Positions 1 through 64,000 of a stretch of DNA of 64,000 bases are shown here, piece after piece (the stretch's first letter is position 1; each line of letters begins with the position of its first letter). The notes beneath the pieces were generated by a model, which was not told the origin of the DNA, did no database searches, and saw only the letters and a program-made list of their open reading frames with translations. Location: assembly GCA_020137815.1 (NCBI GenBank), contig CM035361.1, positions 1,488,001 through 1,552,000 on the forward strand, written 5' to 3'. The translations under genes and the position numbers were made by a program. The DNA comes from Hormiphora californensis (taxonomy: Eukaryota > Animalia > Ctenophora).

Positions 1-39
1 TCAAGTTGGCAAATGATCACATCTCTCCAATGTCTACAG

Positions 40-2479
40 GTGGGCTCCAACTACAGTATAACCAACATTTACTGGTGTGAACTGAGCAGCGGGCTAAAGA
101 TCAAGAATACTGGAATACTACTGGCTAGCCTCTCTTTCAGCTTCGGAGCAGGGTAATAACAAAGATTTAGCTGAACTGAAATCAAAGATTTGAAGTGGAT
201 TTCGGATAAAAGTTTCCCACATCATCATCAAGGAAGATGGAGTCATTGCCTTCTTCTTCTTCTTCTGGGAGGACGCTGGCTAGTGCGAAGCACTAGCCAG
301 TAAGGGGTGGGTGCCATGAGGCTCCCGTTCCCCGTCCTGGGTGGTGTGGCTGGTATGTTGCCAACTGCTTCGGCCCAAGGAGGACTTGGGGAGCTGGTGC
401 CATACCAAGTCACAGGGAAACCTCCCTTTAAGGGGTGGTTTCAGGGGGGTGAAGTATCTCCATCGCCTTCTTATAGCAACGAGATCGTTTTTCTAAGGGG
501 TTGATGGTGTCATAATTTCGTACATGCTGAGGCCCCAGCCTGTCAAAGGATTCCTGTCGGAGTTTCCAAAGGGCGGGGCATTCAGTTAGTACATGCTTAT
601 TGTCCTCGTCTTCCCATCCCACATGCTGCACAGGTTGTGGTCTCGACTTTTTTTAATTTTTTCATGTGGTAGTTAAGGTGGCAGTGCCCTGTGAGTAGGT
701 GTGTCGCCGCCCTTAGGTCTGTTCTATTAAGTTTTTGAAGAGGTCTCTCATATCTTTCGGTCCACATCATGTCCATATGTTTGGTTTGTTTGATGGGTCC
801 GGTTTTAACCTTCTCCCTGAGGGCTGCATAGGCTGCCGCTTTGGGAATTGGTATGAGAGTAACTTCTTCGATTTCCTGAGCACCCCTTTTTGCCAAGATG
901 TCTGCTATTTCGTTTCCATCGTACCCTTGATGGGCCGGGATCCATCTAATCATGACATCGTTGAATATGGCCAGGGTGTTCAGATTTTTGATAGTCTTTA
1001 TCGTGGTTTTTGATCTGCATGTCGTGGAGTCTAGGGTCTTTATTGTCCCTTGACTGTCACAGTTTATGAGTATTCGCTCGTTAGCTGTTCCCCTATCCAG
1101 GAGATATTGAGCCGTCTGTTGTATGGCATACATTTCTGCCGCCGGGACAGTTCCTTCGGGGCCTAGGTTATACGAATTTCGAGCTAGCTCTGTTTCGCCA
1201 GAGTGGATAATGTATCCTGCACCGGCATTGTTGTTAATTTTTGACCCATCAGTGTGTGCAACTATCGTGTACTTGTCTCCATCCTCCAAAAACGTCTCCC
1301 TTTCTGGGATCTCTAACGAGAATTCCCTGTCTAGGGTGAGTTCCGGGGTTGTGAGATCGTGACATCTGCCCTCTGCTTCCAGAGTTCTGAGATCACGTGA
1401 TACCGTGTTGGCATGCGAAGTGAACACTTTTGGGGTCTTTAGGTCTGATTTTATTGGCCCTTCCCATTCCTCCCGTTGCCATTAGGGTGTATGCAGTTTT
1501 GGCTGCACAGTACCTCAGATGGTCGGTGATCGGGGCGGTGTTTGTGATTGTGTCTAGGGCTGTTGATGGCGTCGAGGGCATGGCCCCAGTTACCATCTTG
1601 AGTGCTAGCCTCTGTACCCTTATCATGTTTTCTTTGTTTGTTTTGGTTCGCATTGCATTAGCCCAGACCATTGCCCCGTAGCATAAGGTGGGTCTCACTA
1701 TTGCAGTGTATATCCATAGGGCCGTTTTAGGGTTTAGTCCCCACGTGGGTCCCACCACTTTACGGCACTGCATCAGGATATTTTTTGCTTTTTTTATTTG
1801 TTTGTTTACGTGCTCGTTCCAGTTCAGTTTGCTGTCAAGGGTAATCCCTAGAAACTTCGTGGATTCGGACACTTTGATAGGGTTGCCCTGAATTTTGATC
1901 GGGTTTCCAATTTTCACATTTTTTCGATGGGTGAATATGACTACATGCGATTTCAGGGCACTTAGTTTGAGCCCTACTGTCTTACACCAGGCGTTTATGG
2001 AATTAAGCCCCTTCTGGGTCGCGTCCCTTAGAGGGAGTATGTCCGCAGAGGGTCCATTTCTTCTTCATTGCCATTGTTGCCAACCACTCCTCTCCTCAGG
2101 TATACCTCTCTATTAGCCTGGTGGATACTCCAACCCCTGGGTTGGCGAACCTTCTTCATCCTCTCGTCCCTCCCTCTCTTCATCACCCCTCTCCTATCCT
2201 TCATATTCATCCTCCCTACCAGCCCAGTTTGGCTGGCCTCCAAATCCTCCACCACCTCCACCTCTAAGAACCCCATTCTATCCAGTTCCGTGTGGATTAA
2301 ACTCCTAATAGCTGCATTATCGTTTGTGTATCTGGTGAACATTGCACAGGGATGGGGGCTGATTCTCTTTGTCCCGGAGGTTTACCAGAGAGAGAATGAG
2401 GGATTGGGACAGAATGATGAGGGTTGCAATGGGGTGTTCGGGGTGGAGCTTCTCAAGATGACTGCTATATCAGGTGAGT

Positions 2480-2518
<39 letters not shown>

Positions 2519-3281
2519 GGAGAGGAGAAGATAGTGCGATGGGCGGGATGGATTCTAGAGAGAGTGGACTGCTATAGAATCGAGAACTGATAGATCTGTC
2601 TGGGCGCTCGGGCCTCTTGATGATCTGTACGTAAGGTTCTCTAGCTACGTTCTAGAGTTTACTCTCCTGCGGGGCTTCTCTGGTCTCCTGCTTTCTCGAT
2701 CGGTCACGACTCGTCGGATGCGCGGCCGCAGGGAATTCTTTGAGACACGATCGTACGGAAGCGAGGGGGCAGTACAGTCGGAGAAGTACTCGACGGAGAC
2801 TTGGAGACGTGCACTAGGAGAGAGGCCGGAAGTAGAGACGATGGGAGTCTGGACAGTACGGACTGAAAGACGAGGAGGGAAACGGGCCTTCGGTAGAAGA
2901 ATTCAACCTCAGTACAACATGAACTTCTTAGTACTCTCTCTCCCTCAGTATGGCTATCCTGCAAACCGCCTCTCCCTCCTCCCTTCTTCTCCTACCTCTG
3001 ACTCACCTACCCCTCCCCTCTAATTCGTTCCCCCCGTCCAGACTACTTGGCCTACCAAACTATCCCTCTGGCTGTTCATGATGAGCGCCTTTCCCTCGGA
3101 TCAAGTTAGGATGTCAGGGGCGGTGATTATAGACGCGTGTAGCAAGGTGGGTGCCCTGGTAGGGAGTGGAAGTGTGGCGTTTCTGGGTGTTAGAGAGGTG
3201 GAGGTGATGATGATGGTGTTAGGGGTGGTGCAGTGTGGGGTGTTAGGGGTGGTGAGATGTACTAGACTTTGGGAGGGGTAG
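40..3281 (+). CDS. SV2/SVOP-like MFS transporter, 3' part; nested antisense in a HECTD1 intron
   Basis: Exon 40-152 (VGSNYSITNIYWCELSSGLKIKNTGILLASLSFSFGAG) splices in phase to 2100-2473 (YTSLLAWWILQPLGWRTFFILSSLP...ILPTSPVWL, matching the GWR...PESPRWL motif of MFS sugar-porter/SV2 proteins). Last exon 3042-3281 (AFPSDQVRMSGAVIIDACSKVGALVGS) matches the TM10-11 motif. LIDLSGRSGLL (~2580-2630) resembles the D-x2-GRR loop, but the middle exons (2474-3041) cannot be resolved cleanly. The 5' end lies left of the window. Confidence 0.75.
251..2064 (-). mobile_element. 5'-truncated non-LTR retrotransposon (I-group/LOA-like; RT C-terminus, RNase H, CCHC-like tail)
   Basis: RT thumb KFLGITLDSKLNWNEHV...YTAIVRPTLCYGAMVW; RNase H HTDGSK...AEMYAI...CDSQ...WIPAHQGYDGNEIADILAK; LLTGH...CAAC...H...C knuckle. 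(GAA)5 tail at 251-265 and an 11-bp stem-loop at 276-300. Target-site duplication TCATTGCC at 243-250 and 2065-2072. Confidence 0.92.
428..2060 (-). pseudogene. Frameshifted ORF2 remnant of the LINE
   Basis: One continuous RT/RNase H homology is split across ORFs 1393-1917, 597-1427 and 428-631. Endonuclease and RT core are absent. Confidence 0.85.
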
Positions 3282-3464
3282 AGGGTGTTAGGGGTGGTGC
3301 AGTGTGGGGTGTTAGGGGTGGTGAGATGTACTAGACTCTGGGAGGACTGAGGAGTAGAGAGAATGGTTGAAAGAAGTATATAATGTTTGTTAAATGTTTG
3401 TGTTAACCCCTATTTACGCCATATATTGTGTATGTTTTTGTTCAAACTCGAATTAAAAACTCAC

Positions 3465-6400
3465 ATTTACACGAAGATAATCCTCGAGAGAGTGAACGGA
3501 CGTCATTGGCTCCACCTTCAGAGTTCGTCCTGTTCTGTCTAACAGAGCATGCTCACCTGGATACCGCTCCAGTCTAAACCGCAACCTGGGGGAGAAGGGG
3601 TTGAATACTAACATCGTTATCATACTGTAATTTCGGCCCAGTTCGGAGAGAACAGTCTTTTGGAAAACATTCCTTCAGCACCGTGCACCCCCAGAATGAC
3701 AGACATCGATAAAAGAGGGGCTAGAGAGAGGACCAATAATTCACCTCTTTGTAAGGATCTGCAGACTATACATCGCACCAGGTGTCTCGTACAGGTAAAG
3801 AGGGAGATTCTCCAGGGATTCCATAACTTGAACACACTTCTTTACCATGTTCGCTGCCATCTCCCTGCGAAAGACCGGGAGTTAGTTAGATCGAGGGTCT
3901 CGAGGGACATGGGATAGTTAGGGCCAAGCTGTAGGATGGAGAGATTGTTCTGTTCAAAAAGGATGTTGGGACTGGGGAGACAGGGTCGAGCAAGGCATGA
4001 GATATAACCAGTGTGGTATATCGATTGGTCAAGTTAGGAAATAAAATAAAATGAAAGATGGGATCAAGAAGTTACTCACTCTTGCTCTGGTGTTACAAAG
4101 CAGTTCTTGAACACCTCCACCCTCTCTTGGGACTTGTGAAGACTCGTATTGATGGCATTCTGTTGTTTTACTGAGCTGCCTACAGGCAACTTCTTCTCCT
4201 GAGGAGAGGTGGTCAGTAGTGGGAGAGAGAGAGAGAGAGAGAGGGTAAGAGAGAGAATCAGAACGACAGAGTCAGAAGAAACGGGGACACAGACACAGAC
4301 ACAGAGACGAGGACATATAACTCACCCCTCCCCCTCCACCAAGGGCTCGTAGCAGACACTGAACCAGATGACAAGAGTTCAGTTCAAATGTTGAGATTGA
4401 GGTTTCCTGGTTAAGAAGCTCTGCAAGCCTCAGGAAGGATTCACTCAGCTGTTCTTTCCATCCCGCACTCTGAAAAGGGAATATTATGGTGGGGTTTATC
4501 TGAGTTGAGTTGGTCACGAAAGTTCCAGTCAATCTGGGAAGTTAGGGTTTATTTTATTCCGTGACCAAAGATGAGATGTTTTTCTTTTTAAGCAACTAAA
4601 AATTGAAACTAACCTGTTTCGACTCATTATGAAGTGACACTGCAGTGTCAATATCCTTTAGAATCAACTTCAGCTTTGTTACGATTGGTCGGGCGTGATC
4701 CTTTCTATTCTCAAAGTACCGTGTGAACACTGACTCTGACATTGTATTTATCTGAAAAAAAGAAAAGGAGATAATCATAACAAAACATCTCGTTTTTCTT
4801 TCGGTCACCGATCAAGCACTTTCGACATCGGACATTTGCTGTGAGATATCACAATCATGATAACCGCTCAATGTATTTCTAAATCGTTAAACATGACGTT
4901 ATCTCAGTGATTTGATTCAACAAACGTCAAACCACCTAACCAGTTGTCTTTACTTAATACTTGCTTGACTCGTCCTTGTCATTCAAACCAGAAAACCAGC
5001 TTATCGGGCTTGAGTGTTTGAGCGCGCGCCACAATCAGACCCCCTCGCGCCACTCTCCCAAGTCCAATGTTTTCGCGCGCTCCGTTTTGTTCTCTCTACC
5101 ACCCCTCCCAAGTTGCGTGTGTGTGGCTTGAAGGAGAGAGTGTACGGAATTGCATGTATTGAAACTAATGTGATATTTATGTAAACTGTATAAATATATT
5201 GTACCTGCGATTGAAGCTGTTTAGATTTTGTCATAACACGGGACACTTTTTTACCCCAACCACTAGCAAAGTCTTGTCCTGGGGAGAGAGATAAATCGGG
5301 GAGATATTGGCAGTGAAATAAGAACTTGAAGATAATAAAGATAAAGATATGAAACAGATAAGATTATTACCTAGTGTGAGTTCAGCATTGAATGAGTGTG
5401 TCGCACCCTTGTTTGACTCGAAAATAAACCCAGGGAGATCTTCTCGAAGAACCGTACTCTGAAAAAGGAAGATTCAATGACGACAGACAAACAACGGAAG
5501 AGATATTAGTTTTCACTTGAAATGATGATTGGATATGCAGTATATCATATTACATCAACGTAATACAGCTTGCCTGCTTTGGTCAGATTAAATCATAAAA
5601 TAACTTTTTCTCAACACACAAGTATTGTAAAGAAGAGTTAGAACAAAACATGAAGAATAACAGATTTCAATGTTCACCCCAATGAATCTAAGTACCTGCC
5701 CCCCCCCCCCCCCCCAACCCGGCCCCCATGGCCAATGACTCTGAGTACCTGTTTCCCCTCAGTGTTGTCAATAGCCAGCTCCCCCTCTCTCCTGCACTTT
5801 AATGTCCACTTATCAATAGTTATCACATGACCTGGAAAGGATAAAGTGGTAAAACTTGGGCAAAACTTGCAACAAGCTAACTTTTTCGCAACTTAGGTCA
5901 GATTACTAGGATTACACTAAACTATAGGTAATTACTTGTCACACTACAGCCCCTGGAAAAATGGTTTTATGAAGGAGTCAACTTTTCAACTTCTATCTTT
6001 TCTTAACAACGCAACTTCTCTGCTAGACCCATACGTATTGATGATTATCGTTACCTATCATACACTTACGTTTACACTGGAACGCTTTACACTTTTGACA
6101 AGCCTTTGAATTCACTTGATCTAATATCCGTGAATATCATGTCCAAGTTTAAAATCCCGCTTGGACCTTTTCTTTTTATACTCGGTATGTTCAAACTTGC
6201 CGTTTTCATTCCAAAGTTAAAAGTTTTAATCCTTGCTATGACTCATCACAATTTTTAACCATCTAGTTTTTCATCTCACTAACCCCATACAACCACACCA
6301 GGCTATTTTACCATGGTAGCTGCTAAACAAAGCTCCAAACATGCCGATCTGAGTGAAATCCCTGAGGGTGAACTCAAGAAACTCCGAAAGAAGGCCATCC

Positions 6401-9400
6401 ATAGCAAGAAACCTACTGCTACTAAAGCTGACCGAGAGAAGCAGCAGCAGCAGGAGAACTTCAAGGACCAGACTAAGAGAAGATGGACACGGGATGCTGA
6501 AGATTGGGTCAGTGCCGAGTGGAGTCTAGAGTACTCCCATCATGATGGAACCTGGAAAGCAGCAACCCCGAATAAAAAAGTTGCTGTTCCTGAATCGCTT
6601 ATCAACTTCAAGCCACTTCCCCCTCCGAGACCTTCAAAAACCAAGAAGCAAGTCAAAGTTGAACCAAGCCACAACAACTACCAAAAACCCATGATCTCCA
6701 AGAAAGGTCCAGCTCCTGGTAGCACAGCCAGAGTTTCCGCTGCTCCAGCTAAACCTAGTAACAAGAATAAATCACCCACAACCCCCAGACGACCCAAACG
6801 TCTCCCACCTCCAGCCCCTCTTGAAGACATCTACCACTCCGACCACAGTGCCAAGGAATACAGGAAGAATGATGATATTTTGATACTGACTGTGGGTTGG
6901 ACAGCTCTTATAAGATTCTGTTTGGTTTCATTATTCACACCAATGGTGTTGGCGGGTGTGACATGACATCGAAGACGCTCATTTAGACGTTTCGGCTGTA
7001 CGGCCATTATCAATAATGCTCAATAAATAGTTTTACGTTGTAGTTGATGAAAGTTTCAATCGTGTGGTATTTTACTGGGGAAAGGGCCGGATGAAAACAT
7101 ATTATACCGTCACTTGGGCTCACCATTCACTTGAATGTAAAAGGGAAAATGTACGGTATATCGAGGTTTGTAATACCTGGAGAGCTGAGGATGGGCTGTG
7201 AAGTCTTGTCAGATGGAACCTGAACCTTGGCTCTTTGCAACTTCTCCAGAAACTCGTATCTGGATTCTGGGCGAGAGAGAAGATTGTTTTAGTGAGAATT
7301 ACGGAGTTGTAGAATGAAGAATCTACAAGTTGAAACAGGGTGTTCTTCTCCAGAGAGTAAACTGGAAAATATACTTCATATATCATTTCATATCACTTCA
7401 TATCATTTCTGGGCGACAAGTTCCAGCTACGAACGATAACACTACCTTTTCCTGTAGTACTGCTACCGTTTGTATCCAGAGCCCCTGCACTATAAATAGT
7501 AGACAGCTTCCCATCCATTACAAAACTGAGGGGGGATAGGATGGTAAATTGGGGGATAATGTTGTTGTTGGGAATGTAAGTAGGGAATTCTATGTTTATA
7601 CAGTGATCTCTAAGAAGAGATTGAGGGGTTTACTCCATCATCAGGCTGAAACAAACTGATATAAATCAGATCTCACCTGAACCACCCATTGCTCCCACTG
7701 CTCAGAGAGATGGCCGCACAATCACTCCACAGATAGAGACAGTCCTTGGTTAGGAGGACACTCCACTGACACCAGTGGTAGGGGCGGTATGGGAGAATCT
7801 CTAGAGCATCATCTGGACACTGTTCCTCCTGGGAAAGAGGGGGGGGGGGCTTGTTGGAAATTCAGAGCTTCAATTGTTGGCGGAGGGGAAACGTATCATA
7901 GGGAATAGATAACGGAATAGGGAGAAATTTAAGATCTAGTTGAGAATCTAGTGGGGATTTATCATGATTATGTATCGATGTTATATTTACCATTTCATTC
8001 TTTTTCTTCTCCTCGATTGATTGTTTAGCTCTCTTGCTAACATGGTTGATAACCCCCAGTCTACAGAAATGATCCATAAATATATCCTGCCCCTTCTGGC
8101 AGAGATCTCGGACCATGTGGAGGGATAACACCTTGTTTTCATCAGATCCAGCCTGAATGAAATGGTGGTCGAAAGTTGAAACTCAAATCAAAGTCAGATC
8201 AATGTTTTCCAAATAAAATGTGAATTGATGTCACCAATCACCATATATATACGCCCCCCCCCCCCACCAATTATCGTGATTTCTCAAAAAAATTACTTTT
8301 CGATGGTTTAATTTCAGGCACCGTACGTGACACTGAACAAATTACAAATGTCAAATGATATGTGTCACGCCACAATGTGATACGTACCTCTAGCACACTA
8401 GCAAGAGTTTCCACAAGTTGTGCACTGTAAGGGCTGTCCGGGTTCTCACATAGCACGGACAGCAGGTTAGGTGTCATGTACTTTACTATCTTCCGGAGTA
8501 GAGTTAGGGCACTTTTACTGACACTAGAAGGAGAGTGGGGGGTTTGGTGTTGAATAGTGTTCCTAATTCCGACAGAAAGACAAATTTCCCCAAAGCATCT
8601 ATCACAATATCTCTGTTCCAATTCCTACTTGGTGTTATCATGGTTACCATGGTTACCATGGTTACTAAAACAGTAACTTCCTACCTGGTGTAGAGACTGT
8701 TCTGGAAGATATCAGTGAACTGTGGTATCCAGTATCGGAGGTACATGACAATAATCTCCTCCTCAACTCCCTTTACAACCGGCACCATGACACTGTAAAT
8801 AATAGTGATATTGGGGGTATATAGCAATAATCGGGAGCTATTCTCAGACCTAGTTTTTGAATGAAATTAGATTAGACTAGACGGGACTACATGACAACAT
8901 ATATCCGAACCAGCAGTGTTTGTTTTATTGCAAGTACTGAACATTCGCCCTACCTCGCTTGCTCGCTGGTAACAGTCAAGTTAGCAGAGTTGTTAGCAGA
9001 AGTCGATGATTCCGTCTCTGCTGCTACTCTCTGCTGATCACTCTCACTACTACTACTAGTATTGCTACTACTTCCAGTAGCTGGCTCTGTTTCTAACATC
9101 CACTCTCCAGGGTTTTGTAGGATGTGTACCACTTCCCGGTGTCCCTGATGGGAGTTGAGTAGTCAGTTAATGTAATCAATTAGCTGTGACGTAATCAATC
9201 AGTTGTGACGTCATATATGAACTGAATAGTGTTCATTGTTCAATTAACACTGGGAGAGAAAAGATGATGTTATCAATCAGCTGTGAGATAAATTAAATTA
9301 TGTTCAGTATATCAAATTGCCAATTCCCTCAAATCTCAATGTCAAAAGTTCAGACAATTGTAAGATTGATCTACCAAACCCTCACAGAGATTGTAATACC

Positions 9401-11960
9401 TCTTCGTTTTTCTCCCTCGCCTTGTCAAGAGGAGTTTTCCCATCATCGTCACGTAGTTCAGGGTTAGCCCCACTTCGTAGCAGAACTTTAGCAATAGCGG
9501 GACGACCTGCACCGGACAAGAGAGGGGTTGTTAAGCATAAATAAATATTGGACAACTGCCAAAAGAGGGGTTAATTGGCAACGGCATTTGACTTTGCTGA
9601 GATCGAAACATATTCTACTTCTAGGTTTTTTAGGTACGTTACGATATCAGAACGGGATAATGTTTCTACTTACCAAACACGGCTGAGTAGTGGAGAGAGG
9701 AAGATCTCTGACCCCTGTTAACTTACCAAATACAGCTGAGTAGTGGAGAGAGGAAGATCTCTGACCCCTGTTAACTTACCAAATACGGCTGAGTAGTGGA
9801 GAGAGGAAGATCTCTGACCCCTACATTAACTTACCAAACACGGCTGAGTAGTGGAGAGAGGAAGATCTCTGACCCCTGTTAACATCAGCCCCCTTTTTAA
9901 TTAGGTATTCCACCATGGTCAGAGTACCAAAGGCACTGGCCCAGTTTAGCAGGGTCTGACCTACGTCATCCATGAAGTTCACATCAAATGAACCTGGGAA
10001 AGGGAGTGGTTGTTATTGAAAATGAATCTGACTAAGTGGGGGGTGGAATTATTGGAAATAGAAATAATAATGTTTTATTTATTCAAAACTTCCATATATT
10101 CCTTCAACGTATCCTATCACTTGTTGGCAATTCGAGCATAAGTATGTGGCAAAAAACATATTGTCTCAATTAGCAACCCTATTTACCTGTTTCAATTAGT
10201 TCAATTAGCAACCCTATTTACCTGTTTCAATTAGCTCAATTAGCCCATTAGAGTCCTTGCTCCTAATCTTATCAATCAGCTGTTTGTGGTTCGCACTGTC
10301 CAGAGCCTGGGCAGGGGTCGCAGGAGCAATACCTATGGAGGAGAATATATTATATTGTGACAAATACCTACATTGGTAACTATGGTAGCCTTGGTAACCA
10401 TTGTATCCCTGCAGTAACGTAAGTCGTAACCATGGCAACCACACTCAACACCTACCAGGTTGTGATGATCTAGGAAGGGCATCTCTCCCGTTAAACATTA
10501 GCAGTAGAAGTAGGTCAATGAACCTCATTGCGTCCAAGACACACCTAAAGCAAGAACAAGTTAGGTTGTAAAATGTAATTTATACTTGAAGGCAGGAATC
10601 TTTGACAAAAAAGTAAGTTACAGCCCATATATGGGCATATATTATGACGTCATATGCCCATATAAGGTATTGTACCTTTCTGATGCGGAGAGAGCAGCGC
10701 TGAGGGCATCTGGCAGGTTACAACCGTCCTCTAGCAGTCGTCTTGTTATAGTGTCACTCCCACGACACAAGGCAGAGAGGAGCGAGATTATCACTATAAT
10801 AGTCGCCTCGCTGTGGGGTTAGAAGTTTCAATTTGCTGAGAGGGTGAGAGGGAGAGAAGGATGAGATCTAGAACCCTGATATATACCACACTGGGATGTC
10901 ACTATTGGGGTATTAATTATAACAGACTGGAAACAGGATAGAGTTCCCCGAAAAGTTTGGCATGGCTTCTAAGAAACTGAAGTTTTTCATGGGTTATAAG
11001 AATTAATACCTTGGTGTAGTTCGAGATGCGGCACTAGCACTTCCTCCCCCGGCGGCTGCTGCGTGAGACTTGCTGGGGGTGTAGGGGCACTGGACACTGA
11101 CTGTCAGGATCTCTAGCAGGTTCTCTACCAGCCCGTGACGTCCAAGAGGCTCTGGGTCAATGTTCTTACGGGTGAACCTGGAAATATTGGAATCAGGTCT
11201 TCTGAATTGTAATGAAGTGAAATATTCTCAGACATCAGGCAGTCACAAATAAAAAACCAGACATAGGGTTACAAGCCCTGATCTGTATCTTTATCAACTC
11301 AATACATTTGACCCCCCCCCCACCAACACATGAACTGTTTACCTGTCTGACAGTGAGGCAAAACACCTCAGTGCTCCTTCTGACACCTGTAGATCAGGAT
11401 GGTTCAACAACCCAGATAGAGCCACCACACACTCTGGCAGTGCATCGTCAGTAGGTTCACATTTAGTGCATAGTTTGGAAACCACCGCCATGGCAGAGTG
11501 GAGAATGTCCTTGTGAGTGGTGGCCTGGTGGTCTGAGATCCAGCTTAGTAGGGCTGGCAGTCCACCAACCTGGGGGAGGGGGATTGTGTAAGGATCAAGC
11601 AAAAGGGGGGGGTATTGTTATGTTTTAACTCTCCTCTTCACGCGGTGAGAGAGGGTGAGAGAAGGTCGAGCAAGGGAGGATATATTGTCTTTTGCAGAGT
11701 CTTAACAAGGAGTTATTAAATCATCATTGAGTCACCGAAAAGTAACAAAACTAAATAGTGATTTAATATATCTCTTTGTGTAATAGTCCCACACCAACCT
11801 GAAATATAGCACCAGCCTCTCTCGTCACCATAAACTCGAGCACCTTGATACACTGTTCACTGAGATCTTTACCAGTGCGGGTCTCACTTCGGTGGGTGAG
11901 TCGGTCACAGAAGGCCTTCACTGCACCATCAACTGATACGATCCTTCGAGTACACTGGGG

Positions 11961-12026
<66 letters not shown>

Positions 12027-12951
12027 TTAGTTACTTACTTAGTTGATGCAACGGGTAACCCTATTCTCTCATTTAAGAGTTGACGCAACCCTATTCTCTC
12101 ATCTCTACATAGACGAGTTGATGCAATCCTATTCTCTGGCCTCTGCATATATAGTTGGTGACGCAGTCACCCTTACAACTTGCGCGCGTAGCGCGCGAAA
12201 ACGAAGCCCGCGAAGCAGAGAGGTGATGGCGTCACCAACATATAGAAGAGTTTGCACAATTGGAGAGCAGGTGCTGCTTCCGTTTCTGTTGTCACGTTAC
12301 ACTTCTTCAATGACAAAAGATAATAAATATATCTTTGCGTCGTGTGCAATACCACGTTACATAGCATTATTGCAGTTTGACTGATGATAGAGTTGATTCT
12401 GGAGTGTACATGAATGAGTCTGAACTCTAATATTACCTCTGCACTGACGTCTAGGTAGAACCGCATTGCACGGGCAGTTGCCTCTAGTATGCTCTCTGGT
12501 GCTGATTCATCCATGAAAATCCGGCAGAGGGCAGGGAGAAAGGTTCGCGGGGGACAACTGGAGAGAGAGAGAGAAATGGAAATTGTCAGTAAAGTGTATT
12601 AGTAAAACACTGTGTTTCAAAATGTTGTATTTCTAGAGAATAAAGGCCCAAAAAAGATTTTAAAGAAATAGACAACTCATGAAGATGAGGGTATTGAATA
12701 TCGATACTAGTGAATAATAAAAGTACCAGGCCGGGGAAAGGAAACTCTATGGTTCCAACCAATGGAGACGGCCTCCAAGAAGAAGAAGAATAATAAAAGT
12801 AGAAGAAGCATGTATCCTACCTTTCAAAGCACTGATCAATGTTATCGCTCATCAACAGTAACATACACAGCTGCTCCAGTGCTGACAACTGGACATCTCC
12901 ATGCCCCATTTGTAGCCATTCCAGCAGCATGTCCGGGTCCACATCACACAT
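3465..12951 (-). CDS. HECTD1: E3 ubiquitin ligase HECTD1, N-terminal half (ARM-like and ankyrin region); many exons; continues beyond base 1
   Basis: First exon 12951-12821 reads [43 protein letters not shown]. Later exons: [20 protein letters not shown]; [16 protein letters not shown]; ankyrin [15 protein letters not shown] and [11 protein letters not shown]; [23 protein letters not shown]; [21 protein letters not shown] / [27 protein letters not shown]. All are collinear with animal HECTD1. Confidence 0.96.
6313..6966 (+). CDS. Intronless Lys/Pro-rich orphan ORF (217 aa) nested antisense in a HECTD1 intron
   Basis: 654-nt open frame with protein-like composition, preceded by a CTAAC branch point and a CAG acceptor ~11 nt before the ATG. 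No recognisable domain. Confidence 0.55.
   Translation: MVAAKQSSKHADLSEIPEGELKKLRKKAIHSKKPTATKADREKQQQQENFKDQTKRRWTRDAEDWVSAEWSLEYSHHDGTWKAATPNKKVAVPESLINFKPLPPPRPSKTKKQVKVEPSHNNYQKPMISKKGPAPGSTARVSAAPAKPSNKNKSPTTPRRPKRLPPPAPLEDIYHSDHSAKEYRKNDDILILTVGWTALIRFCLVSLFTPMVLAGVT
9668..9883 (-). repeat. Four tandem ~53-56-bp copies of a HECTD1 ankyrin exon end plus its GTAAG donor
   Basis: Unit acttaccaaa(c/t)a(c)(g/a)gctgagtagtggagagaggaagatctctgacccct repeated 4x; it encodes [14 protein letters not shown]. Confidence 0.9.
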
Positions 12952-13602
12952 GGTAGTGGTAGTGTGGAACACCTGCTACTGCGGCTAGCTACATAGAAAT
13001 AGGGTGTGAGTTAGTAGTGGATCATGATCACTGGCTATGGGGTTGAAATTGGGACTCGACTGAGCTGGGGTCCACATCACACATATCGTGGTAGTGGAAC
13101 ACTGGTGACACCTACTGCTACCCTGGGTAGGATGAGGTTGATAATGTTTGATTTAGAGTGAGAGATTTATATTGTCTACCATTCGAAATTCGACATAACA
13201 AGTGAAAATACATTTCTTTCCCATTTTACTTTCTTTCTACATCACTAGACAAACGTTTATCTAAATCAGATATTATCTTTTCTATCGAATGTGATCTGAT
13301 GACCGATCCTTAATCCTTCTGGTACTACTGTATTCTTTCATGAACTCAGTCTGAAGAGACGAGCGTTACAAAAGCGAGCAGTGCACCTGGGTGTCCGGCA
13401 GAGCTCCAGACACCCGGCTGCCCGCGCCCCGCATATCCAAAATTTCGCAGTTTTCATCGATTTTTAATTCTTTTTGTTTTTTCAATTTTTTTTCTTTTCT
13501 TTTTCCGTATTTAGGCCTAGGTGCCCGCGGACACCCGGACACCCACAAGCGCCGTCCCTTCAAGAGAGCCCGCACCGGCCACCGGCAACTACAAAAGAAA
13601 TA

Positions 13603-14481
13603 CAGTCGGACCCCGATTTAGGGACAGCCTCGGGGGAAAGGGTCTTGTCCACTAAATCGGGGTGTCCACTAAATCGGGGTGAGCCATATTTGACCCATAA
13701 AAACCTATTTTATGCCCAACATGCTATATTATTAAGACTAAAGACACCTCTAACTGTTATATATGCAATATTCATATATTGATGACATGATCATTTCTGA
13801 TTAGAAATAGGAAAATATAAAATAATTTTTTTTCAAAAAAAATGTGGAAAAATTTTCTAAGTTATACCAGCCCGTCCGATTTGTGTTTCGAATCAGTGCA
13901 GCTTACTGGATGTCCTGTCTAATTAGCGGGTTCAAAACGAACCGATACGTGATACCATGCCGAATCGGGGCACCCTAACCGGGTTAGGAAGTATGAAAAT
14001 TTCAAAATAACTTTTTTTCTCAAAATTTATGGGGAGCACCGATCAAAGCATTGACAATCGTACTGTAAAATTTTGCAAAAAAGTTGTAAAATTTTTTAAA
14101 CGTATACCAGCCACGTCCGAATCATGTTTTGAATCGGTACATCTTATCACATGTCCTGCTGCTAATTAGACGGTTCGGAACGAATCGAAAAGTGATCCCC
14201 ATCGAATCGAAATTTTGACGCTTGGTGAACTTGTGATTCAATGGCCGCATGGGGATCACGTATCGGTTCGTTCCGAAACTTCTAATTAGCAGCAGGACAT
14301 GCGATAAGATTCACTGATTCGAAACACGATTCGGACGTGGCTGGTATCTTTTTGAAAATTTTTCAAAAAAATTTCACAAAAAATTTCACAAAAAAAATTC
14401 AAAAAATTTTTGGGGGAAAAAAATCCTGTCCCTAAATCGGGGTGTCCCTAAATCGGGGGTCCCTAAATCGGGGTCCGACTG
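13603..14481. mobile_element. Tc1/mariner-type non-autonomous element (MITE)
   Basis: TIR CAGTCGGACCCCGATTTAGGGAC at both ends, TA duplications, subterminal TAAATCGGGG repeats and internal inverted repeats. Confidence 0.9.
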
Positions 14482-14513
14482 TATTGGTGAATGGTGCCAC
14501 CCTTCTGGCTTAA

Positions 14514-15104
14514 GGGTACACCTGGCGTTTTTCATCATCGAGTGCCCAACCAAATGACTTCACCAGGGTGACCTCAAATATGCAATTTTAGCCCTAAAGT
14601 CGAATTCATATTTTTGCTACAGCCTATTTTCAAAGTGGCGTTTTTTCAATTTTTGTTGAAATTTTTAACCTCAGGACCACTTTTTTTGAGATAGAAACAT
14701 TAAATTCTTGGAATTTGAAGAGAATATAAAGGTGAATAAGCCCAAAGAAGGATTTTTGAAATGGAGCTTATTTCTGGCCATGAGAACGGTTTACTTTTTT
14801 GCTTCTTTGACACGCTGGCTGAGAATGTTCCCATGCTTCATTAGAGATGAAAATCTGGAAATAGTTGCTCAAAACGATTATCTATGTGGCCCAAAAATTT
14901 TGGAACTTTCCCGCCAAAGATGTGGTGTACAGAGCTTTTTTTGTGAAACCTGTCTTTTTGAAAAAGAGGGAAATTCCCTGTATCTCAAAAACGGATGATC
15001 ATAGAGACCTGGGACCAAGCTTAATCGATTCAGAAGGTCCGATTTTGGGGGGGTCTTCTGAGAGACATTTTGCTCCTACTCCAACCGATTTTGCTGTAAT
15101 TGCG
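14514..15104. mobile_element. Single arm of the Kolobok-like foldback family (see 42855-44244)
   Basis: Starts TTAA|GGGTAC and shares blocks with that element (gacctcaaatatgcaattt..., gattcagaaggtccgattttggggggg...). Confidence 0.8.
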
Positions 15105-15331
15105 CCCTGCCCTTACTCAACAACCGCCCATAGTAATCCCTGGCAACCGTTTATCTTCCCTGGGTGGTATTAATTCCACAACCTTCTTTTTTCATTTTTG
15201 GTGACCCCCCGAAATTTATAAAACTTTCCTAGTAACCCTGTAGGCCCGGCCCTGGCCCCTGGGGCCCGAACAACACTGTCCCATCTTTACCAACCCTCTT
15301 TTTTTACCCTCTAACACCCCTTCCCTCTCAG

Positions 15332-15746
15332 GAAAGAGATCTTGAAGAGGAACAGCCCGGCCCAGCAGCCAAGAGATCTCAGCTGGAAGCTATGACCCAG
15401 ACTGATAAGGAGATCACATCTCGACCTGAAGCTGATGATGTGGAGGATTACTGTGATAAGGTTTGTGTCCAGCTCTATCCTCTAATCCCAGTTAGGTTGT
15501 TTTTCTCAATCGCCTAACTGCTAATTTACACTCTCGTGTACTGGTATAGCCCATGTTATATCTAATCACTTAACACCTGCTATCTGAACCGAAACCCCAG
15601 TTTCTATCTATCTCACACCAACACCCCTAACTCAACCCCCTGATTAACCATGCCCTAACACCCCATCTCCTCCTCTCCAGGATCACTCAGAGCCGGAATT
15701 CGACTTTGGAGTTAACTGTAACAAACTGCACCACATGTTACTATGA
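15332..15746 (+). CDS. Two in-phase exons of a small acidic orphan gene (start not identified)
   Basis: 15332-15460 (ERDLEEEQPGPAAKRSQLEAMTQTDKEITSRPEADDVEDYCDK) and 15681-15746 (DHSEPEFDFGVNCNKLHHMLL*), with polypyrimidine-CAG acceptors and a GT donor. Confidence 0.45.
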
Positions 15747-15956
15747 CGGCGACTGTGGCCTGTGGGTGCTGTTGTGATGTATGCTGTGATGTCAGGACAT
15801 TGAAACAGAATCTTCCTTACTCCCCTACACTGTATATATATATATATATATATATATCATCTACTGACTGCAGTATTGATCCAGCTCCATTTTGGCTGTT
15901 TACATGGAATAGGAATAACAGTGAATGGACTCATAAACAATACCGAACATGTCTAT

Positions 15957-16108
15957 ACTCCATTTTTTTTCAACTGTTCACCCCCCAAAGTCGTGCGCGG
16001 AATTGTTTTGCGCGTCTATCACATGTTAACGTGTAGCGCGCGCCACGAAAATTCTAAATTTCACTGAAATTTCAATTTTGGGTGAACAGTTGAAAAAAAA
16101 TGGACTTT
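15957..16108. mobile_element. Short MITE
   Basis: Inverted termini tccattttttttcaactgttcaccc / gggtgaacagttgaaaaaaaatgga. Confidence 0.7.
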
Positions 16109-17912
16109 ATTATTACCCCTGTTATTAGAAGGAGAATACAGAGCGGAATTTTTATTATAGAGTGTTTTGACTATCGAGCTGACCTAAAAATGCCATCCTT
16201 TCATTGATGTTTTCTGTTTTATTGCAGCTCAGTGCCACTACCCACTGCGGTAGTTTTGATAAATTGGTCTACTTTCTAACTGCTGTTCATAGGACACCAT
16301 TGTATGATATACCTTCCCCACGGCCAGCTCTATATTGTATTACCATGTTGGGACTCTCAAGTCCCATATTTCTGTTTAACTTACTATCTCAATGGTGTCC
16401 TGCAAGTTTCCAAGGCGACCGGCCACTTTTGGTGACAAAATCCATTTTCAGTCACACTCACAAACAGTCCGAACGAACTAACACGTACCGCGCGAAAAAA
16501 GCGCTCAGCGCGCGGGTGAGAGTGCCACTGTCAGTTCAATCCGCGATGTCGCCGACGTCGGGCGCGCACAACGATGGACTTAGGCTCCCCACTACACCGT
16601 TGCAACGAAGAAAAAAACAGAACGCGCGTCGCGACGACCACAGTTTTGTAATGCACCGGCGAAAATTTTAAATTGCGTGCTGCCGCGCGAATCCGCGCAT
16701 AACTTTCTTGAAATTGTTCAGTTGCATTTTTTTCGCGTTCGGCCAAAACGAAATTTTCAGGTTTTGAATTTTCAAAGCTCAAAATTCCAAAAACCATTTC
16801 CGAGAGCAATTTTATGTCTTAGTGATGGCTGAAGGCCTTCATTTTACATGTTTTTTGCTGCCGACTATGTTCGAAAATTTTGCAGCTCGTTGCTAACCCC
16901 TTTTTTATAATAAAATAATTTCCTGAATCCCGTTGCCGAGTGCAGTCGCCCCCGCGCCCGATCTACAACGACAAACGCTACACCATAAACCGGAAGTCTG
17001 TGTGTAGAGGGCCATTGGGGCTGCAATTAGTCCACCTTTGTCCTTCATTATCAACTGAGATTCACAGATACCGTGAAAAGTTTGCACGTCTTGGTTGCCT
17101 CAGCCTCGTTGAAAATTATTGTTTTTTTCTGTGAAAATTGAAAACAATAATTTTCAGTGAAATAATGATTTTTCAACGACGGAATCCTTCTCAACGATTG
17201 AGTTAATCAAAACGTGCAAAGTTAAAGTCTTCCATTATCCTAGATTAACTGCCTTGATCCTATGCGCCTTTCTCATCAAGCATAATATATCTAGAGTTTC
17301 AATCTTGTTCTTATCTGCAGGACTCTCAGTGTTTGTCGCATATATAATTCTGCATAATAGAAATAATCATAGCTCTATTAGTCGGATATTCTGCGAATCA
17401 GCATATTCTGGAAAAGTTAAAATATCAGTAATTTTGCAGAGTTGATAGAATTGAAGGTTCTCTAAATGTGTTGTGATGCAAGGAAAAAACATAGGCCTCA
17501 ACTGTGCTCTGTTTACTATCAAGATTGAAGGCTCAAGGCTCATCTAGGAGTTAGAGTTTAGTTTGTAGAATTGAGAATTATCAGTGTTTGTCGCATAAAA
17601 TATGTTGCATAATAAAGATAATTATAATTGTATTATCCAGATATCATGTGAATAAATAAGTTCTATATAAGTCTTGAAAGATCTCAGTACAATTTTGTTT
17701 TTCTCTTTATGCAGACGACGCAAAACAGTGTTCTCGAAAGGCGAAAGCTGCTATTCAACTCCTTTGTACTGCCTTTGTTTAATTGGTTTTGTAACATTCT
17801 ATTGCTTTCCACTTTATCTTTTGAGTCGCCCGACACTTTGTATTAACAATTCAGTTATTCTTTTCCTTGTTAACTCTTTGTAATCTACAAGCAACCCTCT
17901 GTTTTAGCGACC

Positions 17913-18741
17913 ATGCCCCTGCCCGGAACCTTCAAGAAGGTCTTTAAAAAGAAGGATATCTCAGATCCTTCCATCCTGAAGTACAAAGACCAAGACTACA
18001 ATAAGGTAAGTTAGTTGATTCTAAAATACAAGGATCAGGACTAGGGTTAGTTAATGTGTCTAGCTCTCTTTCTCCTCTATGTCTTTTTTCAAATCTCTCG
18101 CCCATGATTCAAAGTAAAGACTTAGGATTTTACTGATCTGTCACCAAGACTATAGTGTGATGATTCAACACATGCCGGGTGTATGTGTTATATTATCCTC
18201 GTCCACACAGATAATACCATGTTTATGGCGAGGTTACATATTTATGTTTGTTTATCCCCATACCATCATCATGACCTGTAATATATATTTATCTAGTAAT
18301 CTGTCAACTATATTCACTATACTACCTCGTTATGCTTGTTCTAATTCGGGAGATTTTGGGGGCATGTGGATCACTTACCTCATGCTTCTCAACAAGTACG
18401 GTAAATCGTGAGTTTTAATTTTGTTTTATTACCATTTGGGGCCGATATTTGCGAATTAGTTTTCACACGAGTGGAAGTTATATTTACAAGACTTTTCACC
18501 ATCTAATATGGACTTTTTCAATCTATATCAGTCGGTTATCATCATCTAACAGTTACGTGAGCCGAGAGTGTTTATTTCCGTTTAATTTCAAGTTTTTTGT
18601 GGCCTACAATTGTTTGTATATACGTCTTTAAGTAACCGCTCATCTTCGTCTCTTCGCTCTCCTCTCTTCTTCTCTTATCTCCTTTCCCTATTAAGTCTCT
18701 GTATCCCTCACTATCTCTCTCTATCTCTCTCTTTTTCTCTA

Positions 18742-18772
<31 letters not shown>

Positions 18773-21677
18773 CTCTATTTAGTCGCACAGACACCAAAAT
18801 TAATAACAGTCTGGACCATCCGAGAGAGAGAGAGATACTAGCAGAGAAAGAAAATATCACATATGTTCTCGGATGCACGAGAGAGATAGAAAGATGGAAA
18901 GATAGAGAGGGATCAGGACTATTATTAGTCTAGGCGGTTTACTGGTTTATCTGGCTGAAACTGAAATTGTAGTTGTACGTCCCCCCAGCCAGTATAAAAA
19001 ATAATTACCCCCCCCCCCCCCCCCCCCCCGGGCCGCTGCTTCTTTCGAAACTGCTGCCCGTCCACCCTCTGTAAATCTCCAGGAGGCACTAACCACCCAG
19101 TCCTTCTACTAGTAGCCTCTGTATCATTGACACAGGGGCTACTGACCACTCTTTGAACCGATCTAACCATGTCTGTTTCAGGAGCTACTGGAATACCTCC
19201 CCTAACCACAACCCCTTCCCTAACCACTCCTCCTCCGAACCTAACTCTAACCCTGTCTGTTTCAGGAGCTACTGGAATACCTCCCCTAACCACAACCCCT
19301 CCCCTAACCACCCCTCCTCTAACCCTGTGTCCCCTCTATTTCAGGAGCTACTGGAATACCTCCCCTAACCACAACCCCTCCCCTAACCACCCCTCCTCTA
19401 ACCATGTGTCTCCTCTGTTTCAGGAGCTACTGGAATACCCTAACCACAACCCCCTCCCCTAACCGCTCCTCCTCCGAACCACTCCTTCTCTAACCCTGTC
19501 TGTTTCAGGAGCTACTGGAATACCTCCGAACCCAACTGCAACTGCCACAACTCTCAGAAATCCAGACCACTGCCCTTCTCTCCTCCTCAGCCATCCTTCC
19601 CTCCTATGCCTCTACAAGCAGTATCGATGCCTCCAGCAGCAGTGCCAGTACCACAACTATGGAACGGGTCAATCCTCGAGCATGTAAGTAGTTGCAGATA
19701 TTGATAATTTAGTTGGGTAATGGGAATATGATATATTAATTACTGTCCTAGATGGGGGAGGCTGGAGGGGGGGGGGTCATATCCTCGGGCATGTTAGTAG
19801 TCAGCTAGTTACTAGTTAGTAGAATATTGCAATTCGGCTGAGTTGAGAGAGGGATGGGTTCAATTCTGAAGGTTGGGGTGGATGAATGAAGAAAAGGTAA
19901 AATCGAACTTCGAGGGAGGCCTCAGACAATCAGAATTGAACCTCCGGAGGTTCAATTCTGATTGTCTATGTAGTTGAGGGGAGACAAATGAAGATAATAT
20001 AATGATTGAGGAAGGAGACATGGGGAAGAGAGAGATACAGAATTTGAGGTTTTCTGCAGAACATATGACATCGAAACTGTTGAAGGGCATCCGAGACAGA
20101 TAGGGGACAGGATTAGATGTTGACTAGACAGGGTGAGATCGTTACTAGGGGAGAGATCACAGAGAGATCGTTACTTTAACTAGGGGAGAGAAAGAGAGAT
20201 CGTTACTTTAACCTAGGGAGAGGGAAAGAGAGATCGTTACTTTAACTAGGGGAGAGAAAGAGAGAACGTTACTTTAACTAAGGGAGAGGGAAAGAGAGAT
20301 CGCTACTTTAACTAGTAGAGAGAGAGTTATTCCTGGGTGGTTCTACTAGATGCCCTACTTGGCGGGATCATTATCAGTCGCTGCACCACCAGAGAGAGAG
20401 AGAGAGAGAGATCACCAGTCTAGTCAGAACCGCACCTCCAGACGGGTCTCATTAGAGTCTCGTCTGTTCAGGTGATGCGAACATCTCAAGAAGATGATGA
20501 TTACCTCTCCCCCCCCCCCTCCCCCTTCCGGTCATGTCAGTCTCAAAACTTTAAACCGTTAGCTAGTTTAGTTTAGTTAACCACAAAACTGTTGAGCATT
20601 AGAACTCATGACTAGACTAGACATCCATAGCTGGCTCGTTTTGTCAGTTGCCAGAAAAAGAGAGAGTGAGAGTAAAACAGAAACCGAGAGAAATGGGGAA
20701 TTTAAGACAGTCTTGGTATGACGAAAGTCTAAAGTACCGCAAGTGCAGTCTAGACTTTCTTCCGACCCCCTCCAGGCTATATAACTAGGGAGAGAGATCG
20801 TTACTTTAACTAGGGAGAGAAAGAGAGATCATTACTTTAACTAGGGAGAGAGATATATCCAGTCACCTTAGTCCTCGGTGGTACAAAGTTATAGGGTTAC
20901 ATCTCAGACATGAGGTCATGTTATACACATATCTCTCCCTCATGGCTTTATTCCTTAGGGAGGCTTCATGTTCACAATCTCTACTCTCCACCAATCCTGG
21001 TGTTACCCAGGCACTTTAGTAGAACAAAAGGGAGGCCTCGTATTCTGATTTATCAGGCCTATAATGTCCTAGACCCAGACATTGGCATACCTAGAAGTAT
21101 GGTTAGGAGTATGGTTGGGAGAGAAACCACACCATCGTTTTGACAGTGTATCCGGGGGTGGGGGATAGGGAGAAACCTGAACCAGTTGATATATCACTGC
21201 AACTTGCACACGTCACGTCTTGTTTGGAGCTGCCACTTGAGACAGTCTGAACAAGTCAGTCTAGCCTAAACTGGTATCTTTCAAGGCGTGTAGCTAAAGT
21301 AGGCGTGGTTTCATGGTCTTGTTGTGAGACTAGACTGCAGCCAAACTTGTGAGATATAGAGAAGGAGAGATCGTTACTTTAACTAGGGGAGAGAGAGAGA
21401 GACCCGAGATATATATCACCTGCGTTGACAGATGCTTCACGCCAGAAAGATTTCAACCTACCACCAGTATTATAATTCTATCCACGCATGGGGATATATG
21501 GGGGATGGTAGATCATGATATATGTTACCAAGCACGCCCAGTATTGTGTGTGTCCCCTAATTGTGGTAATGGTAATATGGGGGGTTGCTGCTGATGGTGG
21601 GGCTATTAGTGCAGACACAGACACACAATCGAGATATACACGACCATCCGATACAAATTATAACTGTGTTCTCTCTT

Positions 21678-21721
<44 letters not shown>

Positions 21722-23386
21722 TCATCCCCTCTCCTCACCATATGATGTAGTCCCATCCTAATTCTGCACCAGTCACAGAAAGAGACAGAGCTAAATATAA
21801 AGAGACAGACTGAGAAATAGTTGAGTCACTTGACACTGTGTCCCGGGGTCACATAGTCTGCCTCTATTTTAGACTCGAATTGTACCTAGAAACCCATAGT
21901 TTGAAAGAATTATGCGACAGCTCTGAAAGAACAGGGGGAGCTGGAAGGAGAAAATGACAGTTACGAGGGTGGTGTAGACTGTAGACTATTGTAGACTGAT
22001 TGATGGGCCAGTCTCCTGCCTCTACAGCAGAAGGAGGGAGGGGAAGGAGGGTAAAAAGAGACATATGCTACTCAGTAGCTCTTGGTTCATCTGTCAAGAG
22101 TCTGCTGAAGAAACAATAATATATCTTACCTGTCTTTTATTTCTCTATCTGTTTCTCTCTATCTGTTCCTCACTTTATTTCCTTTTTCTCTCATACTCCA
22201 GTTTCTATCCCTGGTTCTGTCTCCACGTCTCTCTCAATGGCCCATTGTCGTACCATGCTACCAGATATAATCAGGGTGGGGGGATTATCCGGAAGGGAAA
22301 TCAGATTTAGAATTTCATATTTTAGTCCCGGGATAGGGAGGGAAGTTGATACCCAGTAGTAGCCCAGTAGGATAGATCAGTATGATTTTAGCTTCCAAAA
22401 CATAACACTTTTCCTCTTTTCAGCTCCGGAAGCTTCTAATTCAGTGAAAGATGAGCCGAGGACGCCAAACATTTCTCCTAAACCATCGTTCCGACCAGTT
22501 AAATCCTCTCCCAATGTGATTCAAAGTTCTGTTCAATGGAGAACATCTTCCTCCAGCCCACCCCCTAACAAAACTTGCAACACGGTAAGATCAAAATCCG
22601 TATTATCCTTATTTTTCCTCGATTATCGCCCCATCATCTTTATTATTTCTCCTCCAGTACCACCAATCCCTCTATTCTCAACTAACTAAACCTCCTCCTA
22701 TTCTCGACTAACCCCCGCTCTAACCCCCTCCTATTCTCGACTAACCCGGCCTCACTCCCTCCCTCCTCCAGGTTAGTAGTACGACTTCCCAACACCCATG
22801 TGACAGGAAGGATGGTGGTCCACCGATTCTAAACCTCCTTACAGGACCACTAGTGGTATCTAGTGCAGAGGCAACCCGTCTCATCTCCACTAGCGAGACT
22901 GCTATCACCAATGGTAAGAGTATGGAGGAAAATACCTCTTTTAATTTTAGCTGGCTTTCACGCGGTGATACATGATCAATTGATCATTGATCATTGGTCC
23001 TCCTCAATCCTCATTGGCATCTATTTCCCTCATTTCTAACCCACTCTCTCCTCCCCCCAGTTGCCTGGCCAGCGACCCGCTCCACGGCCCCTCCCACAGT
23101 GCCCAAGAAGCACACTTACAACTGCTACTGGCTGACCCACGTGGGTCCATGCAACCGACAATTCCCCAACAAAGAGGACCTGTACAACCACCTCAAGTCC
23201 CACGTTAACGATCTAGAGGCTCTCACCCCGGCCACTGCTGTCCTGCAGCCCCTCAACCCCCCTGCGTGTGGTGGGGCAGGGGGAGGGTGTCATGATGGGA
23301 GGAAGCATCATAGGTTTAATGGAGGTCCATATCAGATGCCGGGTCTAAGGTGCATGAGGGCTAGCCGGTGTGCTTGTAAGAAGTGA
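17913..23386 (+). CDS. NET-family (NocA/Elbow/ZNF503/ZNF703-like) single C2H2 zinc-finger protein, ~298 aa
   Basis: Five phase-compatible exons: 17913-18005, 19509-19683, 22424-22584, 22772-22913, 23061-23386. The finger YNCYWLTHVGPCNRQFPNKEDLYNHLKSH matches the NET pattern C-x-W-x4-GPC-x2-F-x5-L-x2-H-L-x2-H. KPSFRPV resembles the SFKPY motif. Confidence 0.8.
19165..19527 (+). repeat. Five tandem copies of branch point + acceptor + start of exon 2 of the NET gene
   Basis: tttcag|GAGCTACTGGAATACC at 19182, 19266, 19345, 19424 and 19509, with CTAAC-rich spacers. Confidence 0.92.
20133..20325 (+). repeat. ~30-bp minisatellite (agagagatcgttactttaactaggg); further copies at ~20790-20850, ~21365 and inverted at ~60850-60950
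   Basis: Direct visual repeat. Confidence 0.85.
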
Positions 23387-23440
23387 GGGACAGGAAGGAC
23401 TTGATTTATTTTAAAGAGTGAGTGATTTAGGGTCAGGGAT

Positions 23441-23549
23441 CAGGAACTGACCGACACAAGTAAACGACCAATCAGAACTCGTTATTTAGGTCACGTGACT
23501 GGTTATCAGCCAATCAGGGACCAGTATTTCCTGATTCGGTCGGTTCCTG
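23441..23549 (+). mobile_element. ~110-bp MITE carrying CCAAT-CACGTG-CCAAT
   Basis: TIR caggaac(t/c)gaccga / tcggtcggttcctg; an inverted copy lies at 31435-31541. Confidence 0.85.
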
Positions 23550-24868
23550 ACACTGTCAGTGACAGGGATGGGAGGACTGTTCCCCCTTTCCGACTAAACA
23601 GAGAGACAATTTCGGAAGCGGGAGCACTTCTCAAATAATACAGTACGTTTATCTCCTTTTCAGAGTTAACTAATTAACTAATTAGTTCTTGGTAGTAACT
23701 AATTAGCAAGAAGTTACACATTAGATCGTGCATCTCTTGGTTCTGCATTAGTGTGTGTTTTGAAGTTGAGAGGCTCACTCTCAGGCTGGGAATCCATTGC
23801 TGAACTGGTTTTAAAGTGCAATTGGGGCCTTGACTAGTTGACCGTTCCGGGTTGAATTATGTGAAATGCAATTGGTTTGATAACAGACATAATTGTAGAT
23901 GCATTATACATGTTTTAACATGTTGTACCTACAAAAAAGAGAGAAAGAAGATTTATTTTGTTATATCTGACGGACTAATTGTCAGTTTTAAATGTATAAA
24001 ACAAGTATATTTATCTTACAACATCATTATTAAATAACTGCGTAATTGTTAACTTTGTACAATTGGTTAATGGTAAACTTCGTAGTCAAATTCGTTGACA
24101 GGAAACTTCAGCTTCCCTGGCTCTGGTCTTTACCGTGCAAGGTGAGGGCCAGGGAAGTGGAACTCCTGAGCTCCATCGTTTATTGAATTTGAGGACTGAA
24201 GAGCGTTCCTGAGAGCTCAGAAGAGGCGTTGACTCTCCTTCTCGATAAACTAGAGTCGAGGGAGGGCAATCAGTATCTAAAACTGAACCTGTCAATGGAA
24301 TACCAACAGAAGAATTTGGCAATAACGTAATGCGCGAAATATAAATAAGATACACTGCGCGCCGTCAATGCAACTTGGACCGTGCGCGTAACAAAATTCA
24401 ACTCTTAAATTTAAAAAAATAGGGGGGGGGCCGGCTGAAGTTTTTGAAGTTTGAAGTTTTCCACCCTACTTTTTGAGATTTTGAAGTTTTTGAAGTTGAC
24501 TTCCATTCTCCCTAACGTTCTCACTTCTCAGACTGGAAATAACTGTGCTCAAACTACAATGATAAAGTTTATTGTACTTTCTTTCCCTAACTTCATTGTC
24601 TCAGTTGTCAATAAACTTCCATCAACTTAGCACCACCTGTCCTTGTGAGAGCAGCACACCATCTGTACAAGCTCAGTAATTCGCTCCCGAGTTGTAGCCC
24701 CGGTGCCGACTGCGGGGTTGCAACCTCCATGCCTAATACGCGACCCATTACACTTAGCCCGTCGCCAGCTTCATTCTGTGCAAGTTTAATTTGAGCGGTT
24801 CACGTTTGAACGCATCACGTAGCTCGCACTGGAGGCTAATTATCTATATTTACAGCACATGACAGATC

Positions 24869-26437
24869 ATGGTAGCGGAGTGTACCCTACCAATGAACTT
24901 TGGCAGGCACCTTCTGGATCTGAAAGGAATTAACGACATTGAATTCACCTGTGCAAATGGTGAAGTTGTAATGGCAAGTTCGGGTTTAATGGCCTTAAAC
25001 AGCGAACTGGTGTGTGACCTGGTGGGTAAACAGTTGGTGAAGGCTCTTGATCTGGAGGAGTTTAGTCGGGCATCTGTGTGTTGTCTCGTGGAGTCTTGCT
25101 ACACAGGATCTGTAACTGTCACACGGCAAAATTTCCGAGAGATCAACAAAGTGAGTGCCGTGTTCAAAGTACCATGGATGATACAGGAATGTCTGAAGTT
25201 CTATACCTCTCTCTGCTCCGGGTTGACATTTAAATCTTGTGACGTTACCTGGTTTTTATTTGAAGAAGCGGCCTACATCCTCAAGGAGAGAAACAGTAAG
25301 GAACTACAAGATGCTCTTTGCACTGGATTATCCGGTTTACCAAATCTCCAGCTGGCTCTCGTCCAAGAATTCCTGGTTCGTGATCCGGTTCAGCTTTGGC
25401 CAGTGTGCACTGATCTTTGTTTGGCACTGGCAGGGAATGCAACACCAGCACTCTTCACAGGTCTCGTTGACATGATCGAGATCAGGCCCAAGCCTGTGAA
25501 GTTAAGTGAGGTGGAGAATAGGTTCTTGCAGACACAATCACTAACGGCATGCTTCCAAGAAGACCCGAGGGTTTACTCCAAGTTGATGAAAACGCTCCAA
25601 ACATCTCTTTCAAAGGAGGATCTTGGGTCTCTGTGTGCTACATTCAATGAGGTTCTCTTCCTTGCTACTGGTGGATTTCCTGATGAGGCTACCGGATCTG
25701 AGACACTGCAACTTGAGAAACCGCAACTTGAGATTGTGTACCCGGTTGAAATTATTTCTGATCTTAATAAATGTACCACTTGGTTTGAAATTATCGTGCT
25801 AGTGAATAATCACCCTCGAATCCAATCGTGCAACCAGTTTTTAACCAGTCTAAAGCAGTGCGATATGTTAGCAGGAGTTAAACTTGAATTTGGTAGTGCT
25901 GCTGTGGTTACCAATGCACTGAAAGCAGCGATAAACAAAAGGAATCCTCGCTACTTTCTGGTGGAGTTTTTGACGCAGAAATCTAACTTAAATACGGCCC
26001 TAGAGAAGGTCAAAGGAAATACTGACTCGGAGAACTGCTTCTGTGTGTCGAAAAGTTGTGATGAGTTGGTCTTTGAGACAAAGAATATGGTCTTCCCGTT
26101 TGAGAAGTCACAAAACGTGTTCCTTGATTTATGTTCGGAAAACAATGTTAAATACCTGATTGGAATAAACGTTTCCGTTGTCATGAAGGATTCTACAAGT
26201 GCTCCTGTGATTACCATCAAGTTAATTACCGATAAATCACTGTTAAAAGCTCAACAAGGTGTTAAATTTCTCCAGGAGCCAGCTGTTTTGAAGCATCTTT
26301 GTGTCAGATTCCGAAGGGATATTTCAGGTGGACCTGAGCCGTACATAATCAACAAATTCCCGTTCGAAAAACCTGGCACTTATAAACTTTATATTTTCTG
26401 GCCACATTTCGAAAAACACGATTATGGGCCATGTTAA
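24869..26437 (+). CDS. Intronless BTB/POZ-domain protein (522 aa)
   Basis: N-terminal BTB signature DIEFTCANGEVVMASSGLMALNSELV...LDLEEFSRASVCCLVESCYTGSVTVTRQNFREINKVSAVFKVPWMIQECLKF. Acceptor tttacag 13 nt upstream of the ATG; AATAAA at 26461. Confidence 0.9.
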   Translation: MVAECTLPMNFGRHLLDLKGINDIEFTCANGEVVMASSGLMALNSELVCDLVGKQLVKALDLEEFSRASVCCLVESCYTGSVTVTRQNFREINKVSAVFKVPWMIQECLKFYTSLCSGLTFKSCDVTWFLFEEAAYILKERNSKELQDALCTGLSGLPNLQLALVQEFLVRDPVQLWPVCTDLCLALAGNATPALFTGLVDMIEIRPKPVKLSEVENRFLQTQSLTACFQEDPRVYSKLMKTLQTSLSKEDLGSLCATFNEVLFLATGGFPDEATGSETLQLEKPQLEIVYPVEIISDLNKCTTWFEIIVLVNNHPRIQSCNQFLTSLKQCDMLAGVKLEFGSAAVVTNALKAAINKRNPRYFLVEFLTQKSNLNTALEKVKGNTDSENCFCVSKSCDELVFETKNMVFPFEKSQNVFLDLCSENNVKYLIGINVSVVMKDSTSAPVITIKLITDKSLLKAQQGVKFLQEPAVLKHLCVRFRRDISGGPEPYIINKFPFEKPGTYKLYIFWPHFEKHDYGPC

Positions 26438-26673
26438 ACACGGACAGCTGTATCAACAATAATAAACGACAAACGTTCATGCATGTGTAATCAATGATTA
26501 CTAATGATTTGACTCAAAAACATCAGCAACTTTTTATACCTTTTTTATATCTTTTAAGTCTTTTAAAGTTTAAGTTTTTTATACGTCATGGGGACGTCAT
26601 GTGATAAATTAATGTTTGTTTCAAAATTATGTTCTCTAATTTTATCTTTGTTTTCAAAATTGCAACATTGCTT

Positions 26674-27382
26674 TTATGATTTATTTTTCTTCTTCTTCTT
26701 CTTCTTGGATGATACCCCCTTTGCCACCACTTCTTTACCGTTCACCGCTTCACAAGTTGGAGAAACAAGTTCTTTCACGTTGTTCTCATCAAACCTAAAA
26801 TAAGTTTGTTTGATTGTGACATAATTTGTGGGTCGGCCATGATGGGAGCTATTGCCTGTTAGTGTAACTAAAGGACATGACGCCACATATTTTCATTCTG
26901 TGAAAATTGAAAAAAAGGGAAATTAGTCTGTTACTTACTTAATGACCCCGTTAGCATAGAGTAGGCACTCTTTGGCTTCATTGAACTTCCTATAAATTTC
27001 CTTCAGTATCTTCGTAGTCTTTTTCCCGATGTATTTCTCCTCAAATTCCCTGTGATCGTCGAATGATGACCTGTCATCCTTTTCCTCGAGACCTGTTGTA
27101 GGAGTGTGCTTGATTTATATTGCTCAAAATAATAATATTCTTGGGATTTAGTAATTTTGCATACTACATACTTACTTTGCTCGACCACGCCTGTGCGGGA
27201 AAAATAAACTCTAAAAAGGGTTTGAACAAAACAACTACCTGATTTGCTGATCCTAGACGATACTGCATTTTGGATATCATTAAAATTGTTATCAGCATCT
27301 TTCAGTGCATTAATCAGCTGACCACGTTTTGGAAAGTATGATTTGCTTCTGACCAAGTAGTCGAAAAATAGCTCCCATGCAT
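26674..27382 (-). pseudogene. Spliced 3' gene fragment with weak USP (peptidase C19)-like motifs
   Basis: Phase-compatible exons (D)AWELFFDYL...SKS | GLEEKDD...YANGVIK | MKICGVMSF, then after a frameshift GNSSHHGRPTNYVTIKQTYFRFDENNVKE. These resemble the QDAxE box and the His/Asp box. The 5' part is cut off by the internal TIR. Confidence 0.35.
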
Positions 27383-27433
27383 CTGAAAAGAATTTTGTGG
27401 GATTCTATTCTATTAAATACTCATGATATTTGA

Positions 27434-28061
27434 GGGGGGGGGGGGCGGCTGAAGTTTTTGAAGTTTGAAGTTTTCCACCCTACTTTTTGAGTTTTTGAAG
27501 TTTTTGAAGTTGACTTCAAAAACTTCAAAAAGTCTAAACTACTTTTATATGCTATCAGTGACTATTATTACACTTGTTTAGGTTAGTTTTATTCTTAATA
27601 CATATTGTGGCAAAGTTATCCGTCCTTGTCTGCCCTTTTTCTACCACAAATTAGGATATTTACGATGATTCCTAGCCATGAAATCCATGGCACAATTTGG
27701 TGTAAAAAATTTAAATTTTTTGTAAAAACAGATTTCATTTTCATTCTATAACTCAAAAAGTTGCCTAGAAAATGCTAAGAAAGTGCTTAAAAATTATAAA
27801 GTAAATTTTCAAATTTTTTTTGGGCCACACCCTTTTTGCCAGTTTCACAAAATGCAAATTTTTTATTAAGGGAGTAGTGAAAAAAATATGGACACCAAAA
27901 TCATCAGCGGCCTCGAGTTTATATAAGAGTTATGAAGCAACATAGGGCCTATCTCCAACGGTTTAGGAGATATGAGTTTTTGAAGTTTTTGAAGTTTTTG
28001 AAGTTTTCCACCCTAAGTTTCTCCTAAACTTCAAAAACTTCAGCCGGCCCCCCCCCCCCCC
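27434..28061. mobile_element. ~630-bp MITE forming the right arm of the composite element
   Basis: G-run+CGGCTGAAGTTTTTGAAG TIRs at both ends, with TTTGAAGTT subterminal repeats. Confidence 0.85.
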
Positions 28062-28079
28062 AAATAGGGATCCCTAATA

Positions 28080-28350
28080 AAGTCCGATTTTTAATAATGC
28101 GAACCGGGGGCGCGCAAAAAACTTTCCTACGCACCGTGGGAAAGTTTTTCTCCGTTTGTTTCGATCATATCTCTGGCTCCTGATATGATAAAGACCTGAT
28201 CTTGGTTGCATTGAAAAGGTCTTAAAATTATCTTTCTGATACTTCCGGGATCAAGTCTTGAGATTGTCAGAAACAGAATTTAGCACGCGCAAATGGAATT
28301 AAGTGGAATTAAGTGCGCGCCCCCCGTTCACATTATTAAAAATCGGACTT
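28080..28350. mobile_element. Tc1/mariner-type MITE inserted inside another element's TIR
   Basis: TIR AAGTCCGATTTTTAATAATG; TA duplicated at 28078-79 and 28351-52. Confidence 0.88.
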
Positions 28351-29892
28351 TAAAGTTGTGACTTGTCACTGTAGTCTTGCGGAGGTGCAGTTGTGACTTG
28401 TCACCGCATGTGCGCGTACCAAAACGCACGTGGTTCCCACTGCGCATAGCTGCGGCGCGGCGTAAACCATGCGGTGACAAGTTACAATCGCGCATTTTGA
28501 AGCCGCACCGCCACGGGAACCACATGTTTGGTGACAAGTTTTCGAGTTGATCCCGGAGTTGATGTGTGAGGAGTTGTACTATTGTACTATTGTGATAAAA
28601 GGAATTCGTTGAATTTTTAGAGTTAGTAGGGACTAGGGAGTCAGGAGGTTGTTTGTGTGTCTGGTGGTCAGTTTAATACTTTCCGTATTGTTCTAGAAAG
28701 AGGAGACTTGGAGACTCGAGTTGATTGGTTTCTTTTTATGTGACGGATCCCCAGAACTCGGTAAAAAAAGAGCCTGGGCTAAAAAATCAAAAAATCAACA
28801 ACAAAAAAAAGAAAAGAAAAGAAAAGAAAAAAAAAGAAAAAAAAAAAAAGAAAAAAAGAAGAGGCAATAAAAAGAAGAAAAAAGGAAAAAAAGCCCACCC
28901 TCCCCCTCCCTGCAGACTTACTTTGACAATGACAGTAGATTAACACTCGATATGAACAATAAACGACCCACACCATGGTATGGCGCTGTGTATTGTCAAG
29001 TACTAGACTTTCCAATACACAGAGCCAGCCTGCATACGGAGGTTCCGACTGACAATTAAATCACCACCTCCGGTGCAAAATATTTTCAGGTGTAAAGGAC
29101 GATAGGATGGGCTTAATCACAAATCGTGACAATATCATGAGCTGAACTCTTAGACAGAGGATTGAGTAGGGCAAGTAATTATATGTAGTTTCAATCCTTG
29201 ACCCCCTTTAGTAGTGTCTAGAGATATTAGTTATACTAGACAGTAAACTGTCCATTAACACGTAACCTAAACACCCGCAAGCGGGCCGTTTCTCTCCCCT
29301 TTTTCAGTAATTAGGTCATTCAAGTTTCCTCAAGTTTCGAGTTTCCTGGTAATCCGAGATCAAGCATCATCCTGGGTACAGTTGAAAGTACGGGGGACAC
29401 GCTAGCATTATTTAGTGGCGACTAGGGAGACTAGATAATGGATGTGCAAGGGAGTCATGAATGGGTGGCCAAAACTGTGACGAAATTTATATGAACTGAT
29501 CCCGTTTCATAGACAATTACAAACGGTGTCATGTTATTTAATCAGAGGTTTAAATTGCGAACTATGACATAAGTGTGAGGTGAAGTATGTGTGTATGCGT
29601 GTTTTTAACTAACTTATTAACTACTAACTTATTAACTAATTATCTAATGCATGAAGATCTGGACTCTAATAGTTATATAAAATGTATATACAAGGACTTA
29701 ATTGACAACAGACATTATTTATTCTAATTGGTTTCTCGAATTGTGAGTATTGGAGCCTCCTTCGAATGGCCTGGGCCTATACACAAGTTGTATGTGTTAC
29801 CGAGCGATTCGAAGTAGGCTTCACCGCTTTAGAAAGTCGTTAGTTTTGCCTGTGTGTGATTTAGCATATGTTTTTACACCTCTCTATCATTG

Positions 29893-30427
29893 CAGGGTAT
29901 GGGCCAAACAAAACCAATCACTTTTCAACACTTTAGGGCTGTTGGTTCCTGAATGAGTGGAATGAACTACCAAAACTTAAAAATGAACTTTCAGTTTTGA
30001 CCTTGATTATTCTTGTGAGCAAAGATCTTTGCTTATCCAATGTTCACCCAAATTTTTAAAAAGATTGAACAAAAGGTAGCCGTGATACAGCTGATTAAAA
30101 GTCGCAGGAAGAGCCAAAATCATGCATGTGCATTTTCTCAACTGCCATGTGACCTGGTGCTTCAATTTGATTTTCATGGTGCTCATTGGAAAGATAAATT
30201 CAACCCATACAAAATGGCTTACTCTCGGTAAATTAGAGTCCTTAATTCATTAATGAACGTGTAGAAAGTTCATGAATGAAAAATGAACTTTTGAATAAAA
30301 AACTCATAATTTGCAAAAAGTTACCAAGGAATTGTTCCAGCATGTTCCCGTAGTTTGTTTTTGCACAACTATCACCGTTTCGGAGGTACAGCTCGTCCCC
30401 CGGCCTCATAATTTATGGGCCACCTTG
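29893..30427. mobile_element. Degenerate Tc1-like MITE
   Basis: Imperfect termini cagggtatgggccaaa / tttatgggccaccttg. Confidence 0.45.
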
Positions 30428-30653
30428 TATGTAAGTGCTCTTCTAGCAGTAGACTACAAAGCGGAATATTAAATATTTGTATGATGATGATGATGAAGTC
30501 ACAACTTTATTAGGGATCCCTATTGTGTCGTGACCACGTTTTTCAAACTTAAATTTTTCCGTTTGTCTTCTCTCACGACTCACCGCCGTCTGTACGATTT
30601 AAGTTCAGAATGATGACCCTTTATTATATTACCGACCTAATTAAAGTAGCAAA

Positions 30654-33600
30654 ATGCCATTTGGTGACCGTGGTGCCCCAGATTACAAGAGGCGGAGGGA
30701 GGAATTCAACCGATCACCTCCCCGAAACCGTGGAATGGACGAGGGATCGCGTGTCATACAACTGTCCCATGTGAATGAGCTGACTGAGGGCGATATAAGA
30801 TCTGCCATGGAACCATTTGGGCAAATCAGGTACACCACTTTAGAGAAACAAGTTATGTGAAATCTCCGAGGGGTTAAAAATAAAAACTCCATTTTGCGAG
30901 TTTCATCAACTTGACATAACTCACAAAATAAACAGTGGTAATGACAAAACTGTTTTTAACACACCCCTTTATTCTAGAGGTGTCGCATCTCCTTCCCCCG
31001 ATATCTACTTCGTGGAATTTGGTAGTCTGGATCAGAGCCATTCCTTTATGGGCCATGTTGATACACACGGGTTCCTTATCAGATTCACTAAAGTGGACTT
31101 CACATTTGGACCTGCTTCTGATATACCCAGGTACTAACGGAGATGTATTCACTACTGTTCTTTGTTTCCAGATGGGGTCTAAAAAGTCACCTTTGAGATC
31201 TGGTCTGCACTCTCAAAGATCCAGATCAAATGAACATTATAAAACTGCAGTTTAACAGATCTATTATTACTGTCTCATCCCCCCTCAGTTGCATGGGAGC
31301 TCTGTCTGGTAGAGGCGTGGGTGGATCACAGGGTGCTAACCATGTTCTAGCTGTAAATGTTCTGAAACCACTCTACCCTATCACAACGGTAAATATTATA
31401 GCTGTTACAACTGATAACTTGAATTTGTTCCTTCCAGGAACCGACCGAATCAGGAAATACTGGTCCCTGACAGCCTGATACCCAGTCACGTGGCCTAAAT
31501 AACGAGTTCTGATTGGTTGTTTACCTGTGTCGGTCGGTTCTTAGTTCCTTCTTTATCTCATTTCAACCGTTATTTCTCCTATCGGTTGTTGCAATCCTTC
31601 CATCAACTCATTATCCCTTATTAGGAAGTGCTCCACACGATCGCCTCCCCACACGGTAAAATACTGAGGATCGTCATTCACAACAGGAATGAGACTAAGA
31701 TCGAGTCCCTAGTGGAGTTTGAAGATGTTCAGGGAGCTGAGAGGTTGGTGTTCTTCTGATGTTACTTTGTACATGGTGGCATTGATAACTTAACTAAATT
31801 TATGACGTTGCCCTCGAAGTATTGTTTTTTCTTGTCTTGTTAACTTGTTTTATTGCTCAGGTGCAAGAGAGCTATTAGCGGTGCTGATATTTATGCTGGA
31901 TGCTGTACCTTGGACGTAGAGTTCTCAACGGTTAGTGTGTTTTTAAAACAGTCAAAAAATTCTCAAGTTCAGATAAATAAAAGATGGGTGCCGTAGTCGT
32001 GACTTCACTCCTTCCCCCAGGCCCAGTCCCTGAATGTCTTTAAAAACGATGATGACACCTATGATTACACGGATATCAATCCCACTATTGCAGCTGGTAA
32101 TTAATTAACTAATTAGCTAATTAATTAGATAATAAGCTAATTAATTAGATAATTAGAGTGGTGCATGATTTAGTATTGTTAGCTGGCATTATTTTCCCAT
32201 TTTGTAACTTTGCTTCCCTCATTTTCAGTGGGATCGCTCCTAACTCTCCTCTCTACTAAAGGGCATATTTTGACACAAAGGCCCATTTTAAACCAATTCA
32301 AAATGGAATGCAAATGCTAACTTAGTTATACAATGCAATGTAAGATCTTACACTTGATATATTTTACTACCGGTTTGAAAACTCCCATAAAATTCACAAG
32401 CATGGCTCGAAATGCAGCGAAATGTAAAAACGTGCCTAACTCGATTATGAAACGGTGCCTTTGAATACGGCGAAAAAACAAATTTACTTTTTCTCATCAC
32501 GATGAATAACTTGTTGTTGTCCATGAGGCTAGCGAATTATCGACAATTCAAACGTCAGTAGAGTTTCATTCTCTGAAATCTGAATGTAAGAAGTCTACTT
32601 ATGATTTAGCAATACAGAGAATTCGGGTGCAGGGTGATACGATGTAGTGCTTGAAGCATAAAATCTTGTACAGGGCTGAGGCTGTTTTTTGCCAAATAAA
32701 AAGTATGCCGAAGTATAAATGAAACGTTAAATCCTAGTAACAAAACACGTTTTAACGTTGATATAAACTCTCTTCGAGAGTCCCAACATACGAAAGCAAC
32801 AAACGATTGTTGGAACCATTTTCGCTTAATGAATATCGCACACGAACACAATTATTAGGTTGTCCCAGAAAGAATGTCGTGTCCCGTTTTCTCGAAGCTG
32901 GCCCATCGATTTCGATTTAAAACTTTTCTAGCTTGTTCATTGAACCCTTGACTCTATAAAACAAGTGTCTATTTTGAAAAAATTGATTTTCGACGCACCC
33001 TGGCGGACCCGGAAACAAGCGAGCTAAAATTTCCGCTGAACGAGAAATATGCGCATGTTGAAAACACTGCTGTAATTTTTCTTGTGAGTGTCTGTAAGAT
33101 ATTACACTACCCCAAGCTTGTTTATTGGACAATTCTCTATCGTTTGAGTGGTGGATGAAGAGTCTTCATTGAAGACACAGGTCAGAATTGTTGCTGAGCT
33201 ATGGAGCTCTGAAAATTTTTGGTCAAAATCTGAAATTTCCACTTCCGGGCCACTTCAGGGTTCATCGGATTGGTGTATTGACATTCTTTTTGCAGCATTG
33301 AATAGTCCCGACTAAGCTTTTAGTCATAGTGATGTTGGCGATTTAATTTGGTAATGTTTGAAGATGAAATTTGGAAGTTTTTGAAAGTCGCCTAAAAACA
33401 GGTCAAAAACAGGGGTTAAATTTTGGATTTTTTCGCTTTTACACGGTATATTAGCTTTACCTGACGCTTCCACAGGTTGCGTCGAAACTAAAATCGCATA
33501 GGTTCCTTAACGTTGGACAATTTGCTATCGTTTGGTGCTATTTGGAGTTCTAAAAACTCAAATGGCTTTATTTCAGAGACGTTTTAAGATATGCAAAACC

Positions 33601-36600
33601 TCCGTTCAGCGGCACCTCGACTTTTGGTTTCAAAATACCGAATTACGAACGAATGAAATGAGCATTTGAAATTTTGGACACGTTCCTGAGTTAGGAATCG
33701 TCATATTGACAAGATAGAACTGGTTAGAAGTCTCTAACGCATGTATTTCTCCTAAAAATCGGTACACGACATTCTTTCTGGGACAACCTAATATAATTCG
33801 ATGCCAATATCAATTATCAGTATTATTTCCATTTCGCTAACTATTATAAACAACTGAATATATTTGAGGTTGAAACTAAAAGTGAACCTCATGTCAATCG
33901 ACCAATTATAATGTCAAACATAAGAAACCAAATGACGATCAACAGACAAACCAGACAATTAAACTAACATTTCAGCAATGATTTACCTAAAAAGAGCGGA
34001 AAAATAACATGAAAGTGGGTAAGAAACACCAATCTGCAATCGGAAAAGAGGATAATTTACCATCTTAATTCTTTAAAACGAGGAAAATGAGGAATCTATT
34101 TGAGGAATTTTTCAATTCTTGCTGTGCAAGAGTAGACTGGAAAGCAAGGAAACATGTGTGCTTTTTGTTAGCAAATCCTGGAAGCCGAACGCAAGGAATT
34201 TTCCAAATAATGACTAAAAAGGATAAAACTTCTATCAAGATAAAAAGGTCCCAATTCAAAACGAGATTGCAAATAAAAAATAAAACCTCTCCGATTGAAC
34301 TGGTGGTGTGGTGTGGTGTCTCCGTTACTGCTGGCGAAGGTATCTCTTTACTAGAGGACGGGTAAGCTTATACTGACAAACACTGAGACGTACAAACAAA
34401 CTTTTCAACTGACATACCGTAGCTAATATTTCCATTCCGAAATGTATTTTCTATTGACTCTGATATCCTCCTTTTTCTTCCTAACTAGGAGGTGGTGGTA
34501 ATAGAAAGAGATCTGCACCCGAGGAGAGAGGATATAATGAGGATAGAGGGTACAATGGACCTCGGGGAAACGGTAATAACACATTTTACAAACCTTGGTT
34601 TTATACTTAACAAGTTTTTTGGAATGTATTTATCGCACCCCTGCTAGTTCATATAATAAGGTTCAAATTCTTGGAATTTGATCCCCAACTCCCAATTAAT
34701 TACCAACAAGAAACCAAATCCGAATAGTTATCTTTGCAGATCGGAGAAGTATGGATGATGGAATGAGGGGAGGTAGAGGTGGAATGAGGGGAAGAGGACG
34801 GGGACGACACAACTCTGGAGGTGGTGGACCCTCTCACGGAGGAGGTGGTGGTGGAGATCAGTGTGAGTAGTAGATGTTGTTACTTTTGGGGGGATGTGAG
34901 TGTTGCAATTGTTTGGCTTGTCTAGTGTTTCCAGTTTCCTGTTTTGTGTGTTATACCCAGCCCTCCTTTTATTTCATTCACTCCATAGCATATTCTGGGA
35001 GGTATGAAACACAAATCATTACCAAATATGGTACACTTCCAAATCCCAATATCAATGGTAACATATTTGGTAACATCCCCTCTCCTCCCCCAGGGTACAA
35101 TGATGATGCCCCTGCCCCTGTTGTACTAATGGTACATGGTCTGGAGCCCAAGATGAACCCCATGAGGCTGTTTAACATTCTCTGTATGTACGGAGATGTC
35201 AATAAGGTATTTTACCCATTATTAGTTCTTCGAAATGACATAATTTTAGTTTTCACATCTTTTTTGCATTTTACACGCCAGTTTTCAGCCATGAACAAGT
35301 ATTCTTCATATATTGAGACAACTCGAATTGATTTCTCCGAATCAATTCCACTAACCAGCTGTCAGTAACAAAACTCCCTCCACAGATCAAGTTCCTGATG
35401 ACAAAGAAGGGTATTGCTATGGTAGAGATGAAGGATATAAAGGCTGCAGAGAACGTGTTGAGATATGTTAATAGAATGAACGTGTTTGGGTCTCAACTCA
35501 ACGTAAGAACTGTCTCTTGTTTCTTAGCCAGTTTCTCGCTCAATTTTATGATTCTTATCCATCTATTTTCTATCCTCACTTGTACTTTTAATGTCGAAAC
35601 TAAACAACAATCCAGACCCCATTGCTAAGCTCTAACCTATTTCTAATACACATCGTTCTGTCCAGGTGTCCCACTCTAAGCACAGGGAGGTAGTTATTTA
35701 TGGACCTCCTGGTGTACTGGATGATGGCTCTGAGGCAGTTCAGGTCTTCATCCGATCCAGATATCTCCGGTATGTAGACACTAAGATATATTAGGAACAA
35801 GCATGTTATATTCTTCTTCTTTTCGCATTTGTTTGGCCTCTTTTGGAAGAGACTCCGGACTACTTCACATTTGTGTTTTAGTTTTTCACTTCTTCTCCCC
35901 CAGGTATGCGACCCCCCAGAAAGCTGCCAAGAACAGGCAAGTGGAGGCTACCAAGGTGCTACACTTCTTCGCTCTACCCCTCGAATTTGATGAGGTATGT
36001 TGTTCAGAACCCCCTATTAGGGCCCCTAATTAAGGGGGTGACTGGGAACTGGGAAGTAATTCCTCTTTTAGGAGGGAGGTAGTCTTGTGTTTGTAACTAA
36101 ATTAAAACTATAATATCTGATTAGCTGAATGAAACAACAGTTTGCTATTTGTTTGTAATACCCCCTCTTCTTATTTAGGACTTCCTGCTGAAGCTACTGG
36201 AAGATAAGGGTTGCCCTACTCCTACTTCCATTTCCATGCACAAATCTGAAGTCTGCTCTGCAGGTAAGAACACTGCATTTCTTTGAGACAGCACCCTTTT
36301 TTACCAACACCCTTCTCATTTGTTCAATCCCCCAGTCCTGCCATTATTTTGATCCCCATCCACTCCTCTCAGGTCTACTAGAGTTTGAGAACGCCGATGA
36401 GGCCACAGATACAGTTGCTATTGCCAACCATCTCCAAGGAAACCACAATGGTATCAGGTGAGAGTCATCCCTTCTATAACTATTATGTGTGCGTAGTGCG
36501 TATGAGTTCTAGATATTTCCAGCAGTTTACTTTCATAAAGTTACATTCCCGTCTCCCATCCACTGACTTTTGTATATCTCTGATTCTTCCCCAAGTTCTT

Positions 36601-36742
36601 ATCTCACACGAGCCTCCCTCCCAGGTACATCCTGAAACTGGCCTTCACGGGCAAGAAGAGTATGCCAACTGGAGACAAACCCAACAGCAATAACGGAGCT
36701 TCAGCCACTTCCGGTGGTGATGGAGGAAGCAAGGACGATTGA
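30654..36742 (+). CDS. HNRNPL: Heterogeneous nuclear ribonucleoprotein L-like (4 RRMs with a Gly/Arg-rich linker); ~15 exons
   Basis: ANHVLAVNVLKPLYPITT | EVLHTIASPHGKILRIVI...LVEF; GADIYAGCCTLDVEFS | LNVFKNDDDTYDYT; VLMVHGLEPKMNPMRLFNILCMYGDVNK | IKFLMTKKGIAMVEM; TPQKAAKNR...KVLHFF; GLLEF...ANH; YILKLAF. Stop codon at 36740-36742. Confidence 0.93.
31435..31541 (-). mobile_element. Second copy of the CCAAT/E-box MITE, in an HNRNPL intron
   Basis: Reverse complement of 23441-23549 with a few substitutions. Confidence 0.85.
32855..33791. mobile_element. Mariner-type non-autonomous element in an HNRNPL intron
   Basis: TIR TTAGGTTGTCCCAGAAAGAATGTCGTGT at both ends, TA duplications. Confidence 0.92.
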
Positions 36743-36962
36743 GAGAGAGAAAAGAGAGAAAAGAGAGAGAGAGAGAGAGAAAGACTGCAATTAGCAGATA
36801 ATATGTATGTGTGTGCTGAGTGTTGTGTGTGTTTTATTTTATCTGAATTTTAATCTCTTAAGATTTTTGTTCTATTTTTTGCCACAAGCTAAAGAGAACC
36901 TAATTTTCTGCAATGCTCTAGAAATATTGAAATTTTTAGTTTTTTTGGTGTACGGTATCGTG

Positions 36963-37232
36963 GAAATTTTGTGAGTTGACCGTACTCACTGTAGCATCAG
37001 CCTAATCAGCTACACGGCTATGGGACTCTGATCATGCACAGGAGAGATAGTGCATGATCAGAGCAGGCACAGAGAGCTCAGTGGATTGTCAGGAACTTCC
37101 AATAGAAAGATCCTGAAAATCACAATGAGCTCCCCCCATAGGGGTGAGGGGACGGAGGAGGGGGGAGGTATAAAATGAGGTTCATCACTCCTCAGGCTCC
37201 TCACGCTCCCCTTACTCCTCCGTCATCCTCGG
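36963..37232. other. ~270-nt multi-hairpin element, copy 1
   Basis: Stems GTGAGT/ACTCAC and TGTAGC/GCTACA; CTATGGG/CCCATAG encloses CTCTGATCATGCAC/GTGCATGATCAGAG and GAGCTCA..GATTGTCAGGA/TCCTGAAAATC..TGAGCTC; then GACGGAGGAG/CTCCTCCGTC with inner GGGGAG/CTCCCC and TGAGG/CCTCA. Confidence 0.85.
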
Positions 37233-37297
37233 TAAAATGTCTTGTAAAATCTCGATCTTGGTATTGATCCGGTTGGTGGGCACAGGATTCCATGTGT

Positions 37298-37395
37298 AAG
37301 TAAGGGGTGGGTACTGGGTGCCATAAGGCTGGTATGTTACCAAGCTGCTTCGGCCCAAGGGGACTTGGGGAGCTGGTGCTATACCAGGTCACAGG
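37298..37395 (-). mobile_element. Fragment of the 3' UTR of the LINE at 251-2064
   Basis: Aligns to 299-416 (gtaaggggtggg...ggctggtatgtt..ctgcttcggcccaagg..gacttggggagctggtgc.atacca.gtcacagg). It interrupts one of two duplicated blocks (37241-37435 vs 37534-37625). Confidence 0.85.
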
Positions 37396-37707
37396 CTGTG
37401 CCAGTTTCCTCTCACTCTATTTGAACTACGGTGTACAGCTCTTCAGTTCTCTGCTCCTGGGGCTGCTCCGTTGGAATTTCTTCGGAATTCTGCTCCACAG
37501 GTGGTGCAGCAGAGAGAACAGTGATTATGCTGTCTTGTAAAATCTCGATCTTGGTATTGATCCGGGAACAGGATTCCATGTGTCAGCTGTGCTAGGTTCC
37601 TCTCAATCCTTTTGAACTACGGTGTCAGTGCAGTAGTGGGTTCACCCTCGATAAAATCGTGTGGTAGTCAGGCTAGGTCTCCATGGTGTAGGTGGTAAAA
37701 TTACTGA

Positions 37708-38022
37708 TTACTCGAGATCGAGTACAGTTTGGGCTGGTTCTTCCTCGGATTTCAAATGGTTCTGGTCCGTATTCTCGGGTCCATTTAACTCCGTTTCCAC
37801 GATCATTTGGAGCTTGTTAAGGGAGTCTGTAACATGTTTCAACATTTTCTGTGATCAGGTTGGAGTTTGTGGCAACTGTCCTTGCTGCCTCAACATCAGC
37901 TTGATACATGGGTAGCAGGCGGTCACTTGCATTCCGGTCTTCTTGATGAGCAACAGTCCTGCCACCATAATGCCGGTTAAGATGACAAGGGCTGCTGCCA
38001 GTATGAGTGCTTCGGCTTCCAT
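37708..38022 (-). pseudogene. TM + coiled-coil orphan family, copy C (frameshifted, internally deleted)
   Basis: MEAEALILAAALVILTGIMVAGLLLIK / LLPMYQADVEAARTVATNSNLITEN / HVTDSLNKLQMIVETEL...TVLDLE*. Confidence 0.8.
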
Positions 38023-38084
38023 TGTTGAGATTGGTTGTATCTTCGAGAGAGTAACGAAAACGTAACGAAATGAGCGAAGCAAGC

Positions 38085-38555
38085 GGGGGTTCTCTTCTGG
38101 ATTGCTTGGTACATTGGTAACAACCGGTCTTTTGCGTTTGAGGCCTTGTTCCTCCTCAACAGGTCCCACGAAGAGCACCGTCTCAGCAGATCGGACTGGT
38201 TCCAGTTTGTAGTCCGAGGACTTGGAACTAGAGTAATAGTGGTCGATACTTCAAGAGACTCAATGATAGTCTGAGTCTCAGACGTCATGTAATTTGGCCT
38301 CTTTTTCTTCAATTCAGTCTCCACTATGGTCTGCAGTTTATTGAGGGAATCGGTTACGTGTTCGAGCCTTTTCACGATATTGGTGGTAATCAGTTGTGTG
38401 TTGGAAGCCATAGTTTTAGATGCCTCAAGATCCGCAGCATACATGGGCAGCAGCATGTCATTGGCCTTGCGGAGTCTTGATGTATAGTAGGCCTGCTACC
38501 ATTATCACAGTCAGATCAGCAGGGCTGAAGTGAGTAGTATGGTTTCTTGGTCCAT
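38085..38555 (-). pseudogene. TM + coiled-coil orphan family, copy B (frameshifted)
   Basis: MDQETILLTSALLI / TVIMVAGLLYIK / MLLPMYAADLEASKTMASNTQLITTNIVKRLEHVTDSLNKLQTIVETELKKKRP / VLFVGPVEEE. Confidence 0.82.
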
Positions 38556-38659
38556 GGTTTTGTTTCTGGAAAAGTTTTGAAGAGCTTCAAATTCGAAACG
38601 AAATCGGTTGAACGAGCGGGGGATAGACGCCGTCGTTTTGGATGCCTCTATATCCGCAA

Positions 38660-38860
38660 CTGATCCACGATCATTTGGAGCTTATTTAGTGAATCAGTCA
38701 GGTGTGCAAGTCTTTTAGCTTTCGGCTATGAGGTTGGAGTTGGTAGCCACGGTTTTGGCGGCCTCCGAATCAGCTTAATACATTGGTAACAACCGGCCAT
38801 TTGCGTTTCGTAATGTGATCTTGATGTCTTCACAGCCAGTAGATCAAACAACAAAATATC
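38660..38860 (-). pseudogene. TM + coiled-coil orphan family, copy D (fragment)
   Basis: LPMY*ADSEAAKTVATNSNLI...DSLNKLQMIVD. Confidence 0.7.
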
Positions 38861-39235
38861 AAGCGCAATATCGTTTATTACTTGAACTATCAAATCTAAA
38901 TTGTTTTCTAACTGCTCCTTCATAAACACAAATATTAAAAGTACTTTATTTCATTTTCATAGTTGTATTCACAGTTAACTTTTGGGAGTTTGTGAATATT
39001 TCAGAAGATATTTTAGCGATTCAGTCTTCATGGTTACCGATACAGCTGCCATGGCAACAGTAAAAATTGGCGTTTAAGGGTGACTCGGTGGAGCTGGGTT
39101 GGTCTATCGTCAGCCCCGGTGGGTGTGCTAGTCTATTGAGACCAAGCACAAGTCGTTAGCTTCGAGAGATAATTGGATAATTAATAATGCACATTGTATA
39201 ACCGTTTTTAATGATACGTATCTTACGTATCGATA

Positions 39236-39652
39236 CGGCTATTAGCAGCTCGGGACCGGTTTTAGCGATTTTTCTTCATTGGAGCTTGTTCGTATAAGAT
39301 TAGTGGGCATGACAATGATCATGAAGTTGCTATTGCATTATTATGGTCAATGCGTTATAGGGGTCCAGTTACATATTGAGACCCTGATATCAGCCCGCTG
39401 CTGACACTGTGTGTCACGCAACTCTCCATACAGTTTACATGGAAATCCCTGTCGCGTGACCACAGATACGACACAAAGCATGGTTCACGCCGACCCCCGA
39501 CCCCATCTAGAACGTGTGCCCGGGCACCAGCTGATATCGGGATCCAAAACTACAACTGGACCGTAATACAAACTCACAAAACGAGAGCAAACATTCGAAT
39601 TAGCTCCAATGAAGAAGAATCACTAAATCCGCTCCTGAGCAGCCGCCAGCCC
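39236..39652. mobile_element. Degenerate foldback MITE
   Basis: Inverted blocks ttcttcattggagct/agctccaatgaagaa, ggtccagtt/aactggacc and gatatcagc/gctgatatc. Confidence 0.7.
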
Positions 39653-39728
39653 TCGTAGTTGATTAGATGGCAACTTGTGTCTAATTCGATTCTGCTGGTC
39701 ATTCTACACAGTTTTTATGCCTTCGTTT

Positions 39729-40120
39729 CAGGGCTCTCCAGGGGGTGGTGAGGGGTGTGTGCACCCCCCCCCCCCAAAAAATTTTAGCAGCAGACCATTT
39801 GGATTGGCAAACCACCCCAAAAATACAAAAATCTTACACATGGGGAAATTCTAAACGAATTCCAGAACAAGAAAACCCGAAGGGTAGCCCTGTGATTTAA
39901 ATTTAAATTCAATCTTCATTCTTCATGACTATTTATTCCAAAGAAAAATAAAAAGCATTCATAAATCTAGAAAGTAGACGTCACAAATGATTAAAAACCC
40001 TAAAATTTGCTTGATTTAGTTAAAAAATGCGCCCCAAACCCCCCCCCCCCCCCCCCCCCCCGGGAACAGTGGCCTTCGGCCATTGCGCCCCCCAGAAACA
40101 TCGGACTGGAGCCAGCCCTG
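39729..40120. mobile_element. hAT-like MITE
   Basis: CAGGGCT...AGCCCTG termini; flanks CTTCGTTT and CTGCATTT match 6/8, consistent with a decayed 8-bp TSD. Confidence 0.55.
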
Positions 40121-40211
40121 CTGCATTTCACTCACTTTAGTCACTGAAGTGGATATATTATTATGCACTACTTTCTTAAAATTGAAATTTAGTAGTGTCG
40201 ATGCCATACCC

Positions 40212-40476
40212 CTAGAAATTTTGTGAGTTGACCGTACTCACTGTAGCATCAGCCTAATCAGCTACACGGCTATGGGACTCTGATCATGCACAGGAGAGCC
40301 GAGAGATAGTGCATGATCAGAGCAGGCACAGAGAGCTCAGTGGATTGGTTAGAAAGATCCTGACAATCACAATGAGCTCCCCCCATAGGGGTGAGGGGAC
40401 GGAGGAGGGGGGAGGTATGAGGTTCATCACTCCTCACGGGTAAAATCACGCTCCCCTTACTCCTCCGTCACCCTCG
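40212..40476. other. Multi-hairpin element, copy 2
   Basis: Near-identical to 36963-37232, with most stems retained. The minus strand ends hairpin-AAAATTT-CTAG. Confidence 0.85.
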
Positions 40477-40556
40477 GTAAAATCGTGTGGACATCAGTTT
40501 CCGTGGTGTTCGTAAAATCTTGTGTTGTGCAGTGTTTCCACTGTCCATTATACTGA

Positions 40557-41072
40557 TTACTCGATGTCGAGTACAGTGTTTTCCTCTCCGGATTTTTGTC
40601 CGGGTTCGAGGGGGTTCTGGGAATCCTCAGAATCAGGTTCTTGCTCCTCCCCAGTGGGTCCAACGTAGATGATAGTCTCGACGGATCGGACTTGTTCCAG
40701 CCGAGGACTAGGGACCGGGCTCGTCACAGGACTCATGACAGGGGTCATGGATGTACAAGACTCCATTGATTCTATCAGAGTCTGTGAGCCTGAAGTCATC
40801 ATAATGGGGCGCTTTTTCTTCAACTCCATTTCAACAATCGTCTGGAGTTTAGTGAGGGATTCGGTGACATGTGCCAGCCTCTTCATCACATTCTCCGTGA
40901 TCAGGGTGGAGTTGTCTGCCACGGCTTTGGCCGCCTCCACGTCAGCTTTGTACATCGGCAACAAGAGTGCGTTAGTTGACTTTATCGTTGCTCTAATCTT
41001 TACCAGTCCTGCCACCATAACACAGGCCAGGATGACAAGTGATATCGTTAAGATAATGCTGTCTGGATCCAT
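40557..41072 (-). CDS. TM + coiled-coil orphan family, copy A (intact, 171 aa, intronless)
   Basis: MDPDSIILTISLVILACVMVAGLVKI (N-terminal hydrophobic helix), a heptad-like segment to ...VEMELKKKRP, then an S/T-P-rich and acidic tail. Conserved at the amino-acid level with copies B-D. Confidence 0.8.
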   Translation of the reverse strand: MDPDSIILTISLVILACVMVAGLVKIRATIKSTNALLLPMYKADVEAAKAVADNSTLITENVMKRLAHVTESLTKLQTIVEMELKKKRPIMMTSGSQTLIESMESCTSMTPVMSPVTSPVPSPRLEQVRSVETIIYVGPTGEEQEPDSEDSQNPLEPGQKSGEENTVLDIE

Positions 41073-41089
41073 CTTTCGGGTTTGTGGTT

Positions 41090-41275
41090 TGTCTTTGACA
41101 GAGCGTTGAAAACGAAACGTAATGTGGATAGCAAACGGGGGATAAGTTCTGCACGTGCAAACAAACACACAAACTGGGTGAATTATTGTTGCTATAGCAA
41201 CACGTGCAGATGGGTCCTGCCTTCTTACAATCACCCTCAGTCAGTTAAACACCCAGCACTTCAATTTCAAACAAG
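41090..41275 (-). promoter_or_regulatory. Conserved upstream region of the TM-CC gene, with an RFX X-box flanked by two E-boxes
   Basis: GTTGCTATAGCAAC at 41188-41201; CACGTG at 41152 and 41201. The same block recurs inverted at ~63805-64000. Confidence 0.65.
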
Positions 41276-41758
41276 CCAGAATCAAAATAGAAACTTTCAG
41301 ATATCTATAATTTTCAGAAAATGGTGTTTTTAATCTGACATCTGTCATTTAACTACAAGGTAGCTCAGTAAGTTTCACAGTGAAACTTTCACTATGTTAC
41401 TAAGGTCTAAGTGTACTGTGTATTTACTAAGTGAGCACTGAGCTTCCTTTCTTTGCCATGCTATGTCCCAATTGGCCCACTTTTTTAATGTACCCATGCA
41501 CTAAAACGTAGGGCGCGAAACCGTCGTTACGATACAAGGACCAACAAGTTCGCGCGCTGTAAACTTATCCCGCGCAGTGCCTGATTGGTGTTGGTAAGGG
41601 CCTCCGATATTTACTATTCTGAGTTTGGGCACGTCGCGCAATCCCCTGACCCCTGTACGTCTCCGACGTCATTGGCAGCTTCGTTGCCAAATTCTGATTC
41701 CCAACTTCGAATTAGATTGTAACTCCCATTAACATTTTTCCTCCTCTAGCGAACAGTC

Positions 41759-42506
41759 ATGGAGAATAAGAAGGCAAACAGCAACTGTGCTACGCAAACA
41801 GAAAATCCTTCATACTGTTCAACTTCAACTGGAAATTCCAGTAGAATGGAGATTAAGAAGAGCAACTGTACTACTGAAACAGCAAGTTCTCCCTGTCCTT
41901 GGTGTAGATTCAAGTGTACACCTAACCAGCCTAATACCACTCTCGATCTCGACCAAGAACTGTGTGCACCATGTAAAAGTGAGTTTCTGGTGGCATCTCC
42001 CGAGTCCCGGTGGGTTTGTTGAGTAAGGGGTGGATGAGATGAGACCCCCGAGACACAGTGAGATGGAGACAGGATGAGATAGAGACAGAGTGAGATGGGG
42101 ACAGCATGAGATGGAGACAGATTGAGACAGAGTGAGATAGAGACAACTTGAGATAGAGACAAAGTGAGATGGAGATCTGAAGGAGAGACACGAAAACAGA
42201 TCCCTAAATTTGTGATTCTACTAGTTTTATATGTATGTATTAGGGTCCATTAAGTCTGTGGCAAAACGGAGTTGTTCGCTAAATTGTGCAGAGGGTACAA
42301 CACAACATCTAATAAATGTCTTTCCAGGAGAGGCAAACATGAAGATGGAAAAGGATCAAGTGGCCCAAAGTCTGGTTGCTATACTCCGGAACAACTTTCG
42401 CTGTAGAGGGGAAACTGATGAGGAAGGGCTCTACAGGGTTAGATCTGGTTTAATGGAGATGACCGCAAAGTACCTGGAAGAATTCAAGGCAAAACGTGGA
42501 TTATAG
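41759..42506 (+). CDS. Small two-exon orphan gene (132 aa) with CxxC...CxxC and a TQT motif
   Basis: Exons 41759-41978 (donor A|GTGAGT) and 42328-42506 are in phase. CPWC...CAPC; ATQTE. Confidence 0.6.
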
Positions 42507-42720
42507 GTAACTACCTGCGCCTGTTCCCTTCTACTGTTCCCCTCTCCTGTTCCCCTCTCCTGATCTCCTCTCATGATCTCCTCTCCTGATCCCCTCTCCT
42601 GATCCCCTCTCCTGATCCCCTCTCCTGATCCCCTCTACTGATCCCCTCTCCTGATCCCCTCTCCTGATCCCCTCTCCTGTTCCCCTCCTGATGCCCTCTC
42701 CTGATCCCCTCTCCTGATCT
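42040..42720 (+). repeat. Minisatellites: gagatggagacag-type (42040-42190) and 14-bp ctctcctgatcccc (42530-42720)
   Basis: Direct tandem repeats. Confidence 0.85.
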
Positions 42721-42854
42721 GGATTAATCTGGATTGTTTATCTTGTTTATTATGATTTTGCCCTAGAGTATGACAAAAACATTCAGCAAACACTGTTTCT
42801 TGTTTCAGAAAAAAAGACATCGTTAAAAGAGAATCTGATGAGGATACGACTTAA

Positions 42855-44244
42855 GGGTACGCTAACCAAAATTTTTTTTCGAGTGCAGGGAAATCTCTCA
42901 CCGTAGGGTTGTAGGCCATGCCAAGGAGACCTCAAATATGCAATTTGAGCTCTCAAGTCGAATTCATATTTTTGCTACAGCTGCTTGAAAAATGAACTGA
43001 AAATAAGTTTTTGGCATCTTAAAAATACATTTGTAAAGATAGGATCATAAAAATTTGTGGATTTGAAGAGAACAAAGAGGTGAGTAGCCACAAAAAATGT
43101 TTTTGAAATCCGAGCTGATTTCCGGTCCTGAGATGGATTTCTTTTTTTTGACTTTAACGCCATATTTGGCCAAGTTCCGAAAATATGTGAAAGCTGTAAA
43201 TTGGTCAAAAGTTGCGTCTAACGATTCTCCATATGGCCATAAATTTTGGGCGCGTCCTTATTTGAGATAAGCTGTACAGAGGTTTTTTTGTGAAAGCCGT
43301 CATTTCAGAAATAAATAAATTCCCTGTATCTCAAAAACGACTGATCGTAGAGACCTGAGACTATGCTTAAACGATTCAGAAGGTCCGATTTTGGGGGGGT
43401 CTTCTGAGAGACATTTTGCTCCTACTTCAACCGTTTTTGCTGTAATTGCGAAAAACAAAAATCCATCTTCGCCATCGTGGATTTTTTGTGATTTTGTTTT
43501 TGGTGATTATAGGGACCCATATGGACCAAATAGTGAAGAAAGTAGCTTGTTACACATTTTTCCATAGTTTCGGTCCTTTCTTAGCTAAAATTCCCTAATT
43601 ACAGGATATTGGATTTTAGCTTTTGCCCTTTTCATAGAATTTGTTTTTCGCAATTACAGCAAAAACGGTTGAAGTAAGAGCAAAATGTCTCTCAGAAGAC
43701 CCCCCCAAAATCGGACCTTCTGAATCGTTTAAGCATAGTCTCAGGTCTCTACGATCAGTCGTTTTTGAGATACAGGGAATTTATTTATTTCTAAAATGAC
43801 GGCTTTCACAAAAAAACCTCTGTACAGCGTATCTCAAATAAGGACACGCCCAAAATTTATGGCCACTTAGATAATCGTTAGACGCAACTTTTCACCAATT
43901 TACAGCTTTCACATGTTTTCGGAACTTTGCCAAATAGGGCGTTAAAGTGGAAAAAAAGAAATCCATCTCAGGACCGGAAATCAGCTCGGATTGCAAAAAA
44001 AATTTTTGTGGTTATTCACCTTCATGTCCTCTTCAAATCCCCAAATTTTCATGCTCCTATCTTTAAAATAATTTTTTTGAGATGCCAAAAACGTATTTAC
44101 AGGACATTTTTTAAACAGCTGTAGCAAAAATATGAATTCGACTTAAGGGCTAAAATTGCATATTTGAGGTCTCCTTGGCATGGCCTACAACCCTACGGTG
44201 AGAGATTTCCCTGCACTCGAAAAAAAATTTTGGTTAGCGTACCC
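42855..44244. mobile_element. Kolobok-like foldback element with ~600-bp inverted arms
   Basis: TTAA|GGGTACGCTAACC...GGTTAGCGTACCC|TTAA; arms at 42855-43460 and ~43643-44244. A TTAA TSD with purine-purine termini fits Kolobok rather than piggyBac. Confidence 0.9.
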
Positions 44245-44546
44245 TTAATACTCATAGTTAATTAGCAGCTGTTATCAGCGTGGAGCTCCCAAGTCCCAGC
44301 TCAACCAAAACCAAGCAATGGAATCACAGACTCGAATCATTTCCCCTCATTTTTTATCTTTTTCATTTCACTTTTTATTTCTTTAAATTCTTGTTTCAAT
44401 ATTTTCACTATCATAATTCCTAACCATCTACACCTTGCAGTCAGATAAGTTACCCCCATACCCCCTCCCCCCCCCCCCCCCCCCTCTTACCTCTTACTTC
44501 CAACACACTCTTCCATTTGTAGTTGCTAGATAGTTGTTACCAAATA

Positions 44547-44990
44547 ATGGAGAATAAAAGGATGAAGATCGACAGCTGCGGAGAGGAATCACCAACGGAG
44601 TCTCATGTCACTGTACCAATACCAGCTGAACTACTAGGTATGTGAGGTTCCCTTGGCATTTCCAGGGGCCTTTAATCTCTATCCATCTCCTTGCAACTGA
44701 GGCCCCACGCGAAACGAGTCCTGCGAAGCGGGCCGAGTAGTGACTGCGCCACCAATCTATTTCACTATTCTACTACTCCACAAATTTCAGTGGAAAAATG
44801 GAGAGAGTGGATCGAAGATGACGAAGATGACGAAAACGACCCGCTCTATCTTGCCGTTCGTGCAACCTTTATGGAACTGAAGAGACAATGTGAACCATAT
44901 GGCGACTATATGGAAGCGTGGAAGATGTTAATACAGAGGCTCATTGAGTTGCCAATTAGAAATAAACCTAAAGTGGTGAATGAGGAATGA
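44547..44990 (+). CDS. Small two-exon orphan gene (96 aa)
   Basis: Exons 44547-44637 (MENKRMKIDSCGEESP...) and 44791-44990 (VEKWREWIEDDEDDENDPLYLAVRATFMELKRQCEPYGDYMEAWKMLIQRLIELP...) are in phase. Confidence 0.65.
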
Positions 44991-45179
44991 GGATTCACAC
45001 ACTTCATTTCCCCCTCATTTTTATCTTTTTCATTTCACTTTTATTTCGCTGCCATCTTGTTTCATTTTCGCTATCATGATTCCTAACCATCTACAGTCAC
45101 TCACTACATCTTGTAGTCAGACAAGTGCAGTGCCACACCCACCTCACATTAACAAGTGTTCATTTTCTAGCTGCTAGCA

Positions 45180-45452
45180 ATGGATGATAAAAGGGGGAGA
45201 ATCAGCGACTGCGGAATGGGATCAACAGTTCATTCCTGTCTAAGTCTAAACTCTAACTCGTCCCCACACCACAACAAACTAAAGTATAGGTGAGACTGAG
45301 ACATGATATTTCTATCCCTCTTTTGATTGGTTCCTTATTGGTTTTACTCGGCCCTCCATTCTCATTCATTGTCATCATCGGGGGGGGGGGGATCATCGGA
45401 TGTGACCAATGTGAAACTAATTACGGGATGAACTTGTTATTCCTTTTTTCCG

Positions 45453-45492
<40 letters not shown>

Positions 45493-45935
45493 TCTTGATA
45501 ACATCTTTGTTTATTGTGTTGATCTCTGATTTAGAGAGCATATGGTGTTGTTTTGTTCTTCATGTCCCATTCATGTTTAGTTAAAACACCCACAACACTT
45601 ACCAGCTTTTTTTCAAATCCTCTGCATCATGTTCGGTATCCATATTCTATATCTTTCGTTTGGCACCCATCATCTTATTTAGTTGTGTTTATAGACTAAA
45701 GACCATCCATACAATTCCACCGCCATTTGTAATACCAGTATCGGACCGAGCGCACGTACATTACCCGCCGTCCTTCCTTCAAAGAAAACTGGGGGAATAT
45801 ACTTCCAGGGTATGTCCGACAACAGGGTGGTTTTTTTGTGTCGAGATTCTCTGCATGACAGAAATGAGTGAAATTCAATTTTATATTCTTCCCGCTACAC
45901 CGTGTTGTTGTGTTTCAATATTTGTTTCCAGCTAA
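45180..45935 (+). CDS. Small orphan gene (MDDKRGRISDCG...); 3' end uncertain
   Basis: Exon 45180-45289 (AG|GTGAG) joins 45695 in phase. The upstream spacer and N-terminus are paralogous to the 44547 gene. Confidence 0.45.
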
Positions 45936-46004
45936 CCATCCTATCTTGGGCAGTCATTACGTACTATATCGTTGTAAGTAGCTTGAATTGTGCATTTGGA
46001 TGGA

Positions 46005-46245
46005 TGCCGAAGTGAACTGTCTGCCTGAAGACGAGAGAATGTACTGAGTATAGAAAGTGCACTGTATAGATCTGCCTGGAGAGAATGTACTGAGTATAGA
46101 AAGTGCACTGTATAGATCTGGCCTGCGAGGAGAATGTATGAGTAATAGAAAGTGCACCTGTATAGAATGCCGGAGGAGAATTACTATATGTAGCATGTAT
46201 AATCGAAGAGTATAGTATAGAAAGTGCACTGTATAGATATGCTGC
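46005..46245 (+). repeat. ~47-bp minisatellite (gagaatgtactgagtatagaaagtgcactgtatagatctg)
   Basis: About five degenerate tandem copies. Confidence 0.85.
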
Positions 46246-46345
46246 AGAGTTGTAGATCACTGTTATACATTAATTGTTATACATTAATTGAAAAGCTATA
46301 AGAGACGGCCTGGTGGTCTCTCTGTGTGCAACTATAATTTAGCAT

Positions 46346-48486
46346 CATAGCGCTGGCAAGCGCCCGGGGCCCAATCCTCCCTCCCCCAACCACCCTTCCC
46401 TTAAAAATGTCCATTTCCAAGCATTCTTGCTTCCAGTGAATGGAAAATCGAAATTGCGAAAAAAAAATTTTTGAATTTTTTGAAAATTTTTGAAAATTTT
46501 GACAGCGCTACTATACCTATTGTCTGAAATCGGCAATTTCAACTTTGTTGTAGAAAACCTTCACGTTTGTCCTAGGAACTTGCCGCTTGGTAGTCGTGTT
46601 TGCCTTGACACCTAGAGCACACGTTCAAAATTTCATGCAAATCGGAGTTACGGTTTTTTACGTTACAGAGGGTCGTTATTTTATACAAAAATAAGTCCGT
46701 TTTTCGCGTCACGACAAGACCGTAAAATAAACCACTTTTTGCGTAGTTAATAGAGGCCAGAGTTTTAAGCTATCACCATGAAACTTTGGAGTCGGTAGTA
46801 GGTCTAGTGGTGTACCTTGTATTAAAGCTTGGACAGAGAAACGGAAGGTAAAACGGATGTCATAACAAAAAGTTATGACTCTGTCTTAAGTTTTCTTTGG
46901 CCGGTCTAAGACAGCCTTCCCGTCGTTCTACGAATACACCGCTTGGACGTGGTGGTTGTTGCCTTGACATCTTGAACAACGATCAAACTTTCAAGTAAAT
47001 CCGAGTCACGGTTCTTCAGTTACGGTCTGACTGTATTAAGAATTAAGACGATTTTCAATAAAACCTAGAAAAGAGCAAACTGAATAATAAATCAGATTTT
47101 ATCATTATATTTTCTGCCAAAGTAGTTCAACTGCTGTATTATCAGATATTTATTGGTAGTCATATCTGGATTTATGAGTCTTAAATTTAAGACGATTTTT
47201 AAAAAACACTAGAATGAAGCGATTCAGAGTCGTAAATTAACAATTGAATCAGATTTATTTTATAAAATTAAGTTATGCCGCATTTTCAGCTAATAATTGG
47301 TAGTCATAATCTAGGGTTATGACTGTCTTTAAATTTAAGACGATTTAAAAACACCTAGAATGAAGCGATTCAGAAGTCGAAATTAACATTTGAATCAGTT
47401 TTATTTATAAAATTAAGTTTACTGCCGCATTTTCAGCTATAATTGGTAGTCATATCTAGGGTTATGACAGTCTTAAATTTAAGACGATTTTAAAAACCAC
47501 CGAGAAAAGAGCGAATTAGCACCTCATTGTATCAGATATAATATCTGATTATCAATTAGTCACGGATAATGATCACGGATAAGCATTGATAAGGTGATCA
47601 TTATTCGTGACTAATAATCATAATCAGAAAATAATGCGGGAGAGAACCAATTGCAGATATCAATCGCTAATATCAATCGCTAATAACTAACCACGATATC
47701 ATATCGCGGAATAGAGTAAATATAAAGTAACCAATCGCGGATAGCTACGATAGAGGTAGCTGATCGCGATAACTTATAACGGATTCTGATCAGTTATCCG
47801 CGATTGGTGTCTGCGATTACTATCATATTAGATTTTCGCAATTGAATCCGAGATTGGATATCTGCGATAAATTGAAGCTACCTACAATTGTAAAAGTCTG
47901 TAAATCCCAAATCCGCGTTTATTAAATAAGCTAGTATTACAAAATACATGTCATAGTACTAAACAAATGCCTGATACTAGATCCAAAAACCAAAAAGTTT
48001 TGGTGGATAGCCGGGGCCGCAGAAATTAAAAAACATGCGGAAAGTTTTGATACATGAACTTTCGGGGCCTGGGGTGCTGTTAAATTCGCGTTTCATGATA
48101 GAACCCGCCGTTCTTTAAAAAACACACTATGATTCTGTTAAAACAGACTTGTAGATAACCTACTGTGACCCACTGTGTGCCAGTGCAGTCCAGCTTAGGG
48201 AGCATTTTCTCCAGGTTAAAACTTTGTTCGGCACGGGTGGTGTGTTGATTAGCCGATAGTTTTCCTGGCGTATAGTTTGAAATGGTGCGTTAGTTTGAAA
48301 AGTTGCTGGTGATAATCATGGCAGAACGCGAATTTAACAGCACCCCAGGCCCCGAAAGTTCATGTATCAAAACTTCGCCATGTTTTTTAAAATTTGCATG
48401 ATTGCGGCCCCGGCTATCCACCAAACTTGTTTGGTTTTTGGATCTAGTATCGCTATATATTTAGTCTGCCGGCATGCCAGCTATAG
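46346..48486. mobile_element. Complex non-coding repeat, probably a non-autonomous DNA element with a nested foldback MITE at 47973-48451
   Basis: Imperfect inverted ends catagcgctggcaagcgcccgg / ccggcatgccagctatag. Internal direct repeats at 46570-46670 vs 46935-47025, ~135-bp tandems at 47030-47510, and ~130-bp inverted arms at 47973-48100 / 48316-48451. Confidence 0.6.
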
Positions 48487-49314
48487 GATCATCAGTTTCG
48501 TAACAAACTTGTTGTTACGTGGGAACCTACTATAACCCAGCTCCAGAGATTAGAGAAGGACCCACTATAACCAGATCCAGAGATTAGAGAAGGGCCCACT
48601 ATAACGTACAGCTAGAAGCTGGCCCACTAACTGTCTCCCAATCCCACTCCATAACAATTAGTTCCTTACTCCTGTGTGAGGGGTGGTAGTAACTAGAACT
48701 GCACAGAGCGTCCTGTAAATTTAGTAATTTCACTATATCTGTCTGTTAGATGTCGTCTGGAGGACTCCACCGGCCGGGAAAGTGAGATGTGACACCATGT
48801 TCCTGTCTGAGAAATGACAGAGAGAGAGAGAGAGAGAGAGATTGTAAACATATTAATAGTAAGAGGGAGAAGGTGATGGTAGATAGAGTGAGCGTGGGGA
48901 AATAATCAACTGTGAGATTTGTTTTTGTTGTGAAATATGAAATCCCACCGTGTTACCGACTCTCCCAGGGCGCCTCCAGTTTATCCAATATAGGAGAGGT
49001 ATTAAATGTTTCGTTCTTTTGTTGTTCCATATGGATTAGAGGTAGTCTAAACAATTAAACCCGGGTTTATATGTAGCGGGTCACCCGCTGATATTTATTA
49101 AACGAAGTCAACATCAAGTGTTCCATGTAAATTAGGGGCAGTCTACAGTCACTCACTCTACAGCAAGTTTGCCTGCTTTCAATGAGGCTTTTTAGTTGCA
49201 ATAGTTGCCAATAGAATTATGTGTTCTTCGAGCTGAGTTAATTCCTATATTTAGCTTTGTACCTCTCCACTAGGTAGTAGGCTATTATTGTTTTTAGTAG
49301 GATACAATCTCCCC

Positions 49315-49419
<105 letters not shown>

Positions 49420-50473
49420 GTACACCGGAACCCTTTGTTCCGCTTGGCACCTCTCCCAGATACCCTGCACTCTCCTGTCTCAATTCTGAACAAGTACCCC
49501 CTCACAGTGCATGCAGCTGAGCTATTGACAGATACCCCTTCTCGATTCCCTCTTTTCTGATACAACTTACTTTATATGTGTTTCATAGGTATATCCTAGA
49601 TCGCCACAAGTCCGCTATGAGTCTTGGCATAGGGTAACTTTGTTTTGAAAAGACCTAAACATGTTTCTGATCCCCCTATCTCTCCATGTCCGCCCCTCAT
49701 TTCTTGTGTCTAGTACATGTGTCTGAGTTTAACCAGTCACTGGCTTTCTGTCTGGCACACGTTGCTGTAAACAGATCAGGAAGCTAGCAGGTAGGGGTCC
49801 TTATACTATGGAGGGAGGGGGACATTACTGTTAGAAGGGGAGGGGGTCTCTTTTTTTTCTTTTTTTTTTCTTCTTTTTTTCGTGTCTTCTCCGGGGGTCC
49901 TTGTTGCAGCAGTTTAGTTACAATAAGTTCAAATTGTCTTACTTTGTGTACTGATTGTAGTTGAGGGGGTCCAGTCTTGGGTATCATAGGGGGTCGAATA
50001 TTTACATACTTTGTTGAACGTTTTTAAAGTCCTTGGAAAGTCCAAGTAGCAAGTCCACTTCTGACTTCTTATGCTGGAACATTATTATTAATTTATAGGA
50101 TCTAGGATTGAGGATTGAATCCACTCTTGAGAACACCCCTCGCTTTGTTGGTCACTCCCTTCTATTCTCATTATTAAATTAGTTAATTGGGTCACTTGGA
50201 ATTTGCCACTCCTGTAATTACTGTGGGTGCTCCTTGATATCCTCTGTCCCTGTCCATGGTATCTCTCTCTCTCTCTCTCTATCCGGAACCTCTAGCCCTC
50301 TGTCTTCCTCCTCTCTCTCTCCTCTCTCTCCTCTCTCTCTCTCTCTACTCTCTCTCTCCTCTCTCTCTCTCTCTTCTCTCTCTACTCTCTCTCTCTCTCT
50401 ATGCCTCTCTCTCTCTCTCTCTCGTCTCTCTCTCTCTCTCGCTCTATCTCGCTCTCTCTCTCCCTCTCTCTCT

Positions 50474-50511
<38 letters not shown>

Positions 50512-51016
50512 TCTCTTCTCTCTCTTCTATCTCTCTCTATCTCTCTCTATCTCTTGCTATCTCTCACTCCCTCTATTTTCTACTGCTTCTCTCTCGGAAA
50601 TCAAGCTTCTTTTCCGACTCTATCCCTGTCTTGACAAATAACTCTCCCCCTCTTTCACCTAGGTATCTCTCCATCTATCTCTCCCTTCTCTCTCCCTCCT
50701 CTATCTCTATTCACACCTCTCATCTATCAGCAAATCTGTCAAGACCTTGTGAAGCTGGTGACCAGACGAAACCCCCCATCTCGAATTGCTGTCTCTATCA
50801 TTCCTACCATTCTCTCTTTCTCTCTCCAATATTTCCATCTTTCTCTCTCTTTCTCTCTCCAATATTTCCATCATTCTCTCTCTTTCTCTCTCTCCCACAT
50901 TCACACATATCTGTCTCACTAATTACTGATACAACTCTCTCAATTAGCCTCTAATTACATCCATTATCACATCTCCCCCACAGCTGATTAGCAACCCCGG
51001 TTATACCGTATAGCAC

Positions 51017-51095
51017 CACCACGTGATGTCAATCACGCTCTCCTATTGGCTGGTGACATGTCACGTGACAGCTCATCAGCGCTCTGATTGGTTGG
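51017..51095 (+). promoter_or_regulatory. Proximal promoter cluster: two CACGTG E-boxes and two inverted CCAAT boxes
   Basis: cacgtg at 51020, attgg at 51046, gtcacgtgac at 51060, gattgg at 51086; 130-200 nt upstream of the ATG at 51226. Confidence 0.55.
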
Positions 51096-51225
51096 AGAGA
51101 GGAGGAGAGAGTTGACCCCTAGGGGGCATGTAGAGAACGTACTCATCATTCAGTATTGACAGAATCTCGCTCTCTGTGTTGAACCCTCCTCTCTCTCTGT
51201 GCGATTGTTTGATCTCTTTGTGATA

Positions 51226-62752
<11,527 letters not shown>

Positions 62753-63309
62753 GGAGATATAGTTGATTTATCCCTTGATATATGGGATCAGTGGTTTAAA
62801 GTTGTGTTTGCAGTGCGGAGAGAGACAATAATTTTGATACCGAGATAATTGACAGCTGCTATTTGATTGGAAAAAGACAATTTCGCAGCTTTATCTGTTT
62901 ATTTATGAAATGTTTTGCCCGAATTGAATTCGCGGGGAGAAAATTATTATTTGGAGCCGAGAAAATAATGGATGGCAGTTGTTTGTTGGAAATGTGCTGA
63001 TTTGCTGCGGTTATTTTACTAGATCTCGGCAAGAGACGGTGTGTACATATATCATGTTTTGTTGTGTGTGTCTTACACACTTAAATTAATTTCCAAAATA
63101 ATGAAAAACGGCCTTTTCTTTATTTGAGAATGGAAACCTAACTCCTGCGGATCTGAGGGCCGTAGCTGAGCCCGGAAACATTGTCTCAGCTCACGAAAGA
63201 CTCGAGTACCGAATATTGGTAATTTTAGTCTTTAGTTTTTTGGCACTTGTCTGTCATTATCAGGTTCAGCTGTCAGTTGTCTAGACTCTAGCGTCGACAG
63301 ACAACTAAA

Positions 63310-63436
63310 GTGTAAGCGAAACAACAACGAACTGGCTGCGCGTCCCGCAACGTTGCGCATGTGAATCTCTCCGGTGAGATCGTTATGCGCAACGAATGCG
63401 CGACGCGCAGCCAGTTCGTTGTTGTTTCGCTTTCAC
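63310..63436. mobile_element. Palindromic mini-MITE
   Basis: ~50-bp inverted arms aagcgaaacaacaacgaactggctgcgcgtc / gacgcgcagccagttcgttgttgtttcgctt; flanked by CTAA and TTAA. Confidence 0.85.
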
Positions 63437-63804
63437 TTTAACGAACCGTCTCTTTATTATTTATTTATTGTCACTCTGACAGATGTTCTCCATTTGACAA
63501 CTTCCAGTCGCGCGCGTCAATGAGGCGCGTAGTTTTGCGCCAAGAAATCAACATAACAGTTACCGCGCGCTACTGCAAGTTGTGATTCTGGTTCACTACA
63601 GTGTAAGTTCCGGTGGAGAATATTGATGATACAGCTGGTAACGAGATGGGGCAGTGGGTCATAGAGGCAGTGATGGCATTATGGCAAATTGATTACAACC
63701 CCGACAATTTATACACAATGTCAACAAAGTTCCCCAAAATTCAATGGACTGTGAAACATATTCATTCCAAATCCAATCTGAATATTATGTAAACCTGTCA
63801 CTGG

Positions 63805-64000
63805 TGTGAAATTGAAGTGCTGGGTGTTTAACTGACTGAGGGTGATTGTAAGAAGGCAGGACCCATCTGCACGTGTTGCTATAGCAACAATAATCCACCC
63901 AGTTTGTAAGTTAGTTTGCACGTGCAGAACTTATCCCCCGCTCGCTTACTACATTTCGTTACGAATTTGAAGCTCTTCAACACACAAGAAACAGGACACG
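63805..64000 (+). promoter_or_regulatory. Promoter/5' UTR of another TM-CC cassette copy; ORF expected just past the window end
   Basis: Reverse complement of 41090-41275 (X-box GTTGCTATAGCAAC at 63875-63888, two CACGTG) and of the 5' UTR at 38560-38625. Confidence 0.8.

What the first reader, a model, noticed from the sequence alone, without database searches (positions are those of the whole stretch)
36963..41280. Amplifying orphan cassette: X-box promoter, TM + coiled-coil gene, GATTTTAC repeats and a multi-hairpin terminus
Seen: a ~1.1-kb minus-strand unit, intact at 40212-41275, is present as rearranged head-to-tail copies B, C and D at 36963-38860 and begins again in opposite orientation at 63805. 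Copies are intronless, share a 5' UTR (ccccgc...tttcg/cgtt...ctct) and encode diverged but alignable proteins (MVAGL, LPMYxAD, HVTD/ESLxKLQxIVExEL). Two copies end at the same point in the same folded element. I recognise no transposase, RT or known family. Inference: either an undescribed non-autonomous mobile or viral-derived cassette with a membrane-protein cargo (the architecture recalls tetherin-like or small fusogen/holin-like proteins), or a fast birth-and-death host family under ciliary/sperm RFX control. This is my best candidate for a new system in the window.
Basis: partly seen in the sequence, partly recalled or inferred. Interest (0 to 1): 0.8.

Follow-up and report, generated by a model that had tools for sequence, protein, structure and literature searches.

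The report
Comb-jelly orphan genes with hairpin tails
A comb jelly carries an undescribed family of short, intron-free genes whose membrane proteins are predicted to bind the dynein light chain LC8; neighbouring copies have near-identical promoters and multi-hairpin tails although their coding parts diverged long ago, and they are most likely host genes that duplicate and decay rather than a new jumping element.

Summary
One intact gene (A) has an RFX X-box promoter, a 171-aa ORF and a ~270-nt five-hairpin 3' end (fold z about -7). A chain of broken relatives (D, C, B and two overlooked F pieces) lies beside it, and a further start (E) is at the window edge. Twelve homologues exist, two of them from Pleurobrachia bachei; none matches a known family or a virus. 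The copies diverged under purifying selection (dN/dS about 0.1-0.2, dS at least 1.4). The promoter box can be read upstream of homologues at only 30-46% identity. All 8 members that reach the position keep an LC8-type [ST]QT motif. The mobile-element reading failed its tests: 5' homology is ragged, other copies run past the 'shared end' into a sixth hairpin, and there is no TIR, TSD or Helitron end. Best reading (0.6): a lineage-restricted birth-and-death host family with a pseudogene cluster. Unexplained: near-identical ends around saturated ORFs, and junctions at the module borders, which leave LINE-driven RNA copying open. No whole genome and no RNA holder were available. The scan had not noted this family on other DNA.

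The parts
41136..41269 (-). Promoter module of gene A: CACGTG (41201-41206) abutting the X-box (41188-41201), second box TGCACGTGCAG (41149-41159), ending at TATCCCCCG
   Evidence: 88 nt identical to E, 130 of 134 identical down to CCCCG; second box readable upstream of 4 of 6 homologues with N-terminal extensions
41073..41135 (-). 5' UTR of A with the CGTT-type motif shared with B, C and E
   Evidence: alignments; identity to E drops here
40557..41072 (-). Intact ORF A, 171 aa: TM residues 6-24, helix to residue 86, SQT at 96-98, SP/TP-rich acidic disordered tail, C-terminal VLDIE
40484..40556 (-). Proximal 3' UTR of A with GATTTTAC copies (40512-40519, 40477-40484; third at 40440-40447 in hairpin 1)
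40223..40478 (-). Five serial hairpins: H1 40393-40475, H2 40332-40380, H3 40277-40323, H4 40242-40266, H5 40223-40241
   Evidence: 252 matches, 7 substitutions and 27 gap positions against the copy at 36963-37238
40195..40215 (-). 5' arm of a sixth hairpin whose 3' arm is missing in A
   Evidence: loose ends at 40195 in 2, 3 and 3 contigs of X2, X6 and X7; 11 of 14 inverted match to 36947-36960
38663..38843 (-). Copy D: no promoter, TM part missing or unalignable, in-frame stop and frameshift, cut after IVDQ
38626..38658 (-). 33-nt junction piece of C-type coding sequence
   Evidence: 26 of 33 identical to C
38146..38625 (-). Copy C: starts at TATCCCCCG (E-like 5' UTR), frameshifts in the TM region and near 38208, keeps TQT, 3'-truncated
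38104..38139 (-). 36-nt junction piece of D-type coding sequence
   Evidence: 32 of 36 identical to 38773-38808
37642..38099 (-). Copy B: starts at the CAG of the second box, frameshifted, lacks the middle of the ORF, ends just inside hairpin 1
   Evidence: joint 37783-40702 in other copies
37239..37641 (-). Two F-type remnants (C-terminal coding piece 37530-37412, like P0002/P0003; duplicated 3' UTR) with an embedded LINE 3' UTR piece at 37327-37395
36947..37238 (-). Second hairpin terminus H1-H5 plus the 3' arm of H6 (36947-36962)
63801..64000 (+). Copy E: promoter module and 5' UTR, running off the window

Best explanation
This is most likely a host multigene family of a Pleurobrachia-like comb jelly, in which gene A is intact and the D-C-B-F chain is a cluster of broken paralogs. 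Shown: the unit anatomy, purifying selection on the ORFs before they broke, an old conserved promoter box, a strongly folding 3' end, and further copies in two samples and in a second organism. Inferred mechanism: RFX with a bHLH factor would switch the genes on in ciliated cells or sperm. The protein would sit in a membrane by its N-terminal helix with the tail in the cytosol, and would bind LC8 through [ST]QT, so dimerising or coupling a membrane to dynein or ciliary machinery, tuned by SP/TP phosphorylation. The hairpins and GAUUUUAC boxes would control the fate of the mRNA (localisation, translation or 3' end). Copies likely arise by DNA-level duplication and die by deletion and frameshift, while selection plus gene conversion keeps promoters and tails alike.
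For: dN/dS about 0.1-0.2 in 5 of 6 pairs among A, B, C and D (dS 1.4-2.8, dN 0.19-0.29; sixth pair dS saturated), with third positions most changed in all 6. 12 homologues at 34-65% identity among 1.84 billion representatives, all 66-244 aa; 2 of 12 are named Pleurobrachia bachei proteins, 10 are unnamed ENA contigs. Upstream peptides of 4 of 6 N-terminally extended homologues are the three reading frames of GCACGTGCAG, against 0 hits in 1947 body residues; P0013 also shows the E-box/X-box junction. [ST]QT in 8 of 8 distinct members that reach the column, 5 TQT and 3 SQT; TQT is the LC8 anchor (PMC6607443, passages). TM in 9 of 13 distinct members, 8 of the 9 with an acidic flank before and a basic flank after. 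The X-box fits the GTTRCY palindrome, and RFX is up-regulated in ctenophore ciliated cells (10.1101/2022.11.11.515474, passages). Ragged 5' homology and no sharp common 3' end. Weak homology continues about 50 nt past the hairpins in A and the B side (10 of 2333 and 13 of 971 composition-matched windows score as high). A second array with terminus and D-upstream flank adjacent is indicated by joints in X2 and X6.
Against: The ends are far more alike than a plain duplication history predicts: 88 nt identical between the A and E promoters, and 7 substitutions in 259 aligned terminus positions, beside ORFs at dS of 1.4 or more; conversion is assumed, not shown. The junctions of B and C fall at the promoter/5' UTR border and those of B and F at the 3' UTR/hairpin border, with 33-36-nt coding inserts and a LINE 3' UTR piece, which simple deletion explains poorly. 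The hairpins fold almost equally on both strands and as DNA, so an RNA role is not singled out. In one diverged terminus only 7 of 13 listed substitutions avoid predicted pairs (P=0.10), and no compensatory pair could be seen. Many TQT peptides do not bind LC8, and a hydrophobic +2 residue, as in A, is unfavourable. No AATAAA follows A's terminus.
Confidence: 0.6

Rival explanations
1. The family spreads through RNA: a LINE reverse transcriptase would grip the hairpin tail, and the D-C-B-F chain would be one cDNA concatemer made by serial template jumps between family mRNAs, RNA fragments and the LINE's own RNA.
For: B and C begin within about 8 nt of each other at the promoter/5' UTR border and lack the promoter. 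A LINE 3' UTR piece (93% over 70 nt) lies inside the chain; that LINE encodes RNase H. Summed depth is highest at the last two hairpins in all 3 runs that cover the unit. A non-LTR RT can copy several templates end to end in vitro (PMC8594491, passages). All copies seen are intronless.
Against: No poly(A) tail after A and no TSD longer than a chance 6-mer. Flank homology continues past the hairpins. Copies with a full upstream promoter exist and need DNA-level copying unless the promoter is internal. The depth gradient is also what diverged paralogs and overlapping contigs would give, and the tool says depth is no copy number.
Confidence: 0.22
2. A non-autonomous rolling-circle (Helitron-like) or other DNA element carries the gene as selected cargo, with the conserved ends as transposase signals.
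For: Ends much more conserved than the middle; hairpins at one end; a CTAG 7 nt after H5 in A; fragment mosaics.
Against: None of 6 candidate 5' limits starts with TC; the CTAG is internal to hairpin 6 and is followed by G; the best exact inverted match between the ends is 8 nt, below the 12-17 nt used for HLE2. No longer or fused homologue among 12 hits. ORF lineages are deep, not a recent burst.
Confidence: 0.1
3. The unit is a gene or genome segment captured from a virus (a membrane-anchored LC8 adaptor, as some large DNA viruses have) and then multiplied in the host.
For: Intronless and compact, with shared structured ends. ASFV p54 has a TM domain and binds LC8 (PMC5894393, passages).
Against: 0 matches in 4 scans of viral contigs; no BFVD match at E<=0.001 (a one-helix model is a weak probe); the only named homologues are ctenophore proteins; long-term purifying selection in the host lineage.
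Confidence: 0.06

Closest known systems
Lineage-restricted birth-and-death multigene families with conversion-homogenised flanks (e.g. fission yeast wtf genes; recalled, no call)
   Same: Diverged membrane-protein ORFs, many pseudogenes, conserved non-coding flanks
   Different: No sequence relation; single TM, no introns, no flanking LTRs; no evidence of drive; a ~290-nt multi-hairpin tail
LC8/DYNLL client proteins with a TQT anchor (PMC6607443, passages; PMC3078936, search listing)
   Same: [ST]QT just after a long helix, in a predicted disordered region; threonine or serine at -4 in most members
   Different: No lysine at -3; SQT in 3 of 8; hydrophobic +2 in several; binding untested
African swine fever virus p54 (E183L) (PMC5894393, passages)
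   Same: Small protein with a TM domain and an LC8-binding motif; a functional analogy only
   Different: No sequence or fold match to viral proteins; host-type promoter; multigene family
Helitron-like elements HLE1 and HLE2 (PMC11417382, passages)
   Same: Hairpin at one end, conserved ends, mosaic interiors
   Different: No 5' TC, no terminal CTRR, no A|T or T|T site identified, no 12-17-nt terminal inverted repeat
Template-jump cDNA concatemers of non-LTR reverse transcriptases (PMC8594491, passages)
   Same: Head-to-tail chain of different templates, with units starting at a possible RNA 5' end and a LINE piece inside
   Different: Shown there in vitro only; here no tail or TSD, and flanks seem to travel with copies

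Membership tests
Birth-and-death host multigene family | Diverged paralogs under purifying selection | tested here: met
   dN/dS about 0.1-0.2; 30-65% identity among members
Birth-and-death host multigene family | Pseudogenes beside intact members | tested here: met
   B, C and D broken and confirmed by contigs of two samples; A intact
Birth-and-death host multigene family | Duplication with flanks, ragged ends | tested here: inconclusive
   5' limits at five places; weak 3' flank homology; no whole genome
Birth-and-death host multigene family | Expression of intact members | not testable with these tools
   no RNA holder listed
HLE1 (Helitron) | 5' TC start | tested here: not met
   0 of 6 candidate limits
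HLE1 (Helitron) | 3' hairpin followed by a terminal CTRR, inserted in A|T | tested here: not met
   CTAG at 40212-40215 is inside hairpin 6, is followed by G, and is absent on the B side
HLE2 (Helentron) | 12-17-nt terminal inverted repeats with the hairpin after the right repeat | tested here: not met
   longest exact inverted match 8 nt, lying beyond the hairpins; 16 nt at 81%
HLE1/HLE2 | Autonomous RepHel partner with the same ends | not testable with these tools
   no genome held
LINE-mobilised retroposon | TSD and poly(A) or simple tail at a fixed 3' end | tested here: not met
   only 6-mer chance repeats; A has no tail; an A7 run on the B side only
LINE-mobilised retroposon | Loss of the upstream promoter, start at the RNA 5' end | tested here: inconclusive
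   true of B and C if the RNA starts near 41150, which is unmapped; A and E keep the promoter
Endogenous viral element | Homology to viral proteins or genomes | tested here: not met
LC8 client | Conserved TQT-type anchor in a disordered region | tested here: met
   8 of 8 members; pLDDT under 50 from residue 94
LC8 client | Binding to LC8 | not testable with these tools
RFX target gene | Palindromic X-box near the start site | tested here: met
   41188-41201 and 63875-63888 against the consensus; start site itself unmapped
Tetherin, holin or fusogen | Family profile or fold match | tested here: not met
   no Pfam hit at cut-off in 15 of 15 rows; PDB best E 0.22
Known structured RNA (ribozyme, snRNA, tRNA, miRNA) | Rfam or ARAGORN match at family threshold | tested here: not met
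   best Rfam score 31.9 bits against a gathering score of 60; 0 tRNAs

The most novel reading that the evidence does not exclude
A selected protein-coding cassette family that travels as RNA: the six-hairpin tail recruits a LINE reverse transcriptase, which strings different family mRNAs into head-to-tail concatemers, while ORF cassettes are exchanged between a shared RFX promoter module and a shared tail at fixed border motifs (CCCCG and GATTTTAC). That would be a SINE-like amplification and shuffling system for a ciliary or germ-line dynein adaptor in a comb jelly.
Probability: 0.17. Interest if true: 0.75.

Novelty: new variant of a known kind. Interest (0 to 1): 0.42.

Why it matters
Ctenophore-specific genes under RFX control are candidates for what makes comb plates, sensory cilia or sperm distinctive. 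A family of predicted membrane-anchored LC8 clients gives a direct test (peptide binding, localisation). The conserved tail is a large structured RNA candidate with no Rfam match. If the RNA route proved true, it would be a protein-coding gene family amplified like a SINE. If not, it is an ordinary process acting on an unusual orphan family.

Tried and rejected
No whole genome is held, so genome-wide boundary, TSD and partner searches could not be run. No RNA holder was listed; run X9 (RNA only by guess) laid one contig on an unrelated repeat; neither counts for or against expression. Organism C (X8) laid 0 contigs, no proof of absence. Word-indexed protein searches were insensitive: 0 hits and 1 hit, although 12 homologues were known. 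The alignment was too variable for a locus scan. Metagenome contigs: 0 for the H5 pattern; 0 of 133 candidates confirmed. Viral contigs: 0; 0 of 16 and 0 of 45 candidates confirmed. ESM Atlas gave no usable hit. The homodimer prediction gave no answer, score 0.03, and is not used as evidence. Silent-cassette gene conversion into A (vlsE/pilE-like, recalled) was rejected: the longest exact run between A and B, C or D is 17 nt, the best 30-nt identity is 25 of 30, and A's ORF differs only by scattered substitutions between samples. [quoted passage not shown] The tree of 15 rows (P0012-P0014 left out) is mostly unresolved, 1 of 12 inner branches starred. Literature: searches returned 0 papers and one search returned 4 whose titles and abstract starts are unrelated; no supplements were read, and gene lists in them could name this family.
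Full report
Setting. No whole genome was available. The organism is inferred to be a Pleurobrachia-like ctenophore, because the only named homologues of ORF A are two Pleurobrachia bachei proteins; unchecked notes on the same genome also say comb jelly. The cluster is intergenic. It lies tail-to-tail with an RRM_5 (hnRNP L/PTB-like) gene ending near 36740 and head-to-head with another gene beyond 41480.

Observation. ORF A (40557-41072, minus strand, 171 aa) is intact and intronless. D, C and B carry stops or frameshifts. These are real: an X2 contig of 1033 nt matches 37536-38568 with no difference, and X6, from another study, holds the same pieces. The promoter block recurs inverted at 63801. 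The terminus folds at z -7.0 and -8.1, while the ORF and promoter do not (z from +0.6 to -1.8). GATTTTAC is enriched: 8 in the window against 2.83 expected, 5 of them in these 3' ends.

The protein. phmmer over 1.84 billion representatives gave 12 hits, 34-65% identical and 66-244 aa long, none fused to anything larger. No Pfam family reaches its cut-off in 15 of 15 rows. PDB, BFVD and the ESM Atlas gave nothing usable. The model is one helix (residues 3-86) followed by disorder. Nine of 13 distinct members have the N-terminal TM segment; the other four start after it or lack it. Eight of the nine have an acidic flank before and a basic flank after, which by the positive-inside rule (established knowledge) puts the tail in the cytosol. 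All 8 distinct members that reach the column carry [ST]QT right after the helix (5 TQT, 3 SQT); five fragments do not reach it. TQT is the LC8 anchor, but the same paper warns that many TQT peptides do not bind and that a hydrophobic +2 residue is unfavourable (PMC6607443, passages). LC8 binding is therefore a prediction.

Selection. Counting only gap-free codons, dN is 0.19-0.35 and dS is 1.4 or more in all 6 pairs among A, B, C and D, and third positions change most in all 6. The 21 differences listed for organism B in ORF A split into about 11.5 synonymous and 9.5 non-synonymous, against 123 and 390 sites; this is a partial list, with 75 rows not shown, and may include paralogs. The copies were coding for most of their history and are not products of one recent burst: A, B, C and D are 58-74% identical as proteins.

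The promoter is old. Gene callers extended several homologues upstream of the true start, and these extensions show the DNA. STCR (P0003), CTCR (P0013), ARAD (P0014) and MHVQ (P0004) are the three frames of GCACGTGCAG, and P0013 also has ARVA, the E-box/X-box junction. That is 4 of 6 extended proteins; the other two have short extensions; background is 0 in 1947 residues. These four are 30-46% identical to A. The X-box matches the RFX palindrome, and RFX is reported as up-regulated in ctenophore ciliated cells (10.1101/2022.11.11.515474, passages).

The ends. Contigs were laid from 4 of the 9 listed runs in each of two calls (X2, X6, X7 in both; X9, then X8). At the 5' side other contigs leave A at 41211, 41269, 41283, 41321 and 41332; one X7 piece may be A's own orthologue. 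At the 3' side some leave after H5, while 2, 3 and 3 contigs of X2, X6 and X7 follow A to 40195 and then supply the missing arm of a sixth hairpin. The B-side copy has that arm and lacks A's (11 of 14 inverted match), so the shared end at 40215/36963 results from two different deletions. No TSD beyond 6-mers, no inverted end match beyond 8 nt and no TC start were found, against the HLE1 and HLE2 definitions in PMC11417382 (passages). Single contigs of the promoter and terminus have about 3, 4-5 and 13 times the depth of single-copy contigs; summed depth is about 8-10 times at the promoter and 50-70 times at H4-H5. The tool warns that summed depth is no copy number, so 'some tens of copies at most' is an estimate. 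In organism B an 81-nt aligned piece of the terminus has 0 substitutions and 5 gap letters, while a 231-nt piece over the 5' UTR and ORF start has 30 differences.

What is unexplained. A and E share 88 identical nt, and 130 of 134 down to CCCCG, after which identity falls; the two termini differ by 7 substitutions from ATTTTAC onward, while the 3' UTRs before them are much more diverged. The junctions of the broken chain sit at these same borders: C begins at TATCCCCCG, B at the CAG just before, B ends just inside H1 and F1 ends at a GATTTTAC box. Between units lie 33- and 36-nt coding pieces, and F carries 70 nt of the 3' UTR of the LINE found at window 348-416. This is what serial template jumping by a non-LTR RT could give (PMC8594491, passages; in vitro). 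Against it, flank homology seems to continue past the hairpins (about 0.4-1.3% of matched windows score as high), and joints in X2 and X6 point to a second, DNA-duplicated array. Folding does not decide between RNA and DNA (RNA -118.9 versus -114.1 kcal/mol for the two strands; DNA -58.9 versus -63.0), and substitutions in one diverged terminus avoid stems only weakly (7 of 13 unpaired, P=0.10).

Verdict. A real, undescribed, lineage-restricted gene family with an unusual structured tail; most likely host genes in birth-and-death (0.6), with RNA-mediated copying as the main rival (0.22), a Helitron-like element (0.10) and viral capture (0.06) less likely. Searches found no description; supplements were not read. 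Look-ups of earlier scan notes by sequence, relatives and words found nothing on this family. The wtf, vlsE/pilE and Sm-site comparisons are recalled and come from no call.

Noticed in passing
window 260-2100 (-): Frameshifted LINE remnant with an RNase H domain, a folded 3' UTR and a (GAA)n tail; a 70-nt piece of this UTR sits in the array, and depth there is very high in three runs.
   Followed up: partly
window 38994-39164: High-depth repeat containing an X-box-like palindrome at about 39041-39062, some 200 nt upstream of promoterless copy D; it might be a mobile source of RFX sites.
   Followed up: no
window 42851-44248 and 14563-15104: Foldback element with ~610-nt arms at 93% identity, and an older relative at about 74-76%.
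   Followed up: no
window 39245-39643 and 39732-40120: Two small inverted-repeat elements between A and D, one with a long poly-G run.
   Followed up: no
window 41759-42022 (+) and 44546: Cys-rich ORF of the gene divergent from A; it has its own TQT (ATQTE), no Pfam hit, and a similar start recurs at 44546.
   Followed up: partly
window 24863-26437 (+): Uninterrupted 524-codon frame with an N-terminal BTB domain.
   Followed up: partly
window 63306-63440: 135-nt foldback about 360 nt upstream of copy E.
   Followed up: no
window 40215-40225 (+): On the antisense strand AAUUUUG lies between hairpins 6 and 5, a layout like an Sm site between stems (consensus recalled); no Rfam support.
   Followed up: no
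window 40632 and 40635: The window differs from both X2 and X6 at two synonymous positions of ORF A, so it holds another allele or assembly letters.
   Followed up: partly
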